Shown piece by piece: positions 1 through 64,000 of a DNA stretch of 64,000 nucleotides. How positions within the stretch are numbered: position 1 is the stretch's first letter; the number at the start of each line of letters is the position of its first letter. Origin of the DNA: a virus (Duplodnaviria; Caudoviricetes); the IMG/VR virus record IMGVR_UViG_3300031555_004524, positions 128,001-192,000 of that record; one strand, given 5' to 3'. The position numbers were made by a program, and so were the translations under genes. Below the pieces are notes generated by a model, which was not told where the DNA came from, did not search any database, and saw nothing but the letters and a program-made list of their open reading frames with translations.

Positions 1-1356
1 TATTATACAGAAAGTAATGAATCTAAAAATATGATATTTGATATACCAAATCAATATGAAACAAAAATTTCATTAAAAGATAAAGCTGCTGGAAAAGATG
101 ATCATCGTGTAGATGACTTTTTATCTCAATTTGATTTTAAATTTTCTAGAAATAAAACATATGAAAGAAATGTTTCTGAAGCGGTAAGTTACATTATTAC
201 ATATAAGATGCAATTATTAATAGATTTCTATAAAAATAAAATGAATATAAGATCATATTCATTTACTGGAAGTAGAATTAATGAATTAGCTGCGTTACAT
301 AATGGAACACTTATCATGCATAGAGATAGATCAAAAAAATTATTTGACTATATCATTGTATTTGTGAATGGAAAATTATATGATAATTATCATAGTATTA
401 ATTATACTAACAATTATTTCGAAATCCCTATTTCAAATATAAATGATACGGATAGTGTAGAAATTATTCACTTTAAAAAAGTAAATAATACATCAAAAGA
501 AATAATAATAACTGATGAGATTGATTATATTCCTGAAGAGTTAAGATATGATAACTTTGAATTATTTGCAACTTGCAAGTATGATTCTCCTCAGTATCTT
601 GATTATTCTGAAGATGAGGCTAAATCACAATATCCAATAACAGATTTTTCATATGCAAACCAATTTAATGAATATGGAAATTATACTGGAAGTGTAATAG
701 CGTTAGGTAATACATATTTTAAAAATAAATCGTTAAGACTAATATCTAAACGACAATTTCATTATTATCATTATGACTATACATCAGCTAATGATAAAAA
801 TAAAATAGAACTTCCAAAAGAATTCAAATTCTGTACAAATAATAATCAATTTTTAGTATTTAAAAATAAATTATTATTCAATGATTGGAGGTTGGTTCAT
901 CCATACATATTGACGACAAATGGAGAATCATTTGATATGGCATATATACATAGTAATATAGATTTATTAAATGGCGATATTATAGATATTTTCTATATTC
1001 CTGACGCATATGAAGAAATATTATTAGATCCAAGAGATCCATCAATTTCTGGATATAATGATATTATCTTGGATACAAGTATGCTTGATATTCCATTTGA
1101 TAATTCATTATTCTTTGTATATGCTAATGGCAAAAAAGTTAGTATGGATAATGTTCAAAATGTTGCTATCAATAGAGTGCGTTTACGTACAGAAATAACC
1201 GAAGAAGGTAATATAACAATTCATCGATTATTCAATGCAGATACTATATTAAAAGAAGTATTTAGTTATAGTGATAAATGGTCAAAAGCTGTATCGACTA
1301 TGTCGAATGCCGATTATGCTACACTATTCACTATAGCAGAAAATAGATCAAAATAA
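1..1356 (+). CDS. Putative virion structural protein, probably 5'-partial
   Basis: Frame is open from base 1. Repeated VFVNG/VFKNK/VYANG beta-strand motifs are typical of large structural proteins of AR9-like jumbo phages. Followed by a terminator. Confidence 0.5.
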   Translation, partial: YYTESNESKNMIFDIPNQYETKISLKDKAAGKDDHRVDDFLSQFDFKFSRNKTYERNVSEAVSYIITYKMQLLIDFYKNKMNIRSYSFTGSRINELAALHNGTLIMHRDRSKKLFDYIIVFVNGKLYDNYHSINYTNNYFEIPISNINDTDSVEIIHFKKVNNTSKEIIITDEIDYIPEELRYDNFELFATCKYDSPQYLDYSEDEAKSQYPITDFSYANQFNEYGNYTGSVIALGNTYFKNKSLRLISKRQFHYYHYDYTSANDKNKIELPKEFKFCTNNNQFLVFKNKLLFNDWRLVHPYILTTNGESFDMAYIHSNIDLLNGDIIDIFYIPDAYEEILLDPRDPSISGYNDIILDTSMLDIPFDNSLFFVYANGKKVSMDNVQNVAINRVRLRTEITEEGNITIHRLFNADTILKEVFSYSDKWSKAVSTMSNADYATLFTIAENRSK

Positions 1357-1399
1357 AAAAATAGGTAGAGGAGAATAAGCCTCTACCTATTTTTATTTT
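1357..1399 (+). terminator. Intrinsic terminator (probably bidirectional)
   Basis: Stem aaaaataggtagagg/cctctacctattttt flanked by A- and T-tracts. Confidence 0.85.
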
Positions 1400-1624
1400 G
1401 TTAATTCTTTTTCTGTATTTAATATAAAATTTTATAGTATTTAAATCATTTAACTTCTCTAATAATTTTGGTTGTTCTGATTCTGATTCATTTTAATCAC
1501 ATAACTTTTATTGCAAGATATAATTCATTTTGCATATATAACAATTTTATTCAGATAAATTCATTCACATTATGAAACATTTTCGCATTATGTAATTCAC
1601 TTAGATTGTTTAACTTTATCCTCC
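1400..1624 (-). pseudogene. Decayed early gene remnant
   Basis: Early motif at 1682-1689 and SD GGAGGA at 1619-1624, followed by TTA rather than a start codon. In-frame TGA stops; a protein-like stretch (NESESEQPKLLEKLNDLNTIKFYIKYRKR) lies in another frame. Confidence 0.35.
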
Positions 1625-1712
1625 GATATAACTAAATATTTATGATAAAATATATTACTATATTTTATCTAATTCATAATAATAATATATAAGTGAAATA
1701 TGAAATAGACGT

Positions 1713-1749
1713 AAAATATAGGAGTATACTTTGTTTGTATACTCCTATT
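1713..1749 (-). terminator. Intrinsic terminator
   Basis: Stem ataggagtatac/gtatactcctat just after the stop of the 403-aa gene. Confidence 0.8.
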
Positions 1750-1753
1750 GATA

Positions 1754-2965
1754 TTATCTTCTAATAAACACTAAATGGAAATTTTTACTAGTATCATTTG
1801 GCTCGTATACTAATACTCCTTCATCAGAATTCAATAATTCTAATAAATTACTAAAAATATTTTTCCCATCATATCTAGCATTTACCAATTCAGAAAATTT
1901 AAAACCTTCTAGACTGTTCATATCAATTTCTTTTGATTCTTTATCTAATTCATCGTAAATTTTGTCAACTTCAGTTTTAATATCTTCTGTTATTGAATCT
2001 TCATCCATATTATAAAATACATTTCGACCAATAATAGGAGAATTACCCACCATTACAACATTTTCCATATCATCACTATTTAAAACTTTGGTTAGCAATG
2101 TATCACTATTAATCAATTCATGATATTGAAAAATCCCAGAATCTGGAGAAAGTATTCTAGATATTTTATTAATAAATTCATTAGTAATAGCAAGGGTATG
2201 CATGTTATCGCTAATAAAAATATGTTTAATATTAAGAATATTTTTTTCTCTATCATATACAAGTATATTATTGGTATATTGTAAGTATTTTAGTAGTGGT
2301 TCGTATATTCTACATAATGATGATATTTTAGCATAATCTATTGAGCTTTTATCTGAAATTCCAAATGCTGCAAGGGTTACTGGTTCTATCATAAGTGGAG
2401 ATAATAAAGCTTTTAATTCAATCCCCTGGCCATTGATAAAATCTGTGCCACTATTTATTTCTGTTATCATGCATGGATATTTCATATCCATAATTTTATC
2501 TGGAGTTTTAAATAAAATTAATTTAAAAAATACTGATGGTCTCTCATCTAACTCTCCAATTACTTCTTCAAAATCAAATTCAAGCTTAAAGCAATAATCA
2601 CCATAATCACTTGCCTTAAACGCATCTGGACAACTAATTCCATGAGATTCAAAGAATTCATCTTCTCCAGTATATATTACAGCTGGAGTATCCTCGTCTG
2701 ATGAAATTTCCACACTTTTAGCATCAGTTAAACATAAACCATTATAGTTAATCACTATATGATATTCATCACTAAATGTGATTATTATATCTTCTTTACC
2801 ATCAGGTCTACCAGATGGTCTATTAATTACAGTAAAATATTCAGAATCAGTATCTGCTAATAATTTTACATTTTCCGCATATTCTTTATATTTTGCTTCT
2901 TGTAATATGATGCCGTTTCCATCTACTAACCCAACAGCACGTACATTATAATCTTGATATATCAT
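1754..2965 (-). CDS. Hypothetical protein, acidic (403 aa)
   Basis: Long ORF, SD AAAGGAG, late-type promoter variant AACC-N6-TA at 2991-3002. Confidence 0.75.
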   Translation of the reverse strand: MIYQDYNVRAVGLVDGNGIILQEAKYKEYAENVKLLADTDSEYFTVINRPSGRPDGKEDIIITFSDEYHIVINYNGLCLTDAKSVEISSDEDTPAVIYTGEDEFFESHGISCPDAFKASDYGDYCFKLEFDFEEVIGELDERPSVFFKLILFKTPDKIMDMKYPCMITEINSGTDFINGQGIELKALLSPLMIEPVTLAAFGISDKSSIDYAKISSLCRIYEPLLKYLQYTNNILVYDREKNILNIKHIFISDNMHTLAITNEFINKISRILSPDSGIFQYHELINSDTLLTKVLNSDDMENVVMVGNSPIIGRNVFYNMDEDSITEDIKTEVDKIYDELDKESKEIDMNSLEGFKFSELVNARYDGKNIFSNLLELLNSDEGVLVYEPNDTSKNFHLVFIRR

Positions 2966-3022
2966 TATATTTCTCCTTTTAATATATTTTTATTTATAGG
3001 TTTCTTATAATGTAAAAAATGA

Positions 3023-3048
3023 GCAGTAGACTTAATTAAGTCTACTGC
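3023..3048 (-). terminator. Palindromic hairpin/terminator overlapping the stop codon
   Basis: Perfect palindrome gcagtagacttaa/ttaagtctactgc. Confidence 0.65.
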
Positions 3049-4303
3049 CATCTAAATCATTTAATACTATCAATGACTCGTTTAGGTATTTTAAATCCAC
3101 ATATACAGTTAATTCTGAAGTTTCTACATCTAAATCTTTTTCTCTTAAAATATTAATATTAAAATTTTCCCAATCTATTGTTATTGGTATTTCTGTCTGA
3201 TTATTATATACTTTAAAATTAATAAATATTGATGGAGAAATAAATGTAGATTTTGTGTATTGTATAACTTTCATAAGATCTTTATCTTCTAACAATTCTT
3301 CAAACTGAATTGTTTTCATAGACAAATCATCATCTATATATTCAGTGGATAAATATTGAGGCCAATCATGTTCATCTTTTTCAGGTGAAATAATATTAGG
3401 AAGCTTATATAATCCAGCAAAATTTAAATTAGTTTTAAACTTCTGATCTACCTTATCTTTAGAATAATAGTAGTATAATTGAGGTCCAGGTATTAATAAA
3501 GTACAATTCATATCTATATGAAATTTACTAAATAATTGATCAACTTGTTCTCCATCATCTAATGATAGTTCATCTATATTACTAATATGAGTATACATTC
3601 CTGGAACTCTAACAAAAAATTCAGAATTTCCATTAATAGTTCTCATTTTATATAATATTGGATATACAGAATGTCTATTTAAATAATCCAAATACCCAGT
3701 AATATTTTTTACTCTAGGTATATTATTTTTAAATTCCAAATCAAATCCAGCAGATTGAGCTATATTTAACATAATCTCTCTAGGAATATGAAAATCATAT
3801 GACATATTTTTACCTTGAGTAGATCCTACTCTAAATGCATATGTCATAAAATTAGCTAAATCTATCTGTTCAGCTTTTGAAGTTACTCTAACTCTAAAAG
3901 TAAAATTCATTTGAACTAATTTAGGCATCATATTTAGGAATATATTATTATCATAATCCTGTATAATACCATCCTGAAACCATCGACTTCTTCTATTTAA
4001 TACCTGTCTCCCGCCAACTCTTAAATCAACTGTATCTCTATTATACGAGTAATCAACAGTCGGTATAATTGCCACTGCAGGTAATTCTGGCTGTTTTGTT
4101 AATCTCTCTCGATTAAATAAACGAGCATCGTCAAAGATATGCTTGCCATTTATATGTACTGTTTTAAAATAATTTGTATCGAATTGTTCCAAAAACCAAT
4201 TTCTCATATACTCTATACCAATAGAATATATTTGCGTTTCACTAGGAATAGATATATAATCATGCAATTTTATAGATTGCAATTGAGACTGACTTTTAAT
4301 CAT
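3032..4303 (-). CDS. Putative virion protein, possibly tail completion/neck
   Basis: SD AAAGGAG favours the ATG at 4303. Late promoter variant CACA-N6-TA at 4327-4338. Weak resemblance (LPAVAIIP...QMNFTFRVRV) to T4 gp15-like tail terminators. Confidence 0.4.
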   Translation of the reverse strand: MIKSQSQLQSIKLHDYISIPSETQIYSIGIEYMRNWFLEQFDTNYFKTVHINGKHIFDDARLFNRERLTKQPELPAVAIIPTVDYSYNRDTVDLRVGGRQVLNRRSRWFQDGIIQDYDNNIFLNMMPKLVQMNFTFRVRVTSKAEQIDLANFMTYAFRVGSTQGKNMSYDFHIPREIMLNIAQSAGFDLEFKNNIPRVKNITGYLDYLNRHSVYPILYKMRTINGNSEFFVRVPGMYTHISNIDELSLDDGEQVDQLFSKFHIDMNCTLLIPGPQLYYYYSKDKVDQKFKTNLNFAGLYKLPNIISPEKDEHDWPQYLSTEYIDDDLSMKTIQFEELLEDKDLMKVIQYTKSTFISPSIFINFKVYNNQTEIPITIDWENFNINILREKDLDVETSELTVYVDLKYLNESLIVLNDLDGSRLN

Positions 4304-4344
4304 AAATATCGCATCTCCTTTCATATTATCCTAATGTGATAAAA

Positions 4345-4381
4345 ATAAATATAGCAAGGATATGAAAAATATCCTTGCTAT
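4345..4381 (-). terminator. Intrinsic terminator
   Basis: Stem atagcaaggatat/atatccttgctat with a U-rich tail on the minus strand. Confidence 0.8.
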
Positions 4382-4575
4382 TAATATACTACAAGCTTAT
4401 GCTCTTTTATCATTCTTCGCATAACCATTTTATTACATTTATTAACTCTAATAGTTATATGATCACCTGTATCATTTGTGTAAATAACATGGCTACCAGT
4501 TTGTCTGCAAGGATGATAATTATTATCATGTAAAATTTTTCGTATTTGCCGATCGCTATATGTTGGATATCTAAT
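4381..4575 (-). CDS. hicA: HicA-family mRNA interferase-like protein (64 aa, ATT start; absent from the ORF track)
   Basis: Translates as (M)RYPTYSDRQIRKILHDNNYHPCRQTGSHVIYTNDTGDHITIRVNKCNKMVMRRMIKEHKLVVY*, with HicA size and the RxxGSH motif. Perfect SD AAGGAGG lies 7 nt before the ATT. Confidence 0.75.
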   Translation of the reverse strand: MRYPTYSDRQIRKILHDNNYHPCRQTGSHVIYTNDTGDHITIRVNKCNKMVMRRMIKEHKLVVY

Positions 4576-4688
4576 AAGTAGCCCTCCTTAATAAAATATC
4601 AGACACTTTTTAAAAGTGTCTGATATATTTAATGTATATATAAAAGTTTATAGAGACTGTTTCCTCTTTAGTAATTACGATGTGCTTA

Positions 4689-7187
4689 TTAAATTACATA
4701 TCGTGGTGCAGCTACAGCTTTGCTGTCTACTGTATTTGTATGGAGATTACCACTTATTGATGAACTTGAAGGTTTATTATTTGATGAGTATCTTTTTCCA
4801 CAATACTCATCAGGATTATATTTTCCATTAAAAACCTCAATACATAAGTAATTAACTATCTGACGTCTGGAATTTGTTCCTGAAATAGGATCTATATCAT
4901 AGAGTTCCATCAATTCAGATACAAAGTATTCTCCAGATTTAGAATCTTTAAGAAATTCTAATTTCATTTCATCTGTCCATCCATCTACCTGTTTCTTTAA
5001 ACCGCTATGAATATAAAATTTTTGTGGTGATGAAGATGTAGCTTTAGCTGCATTTATTGTAGCTGATTTTGTAGAAGTATTCTTCTTATTTTTATTAGAT
5101 TTTGATTTGCGTGTATCCTTCTTAATAATATTATTAAATATACTCTTCTTTAATTTAGAATATGTAAATTTATTATTCTTAGAATATAATACAAGCAAAT
5201 TGTTTTTAGCTATACATAATGTATATTTATATTTATCTGCAATGATATTTTTAAGAGCTGTTTTGATTAAATCGATATCCATATCTAGCTCTTTTGATAA
5301 TGTATCTAATACATCTTTATACGATAATGAACACAGCTGACCCCAACTTTTTCTTGTATAGAGAATATCAAATGCACAATCACATATATTGATAAGTTCA
5401 TCATCTGTTAACAAAGCAACTATTCCATCAATATATGAATTCACACTGATATTTCTCAAGTTGCCACTAAAATATGCATTTATCATTTCACAAAGTTTCT
5501 CAGTAGGCGTATTATATAATCCATTTATAGCAATTGTTTCTAACACATTTTTATCACTAATATATAAATTAAATATAAGAGATACAAATAAATCAGAATT
5601 AGTAACTTTATATTTATTATTACTATTTTTAACCAAAATACGAGATGATATAAACATATCTAAATTAGATAAAATTTTAGAAACAATATTAGAAGTTGTA
5701 TCTAATATTCTTAATCTGTCATCATATACCTTAATCAACTCTACAATGCTATGGAGATCTTTATATTCTACATAGGCATGGGCATATGATACCTTTGCAT
5801 AATTGTATGCGTCTAATAAATGCGTATAGCTATTTCCGAAATTATATAAAATCTCAAATAATACTGAATTTGCTAAAATGTTATTAGCATTTCCATCTAA
5901 TACATTAGATTTTATTTTAGCTACACTCTCATCACTCATACCAGTAAATGCTTTAATCAAACTTGATAATATATAATCTCTATTGATGGTACGAATATTA
6001 GTGTCCAGAACAAAATATTTACCATCTCTATGATACATAACTTCATTTGCACTTAATATTAACATATGTGTCAGATTATATGGATCGGCATCAAACATTA
6101 TGTATTTTGCAAAGATAGATCTATAGTTAACACTAGCGGAACAAGCTTCTAAAAAGCTAGATGCTATTTCTTTAGTAACAGTAGGAAATCGTGTGTCGCT
6201 AAGTTTAAGAGCGTTATATGTATCTAATAACAATTCAGTATTTTTACGTGACTGCACAGATCCTAATGTAAGATTTAATTTTTCCAGCGATTTAATAGCA
6301 CCATCTACCCATGATAAATATGCAGAATGATATTCACGAATATAATCTAATGGACAATCATTATTCAATTTATATTTATCCAGAGTCATCATATATGCTT
6401 CTGGAGAGGTTAAGATATCTGTAACTAGAGCTTTAATAGCATCATATGCTTTAGCCAAATTTATTCTACCATCTTCTTCTTTATAGTCGATAGGTTTAAT
6501 TTCAGAAATATTAGCTTCAGTATCAGTAGTATTTGCATCTGTTGCTTCATCTTCTAACAATTCAATGCTATTATTAGATTCTTCTGCTACAGAATCGTCA
6601 ACAGTTGGAATCTGGTCGTCACACTTTTCTTCAGAACTATCTAATTCTTCTTCGATCAAATCATCACTCTCGATATCATTACAATCACCAAAAGTTTCAA
6701 GTAATGGTAATAATTCGTCAGATATATATGCATTCATATTTTCTAAAAATACAGTAACAGCATCATTACCATATTTCATAATACATCTTGTTACCCGTTC
6801 ACAGATATTTTCAGATAATTGGGATGCAAAATCTCCGAAGCACCCTAACAATTGGGTTCGTACTAAAGTGCCATCTGCAATGAATTGTATAATATCTAAT
6901 GGTTTATCTGTATTAATAAGATAATCATCATATGCTAACTTAAAAGCTGTCATGTCTTCTAAACTACCGAAAATTGATCCAGCTATAGATTTATATAATT
7001 CATTGTTTTCTTTTCTCTGCGAATTTAATTCAGCTGACAGTTCTAAAATCCTGTCTGTCTTATCACATATCGATTTAAGATATGTATTTTCTTTTTTGAG
7101 AATTTTATTCTCTTCTTTCAATGCAGAATTCTCTTTTAATAATTCATAATTTTCAATCTGCAATGTTGTAATGTTGTCTTTTTCCAT
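4689..7187 (-). CDS. Large hypothetical protein with N-terminal coiled coil and acidic linker
   Basis: 839-aa ORF; SD AAAGGAG favours the ATG at 7187; downstream of the early motif at 7358-7365. Confidence 0.75.
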   Translation of the reverse strand: MEKDNITTLQIENYELLKENSALKEENKILKKENTYLKSICDKTDRILELSAELNSQRKENNELYKSIAGSIFGSLEDMTAFKLAYDDYLINTDKPLDIIQFIADGTLVRTQLLGCFGDFASQLSENICERVTRCIMKYGNDAVTVFLENMNAYISDELLPLLETFGDCNDIESDDLIEEELDSSEEKCDDQIPTVDDSVAEESNNSIELLEDEATDANTTDTEANISEIKPIDYKEEDGRINLAKAYDAIKALVTDILTSPEAYMMTLDKYKLNNDCPLDYIREYHSAYLSWVDGAIKSLEKLNLTLGSVQSRKNTELLLDTYNALKLSDTRFPTVTKEIASSFLEACSASVNYRSIFAKYIMFDADPYNLTHMLILSANEVMYHRDGKYFVLDTNIRTINRDYILSSLIKAFTGMSDESVAKIKSNVLDGNANNILANSVLFEILYNFGNSYTHLLDAYNYAKVSYAHAYVEYKDLHSIVELIKVYDDRLRILDTTSNIVSKILSNLDMFISSRILVKNSNNKYKVTNSDLFVSLIFNLYISDKNVLETIAINGLYNTPTEKLCEMINAYFSGNLRNISVNSYIDGIVALLTDDELINICDCAFDILYTRKSWGQLCSLSYKDVLDTLSKELDMDIDLIKTALKNIIADKYKYTLCIAKNNLLVLYSKNNKFTYSKLKKSIFNNIIKKDTRKSKSNKNKKNTSTKSATINAAKATSSSPQKFYIHSGLKKQVDGWTDEMKLEFLKDSKSGEYFVSELMELYDIDPISGTNSRRQIVNYLCIEVFNGKYNPDEYCGKRYSSNNKPSSSSISGNLHTNTVDSKAVAAPRYVI

Positions 7188-7235
7188 GACTTTCTCTCCT
7201 TTTTTCATCTTATCTTTTGTGCATTGCTTTGTTGA

Positions 7236-7322
7236 TTATTTTCTCCTCCTATTATCAAATTTAGCAATGTAATATCCAACCAATCCTGTTAGTATAGATA
7301 TTAAAAGTGTTTTAATTCCCAT
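7236..7322 (-). CDS. 28-aa single-TM peptide MGIKTLLISILTGLVGYYIAKFDNRRRK
   Basis: SD AGGAGG 7 nt upstream; first ORF after the early motif; hydrophobic core and basic tail. Confidence 0.65.
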   Translation of the reverse strand: MGIKTLLISILTGLVGYYIAKFDNRRRK

Positions 7323-7386
7323 ATAGTATTCCTCCTAATATACTATATATCATATGTATAATATATAATCATTATAATAAATATTG

Positions 7387-7842
7387 TCAAAATCGTTTTA
7401 TGAACTGGTCTGTTATACTGAGAAATAAAATAAATATAATATATAAAGACGTTATTATTCTCCATCTAGCAGAATAATTATTCAAAATCAAATATATCTG
7501 AAAGATAGCATGAAATATTGTGTATATTATTATAGTATAATTACTAATTCGTATGAATTTTCTTCTCATATTTAATATACTATCTAATTTTTCCACATTA
7601 TATGATTTTTGTTTATTCTTCAAATAATCTACATAAAAATGAGCTGCAAAGAAATTAGATATATTATATATAAAGATATATAATACTGATACTATTATAA
7701 AGAGATCAGTATATGCAATATGGGTCACATAATACGGAGACTCAATATATAATATACAATATATAAAAGATAATCCCAATGATATTAATATCATTGGGAT
7801 TTTTAGCTCCATTATTTTAATATAATATTTCTTATCATACAT
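7387..7842 (-). CDS. Multi-pass membrane protein
   Basis: About 4 hydrophobic segments; SD AAAGGGG before the ATG at 7842. Confidence 0.7.
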   Translation of the reverse strand: MYDKKYYIKIMELKIPMILISLGLSFIYCILYIESPYYVTHIAYTDLFIIVSVLYIFIYNISNFFAAHFYVDYLKNKQKSYNVEKLDSILNMRRKFIRISNYTIIIYTIFHAIFQIYLILNNYSARWRIITSLYIIFILFLSITDQFIKRF

Positions 7843-7855
7843 AACATTCACCCCT

Positions 7856-8218
7856 TTATAATAATAAAAATATAAATACTACTAATTCAAGAATATAGTA
7901 TATTGATAATAACAGATCATTATTAATAACATACATCAATGAGTTTGTAATAATACTAATTATCAGAAATATAAAACCGATATTTACACATATGGATTTT
8001 ATTCTCCGTCTTTTCTTTTCAGCCATATAATCTCTAATGTAATACCAAAAATTTTCATAAATATTATATACTATACTAGATATAGATATTATAATTATAA
8101 TAAAACTATTAGCCATATTGTAATAAGTATTCATATAAGGTGAAAATAAATTTGTAATATATAATAATAAAAAACTCGCACCTATTCTTTTAAGTATATT
8201 AATTAAATCTCTATACAT
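7856..8218 (-). CDS. Multi-pass membrane protein
   Basis: About 4 hydrophobic segments with a basic loop; SD GGAGG. Confidence 0.7.
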   Translation of the reverse strand: MYRDLINILKRIGASFLLLYITNLFSPYMNTYYNMANSFIIIIISISSIVYNIYENFWYYIRDYMAEKKRRRIKSICVNIGFIFLIISIITNSLMYVINNDLLLSIYYILELVVFIFLLL

Positions 8219-8219
8219 T

Positions 8220-8600
8220 TTATTTTACCTCCACAGCTGCAACTAACCACATTATTATATATTTTAATATCAAATAACCAGCTACATGTAATTGTATTGG
8301 AGCATATTGTAGCACAAATATTGTATCTGTAGTGGTCAATATAATAACCAATATATGCAAAAATGTTCGAAGTCTATTTGTTCGTTTAATATCTCGTATA
8401 CTTATTTTTGTATTGTCATAACGGTTATCGTAATATGTTTTTATGGTAAAAATACAAGTATAAAATATTAGAGATAATGAACTAAATATAGGATAAAATG
8501 GTAAAAAGGCATTAGATAATATATCTCCCATTAATATTGTAAATGATAATATTATACCTAATCCTATATATTTACTAAAAATTATTTTAATTATATTCAT
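8220..8600 (-). CDS. Multi-pass membrane protein
   Basis: About 4 hydrophobic segments with a basic loop; SD AAAGGAG. Confidence 0.7.
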   Translation of the reverse strand: MNIIKIIFSKYIGLGIILSFTILMGDILSNAFLPFYPIFSSLSLIFYTCIFTIKTYYDNRYDNTKISIRDIKRTNRLRTFLHILVIILTTTDTIFVLQYAPIQLHVAGYLILKYIIMWLVAAVEVK

Positions 8601-8641
8601 ATGAAAGTTTCTCCTTTTTCATTATAAAAAAGAAGTATGGG

Positions 8642-8905
8642 TTATGCCATACTTCTTTTATTTTTGTTTCGTTCTTTTACTGCTTTAATAGCCGCATATT
8701 CTTGAGGTGTATAGCTACCTCTTCCTAATTTCATTAATGTATGAGCACTAATAATAGTATCTTTCTGATGACATACATCTGTATTAAATTTAGCATCATT
8801 TCTAGAAATATACATAACATTTCTAGGATTGAAAACTTCGTATGCGCGTCTATAAAACTCATCATTAGTGATCAAAAGTATGTTGAGTACGTCGCCATCG
8901 AAGTC
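8642..8905 (-). CDS. rpoC: RNA polymerase beta' N-terminal subunit, exon 2
   Basis: Begins GAC TTC GAT GGC GAC (DFDGD catalytic aspartates) followed by VLNI...FNPRN; joins exon 1 in frame. Confidence 0.9.
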   Translation of the reverse strand, partial: DFDGDVLNILLITNDEFYRRAYEVFNPRNVMYISRNDAKFNTDVCHQKDTIISAHTLMKLGRGSYTPQEYAAIKAVKERNKNKRSMA

Positions 8906-10269
8906 CGGACTTCCATGAGGTATTTTCTCAACCTCATGGTAATACATAGACTATATTTATATCCATTACCATTGAAACAAATCTTTAGGCATTGGGATAC
9001 TCTTATTTTGGATTTAAAGGGACTTATTGCTTGCAGCGCCCTTCCTATTTTCTAGGATCTACTTCTACTAATACCAATATTATATTTCTATAATATCAAT
9101 CTTTCGAATAGTCGTTGAACGTTTTATAAATTAGAAATATAAATGATAATTTTTATGTCCAGGCATAATAGGTAATGGTCTCTTTGCATTTGGATATGTT
9201 TTTCTTGCATCTGAGTATCCAGCTTTCTTAAAAATATCAATAACGAAAGACTTAAAATATCTACGTCTATTTTCGTTGACATTTAAAGCATTTGCTAGGT
9301 CATCATAATCAAAATTCGAAGATTCAGGTTGTGACATAATATAACATACATCATATGCCATTTCTTCTGGAAATCTGTAATCGCCTTGCATTCCTGGTAT
9401 ATTATATTCCATGGATATACTCATATATGCGCTACCATATTTTATATTCCGTATAATAGCACACATCTTATTTCTAGCAATCTGATCTTGTTTAGTATAA
9501 CCTAATTTATCGGCAATTTCTGGAGCTTCTAATCCATCTTTTATACATTGACAGATCAAATGTACTTGTTCATCCGTAATGTAACTTCTTGGATTGTCAG
9601 TTCCAATATATCCACATAATCCATTATCTAAAGCATGTCTAGTATTAGCTGATACAGTCAACCATTCTAAATTACCAATATAATTATTAGTTTTAACCCC
9701 ATCTTTATGATTAGGTATAAATCTAAATGATTCTTTTATTGGGCAGAATGACATTAGTACCAACTTATGAACTCCAGTAAATATAGTTTTACCATCTTCA
9801 GATATTGTAATGCTCACTCTATAGTATCCACCCTCATCTAGATAATATGACATCAATCTTTCATATCTTATTGAGTAGAGTCTACCATAATTGCTAATAT
9901 AATACCAAGGTAATACCCTTCCATCATAAAAGATAACTGGAGTGAAGTATTCACCTGGTAGCGATTCTACGTTTTTCATTACAGTTGGATAGAATAATCT
10001 TTGTAAGTTATCACTTTTTTCTGGTATTATCATTTTATCATCCCCTTTCATACTTATTTTTTCTAATTTACAAATTCGCTGCTGATTGGATATTTCGGCG
10101 ATTAAGACTTAGTGTTTCCACATATCCCATCTCGATAATTTTTTCTGATTTTCATCAGCATTCACGCTTACCTTTGCAAGTTACGTTGTAGCTTATCGAG
10201 CATTAATCCTTCCCAGCAATTAAAAGAGTTTTAACTCCTGTATTCCTACATGAGTGGCCAAGTTTGTTT
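8906..10269 (-). mobile_element. Group I self-splicing intron (1364 nt) carrying a homing endonuclease ORF
   Basis: 5' exon ends in U, with P1 GGCUAA/UUGGCC giving a U-G pair at the splice site. P element AAUUGCUGGGAA, Q AAUCAGCAG, R GUUCAACGACUA, S AAAUAUAGUCUA (P7 GACUA/UAGUC), P9 hairpin ccaugagg/ccucaugg, terminal G at 8906. Confidence 0.92.
9131..10033 (-). CDS. Intron-encoded HNH homing endonuclease (NUMOD4/HNH type)
   Basis: YYISNYGRL, VHKLVL, NHKDGVKTNNYIGNLEW...NTRHA. Lies between the Q and R elements. SD AAAGGGG favours the ATG at 10033 (ORF track gives 10051). Confidence 0.9.
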   Translation of the reverse strand: MIIPEKSDNLQRLFYPTVMKNVESLPGEYFTPVIFYDGRVLPWYYISNYGRLYSIRYERLMSYYLDEGGYYRVSITISEDGKTIFTGVHKLVLMSFCPIKESFRFIPNHKDGVKTNNYIGNLEWLTVSANTRHALDNGLCGYIGTDNPRSYITDEQVHLICQCIKDGLEAPEIADKLGYTKQDQIARNKMCAIIRNIKYGSAYMSISMEYNIPGMQGDYRFPEEMAYDVCYIMSQPESSNFDYDDLANALNVNENRRRYFKSFVIDIFKKAGYSDARKTYPNAKRPLPIMPGHKNYHLYF

Positions 10270-11553
10270 AGCCGCAAGCGGTGGTAAGATTTGTAATGGA
10301 ACTCCCATTACAAAACTATCTGATATTCCTACACAATACATTTGCATAATTCCACCATATGCAATAGTTGGATTTCGATTAATAATTATAGGAATTCCTC
10401 TTCCACTATGATCATTCTGAATTAATGATTCTATAATCTGTCGTATCATGATATTTTCTTCAATATATCCCTGATACCATAATTGATATGCATCAGAATA
10501 ACTTTTGTTATAAGTTTTCTGAATTATATTAACTATTCTCTGTTCTAATAATTTTACTAGACATTTATAAGGTAATTTAACCTCATCAATTCTAACTGAT
10601 AAATCAGCTGCAATAACACAACGAGATGAAAAGTTATATCGTCCACCTAAGAGTGAACGAACAATACCTTTTTTCTTCTTTAATACATCTTCTAAATTAG
10701 CATATAATTTATTAAATTTATTTTGTAAATCATATAATAATTCGAAATTTGATGTGGATTTAGCATTCATCTTTAATACACCATATTGATTTAATTTATT
10801 TACAATATTATTCATAATATTATAAAGACCATTGCTATCTTCATAATAGAAGTTTTTCTGATCTACATCAATAGGTCTAAGTAATACTGTAAATACAGGT
10901 ATTGATTGTGTAAATACTACATCTTTATTGTCTAGTATTTCATGATACTGCTCACGTTTCTTTTTGGTAGTTATTGATCTTGCGTAGAATTCAATAACTT
11001 CATCAAATCTTTCTTTAAATTCCATCATACCAATACCAGCAAATGGTTCATCTTTTGTCTTTGTTACCCCAGTATCAGTAACATGACCATCTTGATCTTT
11101 TTCTGCAGCATATGCTAAAATATGATCTAATCTTTCTTTTCCTAAGAAATTCTTGATTACTTTATACATATTTGGATGCATGATATAATGTGGATCTTTC
11201 AATACAATCCAACCAAAATATGCAAAATTATCATCTACATATTCTACTGGAGTTCCACAAATTGGACAGATGGTTTTATTGTTGATACGGAAATTTAAAT
11301 GTCCACATTTACAACGATATCTGTTTGCATATGGATTCATATCTCTTAATGTCTGACCAAATCTTGATGACCATAATCCATCATAATCTTTTAAGTCTTT
11401 CTTGATACCATGCGGTGGACCAATAACAAAACCGTTATCTATGGATAAATCCATAATACGTTCTTGGTCTAGATTAATTCTTTTTAATCTGGTTTCATAT
11501 TCGTAGTCTTCTGAGTACGGATATCTCAGAGTTACTTCAAATTCTCCTCCCAT
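10270..11553 (-). CDS. rpoC: RNA polymerase beta' N-terminal subunit, exon 1 (probably non-virion RNAP)
   Basis: Zn motif CKCG...CPICG, KKGIVRSLLGGRYNFSSRCVI, INRNPTI, PLQILPPLAA|. SD GGAGGTG before 11553; early motif at 11591-11598. Confidence 0.9.
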
Positions 11554-11590
11554 ATTTAATTTTACACCTCCTTGATTTTTGTTCATATAA

Positions 11591-11598
11591 ATAATATA
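11591..11598 (-). promoter_or_regulatory. Early-type phage promoter motif TATATTAT (representative copy)
   Basis: Intergenic copies at 1682, 7358, 11591, 11976, 12149, 15218, 20787, 28077, 38321, often followed by N3-4-TATGA. Resembles the phiKZ early consensus TATATTAC. Confidence 0.65.
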
Positions 11599-11625
11599 TG
11601 ATTATTTGGCTGTTTGGGAAAAAGT

Positions 11626-11662
11626 AAAAAAATAAAGGATTGTTGATCATCCTTTATTTTTT
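11626..11662 (-). terminator. Intrinsic terminator
   Basis: Stem aaaaaataaaggat/atcctttatttttt. Confidence 0.75.
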
Positions 11663-11692
11663 AGGGAATACTAGATCTGCATAGATCTAGTA

Positions 11693-11803
11693 TTAATTTG
11701 ATTTAAATTTAATAGTTGATGATCTTTTTGATATTTCGAGCATCATCCTTCTCAGAATATACCACGCTTTTATGAATGCAATTCTAACAGCTTTTATATA
11801 CAT
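11693..11803 (-). CDS. 36-aa basic peptide MYIKAVRIAFIKAWYILRRMMLEISKRSSTIKFKSN
   Basis: SD AAGGAG overlapping the upstream stop; inside a promoter-terminator cassette. Confidence 0.5.
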   Translation of the reverse strand: MYIKAVRIAFIKAWYILRRMMLEISKRSSTIKFKSN

Positions 11804-11816
11804 CTCATATATCTCC

Positions 11817-11930
11817 TTATTTTAAAAATCTTTTTAATTTACCATCTTCAATTTTAATTGATGGGTTGTATTGTGAGCTGAGTCTGTGACATTCAGTTGA
11901 TTTATTTAAAGTATTTAAAGTGTGTAACAT
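11817..11930 (-). CDS. 37-aa peptide MLHTLNTLNKSTECHRLSSQYNPSIKIEDGKLKRFLK
   Basis: SD AAAGGAG; directly after the early motif at 11976-11983. Confidence 0.55.
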   Translation of the reverse strand: MLHTLNTLNKSTECHRLSSQYNPSIKIEDGKLKRFLK

Positions 11931-11950
11931 TTTTTATCTCTCCTTTTTTA

Positions 11951-12160
11951 AATGTATCATATGTATTTCATAATAATAATATATCATTAATGATATCAAT
12001 ATTTACAATAATAATATTATTGTATCTTTAAAAATTTATTAAATTATTAGTAAAAAAATAAAGGACACGCTACCATCCTTTATTTTTTTATTTAAAATCC
12101 TCCCTTCTTTTTTATTTTTGTTGAATGTATTGTATGTATTTCATAATAATAATATATTAC
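11951..12160. repeat. Imperfect ~35-bp direct repeat containing the early promoter motif
   Basis: aatgtat..tatgtatttcataataataatatat at about 11951-11984 and 12124-12157. Confidence 0.7.
12052..12089 (-). terminator. Intrinsic terminator
   Basis: Stem aaaaaaataaagga/tcctttattttttt, near-identical to the one at 11626. Confidence 0.75.
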
Positions 12161-12203
12161 CAATAATAGTTATTTTTACAAAAAACAGAGTAGACTTTTT
12201 AGT

Positions 12204-12818
12204 CTACTCTGCACCTAAAATAGTATAATATATCCTACCAAATACTGAACGAACACAAGATTCCAGATTACCATTAATAAATCTATCAAGTTCGCATATA
12301 CCTGCTTTTTTTAAATTATCTTCAGAAAAATCAATTAAATCTTGTCTAAGTCTTCTATACATTTCTGCATAGTCTTTATTAGAATTTCGTTCTCTATTAA
12401 GAGCACGTAATGCTCGTACATATTCATCCGGAGTCTCGATATATATAGGGACCATAGTTTCAGTACCATAATATTCGCATAACTTTGTATAACTTTCAAG
12501 TGTACCAATACCAATATAATTATTAGACTCTAGATCAATAACATCTGATGAAGTAAAATATACCCATGGCCCATTAGATGTATTGTATGTTCTGCTTTCT
12601 AATATTTTACCTTTTTTATACATATCATTATACAATTTATCATTAACAAAATGATATTCTACACCATTTGTTTCTCCAGATCTCATAGGTCTAGTAGTAT
12701 ATATTATTATCGGTTTTATATTTATTTCCGATCTTTCTAATAAATCATCTAGAATAAGCTTATATATAGTGTCTTTCCCTGCTGATGATTTGCCCATAAT
12801 ATAAAAAATATAATTCAT
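12204..12818 (-). CDS. gmk: Guanylate kinase
   Basis: P-loop GKSSAGKDT and TTRPMRSGETNGVEYHFV signature. Confidence 0.92.
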   Translation of the reverse strand: MNYIFYIMGKSSAGKDTIYKLILDDLLERSEINIKPIIIYTTRPMRSGETNGVEYHFVNDKLYNDMYKKGKILESRTYNTSNGPWVYFTSSDVIDLESNNYIGIGTLESYTKLCEYYGTETMVPIYIETPDEYVRALRALNRERNSNKDYAEMYRRLRQDLIDFSEDNLKKAGICELDRFINGNLESCVRSVFGRIYYTILGAE

Positions 12819-12846
12819 ACATTATTTTTCTCCTTTCGTGTATTAA

Positions 12847-13425
12847 TTATATTTTCATATCTCCATATATTGCTACAATATCATGCATTGGAGTTTTAAA
12901 TGGAATAACGTCTAATATATCATCAAAATCATAATTGCGTCTAATAAGCATTTTTATATATATCTTTTCATCATCTCTATCTTTTCGATCATATTTATAG
13001 AAATTAGTATATATGAAAACTTCAGCTGGATTGGACCATTGTAAATTTTCCACAGTATGATTCATATTATTCCAATCTCTAACATGTACAAGATTTCTAT
13101 TATATTGAATATCTTTTTCTGTTTTTGGTAGAAATGTTATTGCCACTAATCTATTTAATGAATATTCTTTAATCTTTCCTTTATTAGAATAAAGAGCAAC
13201 TCGACCAATACGATTTCTATAACTTATCTCAATTATAGTATTTGATTTCTTATCAATAATTTTTCCAAGAGGACTAATACCATAACGACCTGGCATTATA
13301 TCTTCAATTTCAAGATCAACAATAATATTTCCATCTTTTTCAACATTAGATTCTAATTGATTGACCTTATTATTAAACATTGGAATCTTCTTTGTAAAAT
13401 TTTTGAAAAATCTTTTCATCTTCAT
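12847..13425 (-). CDS. Free-standing HNH-endonuclease-like protein, possibly degenerate
   Basis: YGISPLGKI, LNRLVAITFLP, HVRDWNNMNHTVENLQW. Confidence 0.65.
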   Translation of the reverse strand: MKMKRFFKNFTKKIPMFNNKVNQLESNVEKDGNIIVDLEIEDIMPGRYGISPLGKIIDKKSNTIIEISYRNRIGRVALYSNKGKIKEYSLNRLVAITFLPKTEKDIQYNRNLVHVRDWNNMNHTVENLQWSNPAEVFIYTNFYKYDRKDRDDEKIYIKMLIRRNYDFDDILDVIPFKTPMHDIVAIYGDMKI

Positions 13426-13504
13426 ATTAATTTACCTCGATCAAATAAAATATTAATTAGATGTAAAAAATAAAAGGATATGTGTTCCCACATATCCTTT
13501 ATTA

Positions 13505-14743
13505 TTATTTTGTAATTCCAAATGCTTTATTAATATCCATAGTTGTCATTTTTTGTGTGCCATCATGGAAAGCTTTCATTGATCTATTTTTCATAGTAGA
13601 TGGCAAATTAGTAGAAGCTACTCCAATATTCTTTTCATTTCTATAATACTCCATATTACCAGCACAAGCATTACATATTCCTGTTTTAGATTCACACATT
13701 GATGAAAATCTCATTTTAACTGTTTTTCCTATGTATTTATTTTTATTAGAAGAATTTAATTCTACTAATCTATTTCCTTCCACCATATAGCAATACATCC
13801 ATTCACCAATATTATCATTAGTTAATGTAACTTTAATATATCTTTTTGTTCCACAATCAGAACCTTTAGTATCTAATGTTATATGCTGATATGCATATAA
13901 AAATAACTTTTCAAGATATCCACCGATTTCAGTTTTCTTTGCTCTAGAGAACGGACCTGCTGCTAATGAATTTGCAAATAATGAATATTCTTCAGGTTTA
14001 ATACCATCAATATAACTAGAAGTAGCAACTTTATATTTTTGTTTAGCTGAAGGGTCTGGATTTTTAATTGGACCTCTTATCACAAACATTTCTTTGAACT
14101 GATTATTTACACTTCCTCTAGCTCCAGAAAGAAACATATCCATAGATGGATCATCTCCCATGTATTCTTTTGCATATTCTATTAATTCTTTTTCCAATTT
14201 ACTTGCAACTACTACATCTCCAGCATCTAGTTCTTTCTTATATTTTTTAATTAATTCTTCTTTTTTCTTATTTATAGCTTTACTACAGGTTAACATTTTT
14301 TCAGTATATGCTGGGGATAATATACTTACATATGGCATAAACTTTTGTGTCTTCATCAAAAATCTATGCAAAATATCAACAGTAATTCTATCTTCCATTA
14401 AAGCATATGATAATAATTCAGTTATATCACTGAACACTTTACCGTCAATTGTTTTATTTATATATCCACCATCAATGAGATCAAACAATTCCTGCTCTAT
14501 AAAAAATTTATTAAATACATAAATACCTACAGTTGTAGTGAACTCTTTTTTATTCTTTCTATTTCCTTTACCATAGCTTCCAGGTGGTATTGTTATTTCA
14601 TCATAAGTCTGAAATCTTGTTTTTCCATCAAACTTACCAAAAGTCTCCATTATAAAAGTTGTTGTAATATCATCTTCACTTATATTTGCTATATATTGTA
14701 TATCTTCTTTTTTTGTTATCACTTTAGGTTTTCTTGAAGCCAT
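13505..14743 (-). CDS. rpoC: RNA polymerase beta' C-terminal subunit (bridge helix/trigger loop; probably virion RNAP)
   Basis: SGARGSVNNQ, GGYLEK, DCGT, CESKTGICNACAG, NIG, MKAFHDG; late promoter variant at 14768-14779. Confidence 0.9.
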   Translation of the reverse strand: MASRKPKVITKKEDIQYIANISEDDITTTFIMETFGKFDGKTRFQTYDEITIPPGSYGKGNRKNKKEFTTTVGIYVFNKFFIEQELFDLIDGGYINKTIDGKVFSDITELLSYALMEDRITVDILHRFLMKTQKFMPYVSILSPAYTEKMLTCSKAINKKKEELIKKYKKELDAGDVVVASKLEKELIEYAKEYMGDDPSMDMFLSGARGSVNNQFKEMFVIRGPIKNPDPSAKQKYKVATSSYIDGIKPEEYSLFANSLAAGPFSRAKKTEIGGYLEKLFLYAYQHITLDTKGSDCGTKRYIKVTLTNDNIGEWMYCYMVEGNRLVELNSSNKNKYIGKTVKMRFSSMCESKTGICNACAGNMEYYRNEKNIGVASTNLPSTMKNRSMKAFHDGTQKMTTMDINKAFGITK

Positions 14744-14788
14744 ATTGAATTGCTCCTTTCAAAATATTATTAGTAAGTTGACAAAAAA

Positions 14789-14821
14789 TAATCCTAGTGC
14801 TTTTTTACAGCACTAGGATTA
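14789..14821 (-). terminator. Intrinsic terminator
   Basis: Stem taatcctagtgct/agcactaggatta. Confidence 0.8.
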
Positions 14822-14827
14822 ATATTT

Positions 14828-15166
14828 TTAATTGAATCGATATGTTCTATCATTAATTGAAACGATGTAAGACTTGTATTCATAAATTTGATTGAGATAT
14901 TCCATGATATCTACTTCCTCGATATATAATATTTCTTTAGGACATTCAGGATTTGGACATTCATTTGCTCCCGCATTCATTGGATATCCACAATATGGAC
15001 AAACTCCTGGTCCTATAAAACGTTCTTCAAAGATTGTGTCGTTTTTTGGTACTCTTGTGTACTCCAGTTCAGCTACTAACTCGCCCTCTTCAATAGCTTG
15101 CACTCGTATATACTGAATATCTTCTATTCGGTATTGTACGATTCTTCCTCTTTGTTTTTCCATCAT
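14828..15166 (-). CDS. Small zinc-ribbon protein
   Basis: CPYCG...CPNPEC; own early motif (15218-15225) and terminator. Confidence 0.7.
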   Translation of the reverse strand: MMEKQRGRIVQYRIEDIQYIRVQAIEEGELVAELEYTRVPKNDTIFEERFIGPGVCPYCGYPMNAGANECPNPECPKEILYIEEVDIMEYLNQIYEYKSYIVSINDRTYRFN

Positions 15167-15282
15167 ATTTGTCTCTCCTTTTTCTCATATAATGTATACT
15201 TATAGCGTATCATAACTATAATATACAACTGTTATATTTTATAGTTACTAAATCTGTACAAATATACATTTTTACTAATCTT

Positions 15283-16101
15283 CTAATAGAATATCTGATA
15301 AATAATATCGATACCTTTATCTTCTTCGATTAATGACTCTGTAGAAAAATTCAATTTTGTAAGTGGTCTAATATTCTGATATACAGTATAACCATTAATT
15401 ACCTTTGGCACTGCTGTTAATAATGAAATAGTATTAATTTTGGCATCATTAATACCAGTAGTAGCAATAAAGAATTCTCTACAATCTTCTGGTGTAATAG
15501 ATAGCTTAATTTCAACATATGATTCAACTCTCATTGAATTGTCTGACATATATATATTCTCATCGATAGGAGTACCATCGACATATTCCTGTTTGAAAAT
15601 AGGTGCCTGCTCAAAAGCTTTGAAATAATATGCAATTCTATCAGCAGCAGCAATTGTTTTTCTTCCAAAATATTTTTCTCGCAAATCAGCTGAAATATCT
15701 GCATTGGTTAACTGATATCTAAATGGAACAAGATCTTCTGCACTGATCCACTTAGTATAATCTACATCTAATTTCTGACTAACTTCTGGTCCGCATCCAC
15801 CAACACCTACTGCAAATAAATAAACATATGAATCTAAACGTTCTTCCGAATCTGTAATAGATGATATATTATCTAATCCTAATACTGAATTGTATGTAGG
15901 AGTTTTTACTGGAATGCTAATATCTTTAAAATGTTTCATTGCAGTAAAAGTTGAACCTGGTAATATAACTTTATTATCCTCTTCAAATAATAAAATGTCG
16001 GTACCATGAATATAAAATTTACCATGACCTCTTGCAATTCTATTAAAATTTGCATTGTCTTGCGACTTTGCTCCATCATATAATACTTTTTTAGTATTCA
16101 T
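15283..16101 (-). CDS. Putative virion/baseplate protein
   Basis: NKVILPG, LFAVGVGG, LVPFRY and INTISL motifs; co-transcribed with the 768-aa structural gene. Confidence 0.5.
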   Translation of the reverse strand: MNTKKVLYDGAKSQDNANFNRIARGHGKFYIHGTDILLFEEDNKVILPGSTFTAMKHFKDISIPVKTPTYNSVLGLDNISSITDSEERLDSYVYLFAVGVGGCGPEVSQKLDVDYTKWISAEDLVPFRYQLTNADISADLREKYFGRKTIAAADRIAYYFKAFEQAPIFKQEYVDGTPIDENIYMSDNSMRVESYVEIKLSITPEDCREFFIATTGINDAKINTISLLTAVPKVINGYTVYQNIRPLTKLNFSTESLIEEDKGIDIIYQIFY

Positions 16102-16121
16102 TGTTATTACCTCCTAAAAAT

Positions 16122-18428
16122 TTAATTTGTATATGAAATATGTATCACATCCTCAAGATATATTTTTTCTTTTGGTTTGAGGTGTACTAATAATTCATTT
16201 ATGTAATCATCAATCTGAACATGATCTACTTTATGAAGTAAATACTTGAACAGTATTCTGTCTATAATTGATATCCAGTTATCTACTCTATTGTCAAATT
16301 TGTACACAATATTCATATGAGTGAAATCAACTTTATAAGATTTAAAGAAATTTAATACTTTATATAAATATTGTCTTAGATAATCCATAGATACAGTAGG
16401 TATTCCATGGAAAATAAATCTAAATTCTTCTTCATCAAGATATATATAAATATTATCTACAATATAATTGATAATTTCTGAGCATTTATTTTTTCTATCA
16501 GACTCACTATCAATATTTTTGCAATCATAAATAATACTATATAGCGGACTATTTTTTTCAGATAAGAATTCTAAATATGTTTTTGGTTCATATCCGATAG
16601 ATCTAAAATAATCAAAATTTAATTGCGTTATCATTAATGAATCGAAGAGTTTCTTATATATATCATAAATATTCTTATCATTAGCAGTATACATCTGATC
16701 AACTAAGTGATTATAAATATTTTTATTATTTGTGTATATTTCTATTAATTGATCGAAGGTAAATACTCCATCTTTTGGGTTCTTAAATCCTGATATTCCT
16801 AATTCTTCTAATGTAAATTTCTTTTCTGCTACATATGAAGCTAAGTCATTCATGTCAGTTTCAAAATTAAACCCACAAACTGCTAATACTTGAATTGGAT
16901 TATATATGATATTATCTTTGATACCAAGATATGTATACATTAAAGAATATAACCCAATTAAACACTCGACGAGATTAAATTTATTAGTAGAACTTAATTC
17001 TGGAATGTCTAAATTTAATTCGTTCATATTTATATTACTATATAATATCATATTTATGAAATAACATAATTCCAACGTTAATTCTGTTAAAGAATAGGTT
17101 GTTTCCATACCAAGATATTTAGTAATAACCATATTGAATTCTCTTTCCAATATAGTATGTTTAACCTCTTCTGCAGTATAAGGCCCATTCCAATATACAT
17201 CATCTTTCACAAAATCATCATATGATACTATATTAAATGGATCTCGTATAGCTTCTTCTGCTATACCACCATCAAGTGGAACTTTTAAGAATTTAAGCTC
17301 ATAGTTAGCATCAACATTTTCAACCATTTGACCAGTTTTAGGATCTTCAAACATATCTTTTTGATATGACCCATCTTCGCGAATAACTGGATCTTTTAAA
17401 AGATAATATTGAAATAGTTCAACTTCATCAAATCCAAATAATGATGCTATATCTATTAGATTCTTATTACAAGATTTATACTTAATTAATCTATTAAGAT
17501 TTTTAACTAATCTCTTTTGATATTTTAATGGTATTTCAGGAAAATATTTTACTCCCTGAGACTCAAATACATATTGAATAGTTCTAAGGTCAAATAATTC
17601 TCGCTGAATAATATATTCTGGAGATAAGTTTATCATATCCACAAATGATTGTATAATAATCATACACATTACAAATTTATCATAATAATCTGATTCAAAT
17701 TTGTATGCTTCTGAATAGAAGGTTTGTAATAAAAATACTCGATTTATTTCTAATCTATCTTTAAATTTATTATAAACTTCTGTTGATTGACATGATGGTA
17801 AATATAACAACCCAAATTTAGCAGTTTTTCTAGCTAAATATGGATTTATTTTTTTCTCCCCAACATAATTCAAATATGTCTTATTTGGATAGGTAGCTTT
17901 TATTTCTTGCAATATATTCTTGGTTTCTAGTATATGAATTTCATCACTATCCATCTCATGAATATATTTATAATAATCAAAAGTCTCAATGCCAATTCTA
18001 GACATTTGATCGTAAGTTAAATGTATACCTTTATCCCCAAGAGGAGGTATACCATTAAGCATTCTATAATATTCATTCTGCTCTTCAAATTCTGCTAGAA
18101 AAGATTCTTCCTTATTCTTTAATATAGCAGATCTATATGAAGTCGGTATAAGTTTATTATTATTAGCATACATTTTTGCTGCTTCGCTACTAATACCTGG
18201 AACTTTTATAAGGTCCTTATATTCGAAATTCCATAATTCGAATCTATCTCTGCCCTCTACGATATCGGCATATCTATCAGCCATTTTTACACTATAAAGC
18301 GTTTCATGCTTATCTGCCTCGTCTTGATCTTTTAATATAATACCTTCAGTTATCATATTACGACACTGAAATACTATTTCATCGATTATCGGCACGTCTG
18401 TATAAATTCTCTGCGTTGTATCGACCAT
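16122..18428 (-). CDS. Putative baseplate/virion structural protein
   Basis: EQNEYYRMLNGIP and LIKYKSCNKNLIDIASLFG (wedge-like); late promoter variant at 18458-18469. Confidence 0.55.
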   Translation of the reverse strand: MVDTTQRIYTDVPIIDEIVFQCRNMITEGIILKDQDEADKHETLYSVKMADRYADIVEGRDRFELWNFEYKDLIKVPGISSEAAKMYANNNKLIPTSYRSAILKNKEESFLAEFEEQNEYYRMLNGIPPLGDKGIHLTYDQMSRIGIETFDYYKYIHEMDSDEIHILETKNILQEIKATYPNKTYLNYVGEKKINPYLARKTAKFGLLYLPSCQSTEVYNKFKDRLEINRVFLLQTFYSEAYKFESDYYDKFVMCMIIIQSFVDMINLSPEYIIQRELFDLRTIQYVFESQGVKYFPEIPLKYQKRLVKNLNRLIKYKSCNKNLIDIASLFGFDEVELFQYYLLKDPVIREDGSYQKDMFEDPKTGQMVENVDANYELKFLKVPLDGGIAEEAIRDPFNIVSYDDFVKDDVYWNGPYTAEEVKHTILEREFNMVITKYLGMETTYSLTELTLELCYFINMILYSNINMNELNLDIPELSSTNKFNLVECLIGLYSLMYTYLGIKDNIIYNPIQVLAVCGFNFETDMNDLASYVAEKKFTLEELGISGFKNPKDGVFTFDQLIEIYTNNKNIYNHLVDQMYTANDKNIYDIYKKLFDSLMITQLNFDYFRSIGYEPKTYLEFLSEKNSPLYSIIYDCKNIDSESDRKNKCSEIINYIVDNIYIYLDEEEFRFIFHGIPTVSMDYLRQYLYKVLNFFKSYKVDFTHMNIVYKFDNRVDNWISIIDRILFKYLLHKVDHVQIDDYINELLVHLKPKEKIYLEDVIHISYTN

Positions 18429-18566
18429 CTAGATTCATTCCTTTCTCTAGAAATATTTATTAGAATGTGCACAAAAACAAAAATATACAACAATAATTCA
18501 ATTATATAGCTAGATTCAATATAATAGGGGAAACATAGCAGTAACTTAAAAAGGAAGTGATAATAT

Positions 18567-19277
18567 ATGAATGATAATATAGCAGATGTACGAATGTCTT
18601 ATGAAATGGAAGGAAATCCAACATTACATTCTCCAAATACACCATTCGAACAACCTTTTTTATCAGATAGAGATACATTTATGGATGTGGATGAATATAA
18701 AGCTTTTGTGGAAAATTGTATTTCCAGATTTAGACATAGTGTTACATATAAAAATTATAAGCATTACTTGTATGATATAGGATTAAACAGATGCCAATTA
18801 TTAGGTAATATTACAAGTGATATGAAAGTGGCAATAGAAATGCATCATAATTTCTTAAATATTTTTGATATTACTGTATTAATAACTGAGCATATGATAA
18901 ATACTATAGGTTATTGTACAACTTTCGACGTAGTTCAAGCATTAAAAGAAGAGCATAAGAATAATAATATTCCAATAGTTATGCTTTCTAAAACAGCTCA
19001 TCAATTATATCACAATTCAAACGGAGAATTATTTATGCCAGCGAGAATGTGCTTTGGATTCTGGTATGAATTACTTAGAAAATATAATAGAGGTATAACT
19101 ATAAATATAGCACAAAAAGTTGTAAATTTCTTACGCAAAAGCGTTGAATATGAACAGAAATATTTACCAGATGAGGATATGACTAGAAAGTTATTAGAAG
19201 TAAGAGAACAAGTAGAAGGGTGGAATCAATATAATGAATATGCAGATATTATGCGGATTAATGGTGTTATATACTAG
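18567..19277 (+). CDS. His-rich HNH-like fold protein (paralog of 29359-30195)
   Basis: C...IEMHH...H...LSKTAHQLYH; late promoter at 18532-18543. Confidence 0.6.
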   Translation: MNDNIADVRMSYEMEGNPTLHSPNTPFEQPFLSDRDTFMDVDEYKAFVENCISRFRHSVTYKNYKHYLYDIGLNRCQLLGNITSDMKVAIEMHHNFLNIFDITVLITEHMINTIGYCTTFDVVQALKEEHKNNNIPIVMLSKTAHQLYHNSNGELFMPARMCFGFWYELLRKYNRGITINIAQKVVNFLRKSVEYEQKYLPDEDMTRKLLEVREQVEGWNQYNEYADIMRINGVIY

Positions 19278-19674
19278 TGCAACTATAATTGGTTTGTTCT
19301 TAATCGCTTATGAATTAAGAATAAAAAATAAAGAATCTCAAGAAAGACGTTTATTGGATGAACGTCAATTGCTATATACTATGCATATAGATAATAACGA
19401 TATGGATATATTAGATCAACTTATTATGGATAGTGTAACAGACTATAGAATTTTAAATATAGATTATGATCCACAGTTTTATATGAATAGCAATGAAGAA
19501 CAAAAAATGCTTAAAACTGTATTGGAAGATGTATTAACAAAATTATCTCCAATCATATTAGAAAGATTATCTTTATTATATAATAAAGATAAATTAGAAG
19601 ATATAATATTTAAAAAAGTCAGTATGGCAATATTATCTTGTAAGGTAGAGATAAATGGTAATTTTAAAGAATAA
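19234..19674 (+). CDS. Protein with an N-terminal TM segment
   Basis: Hydrophobic N-terminus; overlaps the upstream gene. Confidence 0.65.
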   Translation: MNMQILCGLMVLYTSATIIGLFLIAYELRIKNKESQERRLLDERQLLYTMHIDNNDMDILDQLIMDSVTDYRILNIDYDPQFYMNSNEEQKMLKTVLEDVLTKLSPIILERLSLLYNKDKLEDIIFKKVSMAILSCKVEINGNFKE

Positions 19675-19679
19675 AAAGG

Positions 19680-19707
19680 AGGAGTAGAGCAAAATAGCTC
19701 TACTCCT
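19680..19707. terminator. Bidirectional terminator
   Basis: Stem aggagtagagc/gctctactcct between convergent genes. Confidence 0.8.
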
Positions 19708-19719
19708 ATATATTTTATT

Positions 19720-20568
19720 TTAAATTGCAATTGGAATATTCTTAATTTGTGGTCCAGCTTCATAATTATCCAGTCTTACATCATCTGGTGTAAAGTCATA
19801 AAAATCTTTAATCTCAGGATTCAGCCAAAGTGTTGGCGCTGGAAGGGGCTCTCTACTGATTAATTCTTCAATTAAAGGAATATGTCTATCATATATATGA
19901 GCATCTGCTATTACATGCACAAACTCTCCAACTTGCATATCACATACTTGTGCTATCATATGTAACAATATTGCATATTGACATACATTCCAATTGTTAG
20001 CTGCAAGTACATCCTGTGAACGTTGATTTAAAATTCCATTTAATATAAGTTTATCACAATCTTTTTCTTTTGTTACATTGAATGTCATACTATATGCACA
20101 TGGATAAAGATTCATTTCATGAAGATCTTGATGTACATAGATATTTGTCATAATGCGACGACTATAAGGATTATTTTTGAGATCATATATAACTCTATCT
20201 ACTTGATCCATCATTCCTTCTTTATACTGATGCTTAATTCCAAGCTGATATCCATACGCTTTTCCAATAGAACCGTTTTCATCAGCCCAACTGTCCCAAA
20301 TATGTGGTTTTAAATCATGAATATTATTAGATTTCTTTTGCCAAATCCAAAGAATTTCATCAGTACAACTTTTTATACCAGTTTTTCTTAAAGTTAATGC
20401 TGGAAATTCTTTTCGTAAATCATAACGATTAACAACTCCAAATTTCTTAATAGTATAAGCTGGTGTTCCGTCTTCCCATTTTGGGCGCACCTTTTCACCT
20501 TCAGTGCTTGTGCCATTATCAATAATATCTCGACACATATTTATGAATACTTGATCTGCGTAACTCAT
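19720..20568 (-). CDS. thyA: Thymidylate synthase
   Basis: SRRI, LYPCAY (catalytic Cys), QRSQD, DAHIYDRH. Confidence 0.97.
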   Translation of the reverse strand: MSYADQVFINMCRDIIDNGTSTEGEKVRPKWEDGTPAYTIKKFGVVNRYDLRKEFPALTLRKTGIKSCTDEILWIWQKKSNNIHDLKPHIWDSWADENGSIGKAYGYQLGIKHQYKEGMMDQVDRVIYDLKNNPYSRRIMTNIYVHQDLHEMNLYPCAYSMTFNVTKEKDCDKLILNGILNQRSQDVLAANNWNVCQYAILLHMIAQVCDMQVGEFVHVIADAHIYDRHIPLIEELISREPLPAPTLWLNPEIKDFYDFTPDDVRLDNYEAGPQIKNIPIAI

Positions 20569-20629
20569 AGTATTTCCTCCTTTTACTATATTAATTATAT
20601 ATTTTTATCTATATAAAAAATAAAAAAAT

Positions 20630-20782
20630 AAATTGATATATAGTAGAGAGTTTAATAAGGGGAGATTATTAAACTCTCTACATATAACGATACACTTGCA
20701 ATAACTGGGAGTATTATAGTTAGTTATTGCTATATATGATAAAACCAAATAATATAAGAAGGAGAGCATCTTATATTATCAC
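20630..20782 (-). ncRNA. Predicted ~150-nt three-hairpin sRNA with C-rich anti-SD loops
   Basis: Early motif at 20787-20794; perfect stems at 20749-20779, 20698-20730 and 20643-20681; no ORF. Confidence 0.6.
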
Positions 20783-20829
20783 ATTTATAATATATAACCA
20801 AAAATACGATTATTATCAATTATATCAAT

Positions 20830-21087
20830 TTAAAATTTTCGTTTAAAAATTACCCAATCATGCATAAAATCTACATCAGCTAATAATTCTTTTACCAAAT
20901 ATGCTTCGTGAATAGATTCGTATCCAGTCGCATGATTAAAATTTTTAGCTAAAGGTATTTCATCCATATAATTATCGTTTATAGATATATCTAGTATATC
21001 CTTATTTCCAGAATAATATACAAACCTACATCCATATTTTCTATTATTTTTATATTTTTTCCTACCTATAATATAATCTGTAGCCAT
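20830..21087 (-). CDS. Hypothetical protein
   Basis: SD AGGAGG; last gene of a long minus-strand operon. Confidence 0.65.
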   Translation of the reverse strand: MATDYIIGRKKYKNNRKYGCRFVYYSGNKDILDISINDNYMDEIPLAKNFNHATGYESIHEAYLVKELLADVDFMHDWVIFKRKF

Positions 21088-21094
21088 ATTATAT

Positions 21095-21907
21095 TTACCT
21101 CCTGGATTGAAAATATATATTGGATATATATTGAAACATCATTCTTATAATATTTAAATTGTAATTTATATCTATCATCTTTTTCGATTCTTTGTCATCT
21201 AGAACTGCCCATATTTTATATTCACTATTTTTTATAGAAAACATAGAATATGAATTAAATTCCCTATAATATCCAGAATCCAATTCTAATGATACATAAT
21301 CCATATTAAACGTTATTATAGCACCAAGTGCTGATTCTACTCTACCAGATTCTACTTCATAGAATATATATTTAATAAAATCAGATAAATATTCTTCATG
21401 AATCTTATAAGAATCACCTAATCCTTTTACAACATATTGCTCTATCTTATTTATTCTATCATAATGATAAAAACATTCAACATTATTACCCAATCCAGTA
21501 AATAGCATATATGATGTATATACATGCTTTTCAATAAATTTAATAAACCCAAAATCAGTATATTGTAATGCTCTTCCAATAATAAATACAGCATCATTTT
21601 TTATACAAAGTATTTCATGATCTTGAATATTATTTGCTTCAAATAATTGTTTCTTTGCTTCAACAATACCTTGTTTCAATGCTTTATCTATTTTTTCATC
21701 TTTCTGTAACATGCCAATTTCAACTTGTCGTACTTCTCTTGGGGCTACTAATAATCTATTATATAGTTTCTCCGATATTAACCCTTTAGAATATAATATA
21801 CTTATATTTGCTTTCTGTATATCATATTCTCTAATAAAATTATTAAAAATATATGGGATCTGAGAGTGATAATTCACTCTCTCCCATAAGTATTGTTGCT
21901 TTTGCAT
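21095..21907 (-). CDS. Small family-B DNA polymerase-like (palm) protein
   Basis: IREYDIQKANISIL (motif A-like) and IKNDAVF (motif C-like); no exonuclease domain. Confidence 0.55.
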   Translation of the reverse strand: MQKQQYLWERVNYHSQIPYIFNNFIREYDIQKANISILYSKGLISEKLYNRLLVAPREVRQVEIGMLQKDEKIDKALKQGIVEAKKQLFEANNIQDHEILCIKNDAVFIIGRALQYTDFGFIKFIEKHVYTSYMLFTGLGNNVECFYHYDRINKIEQYVVKGLGDSYKIHEEYLSDFIKYIFYEVESGRVESALGAIITFNMDYVSLELDSGYYREFNSYSMFSIKNSEYKIWAVLDDKESKKMIDINYNLNIIRMMFQYISNIYFQSRR

Positions 21908-21919
21908 ATATAACAACCT

Positions 21920-22420
21920 CTATCCAATTTGCATTTTTGTAACTAAATATGCATATCTAGCATTATCTGAATCCAAAAAAGATAATCCTTGAATGGAGAA
22001 TGATCCTTTTTCGTTTTCAGATAATGAACTAAGTGGCATTATATCTTCAGGTTCATTAATAATTATACAATTATATCCATATCTATTATAAATAAGATTG
22101 CTTAATAAATCAAATATTAACGAATCTGGTTTTGTTAAAATAACCACATCTTCCCCATTATATAATAATGTAATTATTTGCATTATTGTTAAAAATAACC
22201 CATCGTTATAAATGATATAATCTTCAAAAGCTTTTTCTTGATGAGAATATTCCAGACGAACAATTTCGTCTGGAATATCTATATTTAACTTATTACTAGT
22301 TATACCTAATGGAGTAATCATGCCTACTATATTGCTATTATTATCAAGCTCAAACACGTTTATATTAGGATAATTATATCGTGTCCAATATAAACAATCT
22401 GCTGGTTCGAAAATAAGCAT
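21920..22420 (-). CDS. Hypothetical protein
   Basis: SD GGAGG favours the start at 22420. Confidence 0.65.
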   Translation of the reverse strand: MLIFEPADCLYWTRYNYPNINVFELDNNSNIVGMITPLGITSNKLNIDIPDEIVRLEYSHQEKAFEDYIIYNDGLFLTIMQIITLLYNGEDVVILTKPDSLIFDLLSNLIYNRYGYNCIIINEPEDIMPLSSLSENEKGSFSIQGLSFLDSDNARYAYLVTKMQIG

Positions 22421-22424
22421 TATA

Positions 22425-23087
22425 TTATACCTCCATCTTTGTAAATAATGGCATCTGTACACCTTGATTTCTGCAGCTTAATAATTTATCTTTATAATCT
22501 CCAACAAGTTTAACAAATGTCATATCATCTACATTAACAGGAATATGCCATTTTTCGCATAACTCCTGTCTTAATCTTCCAATTGTTACTGGGTCTAATG
22601 TGTCTACAATCATTACATAATCAACACCATTAATTATATTATATGCATATAATAACTGAGCATTGAACATGTCATATCCTTCATCATATCCAGCTGCTGT
22701 ACTTGTAGTTTCAACAGATATACCAAAGTTGTATAAGAAATGATCCAATAAAATATCAGAATATCCAAATTCTAATACATCTTTTGGGAAATATAATACA
22801 ATATTTGCTCCCATATATAAAGACCCAATAATAGATGCAAACATTTCATTTGCAGCTTTTTGTCTAAGTGTATGTTTATATGCTCCAGCAAAATCTTTCT
22901 GTCTGCCATCAACAAACATTCCCAATTCAGCATAACTTGGAACTAATGATGCTGCTTTACAGAATCTAATTCCATGAGGATCAGTATCCATAGGATCACC
23001 CATATAGATAGCCTGAGCCCCCTGTTTGATGAAACTATATACAACTTCAATATTTGAAGTTGCATGAATTTTTCCTTTAATAATCAT
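22425..23087 (-). CDS. Hypothetical protein
   Basis: SD GGGAGG; lies within the operon. Confidence 0.7.
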   Translation of the reverse strand: MIIKGKIHATSNIEVVYSFIKQGAQAIYMGDPMDTDPHGIRFCKAASLVPSYAELGMFVDGRQKDFAGAYKHTLRQKAANEMFASIIGSLYMGANIVLYFPKDVLEFGYSDILLDHFLYNFGISVETTSTAAGYDEGYDMFNAQLLYAYNIINGVDYVMIVDTLDPVTIGRLRQELCEKWHIPVNVDDMTFVKLVGDYKDKLLSCRNQGVQMPLFTKMEV

Positions 23088-23113
23088 AATATAAACCTCC
23101 CTATTATATATTT

Positions 23114-24454
23114 TTAATATCCTGAAATTGTTCCATTGATATTGATTGTTTCATGTTTAACTTCTTCATCTCTACCACTTACAACAATCTTATCAATAAT
23201 TTCAACTTCTGGTTCTGACTTATTACATTTGCAGTTTCCATCACATTTTCCATCACATTCGCATTGATGATCTTTTGTAACTTCAACTGCGTTTGAATCA
23301 ACTACATTTCCTTCATAATAGTATGGTTCTGCAACTGGAATATCTGCAGGTTCTACTACTTCTGCAACTACTTCATCCTGGACAGGTTCATTTTTAGAAT
23401 ACATAGTTTTATTTAACCCATTTCCATATTCAGAAGAAGGTCTACTATTCTGATTAACTGGTGAATATATATTAACTTCAACTTTATGTTTCTTAGGCTC
23501 TTCCTTTACAATAGTATCTAAAGAATCAGCTTTCTCTTTTATCGGATCTTCAATACTAATCTTCGGAAGCTTGCGTTTCTTTTCTTCTCTAATAGGTTTT
23601 GTTGGTAATACATCTGAAGCGTTTGTTGTTTTAATAACTTTAACTACTTCATTACCCTGATAAATTTCAATTCTCATACCTTTACCTCCTCTTTTTTGTA
23701 TGATTATATCTTTAGTCTCTTCCAATTTTTGTAATTCTTGTGCAATATATCTAGCACCACATTTGGTACATATTAGATGGTTAAAACCTGCGTCATAATC
23801 TATTTCCCCTCCACATATGTGTCTATCAGAAATTTTCTTTTGACAAAATATTTTATTTCCATCTAATTCATATACGTATGGAAAATCTAGAAATACTACA
23901 CCAAATCCTTCTCTCACTCCAACATTTTGGAAGAATCTTGTACCTATATCATCCATAACATATTTACCTATAATCTTTGTATTGATTACATCAAATACAT
24001 CAGATGCAATATAAGCATATTCTTCTAATGTTTGAACTGGATTTACTCTTTCAAATAAACCTACAGTTCCACATGGACTAACTTCAAAACATTTTGTAAC
24101 AAAAGGAGCTAATAAAAATTGATTATAATATTCTCTTGGGGAGTCTTTCAAACCAACTCTATCTAATGCTACTTTTATTACAATTCTAGTATCTTCTAAA
24201 TGTTTATATACAACTCTGTTAGTACCAGAAGCCAATTTCTTAAATCCTCTTGGTACTAATATATCGTTAATTAGTTGATACTTTAACTTTGGTTTTGATG
24301 TATATTTTATACTTAATGCAATATTATTAAGTTGCTGTATGTCTTGAGGTGTAAGATATGTTAATAATGGTCTTGCTGATAATGCATCAAAAGAAAAATC
24401 TAATGGATTCATATCTTTTGTATATAGCATATCTAGCACAGTAATTCTTGCCAT
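23114..24454 (-). CDS. Protein kinase-like protein with zinc ribbon and low-complexity tail
   Basis: LASGTNRVVY (Gly-loop), VIKVA, DDIGTRFFQNVG, VFLDFPY, then C...CGG...CTKCG. Confidence 0.65.
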   Translation of the reverse strand: MARITVLDMLYTKDMNPLDFSFDALSARPLLTYLTPQDIQQLNNIALSIKYTSKPKLKYQLINDILVPRGFKKLASGTNRVVYKHLEDTRIVIKVALDRVGLKDSPREYYNQFLLAPFVTKCFEVSPCGTVGLFERVNPVQTLEEYAYIASDVFDVINTKIIGKYVMDDIGTRFFQNVGVREGFGVVFLDFPYVYELDGNKIFCQKKISDRHICGGEIDYDAGFNHLICTKCGARYIAQELQKLEETKDIIIQKRGGKGMRIEIYQGNEVVKVIKTTNASDVLPTKPIREEKKRKLPKISIEDPIKEKADSLDTIVKEEPKKHKVEVNIYSPVNQNSRPSSEYGNGLNKTMYSKNEPVQDEVVAEVVEPADIPVAEPYYYEGNVVDSNAVEVTKDHQCECDGKCDGNCKCNKSEPEVEIIDKIVVSGRDEEVKHETININGTISGY

Positions 24455-24466
24455 ATATTACACCTC

Positions 24467-25249
24467 CTATAATCTTACAGGATTACTATCCACAATAGCT
24501 TTAATAAATTGAGCTCGTCTTTCTTCATATTCATTTTTCAGCTTTTGTGGTAATGATATTTCTAAGTCATCTACAGTTACCATTGGATTAAATATTGGAT
24601 TTGTGTTATTATTTAGATTATGCATACTAATTAATTCAGCAAAGCTTTCATGATTATATAATCTACCTATATTTCTGCTCTGCGATTCATATTTTGCTTT
24701 AACAACCATTTCCATATATCTATCAGTAGCTATACCTTCCAAGAATTCTATTAGTGATTCATTTTTACTTTGATTTGATTCACTATTTGCAGTTTGTGCT
24801 AATTGATAATAATATTGTTCTCTTTGCACTTGCTGCACTTCATTTAAATAAGATAATCGTTCCATATTCATATCATGCATTTCTCTTTTATAAATCTTCT
24901 GCATATTCTCCAATGAATATTGACTATCTAGAGTTTCTTGATCAACGATACCATTATTAAAATAAAATTCAGACGCTCTCACTAATCTTTTTCTAAGATT
25001 GATACCGCTGTTATATTCTCTTTTTCTCCTTTCTTCCTCTTCTTCTTGCATTCGTCTAATCTCTAATGGATCATACGATACATACCCATAACCATATCCA
25101 AAATTATATCCTCCGCTATATCCAGCACCACCAATAGGGACAGCATTTTGATATGCTGTCCCGTAATATGGCTGTGTATATTGTTGAGGTGAGTAACTCT
25201 GCTGTTGTTGTAATAGGTATGGATTTGTTATTCCTTGATTATATTGCAT
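24467..25249 (-). CDS. Hypothetical protein with Q/Y/G-rich N-terminus
   Basis: SD AAGGAGG favours the start at 25249. Confidence 0.7.
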   Translation of the reverse strand: MQYNQGITNPYLLQQQQSYSPQQYTQPYYGTAYQNAVPIGGAGYSGGYNFGYGYGYVSYDPLEIRRMQEEEEERRKREYNSGINLRKRLVRASEFYFNNGIVDQETLDSQYSLENMQKIYKREMHDMNMERLSYLNEVQQVQREQYYYQLAQTANSESNQSKNESLIEFLEGIATDRYMEMVVKAKYESQSRNIGRLYNHESFAELISMHNLNNNTNPIFNPMVTVDDLEISLPQKLKNEYEERRAQFIKAIVDSNPVRL

Positions 25250-25312
25250 GGAATTTATCCTCCTTCTATTATATAATATACTATTCAAAAATATATTCTA
25301 TAATACAAGATT

Positions 25313-26266
25313 TTAATAACCTTCTTCTACATTAAAGAATTCATCATCATAATTATTAGGTCTAGAATTAACATATGATCTAAGAGATTTTTGATCTACA
25401 AATATAGGAATAATTTTAGTCAATATTTCATCTATAGTATGAGATATTGCATCATGTAATGAAGTAAGACAATCATTTACTATAGTTGTCATTATTTTCT
25501 CAACAGTTTCATATCCGATAATACCAATCATATTACATAATTTAATATGAATATTATCATATAATATAACAATTACTTTATTTGGAATTTCTATATGATA
25601 TCTTGTATATGTTTCAACCACATTATCCATACTTGAATTTTCTGGTATATTATATGCGTCTACTTCTCTATATACAGTCTGATATATAACTTGATATATA
25701 GATGAATTTGAACCTGATACGTTATATGAATCCTTTACAATATTACTAAGAAGATTTTGTGATAATGTAATCGTATCAAATTCTGGAAATTCTTTCTTAA
25801 TAATTTCAAACATGTAAGACATATAAGCTGTAATAAGATCCAGAACAATAGTAGCAATATATCCTCTAAATGTCTGATCATTAATATATACTTCTGCATT
25901 TATTTCATTTTTAAAAGTATGCTCAGATATAATACCAGTTCTAACCAAATCTAATAAGTCATAAATATAATTTTTACTAAAATCTCCTTTCTGAATTAAT
26001 AGATGATCATATACTGATAATGATTTACTATCACCAAATTCAATAACATTTTTATTTTTAGTAATACCTACTGGCTCATAATAAAACTCTTTATCACTTT
26101 TTGTAATTTTAGTCATATCAGTATTAGGTGTTATTGGAGTTGGAATAATTTCCTGCAAGGGTTCTAATTTTTTAAACAATTTAATCAATGCTTTAGAAGG
26201 TTTAGCAACTTCTTTTTCATTTTCCACTAAAACTGGGTATTCCTTTTTCATTTCTTTTTTCTTCAT
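25313..26266 (-). CDS. Hypothetical protein
   Basis: SD GAGG; late promoter at 26310-26321. Confidence 0.7.
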   Translation of the reverse strand: MKKKEMKKEYPVLVENEKEVAKPSKALIKLFKKLEPLQEIIPTPITPNTDMTKITKSDKEFYYEPVGITKNKNVIEFGDSKSLSVYDHLLIQKGDFSKNYIYDLLDLVRTGIISEHTFKNEINAEVYINDQTFRGYIATIVLDLITAYMSYMFEIIKKEFPEFDTITLSQNLLSNIVKDSYNVSGSNSSIYQVIYQTVYREVDAYNIPENSSMDNVVETYTRYHIEIPNKVIVILYDNIHIKLCNMIGIIGYETVEKIMTTIVNDCLTSLHDAISHTIDEILTKIIPIFVDQKSLRSYVNSRPNNYDDEFFNVEEGY

Positions 26267-26332
26267 TTTTCTCTACCTCACTTTTATCCTTTTATTTTTA
26301 TTTTATGGTTATAGTGCTGTTTAATGTTTAAA

Positions 26333-26728
26333 TCATATCTTATAAATTCCAGCTTCAATATTTTGTGTAAATATATGAATTAAATTATATAATTGATCAA
26401 ATTTGAATATTTTATTTCTAATAAATGCAAATTTAGCATATTTTTTCGGATGGTATATAATTTTATTATATATAAATTTACATAAAATATATTTAGAACC
26501 TGTTGTGGTTATATTATACAATATTCCCACAGGGACACTATCTACAATTTTTGCCAATTCAGGTTTATCATCATCTGCAGAGGTGCCACATAATTTATCA
26601 CAAAGGTAATCTTTTAATAATTCTTTTATATAAATTATACGCTGATAATTAGTACAATCGCTAAATGTATCAGAATTTACAATAATTGTGCGTTCTGATT
26701 CTGAACTTATTATTTCAATTCTACACAT
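26333..26728 (-). CDS. Hypothetical protein
   Basis: SD AAGGAG; follows the RNase H gene. Confidence 0.6.
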   Translation of the reverse strand: MCRIEIISSESERTIIVNSDTFSDCTNYQRIIYIKELLKDYLCDKLCGTSADDDKPELAKIVDSVPVGILYNITTTGSKYILCKFIYNKIIYHPKKYAKFAFIRNKIFKFDQLYNLIHIFTQNIEAGIYKI

Positions 26729-26733
26729 AACTA

Positions 26734-27411
26734 TCAACTCCTTCCTATTAATTTAAAATATTTTTCAAAATCAATATTATCTGAATATACAGATTTGAAT
26801 AAATAATCCCGTTTACAATCCAATGCAACTTTTTTACCTATTAATAGCTGATCTCTTGTAAATCGGTCTATATCACTATTACATTTCATAAGAAACATAG
26901 CAAAAGCCATATCTAAATTAATATGATTATCTCGCTGAAAATCATTCATAAATTTTTGAACATGGCGTTTATTATTACAATCTTTATGTCCATCTACATG
27001 GTAAAATCTAACGTTAATATTATAATACGTTATAATCTTTATACAATCTAAAAATATAGATTGATTGGCAACTTCCATTCCCGATGATGAATACATTTTT
27101 CCACTGCGTACATTTTTTATCCAATTTTTAATCCAATCATTTAATCCATTTACTGTAATTAATGAATCTGAAAATATATTTATATTTTTAACCTGTGGAA
27201 AATTTGCTGCATATAATAATGCCATTTTTATAGCATATACTTCTCCTTCATTATTAGTAGAATTTAATAAGCATTTAGATAAAGCATGACATGGTTCATT
27301 TCCATAATATGCTATATATCCAGGTGCAGAAAATATTCCATCTACTGAAGCATCTGTAAATATATTCAAAGTATCATAGGTAAATACCATACTTTTTTCT
27401 AATATTGGCAT
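26734..27411 (-). CDS. rnhA: Ribonuclease HI
   Basis: IFTDAS, STNNEGE, IFSDS, W-x-x-x-W, VANQ, HVDGH, NSDID. Confidence 0.9.
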   Translation of the reverse strand: MPILEKSMVFTYDTLNIFTDASVDGIFSAPGYIAYYGNEPCHALSKCLLNSTNNEGEVYAIKMALLYAANFPQVKNINIFSDSLITVNGLNDWIKNWIKNVRSGKMYSSSGMEVANQSIFLDCIKIITYYNINVRFYHVDGHKDCNNKRHVQKFMNDFQRDNHINLDMAFAMFLMKCNSDIDRFTRDQLLIGKKVALDCKRDYLFKSVYSDNIDFEKYFKLIGRS

Positions 27412-27435
27412 ATAATCCTCCTTTTTATGATAAAA

Positions 27436-27466
27436 TATCCAGGTATACTTTAAGTATACCTGGATA
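27436..27466 (-). terminator. Intrinsic terminator/palindrome
   Basis: Stem tatccaggtatactt/aagtatacctggata. Confidence 0.75.
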
Positions 27467-27482
27467 ATATTTATTTATTACT

Positions 27483-28016
27483 TTAATATGTAATTTCTTC
27501 CCATCCGAATCTAGAAACTATTGTATCATCTGGTAAAGCTTTTGGTGAGAATGCAGTATATGAGAGTTCAATACCTTCATATTCATCTCTATTATCTCTT
27601 CTAATTTTTAATGTCCATCCAAACTGGAACCCTTTATCTGTTTTAACTACACATCTATTTGATGATACCTGAATGGACCAAAATGGATTTTCTCCACCAA
27701 TTTTCATTTCTGGAACATTCTGTGTGAATTGATTAATGATCATATTTTTGCAGTCATCTGCAGTTAACTGATCAAATTCAAGCCCAAATGATTCATAATC
27801 AAAAAACTGTTTAATTTCTGGACAAAGATTGTATAAATCTGTTAAGATATAATCCATATATACATTTCCTGAATTATCCATTTCGATATCTACAATATTT
27901 TTTCTGAATGTAGTTGGTTTGAATCTTTCCACTTTCTGAGGTTTTTTATTATATTTTTTACCTCCATCATTATTTCTTGTTCTGTTTTTAAATTCTTTCA
28001 TTGATTTTGTTGACAT
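27483..28016 (-). CDS. Hypothetical early protein with basic N-terminus
   Basis: SD AAAGGAG; early motif at 28077-28084. Confidence 0.75.
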   Translation of the reverse strand: MSTKSMKEFKNRTRNNDGGKKYNKKPQKVERFKPTTFRKNIVDIEMDNSGNVYMDYILTDLYNLCPEIKQFFDYESFGLEFDQLTADDCKNMIINQFTQNVPEMKIGGENPFWSIQVSSNRCVVKTDKGFQFGWTLKIRRDNRDEYEGIELSYTAFSPKALPDDTIVSRFGWEEITY

Positions 28017-28089
28017 AATGCGTTGCTCTCCTTTTAGACTATAGAATTATTTTATTATTAAGATATTATCATAAAAATAATATATAACT

Positions 28090-28229
28090 AAAACACAAAA
28101 TAACCAGGATAGAAATTAATCTATCCTGGTTATTGTATATAATAATATGAAGGATTATACCAATATCAAACATGGAATATATGATATCAGAAGGCAATAA
28201 TTTTTGATGTTTGATATATGCAGCTTCAT
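28090..28229 (-). ncRNA. Array sRNA unit 1 (predicted)
   Basis: AACA-N6-TA at 28229-28240; long internal stem; terminator hairpin 28099-28134. Confidence 0.6.
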
Positions 28230-28251
28230 AATATTATGTTGTATAAAATAA

Positions 28252-28366
28252 TTGGAGATGTCCCTCTAGTAATAAAGTACTAGAGGGTTACAGTCATGAA
28301 AAAAAAATCATTTTTACTACCTACATATATAATTTGAAGTTATACCATGTAAATACTATCCGTCCT
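28252..28366 (-). ncRNA. Array sRNA unit 2 (predicted)
   Basis: AACA-N6-TA at 28366-28377; stem with G-U pairs on the minus strand; 3' hairpin 28262-28287. Confidence 0.6.
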
Positions 28367-28401
28367 ACTATAATGTTATTATATTTATTAAAAAATATTT
28401 T

Positions 28402-28527
28402 GTTAGGAAGTCACCTCTAGCAAAATATATGCTAGAGGTAAAACAAAAGGTATTGGGTCATAAAATGATAAAAAAGATATACAAAAATGATAGAAATCGG
28501 CGAGTGAGCGTCGATAATAATCATTCT
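28402..28527 (-). ncRNA. Array sRNA unit 3 (predicted)
   Basis: AACA-N6-TA at 28527-28538; 5' stem at +1; 3' hairpin 28413-28439. Confidence 0.6.
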
Positions 28528-28557
28528 AATTAATTGTTTATAATAGTGTAATAAAAT

Positions 28558-28750
28558 ACATGAGAAATCCCAGTAGTATTACACTACTGGGAAACTCATT
28601 AATCAAGGAAATTCTGCCAAAATTAAAACTGATTAACATGAAGATTTTAAAAAATGTCATTTTCAGGAGAAATAAAAATGATACTCTTTGCTATTTTATA
28701 AATCCATCTTACATATTATAGCTAGTAATAGTATATATCATACTATACTT
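28558..28750 (-). ncRNA. Array sRNA unit 4 (predicted)
   Basis: AACA-N6-TA at 28750-28761; 5' stem at +1; AUUUCUCCUG loop; 3' hairpin 28568-28592. Confidence 0.6.
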
Positions 28751-28779
28751 ATATTATTGTTACATATAATGTAATTTTT

Positions 28780-28911
28780 TACAAAAATAATCCCTAGTGG
28801 GCACGCAACCACTAGGGATTATTTGTTGTTTCCGTTGCACGCGTTATGGCAACAATCATGGAATTTTTAAATGATTAAATACACAAAAGAGAGGATTCAA
28901 AAATGAACCCT
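28780..28911 (-). ncRNA. Array sRNA unit 5 (predicted)
   Basis: AACA-N6-TA at 28911-28922; 5' stem AGGGUUCA/UGAAUCCU; terminator 28786-28823 with U-tract. Confidence 0.62.
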
Positions 28912-28948
28912 ACTATATTGTTATTTGTTTAAAATTATATAAAGTTTT

Positions 28949-29329
28949 TTATTTTCGAGCTACTTTATATTTTTCTGATAATGCAGCAATATCTACTTTA
29001 TGTATGCATGATTCATCTACAACAATAACAATTTCATCTTCTTCAAAAATACCATAATGCTCAATAACGTTATCAATAGCTTCTTCTATTGATATTATTT
29101 TTTGATCATTAATATATTTTTCTAAATTGTTAGAGTATTCAATTAAACATGGGGAATATTCATCTTCTCTATGAATATCTACTTTATCTACTGTATATCC
29201 CATAATCTGTTCTTGGTATTCAGTAATTTTTTCTAATTCATTAAATGCTATATGGTTTTTTGTTAATCCACGAATACCTAAACCATAATTAGCATCTGAT
29301 TCTAATAAAAAATTTATTGTGTTTGACAT
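28949..29329 (-). CDS. Hypothetical acidic protein
   Basis: SD AAAGGAGG. Confidence 0.7.
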   Translation of the reverse strand: MSNTINFLLESDANYGLGIRGLTKNHIAFNELEKITEYQEQIMGYTVDKVDIHREDEYSPCLIEYSNNLEKYINDQKIISIEEAIDNVIEHYGIFEEDEIVIVVDESCIHKVDIAALSEKYKVARK

Positions 29330-29358
29330 GGCTAGTCAACCTCCTTTCTTCATTTATT

Positions 29359-30195
29359 CTAATGTTTATTTTTGTACTCATTAGAGGACTTTTCAGGTAG
29401 AGAAGCATATGATTTCTGTTTTAATTCAGAAATTCTTCTACATAGGACAGTCTCTATATCTTGCATTGTAGGTAAATTGTATAGGCCTCCCCCTGAGTCT
29501 CCAGGAAGCTGAATGGCTAATGGATTCATTTCTAATATAGAAAGCTCATACTTTTCATCAAACGTTAAAGTACGTTGTTTCATCTTTTCAATTTTATCCA
29601 TTACTTCCATAGGTATCCATTCTCCATACATTTCTATGAATCCTTCATAGTTACCCATCACTTTATCTAACGGAATAAATAGGTATTGTTGGTGAACTAA
29701 TTCGTGCACTGTTTCTGCTAATGGTATTATTCCTACTAATAAATAGTAATGAATATACATTACTTCTTTAGCTACTAATTCAACTTCAATACTTTCATGA
29801 TAGAATAATCTCTTTTCTATTACGGTAACTACTATATCATGTAGAGTAAAAGGAGAATGATGTAATTCTATTCTAATTTTGAAAGTATCTGTATTAGTAA
29901 CATTTTTTAAAAATGCACATTTATCCATACTCATATTTTCTCTTAAATAGTTCACAAATCGACGATATTCCCTAGAGCTCCGTATTACTCGTTTAATATC
30001 TTCGACATATTTTTTATAATCTTTTTCTTCATATATATCATAATCCTGCGTGTCATACTCAGGAAGATTATTTAATACTATTATATCGTTATAATACGTA
30101 TTATTTTGTAATTGATTGTTTTTGGGAATTTCAGGTAGATATGATTTACTATCTTCGATTTTAGTAAATAACCTGACAAGATTTTTATCACTCAA
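29359..30195 (-). CDS. His-rich HNH-like fold protein (paralog of 18567-19277), TTG start
   Basis: C...IELHH...H...LAETVHELVH; SD GGAGGG; late promoter at 30223-30234. Confidence 0.6.
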   Translation of the reverse strand: MSDKNLVRLFTKIEDSKSYLPEIPKNNQLQNNTYYNDIIVLNNLPEYDTQDYDIYEEKDYKKYVEDIKRVIRSSREYRRFVNYLRENMSMDKCAFLKNVTNTDTFKIRIELHHSPFTLHDIVVTVIEKRLFYHESIEVELVAKEVMYIHYYLLVGIIPLAETVHELVHQQYLFIPLDKVMGNYEGFIEMYGEWIPMEVMDKIEKMKQRTLTFDEKYELSILEMNPLAIQLPGDSGGGLYNLPTMQDIETVLCRRISELKQKSYASLPEKSSNEYKNKH

Positions 30196-30290
30196 TATAT
30201 TGTTCCCTCCTATTTAATTAATTATCGATTTGTTGATTTTATAATATTTGGATAACTTCATAATAAGATATTAAAAAGAGAGGTATTTTT

Positions 30291-31037
30291 ATGAAATTAA
30301 AAGATGATAAAACTACATATAGACCATATAATCGTAAATTTAAAGATCATAAATTAGAATGTATAGATAATATGGGAAATGGATCAAAATATTTATTTAG
30401 TGGAACTATAACTGGAGATACTGAAAATATAAGTGTGATGCTAACAAGTGGATATCCAGATTTTGGTGATGAATATACTAATAATTTTATCATATCTATT
30501 GATGATTTATTTAAATTGAAAGATATGATCATTTCAATAGAAGAAGAATATAATGATTATTTAACTTGTATATGTAATATAAATGATTGTTATACTGAAT
30601 TGCATAATTATATAAAATATGGTATAGTTGATCATATTGTATTGGAAAAATTGGATGGTTCTTATCCTAATTATCATGAAGAATTATATACAATATTTAA
30701 AATTACTCCTAAATTTATACCTGATTTATCTTCTAAAGATATAGATATTACTGTAAATATTGGATTTAATTTTATAGACTGTTTTCATATAATTCCAACT
30801 GATAAAAGTATAGGTGAATTTTTACGTAAAATAGTTGGAGAAGATGGTGGAGATATTAATATAAAATTTATAAATTATGATATATCTAAAGAAGCAGAAA
30901 AATATAAACAAAGAATGTTAAAAGAGTTAGATGAATATAATTCACACAAAAGAAGAATACCTACAGCAGAAGAAAGAAAAGAAATGGAAAAAATGTTACA
31001 TGATATGAGAAAAAAGACAAATAATAACCCAGTATAG
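30291..31037 (+). CDS. Hypothetical protein
   Basis: SD GAGAGG; late promoter variant AACT-N6-TA at 30254-30265. Confidence 0.7.
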   Translation: MKLKDDKTTYRPYNRKFKDHKLECIDNMGNGSKYLFSGTITGDTENISVMLTSGYPDFGDEYTNNFIISIDDLFKLKDMIISIEEEYNDYLTCICNINDCYTELHNYIKYGIVDHIVLEKLDGSYPNYHEELYTIFKITPKFIPDLSSKDIDITVNIGFNFIDCFHIIPTDKSIGEFLRKIVGEDGGDINIKFINYDISKEAEKYKQRMLKELDEYNSHKRRIPTAEERKEMEKMLHDMRKKTNNNPV

Positions 31038-31057
31038 TATTTTACTATACTGGGTTA
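31025..31057. terminator. Bidirectional terminator
   Basis: Stem taacccagtatagta/tactatactgggtta between convergent genes. Confidence 0.8.
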
Positions 31058-31060
31058 ATT

Positions 31061-32122
31061 TTATTCAAATTCTTCTTCAGATATTATTTCATCTATTTCA
31101 TCATAATAATCATCAGATTCAATATAATCATCTTCGTAGTATGAATTTTCTATATTTGAAGAATTATTATGATAATTTGAACCATCAAAATATTTATTAT
31201 AATTTTCATATATATTATATCCAGAAGTTCTAAATAAATTAAAATATCCTATTGTGTCATTATCTTTCATATGTATATTCATAGCCCAATTCCAAATATT
31301 ATCATAACTACAATGATACATACAATCATCTAATCTCATAGTCAATAATATTACACTTCCTGATATTGGATGATATATATAATTTGGTAAATTTTTTAAT
31401 TCTAAATAAGAACTATATGAATATAGCATTGTAATTGTTGATAAGTTCATTATTTCTATAATATTATCTTGTATTATTTCTCGTGGTATTTCTAGTAAAT
31501 TTTCAAATACAAATTCCATATGATCAAATTCTAAAATAGTTAAAACTGATGTTTCATGGTTATATCGTTTTAATGCTGTTTTATAATCTTTATATGGAGA
31601 TATATTTTTAATATATTTATCAGTTGCATCATAAAAATTATAATTATTTTCTATTGCAAAATCATTTTCTGATAATAAATTATATCTGATTAATAAATCC
31701 CAACCATCTGATGGTAAAGTAGTAATTAAATCAAATATTCTTGGTATAATATTATTGTCTGAATTTCTATATTTCAATATCAAATTTTCATAATCTATTA
31801 TTCTTCCAGATATATATAATCTAGTTGTATTGTATTGATCTAATATGGTCATATATCTAAAATTAATATTTGTTGATTTTAAGAATGAGATATGATTATG
31901 TACATATTCTCCATTTTCTAATGTAAATTCCATTACAATATTAGAAAATAATCTGCATAATTCACTAGTATCATACATAGTATATCTATTTGTATATATA
32001 ATTTGTGAATCTATAATATTGGAATATTCATTTGAATAGTTTGTTTCATAATCTTTTTTTCTAGTTAATTGATTAAATAATATTTGTATTTTTTTAAATA
32101 TTTTTATAAAGAATTGTTTCAT
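31061..32122 (-). CDS. Hypothetical protein, possibly degenerate ThyX-like fold
   Basis: SD AAGGAGG; weak motifs HETSVLTILEFDHMEFVFENL and TRLYISGRIIDY; no RHR motif. Confidence 0.5.
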   Translation of the reverse strand: MKQFFIKIFKKIQILFNQLTRKKDYETNYSNEYSNIIDSQIIYTNRYTMYDTSELCRLFSNIVMEFTLENGEYVHNHISFLKSTNINFRYMTILDQYNTTRLYISGRIIDYENLILKYRNSDNNIIPRIFDLITTLPSDGWDLLIRYNLLSENDFAIENNYNFYDATDKYIKNISPYKDYKTALKRYNHETSVLTILEFDHMEFVFENLLEIPREIIQDNIIEIMNLSTITMLYSYSSYLELKNLPNYIYHPISGSVILLTMRLDDCMYHCSYDNIWNWAMNIHMKDNDTIGYFNLFRTSGYNIYENYNKYFDGSNYHNNSSNIENSYYEDDYIESDDYYDEIDEIISEEEFE

Positions 32123-32179
32123 TATAATTCCTCCTTAAATTAGTATTATTAATTATATTTTTTAATATAAATATATTTT

Positions 32180-32401
32180 GACATGAGATATCCCAGTATA
32201 GATTTACTCTATACTGGGTTTCCGTTCTATCTCGTTTTCTACAACTGAAGTCCTGTACTACAAAATAGTTACAAAAATTAGTCCTTAGAATCTCATAAAT
32301 TCAAAACAAAAAAGAAAGAAAAATGAAAATCTATGACATACACACTGAACGAATTATTTTTAGCAAAATAATTATAACTACCACTTTATAATTATATGCT
32401 T
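32180..32401 (-). ncRNA. Predicted ~220-nt sRNA
   Basis: AACA-N6-TA at 32401-32412; 5' hairpin at +1; pyrimidine loop; 3' hairpin 32192-32218; no ORF. Confidence 0.6.
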
Positions 32402-32606
32402 ATTATCATGTTTAATAATTTAAAGATAATATTAAAAATACAAAAATAGCAGGTGTCAGGGGTTAAAAACCCCTGAACCCCCTTAGTCTTTGTTTTTATT
32501 TTTTATTTTTCTTGTTTTTTTAGTTTTTTGTTTTTTTTGTGTTTTAAAACGATGTGTTGTCTTCTGTAATTTTCTATTTGGAAATAAGTGGAAAAATAAT
32601 ATTAAT

Positions 32607-32643
32607 ATTTAAGATGATACCCGTGGAGAGTATCATCTTAAAT
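32607..32643 (-). terminator. Intrinsic terminator after the RNAP beta gene
   Basis: Stem atttaagatgatac/gtatcatcttaaat. Confidence 0.75.
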
Positions 32644-32645
32644 TT

Positions 32646-35600
32646 TTAATCAAATAAATTATCTTGATATTTAATTCCTAGAATATCTTTACAATGCCTA
32701 TCCAATTCCACAAGATATTTATATATAGATCCAACTACTAAAATTGAACATACTTTTCTTGCATTAATAGAAGCACAAGAAGTTACAGAATGAATTTTTT
32801 CATTTGGTCTATAATTTCCTCTAGGTTCATCTCCTTTAGGGAAGAATCCTTTAATAACACCTTTATTTGCAGAATAATAAATTAACTTATCGCCGACAGA
32901 CATCTTATCTTCATATTTAAGATAAATTTTTATAGCTACTCCATCACTAGCATTTTTCAATTCGCCTACAGGAGGTAATTTATCAGTAGCTCCTAAATGA
33001 AAATCTTTACCAGCAATGTTTAATTCATCCATTTCTTTCTTTCTTCTATTTATATTACGTTCATAATCATTAAATAATTTCTTTAATGATGGAGATAATT
33101 CATCTTTATCTACACAACGCAATAATTCTATATCTTGTACAACTCCAGTTACTTTAGATTTAATAGATCTTCTACCTAATTCGCTAATTTCATCTTCATC
33201 GTCGATGAGATTTCTTAATAAAATATTAGCATCTTCTTCGTCATATGGAGTTTGTATAGTTAATAATGTATCTCCTTCTTCTATTTTTTGTCCAACTTTT
33301 ACCATATTATAAATATTAGTATCTTTTGGAAGAATAATAGGATGATTTGGGCACATTAATATTACATCTGATGTCATAGCTTCAGATAAATCTTCTGATA
33401 TAATAGCGCTATCTTCAAATCCTTCATCAGTATTTAATATAGCTACTTTAGTAATAGTACCAATATTATATGCAATATTACCAGATTCGCCTAATTCATT
33501 AGAGAAAGATTCTTTATCATATGCTAAAATTTCTCCAGCTTTAAAAGTACTTCCTTCTTTTAAATCTGTATCTAATTTTAAAGTTACATAAAATCCACTA
33601 CTAGAGTTTTTCTCTACATTAGTAGATAAATCAATATAATCTTTAGTTCCATCTTTATATTCAACAATCATTCTTTCGTCATTTAAACTAATAACTTTAC
33701 CAGATTTATCTGCTTTTTTTGCAAAGATGTTTGAAATTAAATAAGGTAACGCCTCATCTGCTCCTGTAGTGATCAAACTAGGGTTAGCTCTTCTACTTCT
33801 CATGTAATGTTTTGAAGTTTGAACGTAAGTCATCGCTGTTCTGAAAGGATCGTCTCTAGTAGACCCATACGGTGTCAAAGCTTCAGTCATACACAAAGAT
33901 TTAGTAACAGACATTACATTTTCATCTAATTTATTTTTATTTGTAATATATCCTCTAACTGTAGATACATTAGCATCAATTGTAGCTTGTCTAGAAACAC
34001 CTACATTTCCAGCAAATCCAGTGGACATACCTAATACGCCAATCATTGATTCATCATATGAACGCTTGTCGAGTGTATATGATCTATCCGAGTTCATACC
34101 AGATGGACCTTTAGCAGTTACAATAGTATATGCTTCATATTCAGATAAAGCATTGATAATAGACTTATCACTGGTAGTGGAGTTTAATAATACTTCATCA
34201 ATCAATGCAGATTGTTTTACTGAAAACATACCACTTCTACCATGTTTCATCTGAGTAGAATATTGACCATAAGCTCTAGCCATCACAGTATAAAGCATAG
34301 CTGGTATTTGTTCATTTCTACGAATACGTCTATTATCAGTAAGATTAGTATGCTTGATAAATTTATTATCAGCTAATAATCTATTTGCATATAATAATAT
34401 TTCAATATAATCTGTAGGAAGTTTATAATATTTTAAAGTTTCTACAGTAATAGGTTTATCTACCATTAAATTATAGAAGTTGTCTAAACCATCTGCTTTT
34501 ATTCTTCCACCAAAATCATCTAAGAAATCTAAATACATAGATTTACTATTCATATCTCCTATAGAATAACTTGCAGTGTCACAAGCTTTTAATCCATTCA
34601 ATAATAATGATGATGCATAATCTAAGTCATATATTAAATATGCATCTTTAAAACGAATGAAATCTTGTGTATTCAAATCTATACCTTTTTTATTATCAGC
34701 TATAGTGTAATTAATGCCAGCTTTATCTAAAGTTTTCTTTAATCCTTCACTGTATGCGCATATAACTATTACTGGTATTTCTGTATTAAGAATACTAGCT
34801 TTTGAATATGTGTATCTAATAGAAGGAGTTGCTTTTTCATATAATTGAGTAAAGTTTTCCTTAGAAAGTTCTTTATCTACCCCTAATAATAAAGCTAACC
34901 AATAAGCAAATGATACAAATTTACCATCTATTGTGGCTTCGCTATCATAATATAATATTTCTTTTGATTTATTTACTACTGCATATGGAATACCTTTACC
35001 CTCGTCAATCTTATCTCCATATAAATTTCGTAATTCTTCCTGATTAAAATATACTGTATAATCAGGTGTAATAAATTTATTATATATTGTAGCTAAATCT
35101 ACATAATCTATCGGTAATTCATAACGAGAACAAATCTTGCTATTATCACCTTCAACTATCTTAAGATTTTTAAATTTATGCTTTGTGATTGTTTTAATTA
35201 ATCTATCACAAGGTCCAATAGATTTACCACTTGTAGTACCAAATCTTCTAATAAATATTTTATTATAATTGGATACAATCTGTACAGTATCTTCACCAGT
35301 TTTAATAATAGGCATGAGGAATAATTGGCTAGAAATATCTTTTCTATTTCCTCTAAGTTTCATATATTTATTATCAATAAATAATGGAACGTCGAGTTTA
35401 ATAGTATATCTCTTACCATTTATATCTTCATATTTAACAGTATAAGTTTCAATTATATCCTCACTTGTAGACGTATCTTCAGCTTCAATGCTAATTACAC
35501 TTAATGGAGGATTCATATCTGCAAAAGAGTTAAATATTTTAACTATATCTTCATCTGGATTATATTGATCGAAAGAACTACAATAAGTAAGATGATTCCA

Positions 35601-37586
35601 TTCATCATTTACTGTAGCAACGTTTAATTTAACTTCTTTTAATGGTTCTTGAGATTTAGAATTATCTTCAGCTAATAATTCTTTTAAAGGTTTTCCTTTA
35701 AATTCTTTTTCCATTAAATCATTTTGAAGTTTAACCATTCTAGATGCTCTAGCTGCACTAATATTAGATTTATCATCTGGATCTTCTGCTAAGTCAGCTA
35801 AAATTTGTTTTAATTTTTCATCATTATCCAGCGTATCCAAAGTATCATCTACAGTAGTACTTATAGCTGCAGCTTTAGCAACTTTACTTACAATTTCATC
35901 CTTATTTTCTTTATTCTTATCAGTACCTTCATTTTTATCTTCTTTATCCTTTGTATCTGTTTTAACTTTATTTGATTTTGTTTCTGTATTATCATCTTTT
36001 TTAGCAGAGATGTCATCTATAGTAACACCTTGAGATTTTTCAACTTTATCTACAATATCAACAGTGATAGCTTTTGCTGATATCTGTCTATCTAAAGTTT
36101 CATCTTCTGGCACATATTTTTTATCTCTGAGTAATTTAATATTTCTAATAAATAACTGATTTACAGATTTCATATCAACTGTACTGAAATTTATTTTGAA
36201 ATATCCATTTGCGCCCATAAATAAAAATGTAATATCGCCAAATAAAGTTTTCATTTTAGCTGGATTTTTATATAATGTCTGATAAATACAAGAAATTGGA
36301 TTAATTCCATTCTGAATCATCCATAACTTACTTTCTTTACCATTCATATCCCAATCGATAATAGGAATAATAACAGTTTTTACGTTATATCCATTAGCTT
36401 TTAATCGTTTATCATTAATAAGTCTATCCATTAAATCAAGGTAAATTTCATATCCTCTATTTAATTTATAGGTATTATTTCTAATAAAACTTTCATTATA
36501 TCTACTGAAATCTATGAAGAGATTTAATCCTTTATACATTTCAAGCTTATTGTAAGTATATTTAATAAAATCATTTTCTTCTTTTACTTTTTCATATATA
36601 TCTTGCATTTCTTTAAGATTTTTTATACGATCATTATACAGTAATTTTTTAATTACAGTATTATTTGTATCATTTCCCTCTTGAAATACAAATAAACAAG
36701 ATTCACCAATCTGTAAAATAGAATCATTTTTAAAGTAATCGGATTTGTAATTTTCAGTTACAATTGTAGAAGTTTCTTCTAAAAATCCAAATACTTTTGA
36801 AATTGTTGCACTAATCATAGTACCAACTACATATTCAGCAGAGAATAAATCATTGATTTGACCTTTTCTTACAATTGATGCAAATTTTTTATGACCATGT
36901 TTTTCAATATAATTATCGATTCTTATACATAATCTCTGCAATTCATCAGAGAATATCCAATTATTTTTATGAATAAAATATAAATCGCTTTCATATAAAG
37001 AGATTGCATATTTAAGTTCATTAGGTATATTGAATTTAGAATTCATTAATAAAAATTCCATAGCACAATATCTAAGATATGCTCCATAATTTTTGAGATT
37101 CTTATTAAATGCTGATTTACTAGCGACATTTATTGTTGTTTTTGTAGTATGAGGGATAGAATATTTTCTAAATACTTCTACGCTAATTGGATAATCAATA
37201 TCTATATTATAATCTTTATTAAGACTATCTATAGTAGAGATATTTAAAAACTTCATAACTTCAAAAGTATCAGATTCATATCCAGAATACAACATAGTTC
37301 TATTATTATCTCTACTAATAATATCATTTATATTTTCCAATACAGGTTCAGCTGATTCTTCTATAATAGTAGAACCATTCACATAATATAATGCAGCACG
37401 TTCAATGTAATATGAATTAAAATATTTATTTACGAATAATGGATGTGTCATCATTCGTTTTGATGATTCATATGACGGAGTCAATAACATAGCTACACTA
37501 TTTTTTCTTTTATTTTTATCATTAATAGGTAATAAAAATTTCTTACGATAGATTTTTATATCCTGTAATTCGTCAAGAAAAAACAT
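32646..37586 (-). CDS. rpoB: RNA polymerase beta subunit with long N-terminal extension (probably virion RNAP)
   Basis: KGPSG, TPYGSTRDDPFRTAMTYVQ, GFEDSAIIS, GDKL...NKGVI, SINARK; late promoter at 37609-37620. Confidence 0.9.
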   Translation of the reverse strand: MFFLDELQDIKIYRKKFLLPINDKNKRKNSVAMLLTPSYESSKRMMTHPLFVNKYFNSYYIERAALYYVNGSTIIEESAEPVLENINDIISRDNNRTMLYSGYESDTFEVMKFLNISTIDSLNKDYNIDIDYPISVEVFRKYSIPHTTKTTINVASKSAFNKNLKNYGAYLRYCAMEFLLMNSKFNIPNELKYAISLYESDLYFIHKNNWIFSDELQRLCIRIDNYIEKHGHKKFASIVRKGQINDLFSAEYVVGTMISATISKVFGFLEETSTIVTENYKSDYFKNDSILQIGESCLFVFQEGNDTNNTVIKKLLYNDRIKNLKEMQDIYEKVKEENDFIKYTYNKLEMYKGLNLFIDFSRYNESFIRNNTYKLNRGYEIYLDLMDRLINDKRLKANGYNVKTVIIPIIDWDMNGKESKLWMIQNGINPISCIYQTLYKNPAKMKTLFGDITFLFMGANGYFKINFSTVDMKSVNQLFIRNIKLLRDKKYVPEDETLDRQISAKAITVDIVDKVEKSQGVTIDDISAKKDDNTETKSNKVKTDTKDKEDKNEGTDKNKENKDEIVSKVAKAAAISTTVDDTLDTLDNDEKLKQILADLAEDPDDKSNISAARASRMVKLQNDLMEKEFKGKPLKELLAEDNSKSQEPLKEVKLNVATVNDEWNHLTYCSSFDQYNPDEDIVKIFNSFADMNPPLSVISIEAEDTSTSEDIIETYTVKYEDINGKRYTIKLDVPLFIDNKYMKLRGNRKDISSQLFLMPIIKTGEDTVQIVSNYNKIFIRRFGTTSGKSIGPCDRLIKTITKHKFKNLKIVEGDNSKICSRYELPIDYVDLATIYNKFITPDYTVYFNQEELRNLYGDKIDEGKGIPYAVVNKSKEILYYDSEATIDGKFVSFAYWLALLLGVDKELSKENFTQLYEKATPSIRYTYSKASILNTEIPVIVICAYSEGLKKTLDKAGINYTIADNKKGIDLNTQDFIRFKDAYLIYDLDYASSLLLNGLKACDTASYSIGDMNSKSMYLDFLDDFGGRIKADGLDNFYNLMVDKPITVETLKYYKLPTDYIEILLYANRLLADNKFIKHTNLTDNRRIRRNEQIPAMLYTVMARAYGQYSTQMKHGRSGMFSVKQSALIDEVLLNSTTSDKSIINALSEYEAYTIVTAKGPSGMNSDRSYTLDKRSYDESMIGVLGMSTGFAGNVGVSRQATIDANVSTVRGYITNKNKLDENVMSVTKSLCMTEALTPYGSTRDDPFRTAMTYVQTSKHYMRSRRANPSLITTGADEALPYLISNIFAKKADKSGKVISLNDERMIVEYKDGTKDYIDLSTNVEKNSSSGFYVTLKLDTDLKEGSTFKAGEILAYDKESFSNELGESGNIAYNIGTITKVAILNTDEGFEDSAIISEDLSEAMTSDVILMCPNHPIILPKDTNIYNMVKVGQKIEEGDTLLTIQTPYDEEDANILLRNLIDDEDEISELGRRSIKSKVTGVVQDIELLRCVDKDELSPSLKKLFNDYERNINRRKKEMDELNIAGKDFHLGATDKLPPVGELKNASDGVAIKIYLKYEDKMSVGDKLIYYSANKGVIKGFFPKGDEPRGNYRPNEKIHSVTSCASINARKVCSILVVGSIYKYLVELDRHCKDILGIKYQDNLFD

Positions 37587-37658
37587 GATATATCCTCCTT
37601 TCCAAATTTACTATACTGTTCTGGTTTTAGCGTTATATGAGTCTTTTAGACAAAAAAA

Positions 37659-37689
37659 TAAGAGATATTATAAAATATAATATCTCTTA
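37659..37689 (-). terminator. Intrinsic terminator
   Basis: Stem taagagatattata/tataatatctctta. Confidence 0.75.
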
Positions 37690-37699
37690 ATAATTATTT

Positions 37700-38260
37700 T
37701 TAATTATGAATCATCCATTCAATATCAATACTTTCAAATAATTCTGGATGGATCATTTTCAAGTATATCAAAGTGTTATAATAAGTAGATTTAAATACGC
37801 TGCAAGATACTGCATGATAATTGGAATCCTTTTCTTGTTTATCTATTAAAAATTCCTCTTTTTGTACAATGGTATAATACAAAGATAAAATATCAAATTC
37901 CGAATTATTGAAATCTATAGATTCATCTGATAATATTTTAAATATAATATCCTCTGCATCATAATTAAAATATAAAGGGTGATAAAAAATTCCATATGAT
38001 TTAATTCTCTTAATTTGTTCGCTTATAATTTTTGATCGTATTGATATACTATCCATTTTTTCATCTTCAATAGGATTAATAGATATATATCCACCATTTA
38101 ATCCAGCTTGTATTATTTCAATCGATAAGTTATTAATTCCTTTCGCATTATCTTTTAATAACTCTTTACCTTTCACTTCATAGTCATTAGTTATTTTTCT
38201 TAATCTTTTTGCAATATCGATCAAAGTTTTAATATTACTTATATCACTTTTCGTATTCAT
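37700..38260 (-). CDS. Hypothetical early protein
   Basis: SD GAAGGAG favours the start at 38260; early motifs at 38321-38328 and 38339-38346. Confidence 0.7.
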   Translation of the reverse strand: MNTKSDISNIKTLIDIAKRLRKITNDYEVKGKELLKDNAKGINNLSIEIIQAGLNGGYISINPIEDEKMDSISIRSKIISEQIKRIKSYGIFYHPLYFNYDAEDIIFKILSDESIDFNNSEFDILSLYYTIVQKEEFLIDKQEKDSNYHAVSCSVFKSTYYNTLIYLKMIHPELFESIDIEWMIHN

Positions 38261-38422
38261 TTTTAACTTCTCCTTCGCATGTTTATGATAATAATATAAT
38301 ATGTATATTATTACACTATTATAATATACAATTAATATGTAATATAATTTCAAAAAAATATATTTTTAATATAGGCTAAACATTCCATTATACGTACATA
38401 TAGAAAGGATGTATGAGAAAAA

Positions 38423-38584
38423 ATGAAAAAAGATCAATTTATTAAGAAACTTACTGAATTCTCAAGAGAGGATATCCAAAACTTTATTGAGAAGAATGGT
38501 AAACCGCCAAAATTGATTCGTTTATTTACACCCTTAAAAAAAGAATTAAGGGAAGAAAAAGGAGGAAATGGAAATGGGAACTAA
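38423..38584 (+). CDS. 53-aa protein MKKDQFIKKLTEFSREDIQNFIEKNGKPPKLIRLFTPL... (absent from the ORF track)
   Basis: Follows the late promoter at 38379-38390; overlaps the next gene. Confidence 0.6.
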   Translation: MKKDQFIKKLTEFSREDIQNFIEKNGKPPKLIRLFTPLKKELREEKGGNGNGN

Positions 38585-39110
38585 AGTTGAAGATTTATTG
38601 AAAGATATTCAAGAAAATTTGAAACATAAAAATTCATCTAAAGAGGATGAAGTTGCTATTATGCAAGCCATGGTTAACGATACTTCATTTGTAGTTGGAG
38701 TATATGGTAAAAATGGAAGAGAAGGAGAATACTGTCCAGCTGCAGATTTTAAGAAAATGGCTTCTTCTATTATTTCATCTGCAACCAAAATTAGCAGAGA
38801 AGAAGCATCTTCAATTATTGCAGATTATGATATTACTAAAACTGAAGCTGAAGCTTTAGTTGGAATATCTAAACAATTTATCAATACATACTTAGAAACT
38901 GGACGAAAACTTCCTTTAGGTTGTAGGGAAGAAACAAACTTCCAGTTATGTAGAAAAGTTGTAAATGAAAGAGTTAGACCTTGCCCTAAAAAGATTGGTG
39001 TAAATGAAGAAGGAAAAGGTATTTATGAAATGATACCTACAATAACACCAAAACATATTGGTTTGAAAGTATATACTGCAATGCCAGATATGCCTGAGGA
39101 GGAAGAATAG
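38568..39110 (+). CDS. Hypothetical protein
   Basis: SD AGGAGG; lies within the operon. Confidence 0.7.
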   Translation: MEMGTKVEDLLKDIQENLKHKNSSKEDEVAIMQAMVNDTSFVVGVYGKNGREGEYCPAADFKKMASSIISSATKISREEASSIIADYDITKTEAEALVGISKQFINTYLETGRKLPLGCREETNFQLCRKVVNERVRPCPKKIGVNEEGKGIYEMIPTITPKHIGLKVYTAMPDMPEEEE

Positions 39111-39113
39111 TAT

Positions 39114-39827
39114 ATGGAATATAAAGTTATAACTTTATGTGGAAGTACAAAATTTAAAGACGATTTTATAAGAGTGCAGAAAGAATTAACTCTTAAAGGC
39201 AATATTGTTATTTCTGTTGGGTTATTTGGGCATTCTGGAGATAATGAAGCTTGGCAAAATGATGGTAAAATAAAAACAATGTTAGATGATATACATAAAA
39301 GAAAAATTGACATGTCTGATGAGATATATGTCATAAATAAAAATGGGTATATCGGAGAAAGTACACGATTGGAGATAGAATATGCTAAATCTAAAGGACT
39401 TAAAATAAATTATATGGAAGAACCAAATTCTTGCGGTGAGATGGAAGTTGGACGTTGCGAATGTTGTGGTAGAGAAAATGTTCCTTTATCTAGAAAATAT
39501 TATCATTATAATAATATAAAATGCGAATGTCATTCACCTAATCATTTTATCTTGATTAGACATTGTAATGATTGTGAGCCTAAAGAACCTATATATACTA
39601 AAGTTGAGTATAGAACAGAAGATCTACATACTCCAGAAATTATTGCTAGTAATATATTACAGAAATTATATTGCGAGAATAGTTACAATCCAGATTTAGC
39701 AGATGAAATAACAAGTAAGGTTTATGATAAACTAATGGCATATTTTGTGCATCATGAAGTGTTTACAGATAAACCATATAGAGTATTTATACAAGAATTA
39801 ATAAATATAATTATACTAGCTAAATAA
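39114..39827 (+). CDS. Nucleoside deoxyribosyltransferase-like (DUF4406-like) domain fused to a Cys/His-rich domain
   Basis: VITLCGS...HKRKIDMSDEIYVIN...GYIGESTRLEIEYA, then CECCG...CECH...HCNDC. Confidence 0.6.
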   Translation: MEYKVITLCGSTKFKDDFIRVQKELTLKGNIVISVGLFGHSGDNEAWQNDGKIKTMLDDIHKRKIDMSDEIYVINKNGYIGESTRLEIEYAKSKGLKINYMEEPNSCGEMEVGRCECCGRENVPLSRKYYHYNNIKCECHSPNHFILIRHCNDCEPKEPIYTKVEYRTEDLHTPEIIASNILQKLYCENSYNPDLADEITSKVYDKLMAYFVHHEVFTDKPYRVFIQELINIIILAK

Positions 39828-39836
39828 CATGGGAAT

Positions 39837-40345
39837 AAATGAAAAAATGGTGACTTTTGAAATGGATTTACATTGTAAAATGTATATGACTTTTTCATTG
39901 GTTGATTTCTCTTTTTAGACATTTATACCGAATATATATTTTTTTAACTATAATGAACTGTACTTCATTATAGTTAATACGCATTATGATTACTTTTTCA
40001 TTTTTTTCTCATAGCTTTCATTGTTTGTTTGCCACCATTATTTTCATTTTGAAACATACGATATTGCCGATTACATTGATCGGATATAATTATATATACA
40101 TCGCATCAATTTTATTTGACAATAACTTTTCAGCTAATCGCATAAACACATTCAACAACTGCGTTGTGCACCATCTTGTGTTGACATGTATACATAGGCA
40201 CATAACACCTCCAACGAACGTAAAGCTTGGTATATTCTTTTTGGTGGCGATGACGGACACTTATATATAATTAAAATAATCGGCAATACATGGACTTACA
40301 TCGAGTAGATAGGGCCAGTACCTTAACGGGTACTGGTCCTTCTGC
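39837..40345 (+). ncRNA. Predicted ~500-nt structured ncRNA
   Basis: AACA-N6-TA at 39826-39837; long-range stems; hairpin 40311-40340 with a G-U pair on the plus strand. Confidence 0.55.
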
Positions 40346-40375
40346 CGTCGTTATATGGGAAAAATGGATAATTTC

Positions 40376-40387
40376 AACATTAGGATA
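40376..40387 (+). promoter_or_regulatory. Late-type phage promoter AACA-N6-TA (representative copy)
   Basis: Exact copies start at 18532, 38379, 39826, 40376, 51237, 52988, 59439, 62045 (+) and 26321, 28240, 28377, 28538, 28761, 28922, 30234, 32412, 37620, 55176, 58913 (-). Matches the AR9 nvRNAP consensus. Confidence 0.85.
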
Positions 40388-40413
40388 ATCATATAGAAAG
40401 GAGATATATATTA

Positions 40414-43400
40414 ATGGCCACGAATGCAATTAAATATCTTTCTAATGTTGGAAAATCTATAATGTATTCATCTGTAGACGTTATTAAGAATGCAAATCCA
40501 GCTATTACTGGTTTTGCTGATACAAATTCAGATGTATTAAAAAGTTCATATACTGCAATTACACATTTAAAAGATACTATGAATAAAAGCAAAACAGCAG
40601 TATTGGAAAGTAAATATGGTGAAGTTGGTAAAAAAGCTATAAAAAATATTTATAGTGATTTACAAACAGGTAAATTTTATAACAGAGAAAGAATTGATAA
40701 AGCTGAATCAGAAGCTGCAGCTAGAATAATGGGCGATATGGATTTTGACATTCAGGTCGATATGGGCGATAGTTCTTTTGATGTGGGTGATGATTCTACG
40801 AGAGCTACTTTAGAAATGATGGATACAGTAGGCGAAAAAACTTCAACTGCGATATCTGCAGTGGTAGCTAGATCTGCTGAATATGTAGTAAATTCAAATG
40901 CTCAGATGAATAGAGCTATGTACGAGCAGAATAAAGCTATATTCTCCCATTTGCATACTGGGATGAATACTATAAATACTAATTTGAGTACGCTTGTTAA
41001 ATTAGCAAGTGGTCCAATGCAAACTCATTTTACTAATTCTACTCAGTTCTATGAAAATCAAACAAAATTGATGCAAGAGCAGAATAGTATGATTAAAGAA
41101 ATTTTAGAAATACAGAAAGAGCTGCACAAACCAGAAAAATCTGTATCATCTAGTAGTAAAAGAATTACTATGTCTGATATATTGGATTCTAATGGAATGC
41201 CTAATCTTGAAACCTACTTTCAAAAAATAAAACAAAATGCTAAGAAAATGGGATCTGGTTCAGGTGCAATGTTAGACTTCATGTTTGAGTCAGGTGCTAT
41301 CGAAAGTATTATAGCATCTCCATTACAAGGCGTAAGCAATCTTATTGCTAAGAAATTAATACCAAGTATGCTTACAAGCGCAATGGAAGAATTTAATAAA
41401 TCTTTAACAGGATTATTTCCTGCTATGATATCTAAATTAAATAATTATGAAGGATTCAATCCAGTTGTTGATTTCTTTAAGAATTTACTTGGAGTTGAAA
41501 CTGCTAAATTTGGAGGAATAAATACTGCTGATTATGAAAAAGGTAGAGTTCCTTTTGATGGTATTACTAGAAAATCTATCATTGAAGTAATACCTACGTA
41601 CTTAGCTAGGATTGAATCTGCTTTAACAGGGAGACCAGAAACACGATATGATTATCATTCTGGTAAATTTATAAGCACTTCAAAAATATCTAAACAGTTA
41701 AAAGATATGGATAAAAATGCTCATAAAATGGCATCTTCTGATATAGAGTCATATATAAATGATATGGTATATTATATGAATCTTTCTAAAGAAGATTCTA
41801 AACAATTTCAGAAAGATTTAGATGCTATATTAAGTAAATCATTTCATGATGGTAAATTATTTAGTCCTAAAAATGCGAGTGCTAAGAAATATGGTTTAAA
41901 AGGTGGAAAGCGATCTGATATGAATATTCAGATAATTGCTGAAATATTCAGACAAATGCCAGATAGTATGAAAATGCAATGGTATCCTCAGATGTTTAGT
42001 GCTAAAGATCAGCATTATGAGAAAATGTCTAAATTAAATGAGGGTGGAGATAGCATCTTCACTGCATTATTTAACGATTCTATTGTAGTTGATAAAAAAT
42101 CTTCTAATAAAAATGATAGTGCCACATCTCCTCGAAATATTTTAATTAATATCCATAATGAAGTGAAAATGATCAGAAAATCTTTATTAGCGGATATTCC
42201 TAGAGAAGTTGACGCTAAATTAAAGAACTCTGGTTATTGTGACTATAAAAGAATGGAAAAAATGACATTGCAAACATATCTAACCAATGTCAAAAGAATA
42301 TCTCCAGTAGAAGCAGAGATGAAACAGAGGTTATGGGAAAAAGCTAGAGGTTCTAAAACGGCTACCGTTGAGGAAACAAAAGTGAAACAGACTGCTAAAG
42401 AAATGGTAGCAGATGCTAAAAAGAAAAAAGAAGATAGTGATAGTATTGTAAATTCTACATTATTTGATCAATTCATGGAGTCTGATTTAGCTAGCGATAA
42501 ATTTAAAACAATTGTAAATGGTATGAGGGGGTTAGCAAATGCTCCTGTGCGATCTATTGCTAATATCGTTAAAGCAGCTGATCATGCTTTATACACTGCT
42601 ATTTTTGGATTAGATACAGATGATTCTGAAGACAAGAATATGAAACAAAAAGGTCTTTTAGGCACAATGCATGATGGTCTTAAAGACTCTTTTTCTAAAT
42701 TTAAACATTGGTTGGATGATAACGTATTAATACCAATTACTCGTTTTTTAAATAAAGATTTATTTAAAGAAAAATATGATCAAGTAATGGAAGGATTAGG
42801 GTTAGATACCAAAACAGTTGTTTCTAAGGCTAAAACTAAATTATTTGGTAAAAAAGATGAATTTGGTAGATTAATTGAGGAAGGTGCATTAACTGATTTC
42901 ACTACCAGATTTGGTAATACTGTAAAAAGTGCTGGCGGGTATGTAAAAGATACAGTAGTTGATGCAGCTGATGTGTTAGAATTAACTAAAAAGAAAAACG
43001 CTTCTGGTAAACAGAAAGATATTGTTAATAAAGCTATTTATCAAATTATGAGAGATACTCGTGATAGCGGAGTTGCTGAAATAGAAAATGCTGCTACTGG
43101 TATTAAGCGAGTTGCAAAAACTGGAGTAGTTGCAGTATCTGAAGGTGAAATGATTGTACCTGCTTCTTTGAATCCTTTTAATGTAGCAAAAAATATAAAA
43201 GCTGAAAATAAGGCTAAAGAGAAATTTGCAAGAAGTTTTGGTGTTAGCTCAAACATACCTGGATATGCTACTGGAACTGCTAAAGTAGATTTAGACGATA
43301 AATCTGCAAGAAGTGCAGCTCATATTAGAAGTATGATTAAAAATGGTAGAGCTGATAAAATAACTGCATTTATAAACAGATTACCTAAGGAAGAGAAAGC

Positions 43401-46400
43401 GAAATATAGAAAGCTTGTAGCAGACGCTGTTCAAGATCTCTCTAAAGATGATTATGAAGAAGGTCGAGATCAAAGTATTTTTGGTAAATCAGTTACATTG
43501 TTGCTTGAAGAAACTATAAAAGCTAGTAAAACTATATCTGATTATGCTAAAAGTATGGTTCCTGTGAATGAAGAACAAGCTGAAAAAGAAAAAGCAAGTA
43601 TAACAACTACTGTTTTTAAAGAAATGAAAAAATACTTCCCAGAAATAGCTGCAGGTGGAGTTATTGGTGGAGGAGTATCTTTAATAACTGGTGCTATAGG
43701 AGGTCCTTTATTAGGAGCTGTTGTTGGTGCTGGAGTTTCATTGTTAAAACATAGTGAAAATACTAGACAAATTGTATTTGGAGAAAAAACAGAAGAAGGT
43801 AGAAAAGGTGGATTTGTTCCATCTAAAGTCGTAGATCTTATGGAAAAATATGCTCCAAATATGGTTAAAGGTGGTATATTAGGAGCTATTACTTCTATGA
43901 TACCTGGAATACCTGGTGGACCATTAGCTGGAATTATCTTTGGTTCTGCTGTAGGATTTGCTTCTAAAAATGAAAAAATTCAAGAAGCATTATTTGGTAC
44001 AGAAGATAAAAAAGGTCTGCTTCCTAAAAATATGATGGAAAGGGTAAAGAAAGTTTTACCTAAAATGGGAGCTGGAGCTTTAGCTGGAGCGTTAATTGGA
44101 CCTTTTGGATTAACTACAAATATTGTATTAGGGTCTGCTATTGGATTAGCTACTGAAACTAATACATTTAAAGATATAATATTTGGAGTTGAAGGCGAAG
44201 ATGGTAAACGTACTGGTGGATGGATTCAGAAAACTTTAGATGCTACTATAGGTAGACTCAAAAATGCTGCTGATCCTATAAAGAAACAGTTCGAAATAAT
44301 GGCTAAAGGGACTATAGGATTTTTTAAAGATCAATTGAATAAGATTTTAAAGGATCATCTTGGGGCTCCATTAGATAAATTAATGAAAGCTATAACTGAT
44401 CCTATAAAGAAATTATTCGGTGGATTTATAAAAGGATTACTTGCTCCTATTACTGGAATTATAACACTACCTTTTAAAGCAGTGGAAGGAATAGGTAATT
44501 CTTTTAGAAAAAGACAAATTGCCAGAGGCCAGGATGATTATGATACTGCTGAACAGCGTTTATTATTCCGTAAAAAGCGAAGAAGAAAACGTGATATATT
44601 TGACCCTAGAGCTAAGAGATTTCAACGTTATGATGAAGCTATGGTTAATATGTCTTCTGGAGATATTACTAGCACTCTGAATATTTTGAAAGAACTTCAA
44701 GGTGCTGGAGGGGACCTATACAATCCAGAATTATTAGAAGGTCTGAGAAATCAGTTTAGAGTAAACGTTCAGGAAAATACTAAGCTTAACTATAGACAAA
44801 CTGAAAAAATTGGTAAGTTTATGCATAAAGCTATGTCTGAATCAAAATCTGCTGATGAAATGGCTGGAAAAATTAATAGATATATTGCTGGGTTGGATTT
44901 ATCTGAGGCGGATAGAAAAGTTATTTCATCTTCATCTAATAAATTATTAGCTGGAATTCGTGAACGTGAATTAAGACGCGATAAATTAATATCAAATAAA
45001 TCTGATATTTTAAAAGGTATTGGTGGATATGGTATTAATATTGAGGATGAAAAAGATATTCCTAATCTTATTAAATTATTAGAGAGACAGCTTACTGCTC
45101 AAAAAGAAAAAGAAGATAAATATAATGCTGACCATCCACAAGAAAAACAACTTGAGCAAGACAAAACTCAGCATACTGAAACAATAGAGCATGTTAAAAC
45201 TATTGAAGAAACTCTTATAGATATTCTTAAAACTATAAGAGAATTATATTCTACACCTATATTAGGAAATGGCAGCGAAAATTATGATGAATATGCTGAG
45301 TCTATTGAAAATGAAACATTCCATAGGCTTAAACGTGCTCGAAGACCTGCATATAGGGCTGTAAAAGGTGGAATAAAAGATGCTAAATCTTTACGTATAG
45401 CCAGAAAAGCAGCTAGAAATGAAGCTAATGTTGGTGCTAGAAATATTGTATTTGGGAATAAAACAATCGATCATAAAAATACAGATGCATATGATATATT
45501 TACAGGGGAAAAATTATCTCATGATGCTAGAGACAAATATGCAAGATTACAAAAAGAAATGGGAGAAAAACACCCTAGTTGGAAAATACCTAATGCTGCT
45601 ACTGGAACTGATAATGTTGAACAATCAGGTTTAGCTGTAGTATCAGAAGGCGAATCTATTGTATCTGCAGATCTCAATCCTTCTAATAAAACTGCTGAGG
45701 CTATGCTTGAGAGGGATAATATAATAACCAGAGCAAAAAAAGCTGCTCAGAAAGCAAAGAATGCTATATATACTTTCGTTAAAGGTAAACCTGTTCGTTA
45801 TATTAAAGATAGTACAGGTAAACTTTCTGTTGATAAATCTGACGCTGATACTGCTAGTACATTAGATGCAATAGAGAAAGAAGAAAAGCAGCAAAATACT
45901 ATCTGGTCAACTTTAACTGGATTTGTAACTGGTATAGGTGGTGGAATTAAATCCTTATTTAAATTGGGTGAAGAAGCAGAAGAAGATGAAGATGGTAATT
46001 TATTTACTAAATTATTAGGAAAAGTCGGCTTATCTGCAGGGATAGCTTTAGGATTGCCATTATTTACAGGTATTTGGACAAAAGATATTTGGCCTAAGAT
46101 TCAACCTGTATTCGAAGGAATATTCCCAAATCTTAGTTCAGATTTAGGAAACGTATTCAATACTGCGATGGATAGAATAACTGACTGGTTAACTGGTACT
46201 GGTAAAAGTGAAGGCAAAGGGCTTCCAATGGTACTTGACTATCTTGTAAATAGATGGGGATATGGTTTTAGTGTTATTATGGAAAAGGTAGTTCCAAAAG
46301 CTGCCGAAATCATTATAACTGCATTACCATCAATATTAAAGGGAGTTGTAACTGGTATTGGTAAAGTATTAGGTACTACTATCACTTCAATATTTGGTAA

Positions 46401-49400
46401 AAATAAAGACACTAAACCGGAAGATGTATCTGATGATATATTTAGAGATACCTCATCAGCTACAAATAGTGTATTAGCATCATTAAGTGGATCTAGTTCT
46501 ACTATAAAACCGTTGATGGAGTCAACAAGTTTTCCTGATTTAAGTAACTGGAATTATAATGCATCATCTTTTACAAATCTTGTTAACAGCGGATCACATT
46601 CATCGCAAGATTTAGCAGAAGTTAATTATATTGCTAATACACTTGGTAAGGACTATAAAGATATCAATAAGGATGATTATGGTATAACTGCCCAAGGAAC
46701 AGTATATAGAAAAATTTCTGATGAAGAGCGTGATGCTAATAGTGAAAGATTTATTCATAGAACAACTTTGGGAGAAGGTTTAGCAAAAACTGCAGGAAAA
46801 GCTTTCTTAAAAGGAAGAGGATACAGTACAATTTTAGGTAAAACTGGAAAAGCAATGTCTAAAGTTCCAAATGGAATATTTAAGATGCTTGGAGGAGGTT
46901 TAAGTGCTGCAGACGATGTTGTAACTGGGGCTGGAAAACTTGGTAGTAGAGTTTTACCTGGAAATGCAATATTTGGTATGAATCATGCCACAGATGCTGC
47001 TAAATCAGGCGGTAGACTTAGTAGATTTTTATCAACAGCAAAAGCTGGTGTTAAAGATTTTGTTACTGGCAGAGATACAGTAGATGTTTTGATAGGATCT
47101 ACAGGACCAAGTGTAGCAGACAATATTTATATGACAACTACAAGGTCAGATGCTCTTAGAAGAGGATTTATCGAAGGTGCAGATTTCGCTGTAACAAAAC
47201 AGACTGCTACTTCTAAAATAGCATCAAAAGTAAGTGGTACTGCTAGCAAAGTAATCTCAAAAGTTGACAATAGTGTAGTTGGACGTGTTGCTAAGCACAT
47301 TACAGAATCAATTTCTAAATTATTTAGTAATAGTAAAGTTATAGGTAAATTTGGAAGCGTTATAAAATCTTTAGGTTCTAGTATGACCAAAGAAGCAGCA
47401 GAGAAATCTGCTAAAGAATTTGGTGAAAAAGTAACAGCTAAATTGGTTGAACAAGCTGGAGAAACTATAGCTAAAAGTGCTGGAAAAGCATCTGCTAAAT
47501 TAGCATCTGGTTTATTAACTGCTGGAATTATAAATGTGGCGTTTGGAGTAACTGCATTTATAAGAGGGTTTAATAATCCAAATGATTATTTGGGAGTAGC
47601 AAATGATGTATCAGAACCATCATTATTTGCAAGATTATCAGCTGCTGTTGTATCTGCATTGAACGAATTCTGTTGTTTAGGTTTAATACCTATAGATACA
47701 ATTGTAAATATAGCATTACCTATTCTTCAGGGTATACCAGCATTTTCTAAATTTACTACAAATATTATTGAAGATAGAGAAGCATCGAATGATTTAGTAT
47801 CAGAGTTTAATGCTAAACACGGTACAAATTTTAGTGTTGAAGAATACAACAAAGTTATGAAGAATAAGAAACGTAATAGTTTCATATCTTCTATTATAGG
47901 TCAGAAAGATTATATCGATGATGATGGAACTTATGTTAAAGCTTCTGACGGAATAGTGCAAAAAGCTGGAAAAACTTTATTTGGAAATAAAGAAACTGGT
48001 CAAAAGAATATTGTATCTAATTTTGTTGAATCTGCTAAAGCTTCTTGGAATTGGGCATTGGGTAAATCTAATGAGACTGCATATGATATTGCAAACAGAG
48101 CAGATCAAGACGATCCAAATGCATTTATTCTTAGAATATCTGGAAAAGTTACAGATACAATGCTTACTCCTGTTCGCGGGGTAGTAAATATAGGTAAAAC
48201 TATCTGGGAAAAAGCAGAACCAGTATTCAGAAGTGCTGTTAATATATTAAAACAATTTGGTTCAGATGCCTCAAATGGTATAAAAGATCTGTGGAGAGGG
48301 GATATTAATAGTTATTTATCCATACCTACAGATGCGGAAGGTAATCCATTATCTCCATATAGAATATTTATGCGAACCGCATCTAGAGTATTATTATCAC
48401 CTATAGCTGGATTTATATTCCTTGGCGGTAGAATAAAAGATGCAGTCGTATCAGTTGTTAATGGAGCAAAACAGGTAATACCTAATGTAATAAATAGTGA
48501 AGCTACATTAATTTCAAATGCTTTCACAGGTCAAGCTAGCTTTTCTGATTTATTTACAAAAAGATATGAATCTGATGGAACAGGTCCAGTTTCATGGGTT
48601 ACTACAGCATTGAGAGGAGTTGCTAGAACAGTAACAGCTCCAATTGCTGGTATTGGTATGATTGGAAGTTCTATTGGTAAATTAATATCTCCATTGTTAG
48701 AAGGCGGAAAAACTGCAGCATCTATGATATCTGATGAAGCTACCAGATTAAATACTTTTATGGATAAAACTAATCTTGAAGGTTATTGGGCGGATTCTAC
48801 TGATACTAGCAATAAAGGTATTATAGGGGGATTTGCATCCATTATAAATTCTGCAATGCGTCTGATATTATTCCCTGTTATTGGGGTTAAACAGATGATC
48901 AATGAAGTTGGAGGACTTATTGATAACCTTGGCGATGGTATTAAAAATGGTTGGAACAAATTTAAAAGTTGGTTCTTTGGTGATGATTTAGCTCAAGATG
49001 GAACTGTTCAATATAGTGGAAGCAGTTCTGGAATTTTTAGAGGTAGAGGATTTGTTTCTCAAATGGACCCTAAATATTCAAATATACAGATGGGTAATAA
49101 TGAATCATTTAGTCAGGCTGGATGTGCACCTGCATCTGCATATATGATTACAGACGGTACTGAAAAGGAAGCTGATGGTTTAAGAGAAGCAGCAGCTCTT
49201 GCTAGAAAATATCAGAATAAAAACGGTGTAAGCTCAGAATACTTTGGGCATTATTTTAAGAAAAAAGGATTAGATTCTAGATATGTATCTTCTTCTAATG
49301 ATATTACAAGTAGTTTATTATCTGGTGATCAGGTAGTATTAGGAGGTCAGAATGCATCAAATACTTCTAAAGCTAAGTCTCCGTTTGGACCTGGTGGACA

Positions 49401-51198
49401 CTATGTAGTAGCTAACGGTATAACAGAAGATGGAAAATACATACAGATCAATGACCCAGAAGCATCTGAACCTAATAAACTTTATCCTTCTAGAGAAATA
49501 TTAAAATCAACTAAAGTTGGTATTGCTGCTGGAAGAGGAACTGGAATATTGTTTAAAGGTAAAGGAAGTGCTTTCTATGGCGGTTCAACATTACCTGGAT
49601 CTTCAACTGCTGAAAAATGTTGGAATTATCTTAAATCATGTGGATTTAGTGACGCTGCAGCTGCAGGTGTTCTTGGTAATTTAAAAGCGGAATCTGGAGT
49701 AGATCCTACCAGATTACAGAATGGTAAAGGTCCAGCTGCTGGTATTTGTCAATGGGAAACTTATGGAAAATCTAATACTCGTTGGGGAAAAATGGCAGCA
49801 TTGGCTAAATCTAAAGGAAGACCTTGGACAGATTTGGAAAGCCAGTTACAGTTTATGATTTCAGAACTTCCAGCAAACTTCAAATCGTATACTGGTAAAA
49901 CTTATACTTATTCTAACGGAACTAAGACTTGGTGGCCAGTTAAAATGACATTGGAAGATTTCAAGAAGTTGAATGATGTAGCTAAAGCTACAGAAATCTT
50001 TGAACGTGTATTTGAACGTCCAAGTAAACCTCACAGAGCTAAACGTATTTCATATGCTCAGCAGTATTATAATCAGTTTTCTGGCAAGTATACTCCTGTA
50101 ACAGGTATATCATCGGCAGATGGATATAGCGAGTCATCAGCTTCAACTGGTTCAGTCTTAGATCAATTATTAGGTGTATGGGACACTATGGCAGGTGCAT
50201 ATGGTTTAACTAAAGCTGGAGCTTCAGAATCAAATGTATCTGAAGTAATTGGTACCGGAGGAGTTGGAAATGCAACTCAACAGGACCTCGTTAAAACTAT
50301 GCAGTCTAAAGAGGGTAAACTTAAATATTCTATGAGTGGTCCACGAAATCCAGACAAAGGTTCAGCAGACTGTTCATCTACGGTAAACTGGGCGTATAAA
50401 AAAGTTACTGGAGTTGACGTTGGAAATAGTACACCTGCAATGTATAATAATAAGAATACTACAACGGTAGATACAGGAAATGGATCTAAGTCATCAAAAC
50501 CTGATGAATCTAAATTACAACCTGGTGATTTATTATTATACTGGAGAGACTGGTCTAAACATAGAGCCCCTGACGGTGTTGGGCATGTTGAAATGTATAT
50601 AGGAAATGGTAAGCAAATTGGGCATGGTGGCGGAAAAGGACCTAAGACTAAAAATCTAGGAGGTAACTTCCTAAGAGCTAGACGACTCAATAAGTTTATG
50701 GGCAAAGGCTCAGAAATGTTTAGTGGAAAAGGCGTTGGAAGTAGTATTGTTAGATATGGCAAAGGTTCTAGTGCATCTAATGCATCATTATCATCATCTT
50801 CAGTATTATATTCTAATACAACATCAGCAACTGTTCCTACATCGTCATACAGTACAACTTCATCATCTTCTTCTGGAATGACATTGCTTCCTATGGGAGT
50901 TTCATCATCAAATGGAACAGTTTCATATACAGCAGAATTGATGAATATTGTAGCATTACTTACAAAAGTTGTAGATAATACATCATTATTACAATCAATT
51001 GTATCAGTATTGACAGAAGTGCTTGGTATTATGAGTGAAGAAGTGGAAGCTAAGAAATCAAATAATAAGAGTAAATTAGAGCAATTGCAAGCTAAGAAAC
51101 AAAGTTTATTTAATACCCTTGGTTCCATGACTTCTGGTTCAGGTAATGATCAAATAGCACTACTTATTAAAAATGCTGAGAAATTAGCTAAAGCATAG
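40414..51198 (+). CDS. Giant tail (tape-measure-like) protein with C39-like peptidase, phage tail lysozyme and NlpC/P60 domains
   Basis: 3594 aa; Gly-zipper repeats; QMDPKY...GCAPAS...GHYVV...INDP; AAAGVLGNLKAESG...GICQW; DCSS...LQPGDLL...GHVEMYIG; late promoter at 40376-40387. Confidence 0.85.
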   Translation: MATNAIKYLSNVGKSIMYSSVDVIKNANPAITGFADTNSDVLKSSYTAITHLKDTMNKSKTAVLESKYGEVGKKAIKNIYSDLQTGKFYNRERIDKAESEAAARIMGDMDFDIQVDMGDSSFDVGDDSTRATLEMMDTVGEKTSTAISAVVARSAEYVVNSNAQMNRAMYEQNKAIFSHLHTGMNTINTNLSTLVKLASGPMQTHFTNSTQFYENQTKLMQEQNSMIKEILEIQKELHKPEKSVSSSSKRITMSDILDSNGMPNLETYFQKIKQNAKKMGSGSGAMLDFMFESGAIESIIASPLQGVSNLIAKKLIPSMLTSAMEEFNKSLTGLFPAMISKLNNYEGFNPVVDFFKNLLGVETAKFGGINTADYEKGRVPFDGITRKSIIEVIPTYLARIESALTGRPETRYDYHSGKFISTSKISKQLKDMDKNAHKMASSDIESYINDMVYYMNLSKEDSKQFQKDLDAILSKSFHDGKLFSPKNASAKKYGLKGGKRSDMNIQIIAEIFRQMPDSMKMQWYPQMFSAKDQHYEKMSKLNEGGDSIFTALFNDSIVVDKKSSNKNDSATSPRNILINIHNEVKMIRKSLLADIPREVDAKLKNSGYCDYKRMEKMTLQTYLTNVKRISPVEAEMKQRLWEKARGSKTATVEETKVKQTAKEMVADAKKKKEDSDSIVNSTLFDQFMESDLASDKFKTIVNGMRGLANAPVRSIANIVKAADHALYTAIFGLDTDDSEDKNMKQKGLLGTMHDGLKDSFSKFKHWLDDNVLIPITRFLNKDLFKEKYDQVMEGLGLDTKTVVSKAKTKLFGKKDEFGRLIEEGALTDFTTRFGNTVKSAGGYVKDTVVDAADVLELTKKKNASGKQKDIVNKAIYQIMRDTRDSGVAEIENAATGIKRVAKTGVVAVSEGEMIVPASLNPFNVAKNIKAENKAKEKFARSFGVSSNIPGYATGTAKVDLDDKSARSAAHIRSMIKNGRADKITAFINRLPKEEKAKYRKLVADAVQDLSKDDYEEGRDQSIFGKSVTLLLEETIKASKTISDYAKSMVPVNEEQAEKEKASITTTVFKEMKKYFPEIAAGGVIGGGVSLITGAIGGPLLGAVVGAGVSLLKHSENTRQIVFGEKTEEGRKGGFVPSKVVDLMEKYAPNMVKGGILGAITSMIPGIPGGPLAGIIFGSAVGFASKNEKIQEALFGTEDKKGLLPKNMMERVKKVLPKMGAGALAGALIGPFGLTTNIVLGSAIGLATETNTFKDIIFGVEGEDGKRTGGWIQKTLDATIGRLKNAADPIKKQFEIMAKGTIGFFKDQLNKILKDHLGAPLDKLMKAITDPIKKLFGGFIKGLLAPITGIITLPFKAVEGIGNSFRKRQIARGQDDYDTAEQRLLFRKKRRRKRDIFDPRAKRFQRYDEAMVNMSSGDITSTLNILKELQGAGGDLYNPELLEGLRNQFRVNVQENTKLNYRQTEKIGKFMHKAMSESKSADEMAGKINRYIAGLDLSEADRKVISSSSNKLLAGIRERELRRDKLISNKSDILKGIGGYGINIEDEKDIPNLIKLLERQLTAQKEKEDKYNADHPQEKQLEQDKTQHTETIEHVKTIEETLIDILKTIRELYSTPILGNGSENYDEYAESIENETFHRLKRARRPAYRAVKGGIKDAKSLRIARKAARNEANVGARNIVFGNKTIDHKNTDAYDIFTGEKLSHDARDKYARLQKEMGEKHPSWKIPNAATGTDNVEQSGLAVVSEGESIVSADLNPSNKTAEAMLERDNIITRAKKAAQKAKNAIYTFVKGKPVRYIKDSTGKLSVDKSDADTASTLDAIEKEEKQQNTIWSTLTGFVTGIGGGIKSLFKLGEEAEEDEDGNLFTKLLGKVGLSAGIALGLPLFTGIWTKDIWPKIQPVFEGIFPNLSSDLGNVFNTAMDRITDWLTGTGKSEGKGLPMVLDYLVNRWGYGFSVIMEKVVPKAAEIIITALPSILKGVVTGIGKVLGTTITSIFGKNKDTKPEDVSDDIFRDTSSATNSVLASLSGSSSTIKPLMESTSFPDLSNWNYNASSFTNLVNSGSHSSQDLAEVNYIANTLGKDYKDINKDDYGITAQGTVYRKISDEERDANSERFIHRTTLGEGLAKTAGKAFLKGRGYSTILGKTGKAMSKVPNGIFKMLGGGLSAADDVVTGAGKLGSRVLPGNAIFGMNHATDAAKSGGRLSRFLSTAKAGVKDFVTGRDTVDVLIGSTGPSVADNIYMTTTRSDALRRGFIEGADFAVTKQTATSKIASKVSGTASKVISKVDNSVVGRVAKHITESISKLFSNSKVIGKFGSVIKSLGSSMTKEAAEKSAKEFGEKVTAKLVEQAGETIAKSAGKASAKLASGLLTAGIINVAFGVTAFIRGFNNPNDYLGVANDVSEPSLFARLSAAVVSALNEFCCLGLIPIDTIVNIALPILQGIPAFSKFTTNIIEDREASNDLVSEFNAKHGTNFSVEEYNKVMKNKKRNSFISSIIGQKDYIDDDGTYVKASDGIVQKAGKTLFGNKETGQKNIVSNFVESAKASWNWALGKSNETAYDIANRADQDDPNAFILRISGKVTDTMLTPVRGVVNIGKTIWEKAEPVFRSAVNILKQFGSDASNGIKDLWRGDINSYLSIPTDAEGNPLSPYRIFMRTASRVLLSPIAGFIFLGGRIKDAVVSVVNGAKQVIPNVINSEATLISNAFTGQASFSDLFTKRYESDGTGPVSWVTTALRGVARTVTAPIAGIGMIGSSIGKLISPLLEGGKTAASMISDEATRLNTFMDKTNLEGYWADSTDTSNKGIIGGFASIINSAMRLILFPVIGVKQMINEVGGLIDNLGDGIKNGWNKFKSWFFGDDLAQDGTVQYSGSSSGIFRGRGFVSQMDPKYSNIQMGNNESFSQAGCAPASAYMITDGTEKEADGLREAAALARKYQNKNGVSSEYFGHYFKKKGLDSRYVSSSNDITSSLLSGDQVVLGGQNASNTSKAKSPFGPGGHYVVANGITEDGKYIQINDPEASEPNKLYPSREILKSTKVGIAAGRGTGILFKGKGSAFYGGSTLPGSSTAEKCWNYLKSCGFSDAAAAGVLGNLKAESGVDPTRLQNGKGPAAGICQWETYGKSNTRWGKMAALAKSKGRPWTDLESQLQFMISELPANFKSYTGKTYTYSNGTKTWWPVKMTLEDFKKLNDVAKATEIFERVFERPSKPHRAKRISYAQQYYNQFSGKYTPVTGISSADGYSESSASTGSVLDQLLGVWDTMAGAYGLTKAGASESNVSEVIGTGGVGNATQQDLVKTMQSKEGKLKYSMSGPRNPDKGSADCSSTVNWAYKKVTGVDVGNSTPAMYNNKNTTTVDTGNGSKSSKPDESKLQPGDLLLYWRDWSKHRAPDGVGHVEMYIGNGKQIGHGGGKGPKTKNLGGNFLRARRLNKFMGKGSEMFSGKGVGSSIVRYGKGSSASNASLSSSSVLYSNTTSATVPTSSYSTTSSSSSGMTLLPMGVSSSNGTVSYTAELMNIVALLTKVVDNTSLLQSIVSVLTEVLGIMSEEVEAKKSNNKSKLEQLQAKKQSLFNTLGSMTSGSGNDQIALLIKNAEKLAKA

Positions 51199-51203
51199 AA
51201 TAA

Positions 51204-51238
51204 TTGAAGAGAAGGTCGTTAAAAGACCTTCTCTTCAA
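51204..51238 (+). terminator. Hairpin terminator overlapping the next late promoter
   Basis: Stem ttgaagagaaggtc/gaccttctcttcaa; AACA-N6-TA at 51237-51248. Confidence 0.7.
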
Positions 51239-51267
51239 CATGCTATTAAAATCGTGATAGTAAAGGA

Positions 51268-52959
51268 GTGTCAAATATGGCAACTACTTATTCATGTACA
51301 ATAAAAAAAAATGGGGGTAATTTGCATGTAAGAAGTTCACCATCAATGTCTGGTAAAATTATTGCAAAAATACCTAATGGTACGAAAGTTACTGCATCCA
51401 AAGTACAAAATGGATGGTATTATATAGATAAATATAAAGGGTGGTCCTCTGGTAATTATATTAAAGCTACAGCTAATAATACTAGTACGAATACACCACC
51501 TAAGGAAGCGGTTACGCAAACTCAAGTTCAAACTACAAGTGAATCCGATCAGATTCAAAGTTATCTTATGTATGAAAATCCTTATGCATCTACAGATACT
51601 TCAAATTATATAACTACTAGTCTTGATGGTATATATGGTATACCATATCAATTTATGTCTAGTGTTGATAGAAAATTAGAAGGAACCAAATTCGGGCATA
51701 TGTATGCAGATAGAATTGTTGCTAGAATGCCGTTATTATTGTTATCTCCTGGTAGAGTTAATTTTACTAGAGAATTCAGATCAAGAAATGCCGCAGCTCA
51801 AGCTCTTCAAGCTCTTATAGACACTGCAACTCCAACAGATTTGAATACTCTTGTAAATAGTACTGGTAGATATTATACATTTGATTATGATTATGAGTCA
51901 TATTATAATTACGTAGATGCAATGTGTATGTCTTCTGCATATTTTCTTGGTATTCATGATACTGAAATAAAAATAAATGGTAAATGGACAAAAATAAAAG
52001 ATATAAAATGGGCAAAAGCTGGAAATGATGCGTTTAAAGGTATTGTATCTAAAAGTGAATATGTTGCATTTTATGTGGATTCTTTAAGTACTGTAAATGA
52101 ATCCTTTTCAAATGGTACTACTGAATCGCAATTAGCTGGTAAAATTAATTCATTTTCCGATATTGGTAGAGAATTGGCATTCCTTACAGGAGTTACCACT
52201 GGAAATAATTTAGGATTCGGTGAAGAAGAAGCTCTACAACAAGCAATGAGTACTGTATCTACAATCAGTAATACTTATTTAAATGGTAACCAATTATTTA
52301 CAGATATAGCAAAAAACTTTGCTACTGTGGCAGTTGGAGGAAAATTGATATTTCCAGAAATATGGGCAGATAGCACATATTCAAAAAGTTATGATATAAA
52401 TATAAAACTTAGAACTCCAGATTGTGATAAAATTTCGTGGTTTATGAATATATGTGTACCTTTATGCCATCTTATTTGTTTGACAGCACCTAGACAAGCA
52501 GCTACTGAAGGACCTAATGCTTATATATCCCCATTTTTAGTTAGAGGATTTTATAAGGGATTATTTAACTGCGATATGGGGATTATAACAGATCTAAGTA
52601 TAACAAGAGGGAAAGACAGAGCATGGACTTTAGATGGACTCCCTACAGAAGTTGATGTATCATTAACATTGAAAGATTTATATAGCATGCTAACACTGAC
52701 AGGATATGATACACCTGGAGCTTTTGCTAATAATATTGCTCTTGTAGATTACATTGCAAATTCATGTGGGATAAACATAAACGAGCCAGATCTAACCAGA
52801 ATGGTAGATATATATGTAATGCTTAAAGGGCATAAGCTTAAAAATGTTATACCAGATGTTTGGTTAAGTATACAGCAAGATATAGCTAATTTGCAAATGA
52901 CCACTCAATCTAAATTAGTAGGTTTATTAGGATCTATTGATAATTTTCTTCCACTTTAA
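51268..52959 (+). CDS. SH3b-domain baseplate/hub-like virion protein
   Basis: N-terminal LHVRSSPS...GWY...GW (SH3b); C-terminal PFLVR...GIITDLSITRG...GLPTEVDVSLTLKDL (tube/hub initiator-like). Confidence 0.7.
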   Translation: MSNMATTYSCTIKKNGGNLHVRSSPSMSGKIIAKIPNGTKVTASKVQNGWYYIDKYKGWSSGNYIKATANNTSTNTPPKEAVTQTQVQTTSESDQIQSYLMYENPYASTDTSNYITTSLDGIYGIPYQFMSSVDRKLEGTKFGHMYADRIVARMPLLLLSPGRVNFTREFRSRNAAAQALQALIDTATPTDLNTLVNSTGRYYTFDYDYESYYNYVDAMCMSSAYFLGIHDTEIKINGKWTKIKDIKWAKAGNDAFKGIVSKSEYVAFYVDSLSTVNESFSNGTTESQLAGKINSFSDIGRELAFLTGVTTGNNLGFGEEEALQQAMSTVSTISNTYLNGNQLFTDIAKNFATVAVGGKLIFPEIWADSTYSKSYDINIKLRTPDCDKISWFMNICVPLCHLICLTAPRQAATEGPNAYISPFLVRGFYKGLFNCDMGIITDLSITRGKDRAWTLDGLPTEVDVSLTLKDLYSMLTLTGYDTPGAFANNIALVDYIANSCGININEPDLTRMVDIYVMLKGHKLKNVIPDVWLSIQQDIANLQMTTQSKLVGLLGSIDNFLPL

Positions 52960-52994
52960 TATTATAATCAAATTTAACAAAAACTTAAACATTT

Positions 52995-53027
52995 AAGTAT
53001 GGGATTGAAAAATCCCATACTTTTTTA
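52995..53027 (+). terminator. Intrinsic terminator with an embedded late promoter
   Basis: Stem aagtatgggatt/aatcccatactt plus T-tract; AACA-N6-TA at 52988-52999. Confidence 0.75.
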
Positions 53028-53052
53028 TGTTTAGAAAAGGTGGTATTTTCTT

Positions 53053-53799
53053 ATGAAAAATAGAAAACAGAAGCAACGGGAATATCAAGAAAAATATGGT
53101 GATATACCGTTAGACTTAGAAGAGAGAATATCATATATGATAGATAGATATAATATAAGCGAAGCTAAAATGGCTGAAATTATAAATAAAAGAAACTCTA
53201 TGATGTCGAATCTATTTTTCTATGAATGTAAATTAGTAGTATTAATGGAAGATCCAGAAGGATCAGTTAGACCCAGATTCAGAATTATAAATAAATCTAA
53301 TTTTAATCATGCTGCAATATCAGATCCACAATTTGTTCATGTATATACACCTCATGCTGCAGAAGATAATGCATATATGAGAAAACTAAATGAGCAAGAG
53401 CTAGTAGCTTTAGATGGATTAATAAATACACCATGTATTATCCAATATGATTTATTTTATAAGACTCCTTCCAATTATAACGTTACCGATACATTTTTAG
53501 CAGAAATAGGATTAATTCGACCTCCAATAGATAAACCTGACTGGGATAATGCGGGAAAAAAATATTCTGATATGTATAATCATACTATTTGGTTAGATGA
53601 TGCTTTAGTATTTTCAGGCACAGTTAATAAGTATTATTCTATTAAACCTAGAGTAGAAATACAATTGAAGTATTTAAATGCAGTATATACTAAGCAGCAA
53701 TATAAAAGAATAATTTCTAGAAAAGATTATGATCTAAGTTATCAGTCGTTAAATTATCTTGATAGTAAAGGAAGGATTGTGGAAACCGATGAACTATAA
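53053..53799 (+). CDS. rusA: RusA-family Holliday junction resolvase
   Basis: KPDWDNAGKKYSD...WLDDALV...KYYSIKPRVEI. Confidence 0.85.
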   Translation: MKNRKQKQREYQEKYGDIPLDLEERISYMIDRYNISEAKMAEIINKRNSMMSNLFFYECKLVVLMEDPEGSVRPRFRIINKSNFNHAAISDPQFVHVYTPHAAEDNAYMRKLNEQELVALDGLINTPCIIQYDLFYKTPSNYNVTDTFLAEIGLIRPPIDKPDWDNAGKKYSDMYNHTIWLDDALVFSGTVNKYYSIKPRVEIQLKYLNAVYTKQQYKRIISRKDYDLSYQSLNYLDSKGRIVETDEL

Positions 53800-54187
53800 T
53801 ACAATAAACTCATCATATGAATTTAGAATATTCTTACACAGACATATGAGTGATAGTGTTTTAAATAATGCTTTACGATGCGAATTAGAAAAATTTTATG
53901 AGGTATCGGCTAATACTTCAGATTCTTATATATTAAAACCAAAAGAAAACATATATTCTGATATAACAGATCATTATCCATATATAGACGTATGTATATA
54001 TAACTTTCTTACATCACAGCAAAATATTATTGATTACATATCAGATCTTATTTCTAAAGAGACAGATAAATCTCATGCATATAAAATAAGATTTGCATAT
54101 GATGCACTTCGTACACATGGATTTTCATGTTCAGGTATGTACCAGTTATTAAATATGAATAAAGATACTTTAATATTGTCATTTTAA
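53789..54187 (+). CDS. Hypothetical protein
   Basis: Overlaps the rusA stop. Confidence 0.6.
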   Translation: MNYNTINSSYEFRIFLHRHMSDSVLNNALRCELEKFYEVSANTSDSYILKPKENIYSDITDHYPYIDVCIYNFLTSQQNIIDYISDLISKETDKSHAYKIRFAYDALRTHGFSCSGMYQLLNMNKDTLILSF

Positions 54188-54197
54188 TTAGGAAATC

Positions 54198-54223
54198 GCC
54201 CATACGGATACTTCCGTATGGGC
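54198..54223. terminator. Bidirectional terminator
   Basis: Stem gcccatacgga/tccgtatgggc between convergent genes. Confidence 0.8.
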
Positions 54224-54262
54224 TCGACTTTTTATTTTTTTAGGAGAAAAATAACTATATGT

Positions 54263-55132
54263 CTATTTTATAGAGTTAATAAGTTCGTTAATATATGCAG
54301 TGTCTACCTTCTGAATTCTAGCTGTATTGATAGTTTCTAAAAATCTATAAGCCGTATCAACTTTTTCTATAATCAGATCCATATTAATTTTACCAGATTC
54401 AGTAACGAATTTATTCTTAAGTTCTTCACGTTTTAAAATCTCATTAGATGCAACATGGACCATCTGTTCATATACATTTCTATTACGGTTATTCTGAATT
54501 TCTTGAATTCTCTGTCTACCATAATTAGCATGTTCCTGTCTGATTGCATCTAACTTTTCTCTTGAGTTTGCTTTTGAAGCATCAATTCTTGCTTTTGTTG
54601 CAGCTGTAATTTCTTCCATATCAAGTTTATCGTTGATATTGTTCTGAATGAATTCTTCAGCAGCATCGCAAACTCTCTTATTGATTTTATCTACAACTTT
54701 TGATGTAGGTAAACCTTCTAATTTATCAAAGAATGATTTTTTATCTGAAGGTTTAATTATAAAAGTTAAGACATCATCTTTATCAATTTTACATATGATA
54801 TCTTCATATGTTTCTTTGATAATAGATGCCATTTCTGCTAGAAGGAGAGACTCTTTTTCAAATCTTGCCAAAAGAGTTACATTATTTTTTTCTTCTACAT
54901 ACTTTTCACAAAGTACTCTTCCGTATTCTTTTTCCCAATCACTCTTTTCATGCAGTGTTTGCTGTAAAATATAATTGATAGATTCTGCAATCAAAAGATT
55001 CATGGTATTCTCGCTGAACTCTTGCAATTTTCTTCTGGTTTGCATTTGCTTTTCCTGTCTCTTCTCATATGCAGATTCTCTGTAATATCCTGTAGGCACA
55101 GAACCTGTATGAATGAAGTAATTGTTGCTCAT
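54263..55132 (-). CDS. Helical putative virion protein
   Basis: SD GAGGAGG; late promoter at 55165-55176. Confidence 0.6.
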   Translation of the reverse strand: MSNNYFIHTGSVPTGYYRESAYEKRQEKQMQTRRKLQEFSENTMNLLIAESINYILQQTLHEKSDWEKEYGRVLCEKYVEEKNNVTLLARFEKESLLLAEMASIIKETYEDIICKIDKDDVLTFIIKPSDKKSFFDKLEGLPTSKVVDKINKRVCDAAEEFIQNNINDKLDMEEITAATKARIDASKANSREKLDAIRQEHANYGRQRIQEIQNNRNRNVYEQMVHVASNEILKREELKNKFVTESGKINMDLIIEKVDTAYRFLETINTARIQKVDTAYINELINSIK

Positions 55133-55177
55133 CGGGATTTCCTCCTCTAATATGATTTAAATATTATCCATATGTTA

Positions 55178-57799
55178 TTAGACAACGCGTATATTGATGT
55201 CTGCAGATAAGTCTAGCGTAGTATTTACTGTTAAGAATTCAGGCACGACAGTGATATCATCATACTCGTTTCTGTATAAATGCTGCACTCCTGGGCCATA
55301 TTCGTTAAATCCTAAGAATTCAATATATTCTATAGAGTTCGGTCTATATTTATTTGTGATTTCTGTGATGAGGTTAGGTATATGTAAATTGGTCATATCA
55401 TTTAGATCTTCAATAATATCCTTAATGTCTTTTATAATTAATTCTTTGGTCAACTTATCAGCAGTTTTAGTAAGTTTAATTTCAAAGTATAAAGTAAGAT
55501 TTACTCTATCTATGATATTTTCACCATTTATATCTGTTGAGTACGTTCTAGATGGACCATAAGTATTAAAAAATTTAAAGTCTATTTTAAAGTTGTTTTC
55601 CAATAAAGATATACACTGATCAATATATGCTTTAGTATCAACTAATTGTGTAATGAATGATTGTATATTTTCTTCGTTATCTCCATATGCTAACTTTATA
55701 ACTGGCACGCTCTTAATATAAAAAGTCTCTGCAGTATCATAATCTAATACAACGTCTTCATGTTTAACTACGGATGATACTATATCTGAGAAATTTTCAA
55801 AGAATTGTAATCCATTATTTACAGTATACATATTAGTTACAGTATATCCTTCTAAATTTGGAACTATATTATCTAAATCATGTCTACCATATTCGCCATC
55901 TGCAAATTTAGCCAATACATATAGTTTTACATCTACATCTCCACTAAAATACCCATAGTCTTCTTGTCCATTTCCTGGAACTAATGTATTTGTAATTTTT
56001 ATTTTAGCATCATCATTTAATTGGTCTGTAGTTTTTAATAAGAATTCATAATCATATGAGAATACTGATTCTATATCATAATCTACAATATCTCCAACGA
56101 AATATCTATATGGAACAGATCTATCATCATATAGCCCTTTATTGTAAAATACTGCTATAACTTTAAGCGTATTATCTACAATTTTACCTGCTTCATCTAC
56201 TCTTACAATATTTTTATTCACAAGAATATTCTGAGTAAATGATATATTTAATTTATAAGTATCAGGATCAGTTTGATATCCACGTCTCCATGTGATTCCT
56301 GTAGATATGAATTGAACTGGAGCATTTGCATTAATATATGAGAATTCCAATAATCCAGCATATCTCATTATTGTTTTATAATATGATACATATAAAGGAT
56401 CATCTGTTACTACTGTAGTGAAAGGTACAGTATATACAAATTTATTTGGATCATTATCTCCAATATATGCAGATAATTCTTCATCATTTTTAATAATAAA
56501 TCCTTCTTTACCATCAAATCCGATCATGCATCCTGGTTTTAATGCTCTTTTTCTATTTTCTACTGTATCGAAACCATCTGATTTTGACACTCTAATATCA
56601 ATTGTATTTGTTGGAACTACATTATCATATGAGTCTTTTAAAACTATATATGAATAATAAGTTCTTTCAAATTGATTATCCACTTTTTTCTGCACCTGCA
56701 TTCTCACTAAATCACTTCCAAATATATTGAAATAATTTAATAAGTCTTGCATATTTGTAATACTACCTCTTGAAAGTGCTTCTTTAGGTAATATTCTTCT
56801 TAATTCATCTACTGATTTTCTATCTCTACCTCCAGTAGAATTTGTACTTATAATCATATAGATAGCCATATTTCTATAACCATAGTTTTCTGAATCTATA
56901 GCCATATATAAATTCTGATTATATTCAAATTCCCCAGCTTTACCTTGAGTTGTTTTTATTAATACGTCTATCTGAGCATTCATTTCTGGCATATATGAAG
57001 AAGAATCAAATCTGACTCTTATTCTATTTGCTTCTATATAACTATAAAAACAATAATCTTCTAATGTTTGATCTATTGCTGATCCATCAAATACTGGAGT
57101 AAGATATACTGTTTTTCCCTTTTCTGTTATTCTAACTTCGAAATTAGCAAGCTGATTTGTAAATTCAAATTCAAATGTTTTATTTTCAATTGGATTGCTA
57201 GTTAATAACTTTCTAGAAATAGTAGAATGCTCAACTTGCATTAACACTGCTTCTATGAGCAAGTATCTTTCAGTATTATGTATTTGAATAAATGGTGGAG
57301 ATATGTATGGGTTAGTAATTTCACTTAGAGGGTTATTTCTGCTAATATCATATCTGGCGCTATACACTATCTCATTATTTTCTATAATATTTTGTATTAT
57401 CCATAAATCATATTGTAAATGAAATTCCATATTACCTATGAAAAATGGAGTTTCCTTATCTAATATAATTCTACCATCTACTAGTATACTATTAATAGTT
57501 TTTTCTGGTATACCTATAAATACTCTCATAGTAGAAGGAACCGCATTTATATCTGTAATATTTTGGATAATTGCATGTGCAATTACATTCTTTTCAAATT
57601 TTGCTTTTGATGGCCACATTTCATTTGCAGTTTCTGACGCTACAATAACAGCATTCTGTAAATGAAGTGAATTAGCATCAGCAAAGTATCCATTGATACC
57701 AATAGCTCTAGTTCTATCAGATTCATCTGGCATAAATTGTTTCAACAAATCCAATGATACTTGATGCATATCATAAATATCTGTACTTAATAACGGCAT
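55178..57799 (-). CDS. Baseplate wedge subunit (gp6/baseplate J-like)
   Basis: TTQGKAG...STGGRDRKSVDELRR...ITNMQDL. Confidence 0.75.
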   Translation of the reverse strand: MPLLSTDIYDMHQVSLDLLKQFMPDESDRTRAIGINGYFADANSLHLQNAVIVASETANEMWPSKAKFEKNVIAHAIIQNITDINAVPSTMRVFIGIPEKTINSILVDGRIILDKETPFFIGNMEFHLQYDLWIIQNIIENNEIVYSARYDISRNNPLSEITNPYISPPFIQIHNTERYLLIEAVLMQVEHSTISRKLLTSNPIENKTFEFEFTNQLANFEVRITEKGKTVYLTPVFDGSAIDQTLEDYCFYSYIEANRIRVRFDSSSYMPEMNAQIDVLIKTTQGKAGEFEYNQNLYMAIDSENYGYRNMAIYMIISTNSTGGRDRKSVDELRRILPKEALSRGSITNMQDLLNYFNIFGSDLVRMQVQKKVDNQFERTYYSYIVLKDSYDNVVPTNTIDIRVSKSDGFDTVENRKRALKPGCMIGFDGKEGFIIKNDEELSAYIGDNDPNKFVYTVPFTTVVTDDPLYVSYYKTIMRYAGLLEFSYINANAPVQFISTGITWRRGYQTDPDTYKLNISFTQNILVNKNIVRVDEAGKIVDNTLKVIAVFYNKGLYDDRSVPYRYFVGDIVDYDIESVFSYDYEFLLKTTDQLNDDAKIKITNTLVPGNGQEDYGYFSGDVDVKLYVLAKFADGEYGRHDLDNIVPNLEGYTVTNMYTVNNGLQFFENFSDIVSSVVKHEDVVLDYDTAETFYIKSVPVIKLAYGDNEENIQSFITQLVDTKAYIDQCISLLENNFKIDFKFFNTYGPSRTYSTDINGENIIDRVNLTLYFEIKLTKTADKLTKELIIKDIKDIIEDLNDMTNLHIPNLITEITNKYRPNSIEYIEFLGFNEYGPGVQHLYRNEYDDITVVPEFLTVNTTLDLSADINIRVV

Positions 57800-58885
57800 T
57801 TATTTCATCCTCCATTTTAATTTATAGTCATATTTCATTGAACTTGGACCTAACCATTGAGAATACGAACTTTTATTTTTTCTAACTACCCAAGGTGTCA
57901 AAGCCCATGTTCCGTCTATACCTTTAATTTCATCATTGTATATATCTAAATATTTAGGAGTACTATTAAGAGACATCGATTCGCTAATTAATTGATTGAA
58001 ATATACTAAAATATATGGTTTCATATCATCGATAAATTGTATCTTAAATGGAACCTGATATCTTAATCCACCTTCAACCTTTACATCAGAGAATGCTTCT
58101 CTAGGAACACTCTTCGGATAAACTCCAACGCCATATGCATAATATATTATAGTTTCATAATCTTCATCAACTATAAATTTATATACTGCGAATTGATCGT
58201 GGAGTTCTTTATATTCTATATATCTATTAAAATTGTACCCTTCAGTGGATTCAGGTGCACTATTAATATTTGGAGGCGATACAATACCATCTCGTTTTAA
58301 TCTCTCATATTCATCGTATGCTTTAAAGAAATGGTACAATTCCAAATATTTAGTATCTTCAAATTCTAATGTAGATTCTGCTCCTTCGTCTGATGAAAAT
58401 CCGTTACCTCTATATGTAATCTGTGTTCCATATATTGTAGCGGAAGTATCTATATCTTCAGTTGTGATTTCTGGCAAATCTAATGTATTTTTTACTGAAT
58501 TCGATAGAATGTTTATAAATGGTGAAAAACTAGACGTTTTCGTAGTATGTGCACTTCGCTGCAATTGTGTTATGACCTCTGGATATCTTTGAGATAATTC
58601 TACAAAGAATGCATTATTACTAAGCTGAGGATTCAATGTATTAGTTCCAGGTTTGTAAATATGTAAATCTGGTTTAGTAAAGAACAAATACTCTCTGGTA
58701 TTTGTTAATGAATTATAAGGGTCAATAACCCCAAATCTATTAAATTTTGTATACCACTCGATATCTTGTCTATTATATATATTAGACGACTGTAGTATCT
58801 TTCCCATATCTTTTATGGAAGAAATATCTGATGTAAAAATACCAGATTTAGTTCCAGTTGTTTTTTCTAAAGGCATATAAGTCAC
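57800..58885 (-). CDS. Tail tube-like/baseplate protein
   Basis: YLFFTKPDL...GVYPKSVP; late promoter at 58902-58913; adjacent to the wedge gene. Confidence 0.55.
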   Translation of the reverse strand: MTYMPLEKTTGTKSGIFTSDISSIKDMGKILQSSNIYNRQDIEWYTKFNRFGVIDPYNSLTNTREYLFFTKPDLHIYKPGTNTLNPQLSNNAFFVELSQRYPEVITQLQRSAHTTKTSSFSPFINILSNSVKNTLDLPEITTEDIDTSATIYGTQITYRGNGFSSDEGAESTLEFEDTKYLELYHFFKAYDEYERLKRDGIVSPPNINSAPESTEGYNFNRYIEYKELHDQFAVYKFIVDEDYETIIYYAYGVGVYPKSVPREAFSDVKVEGGLRYQVPFKIQFIDDMKPYILVYFNQLISESMSLNSTPKYLDIYNDEIKGIDGTWALTPWVVRKNKSSYSQWLGPSSMKYDYKLKWRMK

Positions 58886-59119
58886 CGACCTTTCGTACGA
58901 TTATCGGTATGTTTTTATTATGACAAAATACGCTTCAATTGCATATTATACTTATGACGTTTGAATGAGAAACGAGAAAATAACAACAAGGTATCATAAT
59001 GGTTAATTATATCGAATATATAAAAATTATTAAATATTATAAATCTTAACCTTCTCAACTTTATGTGACAATAATGCCAAATTGTAACAGATTAACAAGA
59101 AGAGAGGAGATTAAATAAT

Positions 59120-59401
59120 ATGACAATTGAAACAATATTAGGATTAGCAGTACCAATTATAGGAGGTATTGCTGAAATAGCAAAAAGTAATAAACCATCA
59201 GTAGTAGAAAAAGTTGAAGTAAAGGAAACTATGCCAGTAGTACAACCACAGCAACAAGCTATGATTAAACCTATTAATCAGATTGATCATACCCAACCAC
59301 CAATAAACGTTAATTTTAATTTAAATATTTTCATTAATGGTAAAAAGATGGGTGAGAAAGAATCAGATCCAATAGGTAATAGAATTATTATAGATGCGTA
59401 G
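59120..59401 (+). CDS. 93-aa protein with hydrophobic N-terminus
   Basis: SD GAGGAG; early-type motif CATATTAT at 58942-58949. Confidence 0.65.
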   Translation: MTIETILGLAVPIIGGIAEIAKSNKPSVVEKVEVKETMPVVQPQQQAMIKPINQIDHTQPPINVNFNLNIFINGKKMGEKESDPIGNRIIIDA

Positions 59402-59481
59402 TTTGACCATGGATGATACCTTTATTTTTTTACCTTTTAACATTGAGTTAATATTAAGAAAGGAAAGGAAGGTCTGCATAA

Positions 59482-60933
59482 ATGAAGTATGATACACTCC
59501 ACGAAACAGTTATAAGAGACGTGTTAGATATACTTTCTGATACAAAACAGGCTGCTGATAAATCTATTACGCCGAGTTCACGTGTTGCTAGGTCAGGTTC
59601 AATAAGTAAGGCAACTTCTGGTCTTACTTTAGTATTTCCTGTCATTGGGTCTACTAATAATTCATTAGAGACTAACACTATGGTTGTAAAAGCTGTCGAA
59701 AGACAAGCAGTATCACTTTTACAGATTGCATTTTCTGCATTCAACCTTACAAATGCAGCAGATGCTACAGAATTTATTAAACAATTTCATACCAATTTAA
59801 GTGGTGGAAAATTATCCTTAGATCAGTTTATTGAAATTATGGATGATTATGTGCAAGAGAATGGTTTAGTGCCACGAGAAACCAGAGGAATGTACAACGC
59901 TGTTTTAGAAGACCTTAGAAATTTATCATACCATTTTGCGGATGATATTTCTGAATCTTCTATCAACCAGTTTAAAGTTCGTCAGATGGGATTTAATCGA
60001 GTAGTGATTAAAGAAGAATTATCTGAAGATGAAAAAGATGCTATGAAGAGAGATGAGCATGAATGGAAAGGCAACCAGCAGTATTATGATTATATGGGAA
60101 ATGTCCGTTCAGATGCTAAAGATAAAAGAGATGCTGAAAAGCATAAATGGGATAAAGAAGATCGAGAGAGAAATATTGCTAGAGATAAAAGAATTGATAA
60201 AAGATTAGATATGAGAAATGATATTCAGAATCAGAAAGATATGACTGATGTATTCAAGAATCAAATTTTATCTAGCGATGTTAAGAAGATCAATGAAATG
60301 GTTCCAACTATGATGATTGTAAATTTCATTACAGTTGATAAATCAATTGAACAGCCAATTTTAAGACAGGTTGTAATTGGAGTTAAAGCGAAATTCTATC
60401 CAGCTGATTCTCAGGATGTAGTAAATAAGATTATCACAAAACACGTTGATGGTAATTTATTACTCAAACTTGTAAAAGCATCTACTAGAGAAATCAGTTT
60501 TGTTAAAGATTTCTTATTTGCAATTGATAATGCTAAATTATCTGCAGTTGCAAATTCTAAACATGGTTCTAGAACTAATAAGTTATTAAAAGTTTTAGAA
60601 CGTAGAGCATTAGGTGGTAAGATTCGTAAAACATTTAAACTTGATAATGCATTCAAAGCTATTTCTACTTTAGTTATTTCTAAAGACGAAGCAGACTATA
60701 TTATGCAGGAAAATAAGATTGATGTTACTAATCCTAGAATAATGCGACCTATTATGGAAAAATTAAACTTGATGATGTTTATCATTGCAGATGAATCTTC
60801 AGAGTCTATTCAGATGATTATGGATAGCGGAGACGATGTATATGAAACATTATCTTTCTCTCAGTTAGAACGAGAAGCATCAGATTCAAGTTCTAAGAAA
60901 GCAATTAACCTCATGACTAAAATGGTTAGATAA
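59482..60933 (+). CDS. Putative virion/head protein
   Basis: Late promoter at 59439-59450; charged internal insertion. Confidence 0.55.
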   Translation: MKYDTLHETVIRDVLDILSDTKQAADKSITPSSRVARSGSISKATSGLTLVFPVIGSTNNSLETNTMVVKAVERQAVSLLQIAFSAFNLTNAADATEFIKQFHTNLSGGKLSLDQFIEIMDDYVQENGLVPRETRGMYNAVLEDLRNLSYHFADDISESSINQFKVRQMGFNRVVIKEELSEDEKDAMKRDEHEWKGNQQYYDYMGNVRSDAKDKRDAEKHKWDKEDRERNIARDKRIDKRLDMRNDIQNQKDMTDVFKNQILSSDVKKINEMVPTMMIVNFITVDKSIEQPILRQVVIGVKAKFYPADSQDVVNKIITKHVDGNLLLKLVKASTREISFVKDFLFAIDNAKLSAVANSKHGSRTNKLLKVLERRALGGKIRKTFKLDNAFKAISTLVISKDEADYIMQENKIDVTNPRIMRPIMEKLNLMMFIIADESSESIQMIMDSGDDVYETLSFSQLEREASDSSSKKAINLMTKMVR

Positions 60934-60959
60934 TTTTAAGGAAAGGAGGATAATTAGAG

Positions 60960-62027
60960 ATGGATTATAAAACATATTCAAATTTTATTAATGAGTATTT
61001 TGATATTAAAGATTCAGTAACAAGAAAGAAACTTGTTAGTCTATCAGAAGCAAAAGATCAGAATGCTGCATTATTAAGCGCTTCTATTAAATTATATGAA
61101 TTAATTGAAGCTAAAGTTACTGATATTGATTTTGGTGAAATTCCTAAATCTAAAGGTGACATTACAAAGATTCCAAATTTTATGGAATTAGTTGAATGCA
61201 CAAATACAATTCATACTATCTTAGTACAGAATAAACAGTCCACTGAAAGTACTGATACTATTCTCAACGCTATTGAAAATATGAAAGTATTAAAACCAGA
61301 ATTTGAGAAAGCATTTGTTATCAATTGTGATATTGTTGTATTATTATATAATACTATGGCATTATCTATTGTAAGTGCTGTATCTTATTTGATTTCAACT
61401 ACAATTGATTTTGTGAGAGATCCAGCTGTAGGATCATATGAAATTTCTTTACAGAATACCTCAAAAACAAAATCTAAAGACCATATTTTATATAAAAATC
61501 TCAAAAAGTTTAACAAATCATGTGCAACAGGTCAGATGAAAAAATCACTTATAGATCTTCTTAGAGCTACAAGTGGTGTAAATGAATCTGGTGAAGTTGC
61601 TACATTGTTAAGTGAAGAAAAAACTGCTGTTACAGAAGAAGCATTCACTGCTATCGTTGCAGCTATTGCTGGTACAGCTACTATTATTGCATTAATAGGA
61701 ATTTTATTACCTATTATTCAAGAAGTAGTTTGTTTCTTTTACTGTGCTAAACAGAGTATTTCTGATTACTTTAGCATTCAATCTGACGTAGTTAGATTAA
61801 ATGCTGAAAATGTAAAACTGGATATGACAAAAACTCCAGCAGAAAGAGAAAAAATATATAAGAAACAGGTTAAAATTGCAGATAGTTTTAAGAAAATAAG
61901 TACAAAATTATCTGTAAAAATGAAAGGATCTAATAAATCTGCGGAAACAATGATTGATAAAGAAAGATCTTCTAAAATGAAATTTACTAGTGCTGATGCT
62001 ACAATTGCACCATCAAGCATTTTCTAG
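60960..62027 (+). CDS. Putative virion protein with a hydrophobic segment
   Basis: SD AAAGGAGG; EAFTAIVAAIAGTATIIALIGILLP. Confidence 0.55.
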   Translation: MDYKTYSNFINEYFDIKDSVTRKKLVSLSEAKDQNAALLSASIKLYELIEAKVTDIDFGEIPKSKGDITKIPNFMELVECTNTIHTILVQNKQSTESTDTILNAIENMKVLKPEFEKAFVINCDIVVLLYNTMALSIVSAVSYLISTTIDFVRDPAVGSYEISLQNTSKTKSKDHILYKNLKKFNKSCATGQMKKSLIDLLRATSGVNESGEVATLLSEEKTAVTEEAFTAIVAAIAGTATIIALIGILLPIIQEVVCFFYCAKQSISDYFSIQSDVVRLNAENVKLDMTKTPAEREKIYKKQVKIADSFKKISTKLSVKMKGSNKSAETMIDKERSSKMKFTSADATIAPSSIF

Positions 62028-62157
62028 TAAATATAAAGATATTAAACATATCTATAATCGCATAGTTTGATCTTACAAGATGGCATACTATGTCAACAAT
62101 TAAGTAAAATATTCAAAATTCAATTTTTAAGTGAAAAGAAAGAAGGAGGACATTACT

Positions 62158-63251
62158 ATGGGAATGTTTGGATTAGACTTTGCACAGGAAAGTGCAATTA
62201 ATTCTGGATTAGGATTCGAATATACAGCAGAAGACGATGCGATGATGGAAGCATTTGATGCTATTGAATGTTTCGAAGATCCTGAATTCGCATTTGGACG
62301 TTTAGCATTAGAAAATGCTACTAACTTCCACAACTTAACAATGGCTATCGCTATTGACGAAATGAACACACTTATCGCTACAAAAGAAGAAGTTGTTTAC
62401 GAAGAAAGCAAATTCGCTAGCATCATGGATAAAGTTAAAAAAGCTATCCAGTCAGCTTGGCAGAAAGCTAAAGGCGTGTTTGAAAAAGTTATGAATATCA
62501 TTTCTGGATGGGTTCAGAATGATAAAAAATTTGTAGAAACTCACAAGAAAGCTGTAAATAAGTTCAAAGGAACAGTTACAGTTAAAGGTTATAACTTTAC
62601 ACATCTTGAAGAGGATATTGAAGCAGGAGCAGCAGAAGCTTTTGATAAATCTCTTAAAGCTGTAAACCTTGATACAGTTGCAGATCCAGAAAAAGCATTA
62701 CTCGATGCAACAAAAGGTGATATGGGTGGATTTGGTGATAAGATGAGAGCTAACTGTGTTCCTGGATTCTCTGGAAAATCTCTTGAAGCAGGAAAATTCA
62801 CAAAAGAACTCAACAAATACTTTAGAAATGGTGAAGAAGAAGCAAAAGAAATTAAATTTACAGCAGCTAATGGAGAAAAACTTCTTAACGAAGTATCTTC
62901 ATGCAAAACAGCAAAAGCTTCTGCAAAAGCATCATATGAAGGTGTTAAGAAATACTTCAAATTCCTTATTGCAGCTGCAGATAAGGTCGAGCTCAGGCAA
63001 ATAATGCAGTTAAAAATAAGAGGGATGCTAGCCATGCTGATAAAGTATCAAAAGCAGTTGGTAAATGGACATCATGCTGTAATCAGGCAATCAATATTGC
63101 TCATGCTATGATGAATGCTCACATTGCAAATATTAATGCTGCTCATAACCAGGCTAAAAAAGTAGTTGTAGCTATGGCTAACGGTGGAGATAAAGAAGAA
63201 AAGAAAGAAAAAGTTGGTGATTCAGCTTTAGAATCAGTTGTATTTATCTAA
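62158..63251 (+). pseudogene. Putative internal head protein with an apparent 1-nt frameshift at ~62986
   Basis: SD AGGAGG before the ATG at 62158. After GAT AAG GT the protein-like sequence continues in the -1 frame (RAQANNAVKNK...ALESVVFI*) to TAA at 63249-63251. Confidence 0.7.
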
Positions 63252-63300
63252 TGCAAAACTTGTATCAGGCAAACTGATTAAAATGCATAAAACAAAAGAT

Positions 63301-63334
63301 TGGGGTTGCCAATTGGCAACTCCATTTTCTTTTA
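63301..63334 (+). terminator. Intrinsic terminator
   Basis: Stem tggggttgcc/ggcaactcca plus T-tract. Confidence 0.8.
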
Positions 63335-63362
63335 TCTAAATAATTGAGGAGGATAAGTTCCA

Positions 63363-64000
63363 ATGAGCAATCTTTTGAATTTAGATCATATGTTTATAGA
63401 AAGCTCTTTTTTAAAAGCTTTAAATAATTCTGTTATTTCTGAATCATACAGATCTTCAGTATTAGGTCCATTAAAAACTTTTAACGAATCTTTTAATATT
63501 AATACTGAAAAATTATATATGAGTATTTCAGAAGCAGAATCGAAAGAAAAAGAAAATGATATTTTTACTCATTATTTTAGTGAAATTGAAAAATCATTTT
63601 CTGAATTAATTAAACAGATATCTGAAGTTGAATCTAGATTTGTTATTAGAGTAGATAATATGGTAGATGCAAATATGGATATTCTTAAAAACACATCTGC
63701 ACTTTCAGATTGTAAACCATTTCATTATCGAATGTATGAATTTAAAAATATTTCAGATGCAGATTTTCCTAAGATTAACCCATTATCAATTTATAATAAA
63801 GAATTTGATTTCATGGGACAGCTGTTACAGGATCTCGGTCCAGCTGCAACAAATCAAATGAAATTGCAGGTTATTGCATCTGTATACAATATGCTCAATA
63901 AAGGAAATTCAGATCAGCTTACTAAGAAATGTGTAAAAGATATCTTAGATATGGATGATGATGACGATTGTGATATCGCTAAATTTCCTAAAAAATTATA
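63363..64000 (+). CDS. Putative virion protein, 3'-partial
   Basis: SD GAGGAGG, then ATG AGC AAT CTT...; frame runs off the window. Confidence 0.7.
   Translation, partial: MSNLLNLDHMFIESSFLKALNNSVISESYRSSVLGPLKTFNESFNINTEKLYMSISEAESKEKENDIFTHYFSEIEKSFSELIKQISEVESRFVIRVDNMVDANMDILKNTSALSDCKPFHYRMYEFKNISDADFPKINPLSIYNKEFDFMGQLLQDLGPAATNQMKLQVIASVYNMLNKGNSDQLTKKCVKDILDMDDDDDCDIAKFPKKL

Follow-up and report, generated by a model that had tools for sequence, protein, structure and literature searches.

The window analysed here is a 64,000-nt stretch of DNA, bases 128001-192000 of a virus record of 248,149 bp with 29% G+C, which represents an uncultured 248-kb gut jumbo phage. Near-identical DNA is present in several animal-faeces and gut metagenomes. 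Unless marked as genome positions, coordinates are those of the window. In the region of interest all genes lie on the minus strand, and a small ORF of 85 codons is followed by a gap and then by thyA, the gene for thymidylate synthase, behind which the unit ends at a terminator. The gap holds three hairpins preceded by a sequence of the early promoter type (Table 1).

The product of this thyA gene shares 85-88% amino-acid identity with thyA of Lachnospiraceae, which points to a host among the Bacillota and hints, more specifically, at a Lachnospiraceae host. At 32%, the G+C content of the gene is close to that of the phage (29%) and well under the 40-50% found at the bacterial loci that were examined. 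On sequence features, thyA looks like a host-derived, captured gene that stands under a phage early promoter. At the scale of the whole record, the same 37-nt hairpin sequence is found at genome positions 95-131 and 248094-248130, at an equal offset from both ends; this repeat hints at terminal redundancy, though the ends are not identical from base 1.

Table 1. Features of the thyA region and a candidate target elsewhere in the window
Feature	Position	Strand	Description
Terminator at end of unit	19680-19707		Bidirectional intrinsic terminator; sole terminator-like site in 19600-21200 (terminator scan)
thyA	19720-20568	minus	Thymidylate synthase, 282 aa; Pfam PF00303, E = 4e-90
Gap between 85-aa ORF and thyA	20569-20829		261 nt
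thyA Shine-Dalgarno (SD)	20576-20583	minus	AAAGGAGG, read from sequence
U-rich tract	20615-20632	minus	Begins 10 nt past H3; read from sequence; in the minimum-energy fold, weakly paired with the thyA SD
Hairpin 3 (H3)	20643-20681	minus	16 bp; loop UCUCCCC; -18.4 kcal/mol; loop unpaired probability 1.0
Hairpin 2 (H2)	20698-20730	minus	9 bp; loop AACUAUAAUACUCCC; -7.4 kcal/mol; loop unpaired probability 0.99
Hairpin 1 (H1)	20749-20779 (20780 with the G+1.U pair)	minus	11 bp plus G.U; 5'-terminal; loop UGCUCUCCU; tail UUGGUUUUAU; -9.1 kcal/mol
Predicted transcription start, G+1	20780	minus	Placed at the G that lies six nt past the core, following the AR9 rule (PMC5312081)
Early promoter (virion-RNAP type)	20781-20797	minus	TTA-TATATTAT-AAATGT; match to the AR9 consensus ATATATTAT-(6N)-G+1 (PMC5312081)
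85-aa ORF	20830-21087	minus	Upstream neighbour of the gap
SD region of the 177-aa early gene	28024-28033	minus	Candidate trans target; loop 1 and one further base are exactly complementary to it

Structure of the intergenic hairpins

On both strands, the gap folds far better than shuffled sequences (z = -5.4 and -5.95). A perfect-stem scan and RNA folding recover three perfect hairpins of 11, 9 and 16 bp at 20643-20779, just as an earlier, sequence-only reading of this DNA had described them. Hairpins as such are not special in this genome, since it contains 204 perfect hairpins of at least 9 bp compared with about 33 in shuffles. Most of the phage's hairpins have loops of 3-8 nt and U-rich tails and thus resemble terminators, whereas the loops of H1-H3 are 7-15 nt long.

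The earlier reading had also claimed that every minus-strand loop displays an anti-SD sequence, and this proved correct: CUCC is found in all three loops, and UCCC in those of H2 and H3. When loops were sampled from intergenic DNA of the phage, the probability that three loops of these lengths have a G/C-rich 4-mer in common was about 6.5e-5 for one such triple. In addition, the genome holds only about one other intergenic hairpin of at least 9 bp with CUCC in the loop of the transcribed strand. That hairpin, at 32607-32643 on the minus strand, has a 14-bp stem and the loop UCUCCACGG, and it lies 3 nt past the stop codon of a 1646-aa gene resembling the RNA polymerase beta subunit. Across H1-H3, the loop motif is unpaired in the ensemble with a probability of 0.64-1.0. 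The hairpin cluster and its loop motif are confirmed as real and as more than chance.

An operator array acting at the DNA level was considered and rejected, as the three stems have no common half-site. Rfam gave no match at E <= 1 across 15000-30000, nor did it match any of the known cis-regulators of thyA, pyrimidine or folate genes (PyrR site, THF and ZTP riboswitches, T-box).

The early promoter and the transcript it predicts

In AR9, a jumbo phage of Bacillus, the published transcription study gives the mapped early promoter as AAATATATATTAT-(6N)-G+1 and assigns its use to the virion RNA polymerase (PMC5312081). The sequence TTATATATTAT-AAATGT-G at 20797-20780 on the minus strand fits this arrangement of an extended AT-rich core, 6 nt and a G, and it agrees with the AR9-type consensus at every conserved position. 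Sites of the TATATTAT-N6-G class number 58 in the genome; 42 of them are intergenic, although intergenic DNA makes up only about 15% of the genome, whereas a control with the reversed motif gave 35 sites, 7 of them intergenic. Most of the intergenic sites (34/42) are co-oriented with the next gene. Additional positions are conserved among them, namely T-17, T-16, A/G-15, T-1 and A+2, and the promoter before H1 has all of these. Its assignment as an early promoter of the virion-RNAP type is strong on these sequence grounds, in keeping with the earlier proposal of early transcription from the minus strand. Sites of the form TTR-TATATTAT-N6-G-A are found on the minus strand of the window at 1675, 7351, 11584, 11969, 12142, 15211, 20780, 25266, 28070 and 38314.

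The phage genome also encodes a split multisubunit RNA polymerase (two matches to PF00562, beta, and one to PF00623, beta'), and AACA-N6-TA late-type motifs lie upstream of many of its genes. Judged from these sequences, the promoter grammar of AR9 seems to apply to this uncultured gut phage as well. Relative to the predicted start, H1 begins at +2, or at +1 if the G.U pair is counted, so that the first stem does directly follow an early motif, as had been noted before. A by-eye reading of the gap upstream of thyA revealed no second phage-type promoter, either TATATTAT-N6-G or AACA-N6-TA. The 3' arm of H1 does contain the core TATATTAT, but +1 would there be a T and the upstream TTR is missing, and a sigma-70-like site with its -10 element in the H2 loop was taken as chance in DNA of 29% GC.

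From the predicted +1 to the ATG of thyA there are 212 nt. This would be an unusually long leader, since the median for early promoters in this phage is about 64 nt, and it is within the range known from AR9, where 5' UTRs span 26 to 491 nt (PMC5312081). The terminator scan of 19600-21200 found no terminator-like site between +1 and thyA. The tail of H3, UAUAUAUC, has 4 U in 8 nt and was not called a terminator, the U-rich tract starting only 10 nt later; H2 has 3 U in 8, and the tail of H1 reaches 6 U in 8, behind a stem with a single G-C pair. The discrete three-hairpin RNA of the sequence-only reading was not borne out, as the next terminator-like site lies beyond thyA, although the AU-rich 16-bp stem and displaced U tract of H3 may cause some termination by the phage RNAP. 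That reading had itself allowed that the element might act only as a thyA leader or as a terminator. Given that no terminator follows H3 and that the sole phage-type promoter seen stands before H1, a thyA leader is the simplest reading; none of H1-H3 has the form of an intrinsic terminator, in which a G+C-containing stem runs directly into a U run.

Elsewhere in the phage, structured and apparently ORF-less RNA follows early promoters at genome positions 27982, 41279 and 119129 and at window position 1675, all on the minus strand. At 41279 the RNA opens with a 5' hairpin, and a clean terminator lies some 110 nt downstream; the RNA at 27982 carries the C-rich runs CCCACCCC and CACCCCC. A stable hairpin at once after the start is found at 10 of 42 early starts, compared with 1.3 in shuffles, and H1 is therefore one of a recurrent class of 5'-terminal hairpins. 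Another early transcript, at 7321-7351 on the minus strand, has a 5' hairpin that presents the transcript's SD (AGGAGG) in its loop and the start codon in its 3' arm, with a 28-codon ORF behind it.

Occurrence in related sequences

The element was recovered in near-identical DNA. Five other contigs that carry the 85-aa ORF have a gap that is 100% identical, and contigs of four animal-faeces runs over 20200-21200 are either identical at 20643-20873 or leave the hairpins uncovered. More distant relatives of the gap were not detected: neither blastn nor nhmmer gave more than chance matches to 56 viral thyA loci and a syntenic locus, and in a blastn search of phage sequences thyA alone was matched. 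Two structure-aware IUPAC scans of IMG/VR, one for the stem base and loop of H3 and one for the three loop words with their spacing, returned chance matches, mostly in GC-rich contigs. The thyA upstream regions examined (at 21 of 56 viral and 7 of 80 bacterial loci) look unrelated, blastn against all of these loci gave chance matches only, and the regions upstream of thyA in Lachnospiraceae are likewise unrelated to the gap. For the 85-aa protein, no relative was found among 5.8 billion proteins.

The only syntenic relative (L004/G001), at 34-48% amino-acid identity, is without the whole block of 85-aa ORF, leader and thyA (19720-21087), and in it some 45 nt separate the homologue of the 273-aa gene from that of the 146-aa gene. 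This relative has hairpins with CUCC loops of its own, which were rejected as counterparts because they are not positional homologues.

Pairing of the loops with Shine-Dalgarno sites

In the ensemble of an RNA from +1 to thyA+40, the segment made up of the H1 loop and 3' arm (UCCUUCUU) pairs with the thyA SD at a probability of about 0.44, as an alternative to H1, and H2 and H3 keep their loops fully open. As a partner of this segment, the thyA start region ranks only 26th of 218, so that pairing in cis may occur but lacks specificity; on this ground, the idea of a thyA-specific cis interaction was rejected.

For action in trans, the sequence-only reading had pointed to a 10-nt complement of loop 1, AAGGAGAGCA, that covers the SD of the 177-aa gene (28016). 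The complementarity is exact, and this gene gives the best loop-1 duplex among the 218 start regions (-15.9 kcal/mol). The match is nevertheless not significant and has no statistical weight, since 53% of the phage's SD-centred 10-mers are found again in the start region of another gene. Upstream of the 177-aa gene lies an ORF-poor gap of 830 nt (28090-28925) with five strong hairpins, at 28099, 28262, 28413, 28568 and 28785.

In a comparison based on crude gene calls and 24 early genes, loops 1 and 3, with their UCUCC, pair better with start regions near early promoters than with those near late motifs (MWU p ~0.003), because SDs of the GGAGA type are enriched at early-promoter-proximal genes (12/24 versus 47/194; Fisher p ~0.01). 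The 16S anti-SD has no such preference for early-promoter start regions. The pairing preference for early genes gives modest support to an SD-directed role of the loops.

Discussion

The best reading of this locus is, in our view, that of a structured early thyA mRNA leader with anti-SD loops. We place it ahead of a separate small RNA and of purely structural hairpins, and we hold it tentatively, with slightly less than even confidence. Features of the DNA itself are the hairpins with their loop motif, the match to the promoter and the absence of a terminator; from these we infer the remaining steps. The virion-type RNA polymerase of the phage would start the transcript at G20780, and the hairpins would form the first ~140 nt of an early minus-strand RNA that would run on, with no terminator between, as a 212-nt leader into thyA and end at 19680-19707. 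In transcripts that read through from the early operon upstream, the same hairpins would form an intercistronic block.

In Bacillota, 5'-terminal hairpins guard mRNAs against decay that depends on the 5' end, and examples of such stabiliser stem-loops in Bacillus are the ermC and aprE leaders and the stabiliser of phage SP82. Like these, H1 would be flush with the 5' end (+1/+2), and it would most likely give the mRNA the same protection in a host of the Bacillota. The comparison accounts for H1 only, and not for H2, H3 or the common loop motif. The CUCC/UCCC loops would instead be anti-SD modules that tune translation. Perhaps they act in cis on the SD of thyA, or perhaps, once the leader has accumulated or been cut off, they act in trans on early-gene SDs of the GGAGA type.

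A rival view, that of the sequence-only reading, makes the RNA a discrete trans-acting early sRNA of about 150 nt, from +1 to just past H3, that is released by termination or processing and blocks, through its C-rich loops, the SDs of phage early genes (the 177-aa gene, for example) or of host mRNAs, in the manner of RsaE/RoxS and RNAIII. We regard this as unlikely. It would make sense of anti-SD loops in all three hairpins, of UCCC in two of them, of the first place of the 177-aa gene as a loop-1 partner, and of the bias of loops 1 and 3 toward the GGAGA SDs of early genes. The U-rich tract that starts 10 nt behind H3 and the several other ORF-less early units of the phage also speak for it, as does the finding that 8 of 11 sRNAs of the jumbo phage 201phi2-1 arise by premature termination in 5' UTRs (PMC11512511). 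However, those other ORF-less early units end in clean stem and U-run terminators, whereas H3 is not followed by one of canonical form; chance alone would give the 10-nt target match; neither Rfam nor the homology searches produced a relative; and an early RNA that represses early genes has no obvious timing logic. Less probable again is a purely structural role, in which H1 is a 5' stabiliser, H1-H3 impede decay, are cut by RNase III or act as leaky stops for transcripts that read through from the early operon upstream, and CUCC has no SD-directed function. Such a role fits a genome in which perfect hairpins are about six times commoner than in shuffles and recur, at the 5' terminus, behind early starts. 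It also fits the U-rich tail of H1 and the absence of any other terminator-like hairpin in the gaps from ~25.3 kb to 19.7 kb, where the remaining perfect hairpins are intragenic. What it leaves unexplained is the occurrence of CUCC in three adjacent loops and their unusual length relative to the loops of the phage's terminator hairpins, and the stem of H1, almost pure A-U, also argues against it.

Two further explanations are far less probable than any of these. The alternative that the sequence-only reading had offered, an RNA from the plus strand whose loops would show GGA/GGAG as a sponge for a CsrA-type protein or as SD-like sites, we consider very improbable. The plus strand folds equally well, and its loops read AGGAGAGCA, GGGAGU... 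and GGGGAGA, but by-eye reading revealed no early or late phage promoter on it in or near the gap (and no exact early-core site), no start codon follows any of the loops, and the RNA would be antisense to the 85-aa gene. The features of CsrB/RsmZ-type RNAs (their own promoter, many GGA loops, a cognate CsrA) were not found on this strand, which has just three GGA sites and no Rfam match in a phage that lacks a CsrA gene; moreover, the G+1.U pair exists on the minus strand only. Least probable of all is a hydrophobic 54-aa peptide made from a near-leaderless early mRNA. The region had earlier been described as free of ORFs, which overlooked an ATG-initiated frame of 54 codons (20605-20769, minus strand) that opens 11 nt past the predicted +1 and crosses the hairpins. 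The frame has no SD, though nearly all genes here have one, and no PHROG match; it is rich in F/L/Y/I/N, as is usual for noise in AT-rich DNA, and three perfect stems lie within it.

The structured thyA leader that we favour has parallels in several known systems. The early units of AR9 (PMC5312081) have the same ATATATTAT-N6-G+1 grammar, alongside split multisubunit RNAPs and AACA-N6-TA late-type motifs. Long 5' UTRs, too, are a feature of both phages; those of AR9 reach several hundred nt, and the AR9 authors suggest that they may control translation (PMC5312081). AR9 differs in being a Bacillus phage rather than an uncultured gut phage with a Lachnospiraceae-like thyA, and the part of its description available to us contains no account of a leader with three anti-SD loops (PMC5312081).

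As to the loops, RNAs of the Staphylococcus aureus Rsa/RsaE class carry a UCCC motif that is unpaired in loops and complementary to SDs, and that has been proposed to block binding of the 30S subunit (PMC2790875). RsaE/RoxS, the Rsa RNAs and RNAIII display the same unpaired UCCC/CUCC in hairpin loops, complementary to the SD, as the element described here (PMC2790875). Unlike them, the thyA-leader element is phage-encoded, has a phage-RNAP promoter and no Rfam match, is continuous with a downstream gene, lacks a terminator of its own, and has targets that are predicted in silico only. By analogy it would resemble the UCCC-loop sRNA class of staphylococci and bacilli in the placement of the motif within a loop, and not be a member of that class. 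A different parallel is offered by the jumbo phages 201phi2-1 and phiKZ, in which short structured sRNAs derive from the 5' UTRs of leaders (PMC11512511). These are likewise short structured RNAs of a jumbo-phage gene leader; their definition comes from mapped 3' ends, and one of them is conserved across genera (PMC11512511), whereas the present leader is predicted from sequence.

Taken as a whole, these features make a regulatory leader, or an sRNA derived from it, plausible. It is tempting to go further and to speculate that the early RNA mimics the 16S anti-SD three times and sequesters GGAGA-type sites of phage early genes or host mRNAs, so that the leader of a thyA gene of host origin would carry, or release on cleavage, a translation switch between phases of infection; we rate this extended proposal as doubtful.

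Regulatory RNAs of jumbo phages are only starting to be catalogued, and we know of none with a known mechanism. If the loops of the thyA leader do pair with ribosome-binding sites, the element would be the phage counterpart of the C-rich-loop sRNAs known from Gram-positive bacteria. An anti-SD RNA would then be made by the injected phage polymerase within minutes of infection, and the distinct GGAGA flavour of the SDs of early genes would be tied to an RNA regulator. If the element is a leader only, it would mean that AR9-type phages give captured host genes long leaders with a 5' hairpin cap. Even in that case, the promoter grammar of AR9 would reach uncultured phages of the animal gut whose thyA points to Lachnospiraceae.

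Follow-up and report, generated by a model that had tools for sequence, protein, structure and literature searches.

What does an AR9/PBS1-like jumbo phage encode in a stretch of some 850 bp that holds no long open reading frame? The question is raised by positions 28,090 to 28,925 of the window, by which we mean the whole 64,000-nucleotide stretch of DNA analysed here, part of a 248,149-bp virus record with 29% GC; the window itself encodes RNA polymerase beta subunits. An earlier note on this DNA had read the gap as a dedicated cluster of five late small-RNA genes, each with its own promoter, body and 3' hairpin. That interpretation, with the RNAs taken to be non-coding, remains the best one, supported by a design that is kept at the syntenic site in relatives without conservation of sequence, by gain and loss of precisely one unit, by compensatory changes in hairpins and by a transcription start mapped in AR9, although expression of the five RNAs themselves has not been shown. 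The features to which the argument refers are as follows.

28785..28922, minus strand: unit 1, with late promoter 28922-28911, 5' stem 28911-28892 and 3' hairpin 28824-28785
28905-28903 and about 28894-28889, minus strand: antisense elements of unit 1, an anti-AUG and an anti-SD respectively
28555..28761, minus strand: unit 2, with late promoter 28761-28750 and 3' hairpin 28604-28555
about 28686-28665, minus strand: complement, in unit 2, of an SD, 8 nt and AUG, the anti-SD being displayed in a hairpin loop
28411..28538, minus strand: unit 3, with late promoter 28538-28527, a 5' stem and 3' hairpin 28441-28411
28479-28460, minus strand: segment that pairs with leaders, within the 45-nt, unpaired, pyrimidine-rich linker of unit 3
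28257..28377, minus strand: unit 4, with late promoter 28377-28366 and 3' hairpin 28295-28257
28306-28292, minus strand: anti-AUG segment of unit 4, after which comes an anti-SD that overlaps the 3' hairpin
28099..28240, minus strand: unit 5, with late promoter 28240-28229, a long 5' stem with a loop of 33 nt, and 3' hairpin 28134-28099 with a U tail
28077..28085, minus strand: early-promoter-like motif just past the array and before the next gene, recurring after the arrays of relatives; its early identity is inferred from AR9
26734..27411, minus strand: RNase H gene, downstream neighbour of the array site in most relatives
28949..29329, minus strand: gene for a 126-aa protein of unknown function; the array site lies immediately downstream of its homologues
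29359..30195, minus strand: conserved gene for a 278-aa protein (phrog_12252), assigned by homology to AR9 g242, weakly HNH-like, used as the synteny anchor

Five copies of AACA-N6-TA occur in the gap, all on the minus strand with none on the plus strand, and they place the +1 positions of units 1-5 at 28911, 28750, 28527, 28366 and 28229, just where the earlier note had put them. Two lines of evidence identify the motif as a genuine promoter signal in this genome: its 74 intergenic copies lie mostly 15-80 nt upstream of a gene, and it is identical with the late promoter consensus mapped in AR9, AACA-(6N)-TA/G (PMC5312081). Dinucleotide shuffles of the gap contained 0.70 motifs on average and yielded five or more with P=0.0002. 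A genome-wide scan found no comparable run of promoter units elsewhere. Orphan late promoters, each with a hairpin or a +1 stem behind it, do occur singly at window positions 32401 (minus) and 39837 (plus) and, elsewhere in the genome (G000), at 119043 (minus), 47015 (plus), 25371 (minus), 110492 (minus) and 107377 (plus); similar small RNAs may therefore be scattered beyond the array.

From +1 to the end of the hairpin the units measure 127, 196, 117, 110 and 131 nt. All five close with a strong 3' hairpin (-17 to -23 kcal/mol), as the earlier note had described, and its observation that four units begin with a stem at +1 is borne out by the pairing probability of nucleotides 1-8, which is 0.96, 0.85, 0.91, 0.63 and 0.83 in units 1-5, unit 4 being the exception. 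Its suggestion that the minus strand is favoured in units 2 and 5 is only half sustained; when units are folded whole, the minus strand comes out ahead in units 2 and 4, and in unit 5 the comparison goes the other way (-36.9 vs -38.1). A U tail clearly follows the hairpin in units 1, 2 and 5 and is displaced in units 3 and 4, whose 3' ends are less certain because no U-run directly follows the hairpin. In those two units, similar C-rich tails lie between hairpin and U-run (28410-28395 in unit 3 and 28256-28245 in unit 4), and unit A of relative L015 has a tail resembling them.

None of the familiar short-RNA arrangements considered here accounts for this organization. No repeat family spans the units, and the identical direct repeats between spacers that define a CRISPR array are absent, as had been noted from the outset. 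TIGR and type III antitoxin arrays were rejected on the same lack of repeats and on start-to-start spacings of 161, 223, 161 and 137 nt rather than a fixed short period. The units are not tRNA genes, ARAGORN having returned no tRNA, and the negative Rfam result that had been anticipated was obtained; covariance-model searches of the units gave no match, which excludes a tRNA cluster or Rfam family, and blastn of the array region against phage records also gave none. An LhrC-type multicopy family would require homologous copies with a UCCC motif, and these are lacking, as are a repeat family and an Rfam match. A type I antitoxin can likewise be set aside; the opposite-strand frames encode only 2-13 aa and are unrelated between phages, and there is no conserved hydrophobic toxin ORF. 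Possession of its own promoter in an ORF-free region is a criterion of a trans-acting base-pairing sRNA, and the units meet it.

The genes beside the array say little about its function. Cultured homologues of the 278-aa anchor gene are confined to AR9/PBS1, phiR1-37, LPJP1 and Staphylococcus jumbo phages, and the resemblance of its product to HNH endonucleases is weak (Atlas 0.94; VIA Z 4.2-4.3). The protein (window 29359-30195) has invariant His/Cys residues, and each cultured AR9-like genome has two paralogous places for it. Family and fold searches with the 126-aa protein found no match (best Z 4.2), and neither of these two neighbours gave a clue to RNA binding. Elsewhere the phage encodes a 267-aa Spo0A-like protein (L049:1474-2277, minus; PF08769, E 1.5e-26), also present in G003, and a dUTPase (L049:560-1126, minus). 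The latter suggests that this phage has thymine DNA; it nonetheless shares its promoter consensus with AR9, whose polymerase reportedly reads the late-promoter consensus through template uracils (10.1101/2021.08.30.458274). Judged from these sequences, the Spo0A C-terminal domain and the relatives of the dUTPase in Clostridia point to a spore-forming member of the Bacillota as the putative host; a scan of GTDB with the Spo0A-like protein found no relative, and the host has not been identified.

Searches of metagenomes and IMG/VR for the two genes upstream of the array recovered the matching site from many relatives, at anchor-protein identities of 45-73%. About 12 related phage lineages carry between one and three units of the same design and unrelated sequence at the syntenic site: three in L015/L017 and L054/L055; two in L016/L018, L034/L035 and L037/L038; and one in L019-L024, L025, L041, L032/L033, L039/L040, L001, L068, L056, L052 and L061. 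No unit was found at the site in L013, L043 or L184, and in G013 and G014 the site lacks a late unit, so that these two genomes supply no independent test. A few of the relatives' units use a promoter variant with one base changed, and the promoter of L052 is uncertain. The 5' stem is a property of the units and not of late transcripts at large: across 17 units the first eight nucleotides are paired with a mean probability of 0.82, compared with 0.36 across 62 starts of late mRNAs (p=1.4e-7). Other contents of the site vary too. More distant relatives (L059, L064-L066 and L082) have, by eye, a tRNA-like gene directly after the anchor gene; an additional gene (L186:1940-2330) occupies the array site in L186 and is missing from L184; and G013 (L155, reverse strand 2737-3275) has between its anchor genes a hairpin-rich stretch of 540 bp with early-type motifs and no late promoters.

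Closely related strains indicate how the units change. A single whole unit distinguishes L015 from L016, and the break lies between the tail of one hairpin and the promoter of the following unit. In the units they share, the bodies are identical and differences are restricted to hairpins and tails, including a paired change from G-C to A-U in the last hairpin, read from the alignment. On this comparison of sequences units appear to be gained and lost singly at the site, which is shown for this one strain pair; that each unit is self-contained would explain why. In L019, L025 and L041, an 11-nt anti-SD-like linker (L019:5450-5460) is invariant and flanked by stems of differing sequence.

The only expression evidence comes from AR9, and it concerns an analogue and not these five RNAs. 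There, the anchor homologue g242 is followed by an ORF-free gap of 560 bp, in which dRNA-seq mapped a late start at 207979 that was filed under 'tRNA' (PMC5312081 Table S3). The AR9 tRNA sits 900 bp beyond 207979 and has a start site of its own. The transcript from 207979 (L029:4623-4890) is free of ORFs and structured (z -2.68), is at least 99% conserved in seven PBS1-type records, and includes an anti-AUG and an anti-SD segment. It resembles our units in promoter class, in being ORF-free and structured, and in lying directly after the anchor homologue, and differs in being one longer RNA; PMC5312081 did not recognize it as a separate RNA. Since no sequence similarity has been shown, we regard it as a positional analogue only.

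What the RNAs might do is suggested by the complements of their bodies. The order anti-AUG, 8 nt, anti-SD recurs in units 1, 2 and 4 and in unit B of L037, while unit C of L054 has the same order with a six-nucleotide spacer; in unit 1 the anti-AUG falls within the 5' stem. We trained an SD model on the phage's own genes and scored the reverse complements of the unit bodies against dinucleotide shuffles. In the window these score above shuffles as SD plus AUG (Fisher p=0.004). Because the idea of the motif arose from the window, the relatives provide the fair test, and the excess is present there also (p=0.03 for the 14 first seen, p=0.02 for the six found later, p=0.005 for all). The antisense strand outscores the transcribed strand (p=0.001), from which we infer that the units are not mRNAs. 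Composition explains much of the signal; when only the exposed letters are shuffled, leader pairing retains a modest Stouffer z of -2.3, and units 15B, 15C, 32A and 41A have no anti-AUG. A second property of base-pairing sRNAs, an exposed seed complementary to initiation regions, is thus present statistically in the window and its relatives, with a modest effect size.

Specific targets proved harder to find. The energy model behind the duplex scores is a simplified one, and the gene starts come from automatic calling. With whole units, the best RNAduplex matches to leaders of the same genome were near shuffle level, and for units 1, 2, 4 and 5 no own-genome leader beat the nulls. No general preference for own-genome leaders emerged over all units, the scaled rank averaging 0.43 against 0.5 and the cognate rank 3.9-4.1 against 4; nor did one emerge in an automatically compiled genome-wide set of units. 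An exact search of GTDB with the complement of unit 2 produced two hits, in Trichodesmium and at the start of an HTH gene in Ruminococcaceae, both judged to be chance; the latter showed no pairing beyond the pattern searched. A 13-nt SD context present in exactly three copies in the phage's genome (G000), all in leaders (39451, 107265 on the minus strand and 235584 on the plus strand), matches the linker of unit 1, and as a set of targets it was no better than the nulls.

Unit 3 is the exception. With G-U pairs allowed, its segment 28479-28460 pairs without interruption with the leaders of a UvsX-like recombinase (20 nt; G000 84067-85323) and a DnaB-like helicase (18 nt; G000 115989-117833), both of whose genes follow late promoters. 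We took six related genomes and tested each genome's own unit against its own orthologue. The helicase leader ranked first of 77 orthologue groups for own-unit pairing under both energy variants (z -3.25 and -3.62), vs a mean z of about -0.09 for foreign units, with own-unit percentiles of 0.04, 0.03, 0.04, 0.12, 0.01 and 0.49, the last being the negative G002. Besides the discovery genome, four of five genomes have a helicase leader matched by their own unit, and the result stands without that genome (p=0.002 and 0.0007). A stricter test, ranking the own unit among all 26 units, gave p=0.013-0.027 uncorrected; the helicase lead was nominated but is post hoc, and the strict test would not survive correction over 75 groups. 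In AR9, helicase pairing was negative (percentile 0.18/0.51). The recombinase was rejected as a conserved target, having failed to replicate in other genomes (p 0.24-0.36). Among relatives, unit B of L054 is complementary to a spacer plus AUG common to six genes of its own genome (the SD-spacer-ATG genes at 37917, 39136, 39783, 46905, 104445 and 142117 of G001), and the L056 unit is complementary to two of 38 own leaders. Together with the helicase result, these matches make self-targeting plausible for some units; the remainder are open. As a separate observation, the L052 unit pairs at -33 kcal/mol with the leader of its own orthologue (G003:78144-78911) of the gene at window 24467-25288, better than with every foreign leader; that orthologue group came second in one energy variant and is a second candidate for a conserved target.

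The mechanism we propose, where the earlier note had offered none, is inferred from sequence and has not been observed. Once the phage non-virion RNA polymerase had been made, each late promoter would yield its own RNA of 110-200 nt, in which a protective 5' stem is followed by a pyrimidine-rich loop or linker left exposed and then by the 3' hairpin. The exposed parts would pair in trans with the SD/AUG region of mRNAs and so block initiation. Among the phage's own mRNAs the leading candidate target would be that of the DnaB-like helicase, followed, in the case of unit 3, by that of the UvsX-like recombinase, and late transcription might thereby damp replication genes; support for this part is weak. 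Our confidence differs between the parts. That the units are real late small RNAs we hold with high confidence, transcription being inferred; that they act by pairing with initiation regions is probable, though repression by base pairing is again an inference; and that they are late trans-acting antisense RNAs masking ribosome-binding sites, with at least some targets among phage mRNAs, is an evenly balanced proposition, the targets being unproven. More tentatively still, the array could belong to a modular, swappable RNA-silencing layer in AR9-like jumbo phages, requiring no dedicated protein and serving the switch from replication to morphogenesis. It is no more than possible, too, that each late sRNA gene in such a layer is re-matched by co-evolution to the ribosome-binding sites of its own phage's replication genes, the helicase first, and possibly of host genes.

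The same RNAs and the same mechanism might instead be directed mainly at host mRNAs, for example those for defence, sporulation or stress, with the turnover of units tracking the host. This is unlikely, but it is fed by the enrichment for anti-SD/AUG sequences when four of the five units have no own-genome match above the null, by the speed at which units turn over, and by the host target predicted for misc_4, an intergenic RNA of phiR1-37 (PMC12197685); set against it, the only GTDB matches to the unit 2 complement read as chance. Less probable again is that the RNAs work as sponges or protein-binding decoys, soaking up RNA-binding proteins or sRNAs of the host, toxins or nucleases, their pyrimidine bias being incidental. 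That structure is kept while sequence is not would suit such a role, as would the four units without an anti-AUG and the share of pairing due to composition. A single protein partner, however, predicts a common motif, and the five units share none; unrelated units, moreover, repeatedly show anti-AUG and anti-SD correctly ordered and spaced.

Could the units be non-functional promoter-terminator cassettes left by deleted genes at an insertion hot spot? The site is certainly variable, as the extra gene of L186 and the tRNA-like genes of distant relatives attest, but leftovers should carry SD sequences on the promoter strand, whereas the signal is on the opposite strand; their stems at +1 are atypical of mRNA leaders, and bodies are better conserved than hairpins. 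We consider this very doubtful. Scarcely more can be said for a functional plus strand bearing micro-ORFs with SD and ATG starts, the hairpins being bidirectional terminators: such starts do open plus-strand frames in units 1, 2 and 4 (those of units 2 and 4 encode 7 and 13 aa) and one early-type octamer lies on that strand at 28750, but the octamer merely complements the unit 2 promoter, the minus strand carries every one of the five late promoters as well as the +1 stems, and the equivalent frames of relatives are unrelated and can measure as little as 2 aa. A role as guide or cofactor of the HNH-like neighbour, or as a primer for replication on which the neighbouring RNase H acts, draws on a conserved linkage to both genes and the weak HNH resemblance of the anchor protein, and is hardly credible when the units share no scaffold or repeat, L013 and L043 have both genes and no unit, the L015 clade has its array without an adjacent RNase H, and the rest of the genome offers no long DNA match.

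The reading we prefer, of late antisense RNAs acting in trans to mask ribosome-binding sites, would bear on a phage group in which such regulation has had little attention. Regulators of the base-pairing kind are familiar from bacteria and temperate phages, yet they have hardly been characterized in lytic jumbo phages, where the late switch is regarded as purely transcriptional. A family-wide site with zero to five exchangeable sRNA genes suggests a post-transcriptional layer with fast turnover. AR9/PBS1 is cultured, its RNA-seq is public and an overlooked late RNA lies at the matching position, making the idea directly testable; the pairing of unit 3 with the helicase leader can be tested by reporter fusions in Bacillus subtilis.

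CRISPR, TIGR and type III antitoxin arrays likewise set variable short RNA units in a row near an HNH-like gene, but produce one processed repeat transcript, whereas the present units lack repeats and come each with a promoter and a hairpin of their own. Non-coding RNAs are on record for other jumbo phages, namely misc_4 of phiR1-37 (PMC4848604) and the sRNAs of phiKZ and 201phi2-1 (PMC11512511, PMC10914365). Those phages have two RNA polymerases, as this one does, and the functions of the RNAs are unknown; in the portions of these sources available to us, the RNAs are single, mostly derived from 5' UTRs or cis-antisense, and neither a tandem array nor an anti-RBS mechanism is described. Our survey of the literature, of incomplete coverage, found no description of a tandem array of independently promoted phage sRNA genes. 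P1 c4 is a phage regulatory RNA of the initiation-region type. Lambda PreS (10.1101/2024.10.31.621285) and lambda OOP and others (review PMC12197685) are also phage regulatory RNAs on initiation regions. PreS, OOP and c4 are phage-encoded and tune replication or developmental genes by base pairing, as proposed here; unlike the array, they are single genes of temperate phages with host-polymerase promoters, often Hfq-dependent or cis-encoded. LhrC1-5 of Listeria monocytogenes are RNAs of about 110 nt with a stem-loop, a single-stranded linker and a terminator; through exposed CU-rich sites they pair with the SD region and, with no requirement for Hfq, prevent translation (PMC4132741). Judged from sequence, our units resemble them in layout, the 3' hairpins being putative terminators, and in exposed CU-rich anti-SD sites, but LhrC copies are homologous and share UCCC, whereas the units are unrelated in sequence, are driven by promoters of the phage polymerase and turn over at the level of strains. 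By analogy, and with the mechanism inferred, the array would work in the manner of the CU-rich anti-SD sRNAs of low-GC Gram-positives that LhrC represents, without being a member of that family.

Follow-up and report, generated by a model that had tools for sequence, protein, structure and literature searches.

The locus and its setting

The window analysed here is a 64,000-nt stretch, bases 128001-192000 of a 248,149-bp contig from an uncultured, 248-kb AR9-like jumbo phage; coordinates are in window numbering unless prefixed G000, which marks positions in the same phage genome. The window encodes beta subunits of multisubunit RNA polymerases, and by these the closest cultured relatives are the Staphylococcus SA1-like phages, phiR1-37, PBS1 and AR9, at ~32-34% identity. 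Because the phage's thymidylate synthase shares 80-88% identity with enzymes of mainly Lachnospiraceae origin and the phage DNA is found in animal faeces, the host is probably a member of the gut Lachnospiraceae. The thymidylate synthase gene itself (19720-20568, minus strand), 88% identical to Lachnospiraceae enzymes, looks to have been taken from a host recently, and it points to DNA containing thymine even though the phage's promoters are of the type that AR9 reads on a uracil template.

The virion RNA polymerase beta gene ends at 32646 and a 353-aa gene starts at 32122, and the 523-nt gap between them holds a minus-strand unit of ~215 nt made up of a 5' hairpin, a pyrimidine-rich open stretch and a GC-rich 3' hairpin (Table 1). 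ORFs overlapping the unit are only 12-22 aa long and none has an SD-like word, so that the unit combines a promoter of its own with the lack of a credible ORF, as an sRNA should. A type I toxin-antitoxin RNA was considered and rejected, as the 22-aa plus-strand ORF at 32323 has no SD and does not form a hydrophobic helix. The unit had no match in Rfam, the LhrC, csRNA and c4 covariance models included, no DNA match in annotated phages and no match in motif scans of IMG/VR. An independent read set covers 31950-32478 without differences, at the level of DNA and possibly from the source sample itself.

Table 1. Features at and around the late unit, in window coordinates
Feature	Position	Strand	Remarks
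Virion RNA polymerase beta subunit gene	32646..37586	-	Terminator hairpin at 32643-32607
Second ORF-less, late-promoter-like unit, upstream	32440..32556	-	A-rich single strand and G-run hairpin with T tail
Late (non-virion RNAP) promoter, AACA-N6-TA	32401..32412	-	Predicted +1 at 32401; AR9 consensus; 9 aligned loci
5' hairpin	32362..32400	-	Begins at +2; pair probability 0.87-0.96
Middle stem with 26-nt pyrimidine-rich loop (32327-32302), putative anti-RBS seed	32291..32336	-	Ensemble folding
Extra helical domain	32230..32290	-	Without counterpart in the two nearest relatives, both shorter
3' domain with 11-bp GC-closed hairpin (32218-32192)	32185..32233	-	Probable 3' end; near-copy of terminator 31025-31057
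12-nt motif, probable own promoter element of gene 32122	32147..32158	-	Genome copies before starts
353-aa gene (gene 32122), no functional match	31061..32122	-	Clade-specific family always following the unit; 24 homologues by profile

The promoter is of the kind used by the late genes of this genome (AACA-N6-TA/G), which places the unit among AR9-type late transcription units. Genome-wide, the refined form AACAT-N5-TAA occurs 40 times, and 28 of these copies sit 20-65 nt before a start codon (0.9 expected); this is the AR9 late consensus (PMC5312081). Both promoter classes defined in AR9, early and late, are recognisable in the window phage (PMC5312081), the early form RTATATTAT-N6-G lying within 130 nt of a start in 26 of 44 copies, while sigma-70 promoters occur at chance level only. 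Late promoters with the first A replaced, (C/G/T)ACAT-N5-TAA, also precede starts by 20-65 nt (16 of 31 copies, 0.7 expected) and often overlap a terminator tail, for example upstream of 4303, 13425 and 18428; they amount to a wider late consensus than that reported for AR9. Elsewhere in the window, a 617-nt gap at 11587-12203 (minus strand) carries two tandem early-promoter blocks (a 68-nt repeat, 81% identical), repeated hairpins and only tiny ORFs.

Predicted structure and the 3' end

An earlier note, written from the sequence alone, had described this stretch as a late sRNA with an exact late promoter, a 5' hairpin, a stem closing a loop of about 25 nt with an exposed anti-RBS/AUG face, and a 3' hairpin related to one unit of an array elsewhere in the window. 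Every sequence it listed is present on the minus strand where it was placed, the promoter matches the AR9 late consensus, and the 5' hairpin is well supported by its pair probabilities. The 3' hairpin pairs with a probability of about 1.0, and its domain may be extended by an outer helix (32233-32228 with 32190-32185). The whole unit folds with z = -3.2 against shuffles, and with z = -1.8 once the 3' hairpin is removed.

The middle of the unit is less settled. The loop is indeed 26 nt, but the register proposed for its stem (32336-32328 with 32301-32293), in which UUCA can pair with UGAA, reaches a probability of only 0.3-0.4, whereas a rival register that pairs UUUCAU with an internal AUGAGA reaches about 0.55. 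Accordingly, the claim of an exposed loop holds for its U-rich part, which is mostly open (unpaired probability 0.5-1.0), but not for the anti-AUG bases, mostly paired in the model (CAU at 32325-32323, unpaired probability 0.3-0.5). Nor is an exposed anti-AUG a conserved feature, as CAU is missing from the two nearest relatives.

At the 3' end, the hairpin lacks the direct U-run found in 56 of 69 gene-end hairpins of this genome, and read-through is therefore possible; a delayed U-run follows the hairpin in most relatives. An 18-nt hairpin-plus-tail motif (17 fixed bases) occurs in the genome only here and in unit 4 of the array, the unit starting at 28761, and to this extent the proposed relationship is borne out. 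Whole-unit similarity to unit 4 is not significant, however (p = 0.07), and the core of the hairpin finds a better match in the ordinary gene-end terminator at 31025-31057 than in unit 4 (0 of 300 shuffles as good). Being the closer copy of a gene-end terminator, the hairpin represents a general type of this phage and is not a marker of an RNA class.

Conservation of the unit in related phages

Through the polymerase and the neighbour protein we reached ten distinct related loci (L001, L243, L002, L004, L245, L005, L141, L142, which is the same as L062, L143 and L144), with a 70-78% identical RNA polymerase or a homologous neighbour gene, that of L005 being cut by the contig end. All ten have, at the same place, a late promoter, a 5' hairpin, a middle region and a GC-rich hairpin, followed by a homologue of gene 32122. 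In eight loci the promoter coincides with the polymerase stop codon or is no more than about 15 nt away from it, and across the nine that were aligned it is invariant. It alone is invariant, the sequence of the unit being largely replaced among relatives. The 5' hairpin differs in sequence from relative to relative, with compensatory changes within the L004 group. When the helices of L004, L245, L142 and L144 are compared, 93% of cells are paired with 7 two-sided changes, against 34-59% in slid controls, in a test that has four sequences only and a structure derived from these same sequences. A sequence-only profile built from the relatives did not recover the window unit, and its homology therefore rests on position, architecture and a three-way alignment with L001 and L243.

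Beyond this group the arrangement fades. In most of the distant phages the stretch after the virion beta gene holds a terminator only, and in five more distant phage records the family of gene 32122 is absent. The distant phages L023, L040, L051 and L059 differ in that their virion beta gene is followed by a late promoter and by non-coding sequence that ends in a hairpin and bears no obvious likeness to the window unit; in L039 and L041 the terminator after the beta gene is followed by a tRNA-like sequence.

The separate late unit that the earlier note had placed outside the array thus stands: it has no ORF, is structured, lies outside 28.1-28.9 kb and is kept in ten relatives. In another reading the unit has no role as RNA and is a by-product, namely a lengthened terminator region of the polymerase gene in which a promoter was left over. 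In favour are the terminator found after the polymerase gene in most of the distant relatives, the close likeness of the 3' hairpin to a local terminator and the modest fold without it (z = -1.8), but this reading is very improbable given the invariant promoter, a 5' hairpin rebuilt in many sequences, the compensatory changes, a seed identical at 30 of 30 positions in two sister loci (below) and the hairpin that the window's polymerase gene already has at 32643-32607.

Conservation is sharpest in the middle region. Between the sister loci L004 and L245 the 30-nt seed, which reads as anti-AUG and then anti-SD, is unchanged (30/30), while the flanks match at 57/68, 30/44 and 50/67 positions (84%, 68% and 75%). 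Eight of nine loci tested have a pyrimidine tract (at least 15 of 20), and five of nine have the anti-SD word UUCCU in the middle region. A conserved, putatively single-stranded seed is seen in L004, L245, L142 and L144; the window, L001 and L243 keep only U-richness. L001 and L243 retain the U-rich tract with no closing stem, and the window loop has no CCU, only its wobble version.

A leader of the neighbouring gene?

The earlier note had named one finding that would undo its reading, namely that the transcript is only the 5' leader of gene 32122 and has no stable short form. Such a structured late leader or attenuator would work by read-through of the hairpin, with the pyrimidine tract controlling the gene's own RBS in cis. 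The protein found no match in Pfam, PHROG or the Atlas. In every case the unit lies ahead of a member of this gene family, the hairpin and the ATG being 56-69 nt apart where measured, and it stays with the gene when others insert after the polymerase gene (L001, L243). The weak tail of the window hairpin, with no direct U-run, would suit read-through, and late leaders of 200-263 nt are among the AR9 transcripts in the published tables (PMC5312081). Pairing of the middle region with the start of its own gene is also strong in L002, L004 and L142 (family permutation p = 0.04-0.09).

Several observations weigh against a leader. In the window, own-gene pairing is poor, ranking 8-9 of 9-10 loci and 123rd-230th of 238 phage start regions, and anti-RBS pairing with the gene is not kept across relatives. 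L245 retains the seed while pairing with its neighbour's start falls from -24.3 (L004) to -13.0 kcal/mol, which favours a partner elsewhere for the seed. The U-run after the hairpin in most relatives favours termination. In seven of the ten relatives a late-promoter match, (C/T)ACAT/G-N5-TAA, lies between hairpin and gene, and in the window the gene is preceded by a 12-nt motif, three of whose four genome copies sit 32-36 nt before a start codon (0.1 expected), the other start-proximal copies preceding thyA (20568) and guanylate kinase (12818). With promoter-like motifs of its own here and in relatives, the gene would not need the upstream promoter. This, together with a seed kept while the gene's start region drifts, makes a plain leader role unlikely, though the constant linkage to the gene, the weak tail and the long AR9 leaders leave it some probability. 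The 12-nt motif (32158, 20600 and 12852, minus strand) fits neither the early nor the late consensus and may represent a third promoter class.

Searches for a target

Among 238 phage start regions the best partner of the loop is G000 39052-39432, a gene in an early-promoter run (-25.2 kcal/mol, p = 0.08), and several genes with AAAGGAGAGAAAA leaders rank high; shuffled loops pair as well in 8-10% of cases. The middle region of the window pairs with phage start regions better than its shuffles do (z = -5.0; core alone, p = 0.03). Across the family, sequence order beyond dinucleotide composition was not significant for start-region pairing (Stouffer z = -0.75). An exact-complement search in the phage gave a longest loop match of 15 nt, which is not at a called start. 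Against strict complement patterns for the host, 151 genomes of the likely host family yielded one low-complexity match in one search and none in another, and five other genomes yielded none; shorter pairings fall outside these patterns. The complementary leaders expected in phage and host have thus not materialised, with none in the phage above chance and none near-perfect in the 151 genomes.

Individual candidates fared no better. The start region of G000 110515-111357 ranked first across homologous cores, and it was dropped after a prediction written beforehand for the orthologue in the L002 genome failed and its orthologues proved to have only a generic strong SD in common. That gene (L230) encodes a conserved 280-aa protein with four invariant Cys/His positions, a possible Zn site, and a Q/P-rich low-complexity tail. 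It has early and late promoter motifs upstream in this genome and the early motif in relatives, and in L232 it lies upstream of gyrB. G000 39052-39432, 235605-236120 and 93319-93576 pair well, though for the window RNA not above shuffles (p = 0.08-0.25); the L004 RNA does beat shuffles on G000 93319 (0 of 20 as good), in a pairing across genomes and not within L004's own. Shut-off of early genes as a class was also rejected, since early and late genes show no pairing bias (p = 0.95).

Other late units without ORFs

Apart from the array of five late units at 28.1-28.9 kb, ORF-less stretches lie behind late promoters at G000 25382(-), 34954(-), 49835(+) and 119054(-) and at window 39826(+) and 32556(-). 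The notion that one RNA class is dispersed across the genome gains from these additional units, but their likeness is one of architecture more than of sequence. Array unit 4 is co-linear in layout and contains a similar seed whose anti-SD is perfect, and the long RNA predicted at 39826 aligns to the unit better than all 300 shuffles. The four G000 units contain hairpins, and that at 25382(-) ends in a CCCAG hairpin with a tail like that of the 32401 unit.

The upstream unit at 32556-32440 has a counterpart only in the nearest relatives, L001 (~7735-7950) and L243 (~2558-2770). Its G-run hairpin occurs nowhere else in the genome and is confined to the three nearest phages, and between L001 and L243 the 5' part of this upstream unit shows better conservation than the sRNA unit. 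It could be another RNA or a replication-origin element. Sponge pairing between it and the sRNA unit was rejected at only -12.8 kcal/mol.

Interpretation

The unit is a real, conserved non-coding element, with a promoter match, hairpins, no credible ORF, conservation of position and structure, and a conserved seed in a sister lineage. That it gives rise to a discrete RNA is likely. Our preferred reading, to which we assign a probability of roughly 0.55, is a late trans-acting sRNA that masks ribosome-binding sites. From the sequence features above we infer its transcription, termination, pairing, repression and targets as follows. The phage's non-virion RNA polymerase would start at 32401 and mostly stop at the 3' hairpin, producing a ~215-nt RNA protected by hairpins at both ends. 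The U/C-rich open stretch would pair in trans, G-U wobbles included, with purine-rich ribosome-binding sites, and this toehold pairing could free the sequestered UUUCAU to cover the start codon. Late in infection, a small number of phage or host mRNAs would thereby be translated less.

It is conceivable that a real small RNA acts here by binding protein and not by pairing. Its open U-rich strand would then be a scaffold or decoy, with ribosomal protein S1, a host RNA chaperone, an anti-phage toxin or nuclease, or a phage protein among the possible partners. The window's own branch keeps U-richness and neither order nor anti-AUG, the searches found no target, and protected ends would suit a stable decoy. 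Yet in the invariant 30-nt seed of L004 and L245 anti-AUG and anti-SD stand in the expected order and at the expected spacing, a similar seed in array unit 4 has a perfect anti-SD, and the unit has neither repeats like those of type III antitoxins or CRISPR mimics nor an Rfam match, and we regard a protein decoy as rather doubtful.

The trans-acting sRNA may also belong to something larger. AR9-like jumbo phages could carry, scattered over the genome, a set of at least six to ten divergent late RNAs whose anti-RBS or anti-start seeds all differ. Jointly these would form an RNA-based translation switch that shuts classes of host or early phage ribosome-binding sites late in infection, the window unit being tuned to A-rich leaders of the AAAGGAGAGAAAA type; we offer this as a speculative extension, with the odds well against it. 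If late RNAs with covarying helices and a constrained anti-RBS seed do form a conserved family, they would add a post-transcriptional layer to the jumbo-phage infection programme. Taken alone, the window unit is one more conserved member and not a mechanism.

Comparison with known systems

For jumbo phages that encode RNA polymerases of their own, the literature found describes no firmly established regulatory small RNA; a study of early phiKZ infection confirmed none and left late ones open (PMC8244752). LhrC1-5, the multicopy sRNAs of Listeria monocytogenes, offer one parallel, with a Firmicute setting and several sRNA genes (PMC4132741). Their CU-rich single-stranded sites block translation and their structure rearranges on binding (PMC4132741), as proposed here for the window unit. 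However, LhrC copies are near-identical, chromosomal and LisRK-induced, whereas the window units are divergent, phage-encoded and read from a phage polymerase promoter, and the unit has no sequence or Rfam match to LhrC.

A second parallel is the c4 antisense RNA of phages P1 and P7, a structured RNA whose exposed loops act in trans on ribosome-binding sites (review PMC12197685). The window unit would likewise give a phage-encoded structured RNA, and such action in trans is what we propose for it, but c4 is an immunity repressor of temperate phages with defined targets, whereas the unit is a late element of an AR9-like jumbo phage with no defined target. The c4 RNA has an Rfam family, while the unit gave no Rfam hit.

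The closest experimental parallel is in AR9 itself. A late 'antisense' start at 75478(-) was seen experimentally as very strong, with a step height of 3757, the highest among the Table S3 rows examined (PMC5312081), and the RNA from this start opens with the anti-SD word CCUCCU followed by a long hairpin. It shares its promoter class with the window unit but comes from another locus, overlapping g090 near the non-virion beta gene; in AR9 the virion beta gene is followed by a homing endonuclease gene and not by such a unit. The 75478(-) transcript has never been described as a regulator, and it makes the idea testable in a cultured phage.

Follow-up and report, generated by a model that had tools for sequence, protein, structure and literature searches.

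The gap upstream of the tape-measure gene

The question raised by this locus is whether the stretch between a 237-aa gene and a 3594-aa tape-measure/lysin gene is a gene in its own right, and what its product might do. We examined it within a 64-kb window (64,000 nucleotides; positions 128001-192000 in a virus record of 248,149 bases), to which all coordinates refer. The record has 29% G+C and encodes multisubunit RNA polymerase subunits, and these, together with intergenic DNA rich in the AR9 late promoter, identify an AR9-like jumbo phage; the sequencing runs containing its DNA were from animal faeces and sheep gut, and no RNA run was listed among them, which has no bearing on expression. 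The original prediction had placed in the gap a late, structured non-coding RNA (ncRNA) with segments antisense to ribosome-binding sites (RBSs). A functional non-coding RNA gene is very probably present there. For comparison we used a sister clade defined by two trees (L313/L314, L319 and L321, the three sisters below).

The genes of the locus run in the order polymerase beta (minus strand), a 186-aa gene (minus strand), a 53-aa ORF, a 178-aa protein, the 237-aa gene, the gap and the tape-measure gene, and genes were often gained and lost at this locus. The 53-aa ORF (38423-38584, plus strand) is a genuine conserved small gene with early and late promoter motifs and homologs of 40-47 aa in L003, L007, L011, L012, L313, L319 and L321. 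The conserved 178-aa protein (38574-39110, plus strand) has a confident predicted fold (pLDDT 90), and DNA-binding proteins of the HU/IHF type were its top structural matches, with low TM-scores and a best E of 1e-3; sequence-family searches detected nothing for it. Antisense to this HU-like gene we noticed long open frames of 182-237 codons in L029, L068, L094, L095 and L113, which may be an effect of codon bias. The 237-aa gene (39114-39827, plus strand) looks like a fusion: its N-terminal part resembles a widespread deoxyribosyltransferase-like protein of about 110 aa (112 aa in the stand-alone form of L012), and its Cys-rich C-terminal part has one distant homolog.

Promoter and predicted ends of the RNA

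An exact late promoter of the non-virion RNA polymerase type, AACA-N6-TA, lies at 39826-39837 (plus strand), overlaps the 237-aa gene at its stop codon and gives a predicted +1 at A39837. It is the same as the mapped late consensus of AR9, AACA-(6N)-TA/G (PMC5312081). Sites of this class occurred 70 times in sense and 3 times in antisense orientation in the intergenic DNA of the genome, and the promoter part of the original prediction was confirmed. The promoter of an AR9-type late transcription unit is thus found here in a phage with multisubunit RNA polymerases. The variants with 5- or 7-nt spacing had no comparable sense excess genome-wide.

At the other end, a GC-rich, terminator-type hairpin with a short tail is located at 40306-40345 (plus strand); its G-U pairs fit the plus strand, and a strict U-tract terminator scan did not call it. 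Nearly all relatives have a similar hairpin ahead of the tape-measure promoter, and since it is found in most syntenic gaps, the 3' hairpin is the ordinary terminator of the locus. The predicted ncRNA would therefore extend over about 509 nt (39837-40345, plus strand; both ends are putative) and consist of two closed domains and the terminator. The separate late promoter of the tape-measure gene (40376-40387, plus strand) is the boundary and lies outside the RNA. An attenuator of the tape-measure gene was ruled out, because that gene has its own promoter downstream of the hairpin.

Secondary structure

Folding from +1 (39837) gave two independent domains and the 3' hairpin, and the whole RNA was more stable than its shuffles (z -4.3). 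The reverse complement also beat the shuffles, the minus strand folding as well as the plus strand, so that folding alone carries no strand information; the plus strand is indicated by the promoter and by G-U pairing in the terminal hairpin, and the G-U asymmetry of the window RNA overall was ambiguous.

Domain 1 (39837-40049, plus strand; z -5.0) has a U-rich interior and a closing helix of 16 bp, which starts at +1 and pairs 39837-52 with 40033-49 with one bulge (pair probabilities 0.9-1.0, and 0.5 for the first pair). This closing helix was equalled in 5 of 500 shuffles, and a perfect 14-bp hairpin lies within the domain at 39944-39977. The helix had been overlooked in the original prediction, in which the 11-mer tggtggcgatg was proposed to switch between two partners, gccacca and catcgc. 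The 11-mer is present, at 40242-52 (one base off the position first given), and its pairing with catcgc has a probability of about 0.98; the alternative with gccacca has an ensemble probability of 0.0, since 40033-49 is held by the helix with the first 16 bases of the RNA, and the switch had to be abandoned. A four-codon ORF (Met-Lys-Lys-Trp, 39839-39853, plus strand) at the 5' end of the RNA is buried in the +1 helix; no counterpart of it was seen in the sisters.

Domain 2 (40061-40289, plus strand) is built of nested long-range helices with 29 pairs around a weakly structured, GC-richer interior. The helices are 40061-73/40277-89, an AT-rich helix and 40099-104/40247-52. The perfect 12-bp helix 40062-73/40277-88 was found as first described; the 12 bp of the AT helix 40087-98/40262-73 are also present, but in that register with a probability of only about 0.38. 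The outer helix was equalled in 1 of 500 shuffles, and the domain as a whole had a z of only -1.5. In its architecture domain 2 is the most sister-like part of the window RNA.

Conservation at the locus

No DNA homolog of the window RNA was found among 50,697 phage records, 48 genomes of related jumbo phages or about 150 syntenic loci. Motif scans for homologs returned nothing, the 79 matches that were screened looking like chance, and Rfam had no match for the window or the sister RNAs. Among 72 distinct syntenic gaps, most were of 90-300 bases and contained the terminator hairpin and the tape-measure promoter only. The gaps of the three sisters are of 387-446 bases and free of ORFs, with a predicted unit of 310-375 nt. 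In each of them a late promoter follows directly past the last gene, the RNA would start with AAAU, and the terminator is related. The predicted sister RNAs are closed by helices of 23-35 pairs beginning at +1 to +3; the sequences of these helices differ, and they were equalled in 0, 8 and 2 of 500 shuffles.

Covariation, by which the original prediction was to be checked, could be followed in the closing helices to a limited extent: six of nine sister pairs had at least one both-side change, among three sequences only. The sister G-U pairs favoured the plus strand (4:0, 2:1 and 2:0). Among the sisters the arms turn over completely, and length and the closed-end architecture are kept; the sole internal block common to all three is A-N-CAYCUCC-R-A. 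Beyond this motif, the window RNA could not be aligned to the sisters (z at most 1.5), and a profile search was empty. The homology between window and sister RNAs is thus based on position, architecture and motif, and the conservation on only four independent sequences. The AAAU at +1 is shared with the sisters by domain 1 and not by domain 2.

The next clade (L322, L011) has shorter promoter-hairpin units only, which lack the motif, and more distant relatives lack the long RNA unit. A late promoter with a shorter hairpin-rich unit was observed at the same spot at L007:5535-5760, L011:5532-5834 and L322:2812-2960. Since other clades also carry a promoter and a hairpin-rich unit there, the gap may serve as a site where small RNAs are exchanged.

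These comparisons also bear on whether the element does anything at all. It could be a long 3' untranslated tail or a decaying insertion between the HU-like operon and the terminator, with helices and motif persisting by chance or descent. Most relatives have only terminator and promoter here, the locus frequently gains and loses genes, and the window sequence has no alignable homolog, all of which would fit. However, four phages share a dedicated promoter for the unit, a significant +1 helix whose sequence has changed and the motif itself, and the marker proteins of the sisters are only 50-60% identical to those of the window phage, which makes a non-functional remnant very unlikely. We consider the element probably a real, clade-restricted and previously undescribed long RNA.

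Alternatively, two tandem RNAs may be made: a lineage-specific one of about 213 nt from domain 1, and an ortholog of the sister RNAs, of about 283 nt, from domain 2 and the terminator. The second would come from a variant promoter (40053-63) or from cleavage, and such RNAs could work by the mechanism that we favour below. The domains fold independently, and domain 2 with the terminator comes nearest to the sister size and contains the motif. A promoter-like site close to the consensus but spaced by 5 nt is found at 40053-40063 (plus strand), and its +1 would be at the start of domain 2; spacing variants exist among the late promoters of AR9 (PMC5312081). The genome also has an array of five late promoters in tandem, with a unit ending in a hairpin behind each (28090-28925, minus strand; promoter sites 28229-28911). 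Nevertheless, sites with 5-nt spacing show no genome-wide enrichment (0.40 vs 0.42 per kb), no terminator hairpin separates the domains, and the sister-like AAAU start belongs to domain 1, so that tandem RNAs appear fairly improbable and the site is a weak lead for a second, separately started RNA. Domain 1 itself looks like an addition or, should transcription also start from the site at 40053, like a separate RNA.

Coding potential of both strands

A 94-codon ORF (39986-40270, plus strand) lies inside the predicted RNA, and its translation and conservation as a protein would have spoken for a coding gene. It has no Shine-Dalgarno sequence (SD; +0.8 kcal/mol), and its codon score of -0.25 is below that of every phage gene (minimum -0.14). 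There was no entry for it in a collection of 15 billion proteins, no family match and no counterpart in the sisters. Judged by its sequence the ORF looks non-coding, in agreement with the original prediction, and we did not regard it as a gene. In the near-identical contigs L184-L190 the element is unchanged. Two strain contigs of depth <5 were not counted as evidence: one has 12 differences over 39946-40404 against 17 in 909 bases of neighbouring genes, and the other has lost 1 base at 40001, which would break the 94-aa frame.

On the minus strand, a perfect SD (GGAGGUG) precedes an ORF at 40203-40090, and the strand folds equally well, as would be expected if the product were a small peptide of 37 or 23 aa with a sequestered SD, similar to a type I toxin. 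Against this, neither a late nor an early promoter motif occurs on the minus strand, the peptides encoded downstream of the SD are wholly different among the four phages and have codon scores no higher than the low tail seen for the phage genes, and the sister G-U pairs favour the other strand. The test for a type I toxin mRNA on the minus strand gave neither a conserved hydrophobic peptide nor an own promoter. Translation of such a peptide, or of the 94-aa ORF, is thus hardly credible.

The anti-Shine-Dalgarno seed and other antisense tracts

The conserved motif lies in the window RNA at 40204-40214 (plus strand) and copies the core of the 3' tail of 16S rRNA. Its core, ACACCUCC at 40205-12, had been flagged by the original prediction before any relative was examined. 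CAYCUCC occurs in all four RNAs (window and three sisters) with a chance expectation of 0.003-0.011 per RNA, and a search of the remaining short syntenic gaps (12 kb) did not find it. The late, structured RNA with an anti-SD seed is in this respect supported, as the unit and CAYCUCC are kept at the locus in the three sisters under the same late promoter class. Opening of the seed would cost 0.7 kcal/mol, which makes it accessible, and CUCC is mostly unpaired in three of the four RNAs. The location of the motif within the closed domain differs between the window phage and the sisters. A 5' strand at 40178-40182 (plus strand) is able to pair with the first five seed bases, with a probability of only 0.05 in the full fold. 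Such a seed hairpin is possible in all four RNAs, and one of its pairs is U-A, A-U or G-C (a both-side change; chance about 0.04), which is suggestive only.

The motif could also serve as bait. A stable structured RNA may act as a protein decoy or scaffold, its copy of the 16S tail binding or distracting a host factor that recognises the anti-SD. Length and closed ends are conserved and the arms are not, the motif of L313 reproduces the core of the 16S tail exactly and follows a hairpin, and no mRNA target stood out in the pairing tests described below. Moreover, toxins that cut the 16S anti-SD are described in two reports (PMC12274833, PMC12620021). However, CUCC is followed by RA and not by the UU of the true 16S tail, and the C-to-U change in L321 retains pairing to G, which fits base pairing better than recognition by a protein. 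The protein partner of such a decoy is also hypothetical, and we rate this reading as rather unlikely.

Domain 1 carries further antisense tracts. The four UUUCAUU segments noted originally are present at 39893, 39996, 40016 and 40042, all within this domain, and four copies of one 7-mer have a P of about 0.007 when any 7-mer is allowed. Segment s1 (39889-39918, plus strand) is a generic anti-AUG and anti-SD tract that pairs with RBSs of the AAAAGGAGA type; it is partly paired (opening cost 7.3 kcal/mol) and not conserved as such in the sisters. Its mean duplex with start regions was -13.5 against -10.3 +/- 0.9 for shuffles, for a segment picked after inspection. Segment s2 (39992-40019, plus strand) is mostly unpaired and is the complement of the region where the 53-aa ORF starts (38404-38430). 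A multi-seed design of domain 1, specific to this lineage, is plausible from the excess of the repeat.

Similar tracts were seen elsewhere. Of the generic anti-RBS windows in the intergenic controls, some of the strongest lie in two of the five tandem units at 28090-28925. In a distant relative (L323:1500-1590, minus strand, G005), a late promoter and a hairpin are followed by a perfect AUCACCUCC. In several distant relatives, the short 3' tail from the stop of the HU-like gene to the terminator reads like the reverse complement of an RBS with AUG: L003, L007, L011, L026, L045, L091, L097 and L115; no consistent cognate local target was found for these tails of short gaps.

Pairing with candidate targets

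Against the start regions of the phage, the seed scored -9.7 compared with -5.8 +/- 0.9 for shuffles, as expected of any anti-SD. Six phage genes have GGAGGUG and four have GGAGGUGU, including the polymerase subunit at 11553. The seed alone forms only an 8-bp duplex with its best phage sites, and no conserved extended pairing with local phage targets was found in the window phage or at the sister loci. The strongest single pairing, of s1 with gene 28016 (-30.1, reached by 0 of 60 shuffles), is formed by two blocks with an 11-nt bulge and was drawn from about 45 windows; it is a lead only.

According to the original prediction, the RNA carries dedicated seeds for the 53-aa ORF and the polymerase beta' gene and may feed back on polymerase synthesis. 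The complement to the start of the 53-aa ORF exists (20 nt of the RNA with 19 nt at 38412-30, one bulge), and this start region, in the same operon, ranked first of 244 for s2 (-23.3 kcal/mol). The 8-nt match to the beta' SD is also real, the polymerase gene at 11553 being among the four with that SD, and the four UUUCAUU exceed chance. However, 27% of shuffled s2 sequences found an equally good start region and the match itself had a blastn E of 0.16, so that it is not beyond chance genome-wide, and sister RNAs paired with the start of their own small ORF at only -12 to -14 kcal/mol. The beta' sequence is a plain SD common to four genes, and its pairing ends at 8 bp. No early-gene bias was observed, and feedback on polymerase synthesis gained no specific support; dedicated seeds of this kind are quite unlikely. 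The label of kinase for another proposed target, gene 24454, was not retained, as only weak or unknown-function matches were found.

Two further ideas gained no support. Early genes carry an excess of AAAAGGAGA sites (P 0.0006), yet no segment of the RNA prefers early over late starts, and a shut-off of early genes was rejected. Discrimination between host and phage by GGAGGUG was not supported: this SD occurs at about 2% in the phage and 0.7-5% in four clostridial genomes, which may not be the host's. In the same genomes, with the same reservation about the host, AUG-AAA starts amount to 9-15%, and in the phage they are about half as common (about 5%).

Comparison with known RNAs

The Firmicutes RNAs RsaE/RoxS and RsaD are C-rich, SD-targeting small RNAs, and they resemble the window RNA in having an accessible C-rich anti-SD motif and their own transcription unit with a terminator (PMC8334554). 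Some features of a C-rich small RNA were found in the window RNA, which is non-coding, has its own promoter and terminator (with a short tail) and carries a conserved unpaired anti-SD motif. In contrast to RsaE (93 nt, two UCCCC), it is encoded by a phage, read by a phage polymerase and three to five times longer, has a single CAYCUCC and shares no sequence or Rfam match.

RNAIII of Staphylococcus aureus is about 500 nt long and has three C-rich loops. The window RNA is like it in its several domains and long-range helices and in its anti-SD seed (PMC8334554), and also in size. It differs in having one conserved seed only and neither an agr/quorum-sensing context nor a delta-haemolysin-like peptide. 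The Rfam model of RNAIII did not match it, and no conserved encoded peptide was found that would make it bifunctional. The description as RNAIII-like thus applies to the mode of action only, and the proposed comparison with large phage and Firmicutes ncRNAs in Rfam gave no match.

Among jumbo phages, ORF-less units have been described upstream of a tail gene for sRNA005 of 201phi2-1 and its phiKZ counterpart (PMC11512511), and in phiKZ as 3'UTR_PHIKZ298 and 5'UTR_p40 (PMC8545117). These units are likewise non-coding and conserved in position beside tail genes. They are, however, shorter than 250 nt, mostly derived from untranslated regions and seen experimentally, whereas the window RNA is longer and predicted, with a promoter and terminator separate from those of the tail gene. 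ROOL, GOLLD and the phage K RNAs lnc001 and lnc002 are similar in being several hundred bases long, phage-borne and set in Firmicutes (PMC12286853, PMC9241854). Unlike ROOL and GOLLD, the window RNA has no tRNA neighbours and no ornate conserved core, as its arms turn over completely among the sisters. No covariance-model match at any threshold, and no ARAGORN match, was obtained for ROOL, GOLLD, OLE, 6S, RNase P, SRP or tmRNA. A retron was tested for, and the genome had no match to PF00078 (reverse transcriptase). Resemblances to RNase P P4 and to T-boxes were ruled out by inspection and Rfam.

Proposed function

Because the conserved motif copies the anti-SD tail of the ribosome, masking of RBSs is probable as the mode of action, and on our analysis the chances are about even for the full reading, that a late, end-protected predicted RNA masks strong RBSs of host or phage mRNAs through the conserved seed. 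The non-virion RNA polymerase would transcribe the RNA gene late, starting at 39837 (+1) and stopping at the hairpin near 40345. Each domain would be closed by long 5'-3' helices, which probably protect it against exonucleases, and the RNA would display CAYCUCC as the mirror of a perfect SD. Late in infection, the seed would then pair in trans over the RBSs of a group of host or phage mRNAs and reduce their translation. In the window phage only, the extra U-rich 5' domain would add lineage-specific anti-AUG and anti-SD tracts.

A global action, which we consider unlikely, would have the long, end-protected copy of the 16S tail compete with ribosomes for perfect SDs throughout the host mRNAs or serve as a decoy for a host defence nuclease that cuts the anti-SD; in this reading the window phage would have added a second domain with repeated anti-AUG-AAA tracts.

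Our literature searches returned no AR9-type phage RNA shown to act on ribosome-binding sites. As the phage is uncultured, the immediate use of the finding is limited. A function is known for few RNAs of lytic phages, and an RNA whose scaffold turns over and in which one anti-SD motif stays would offer a clean test of function.
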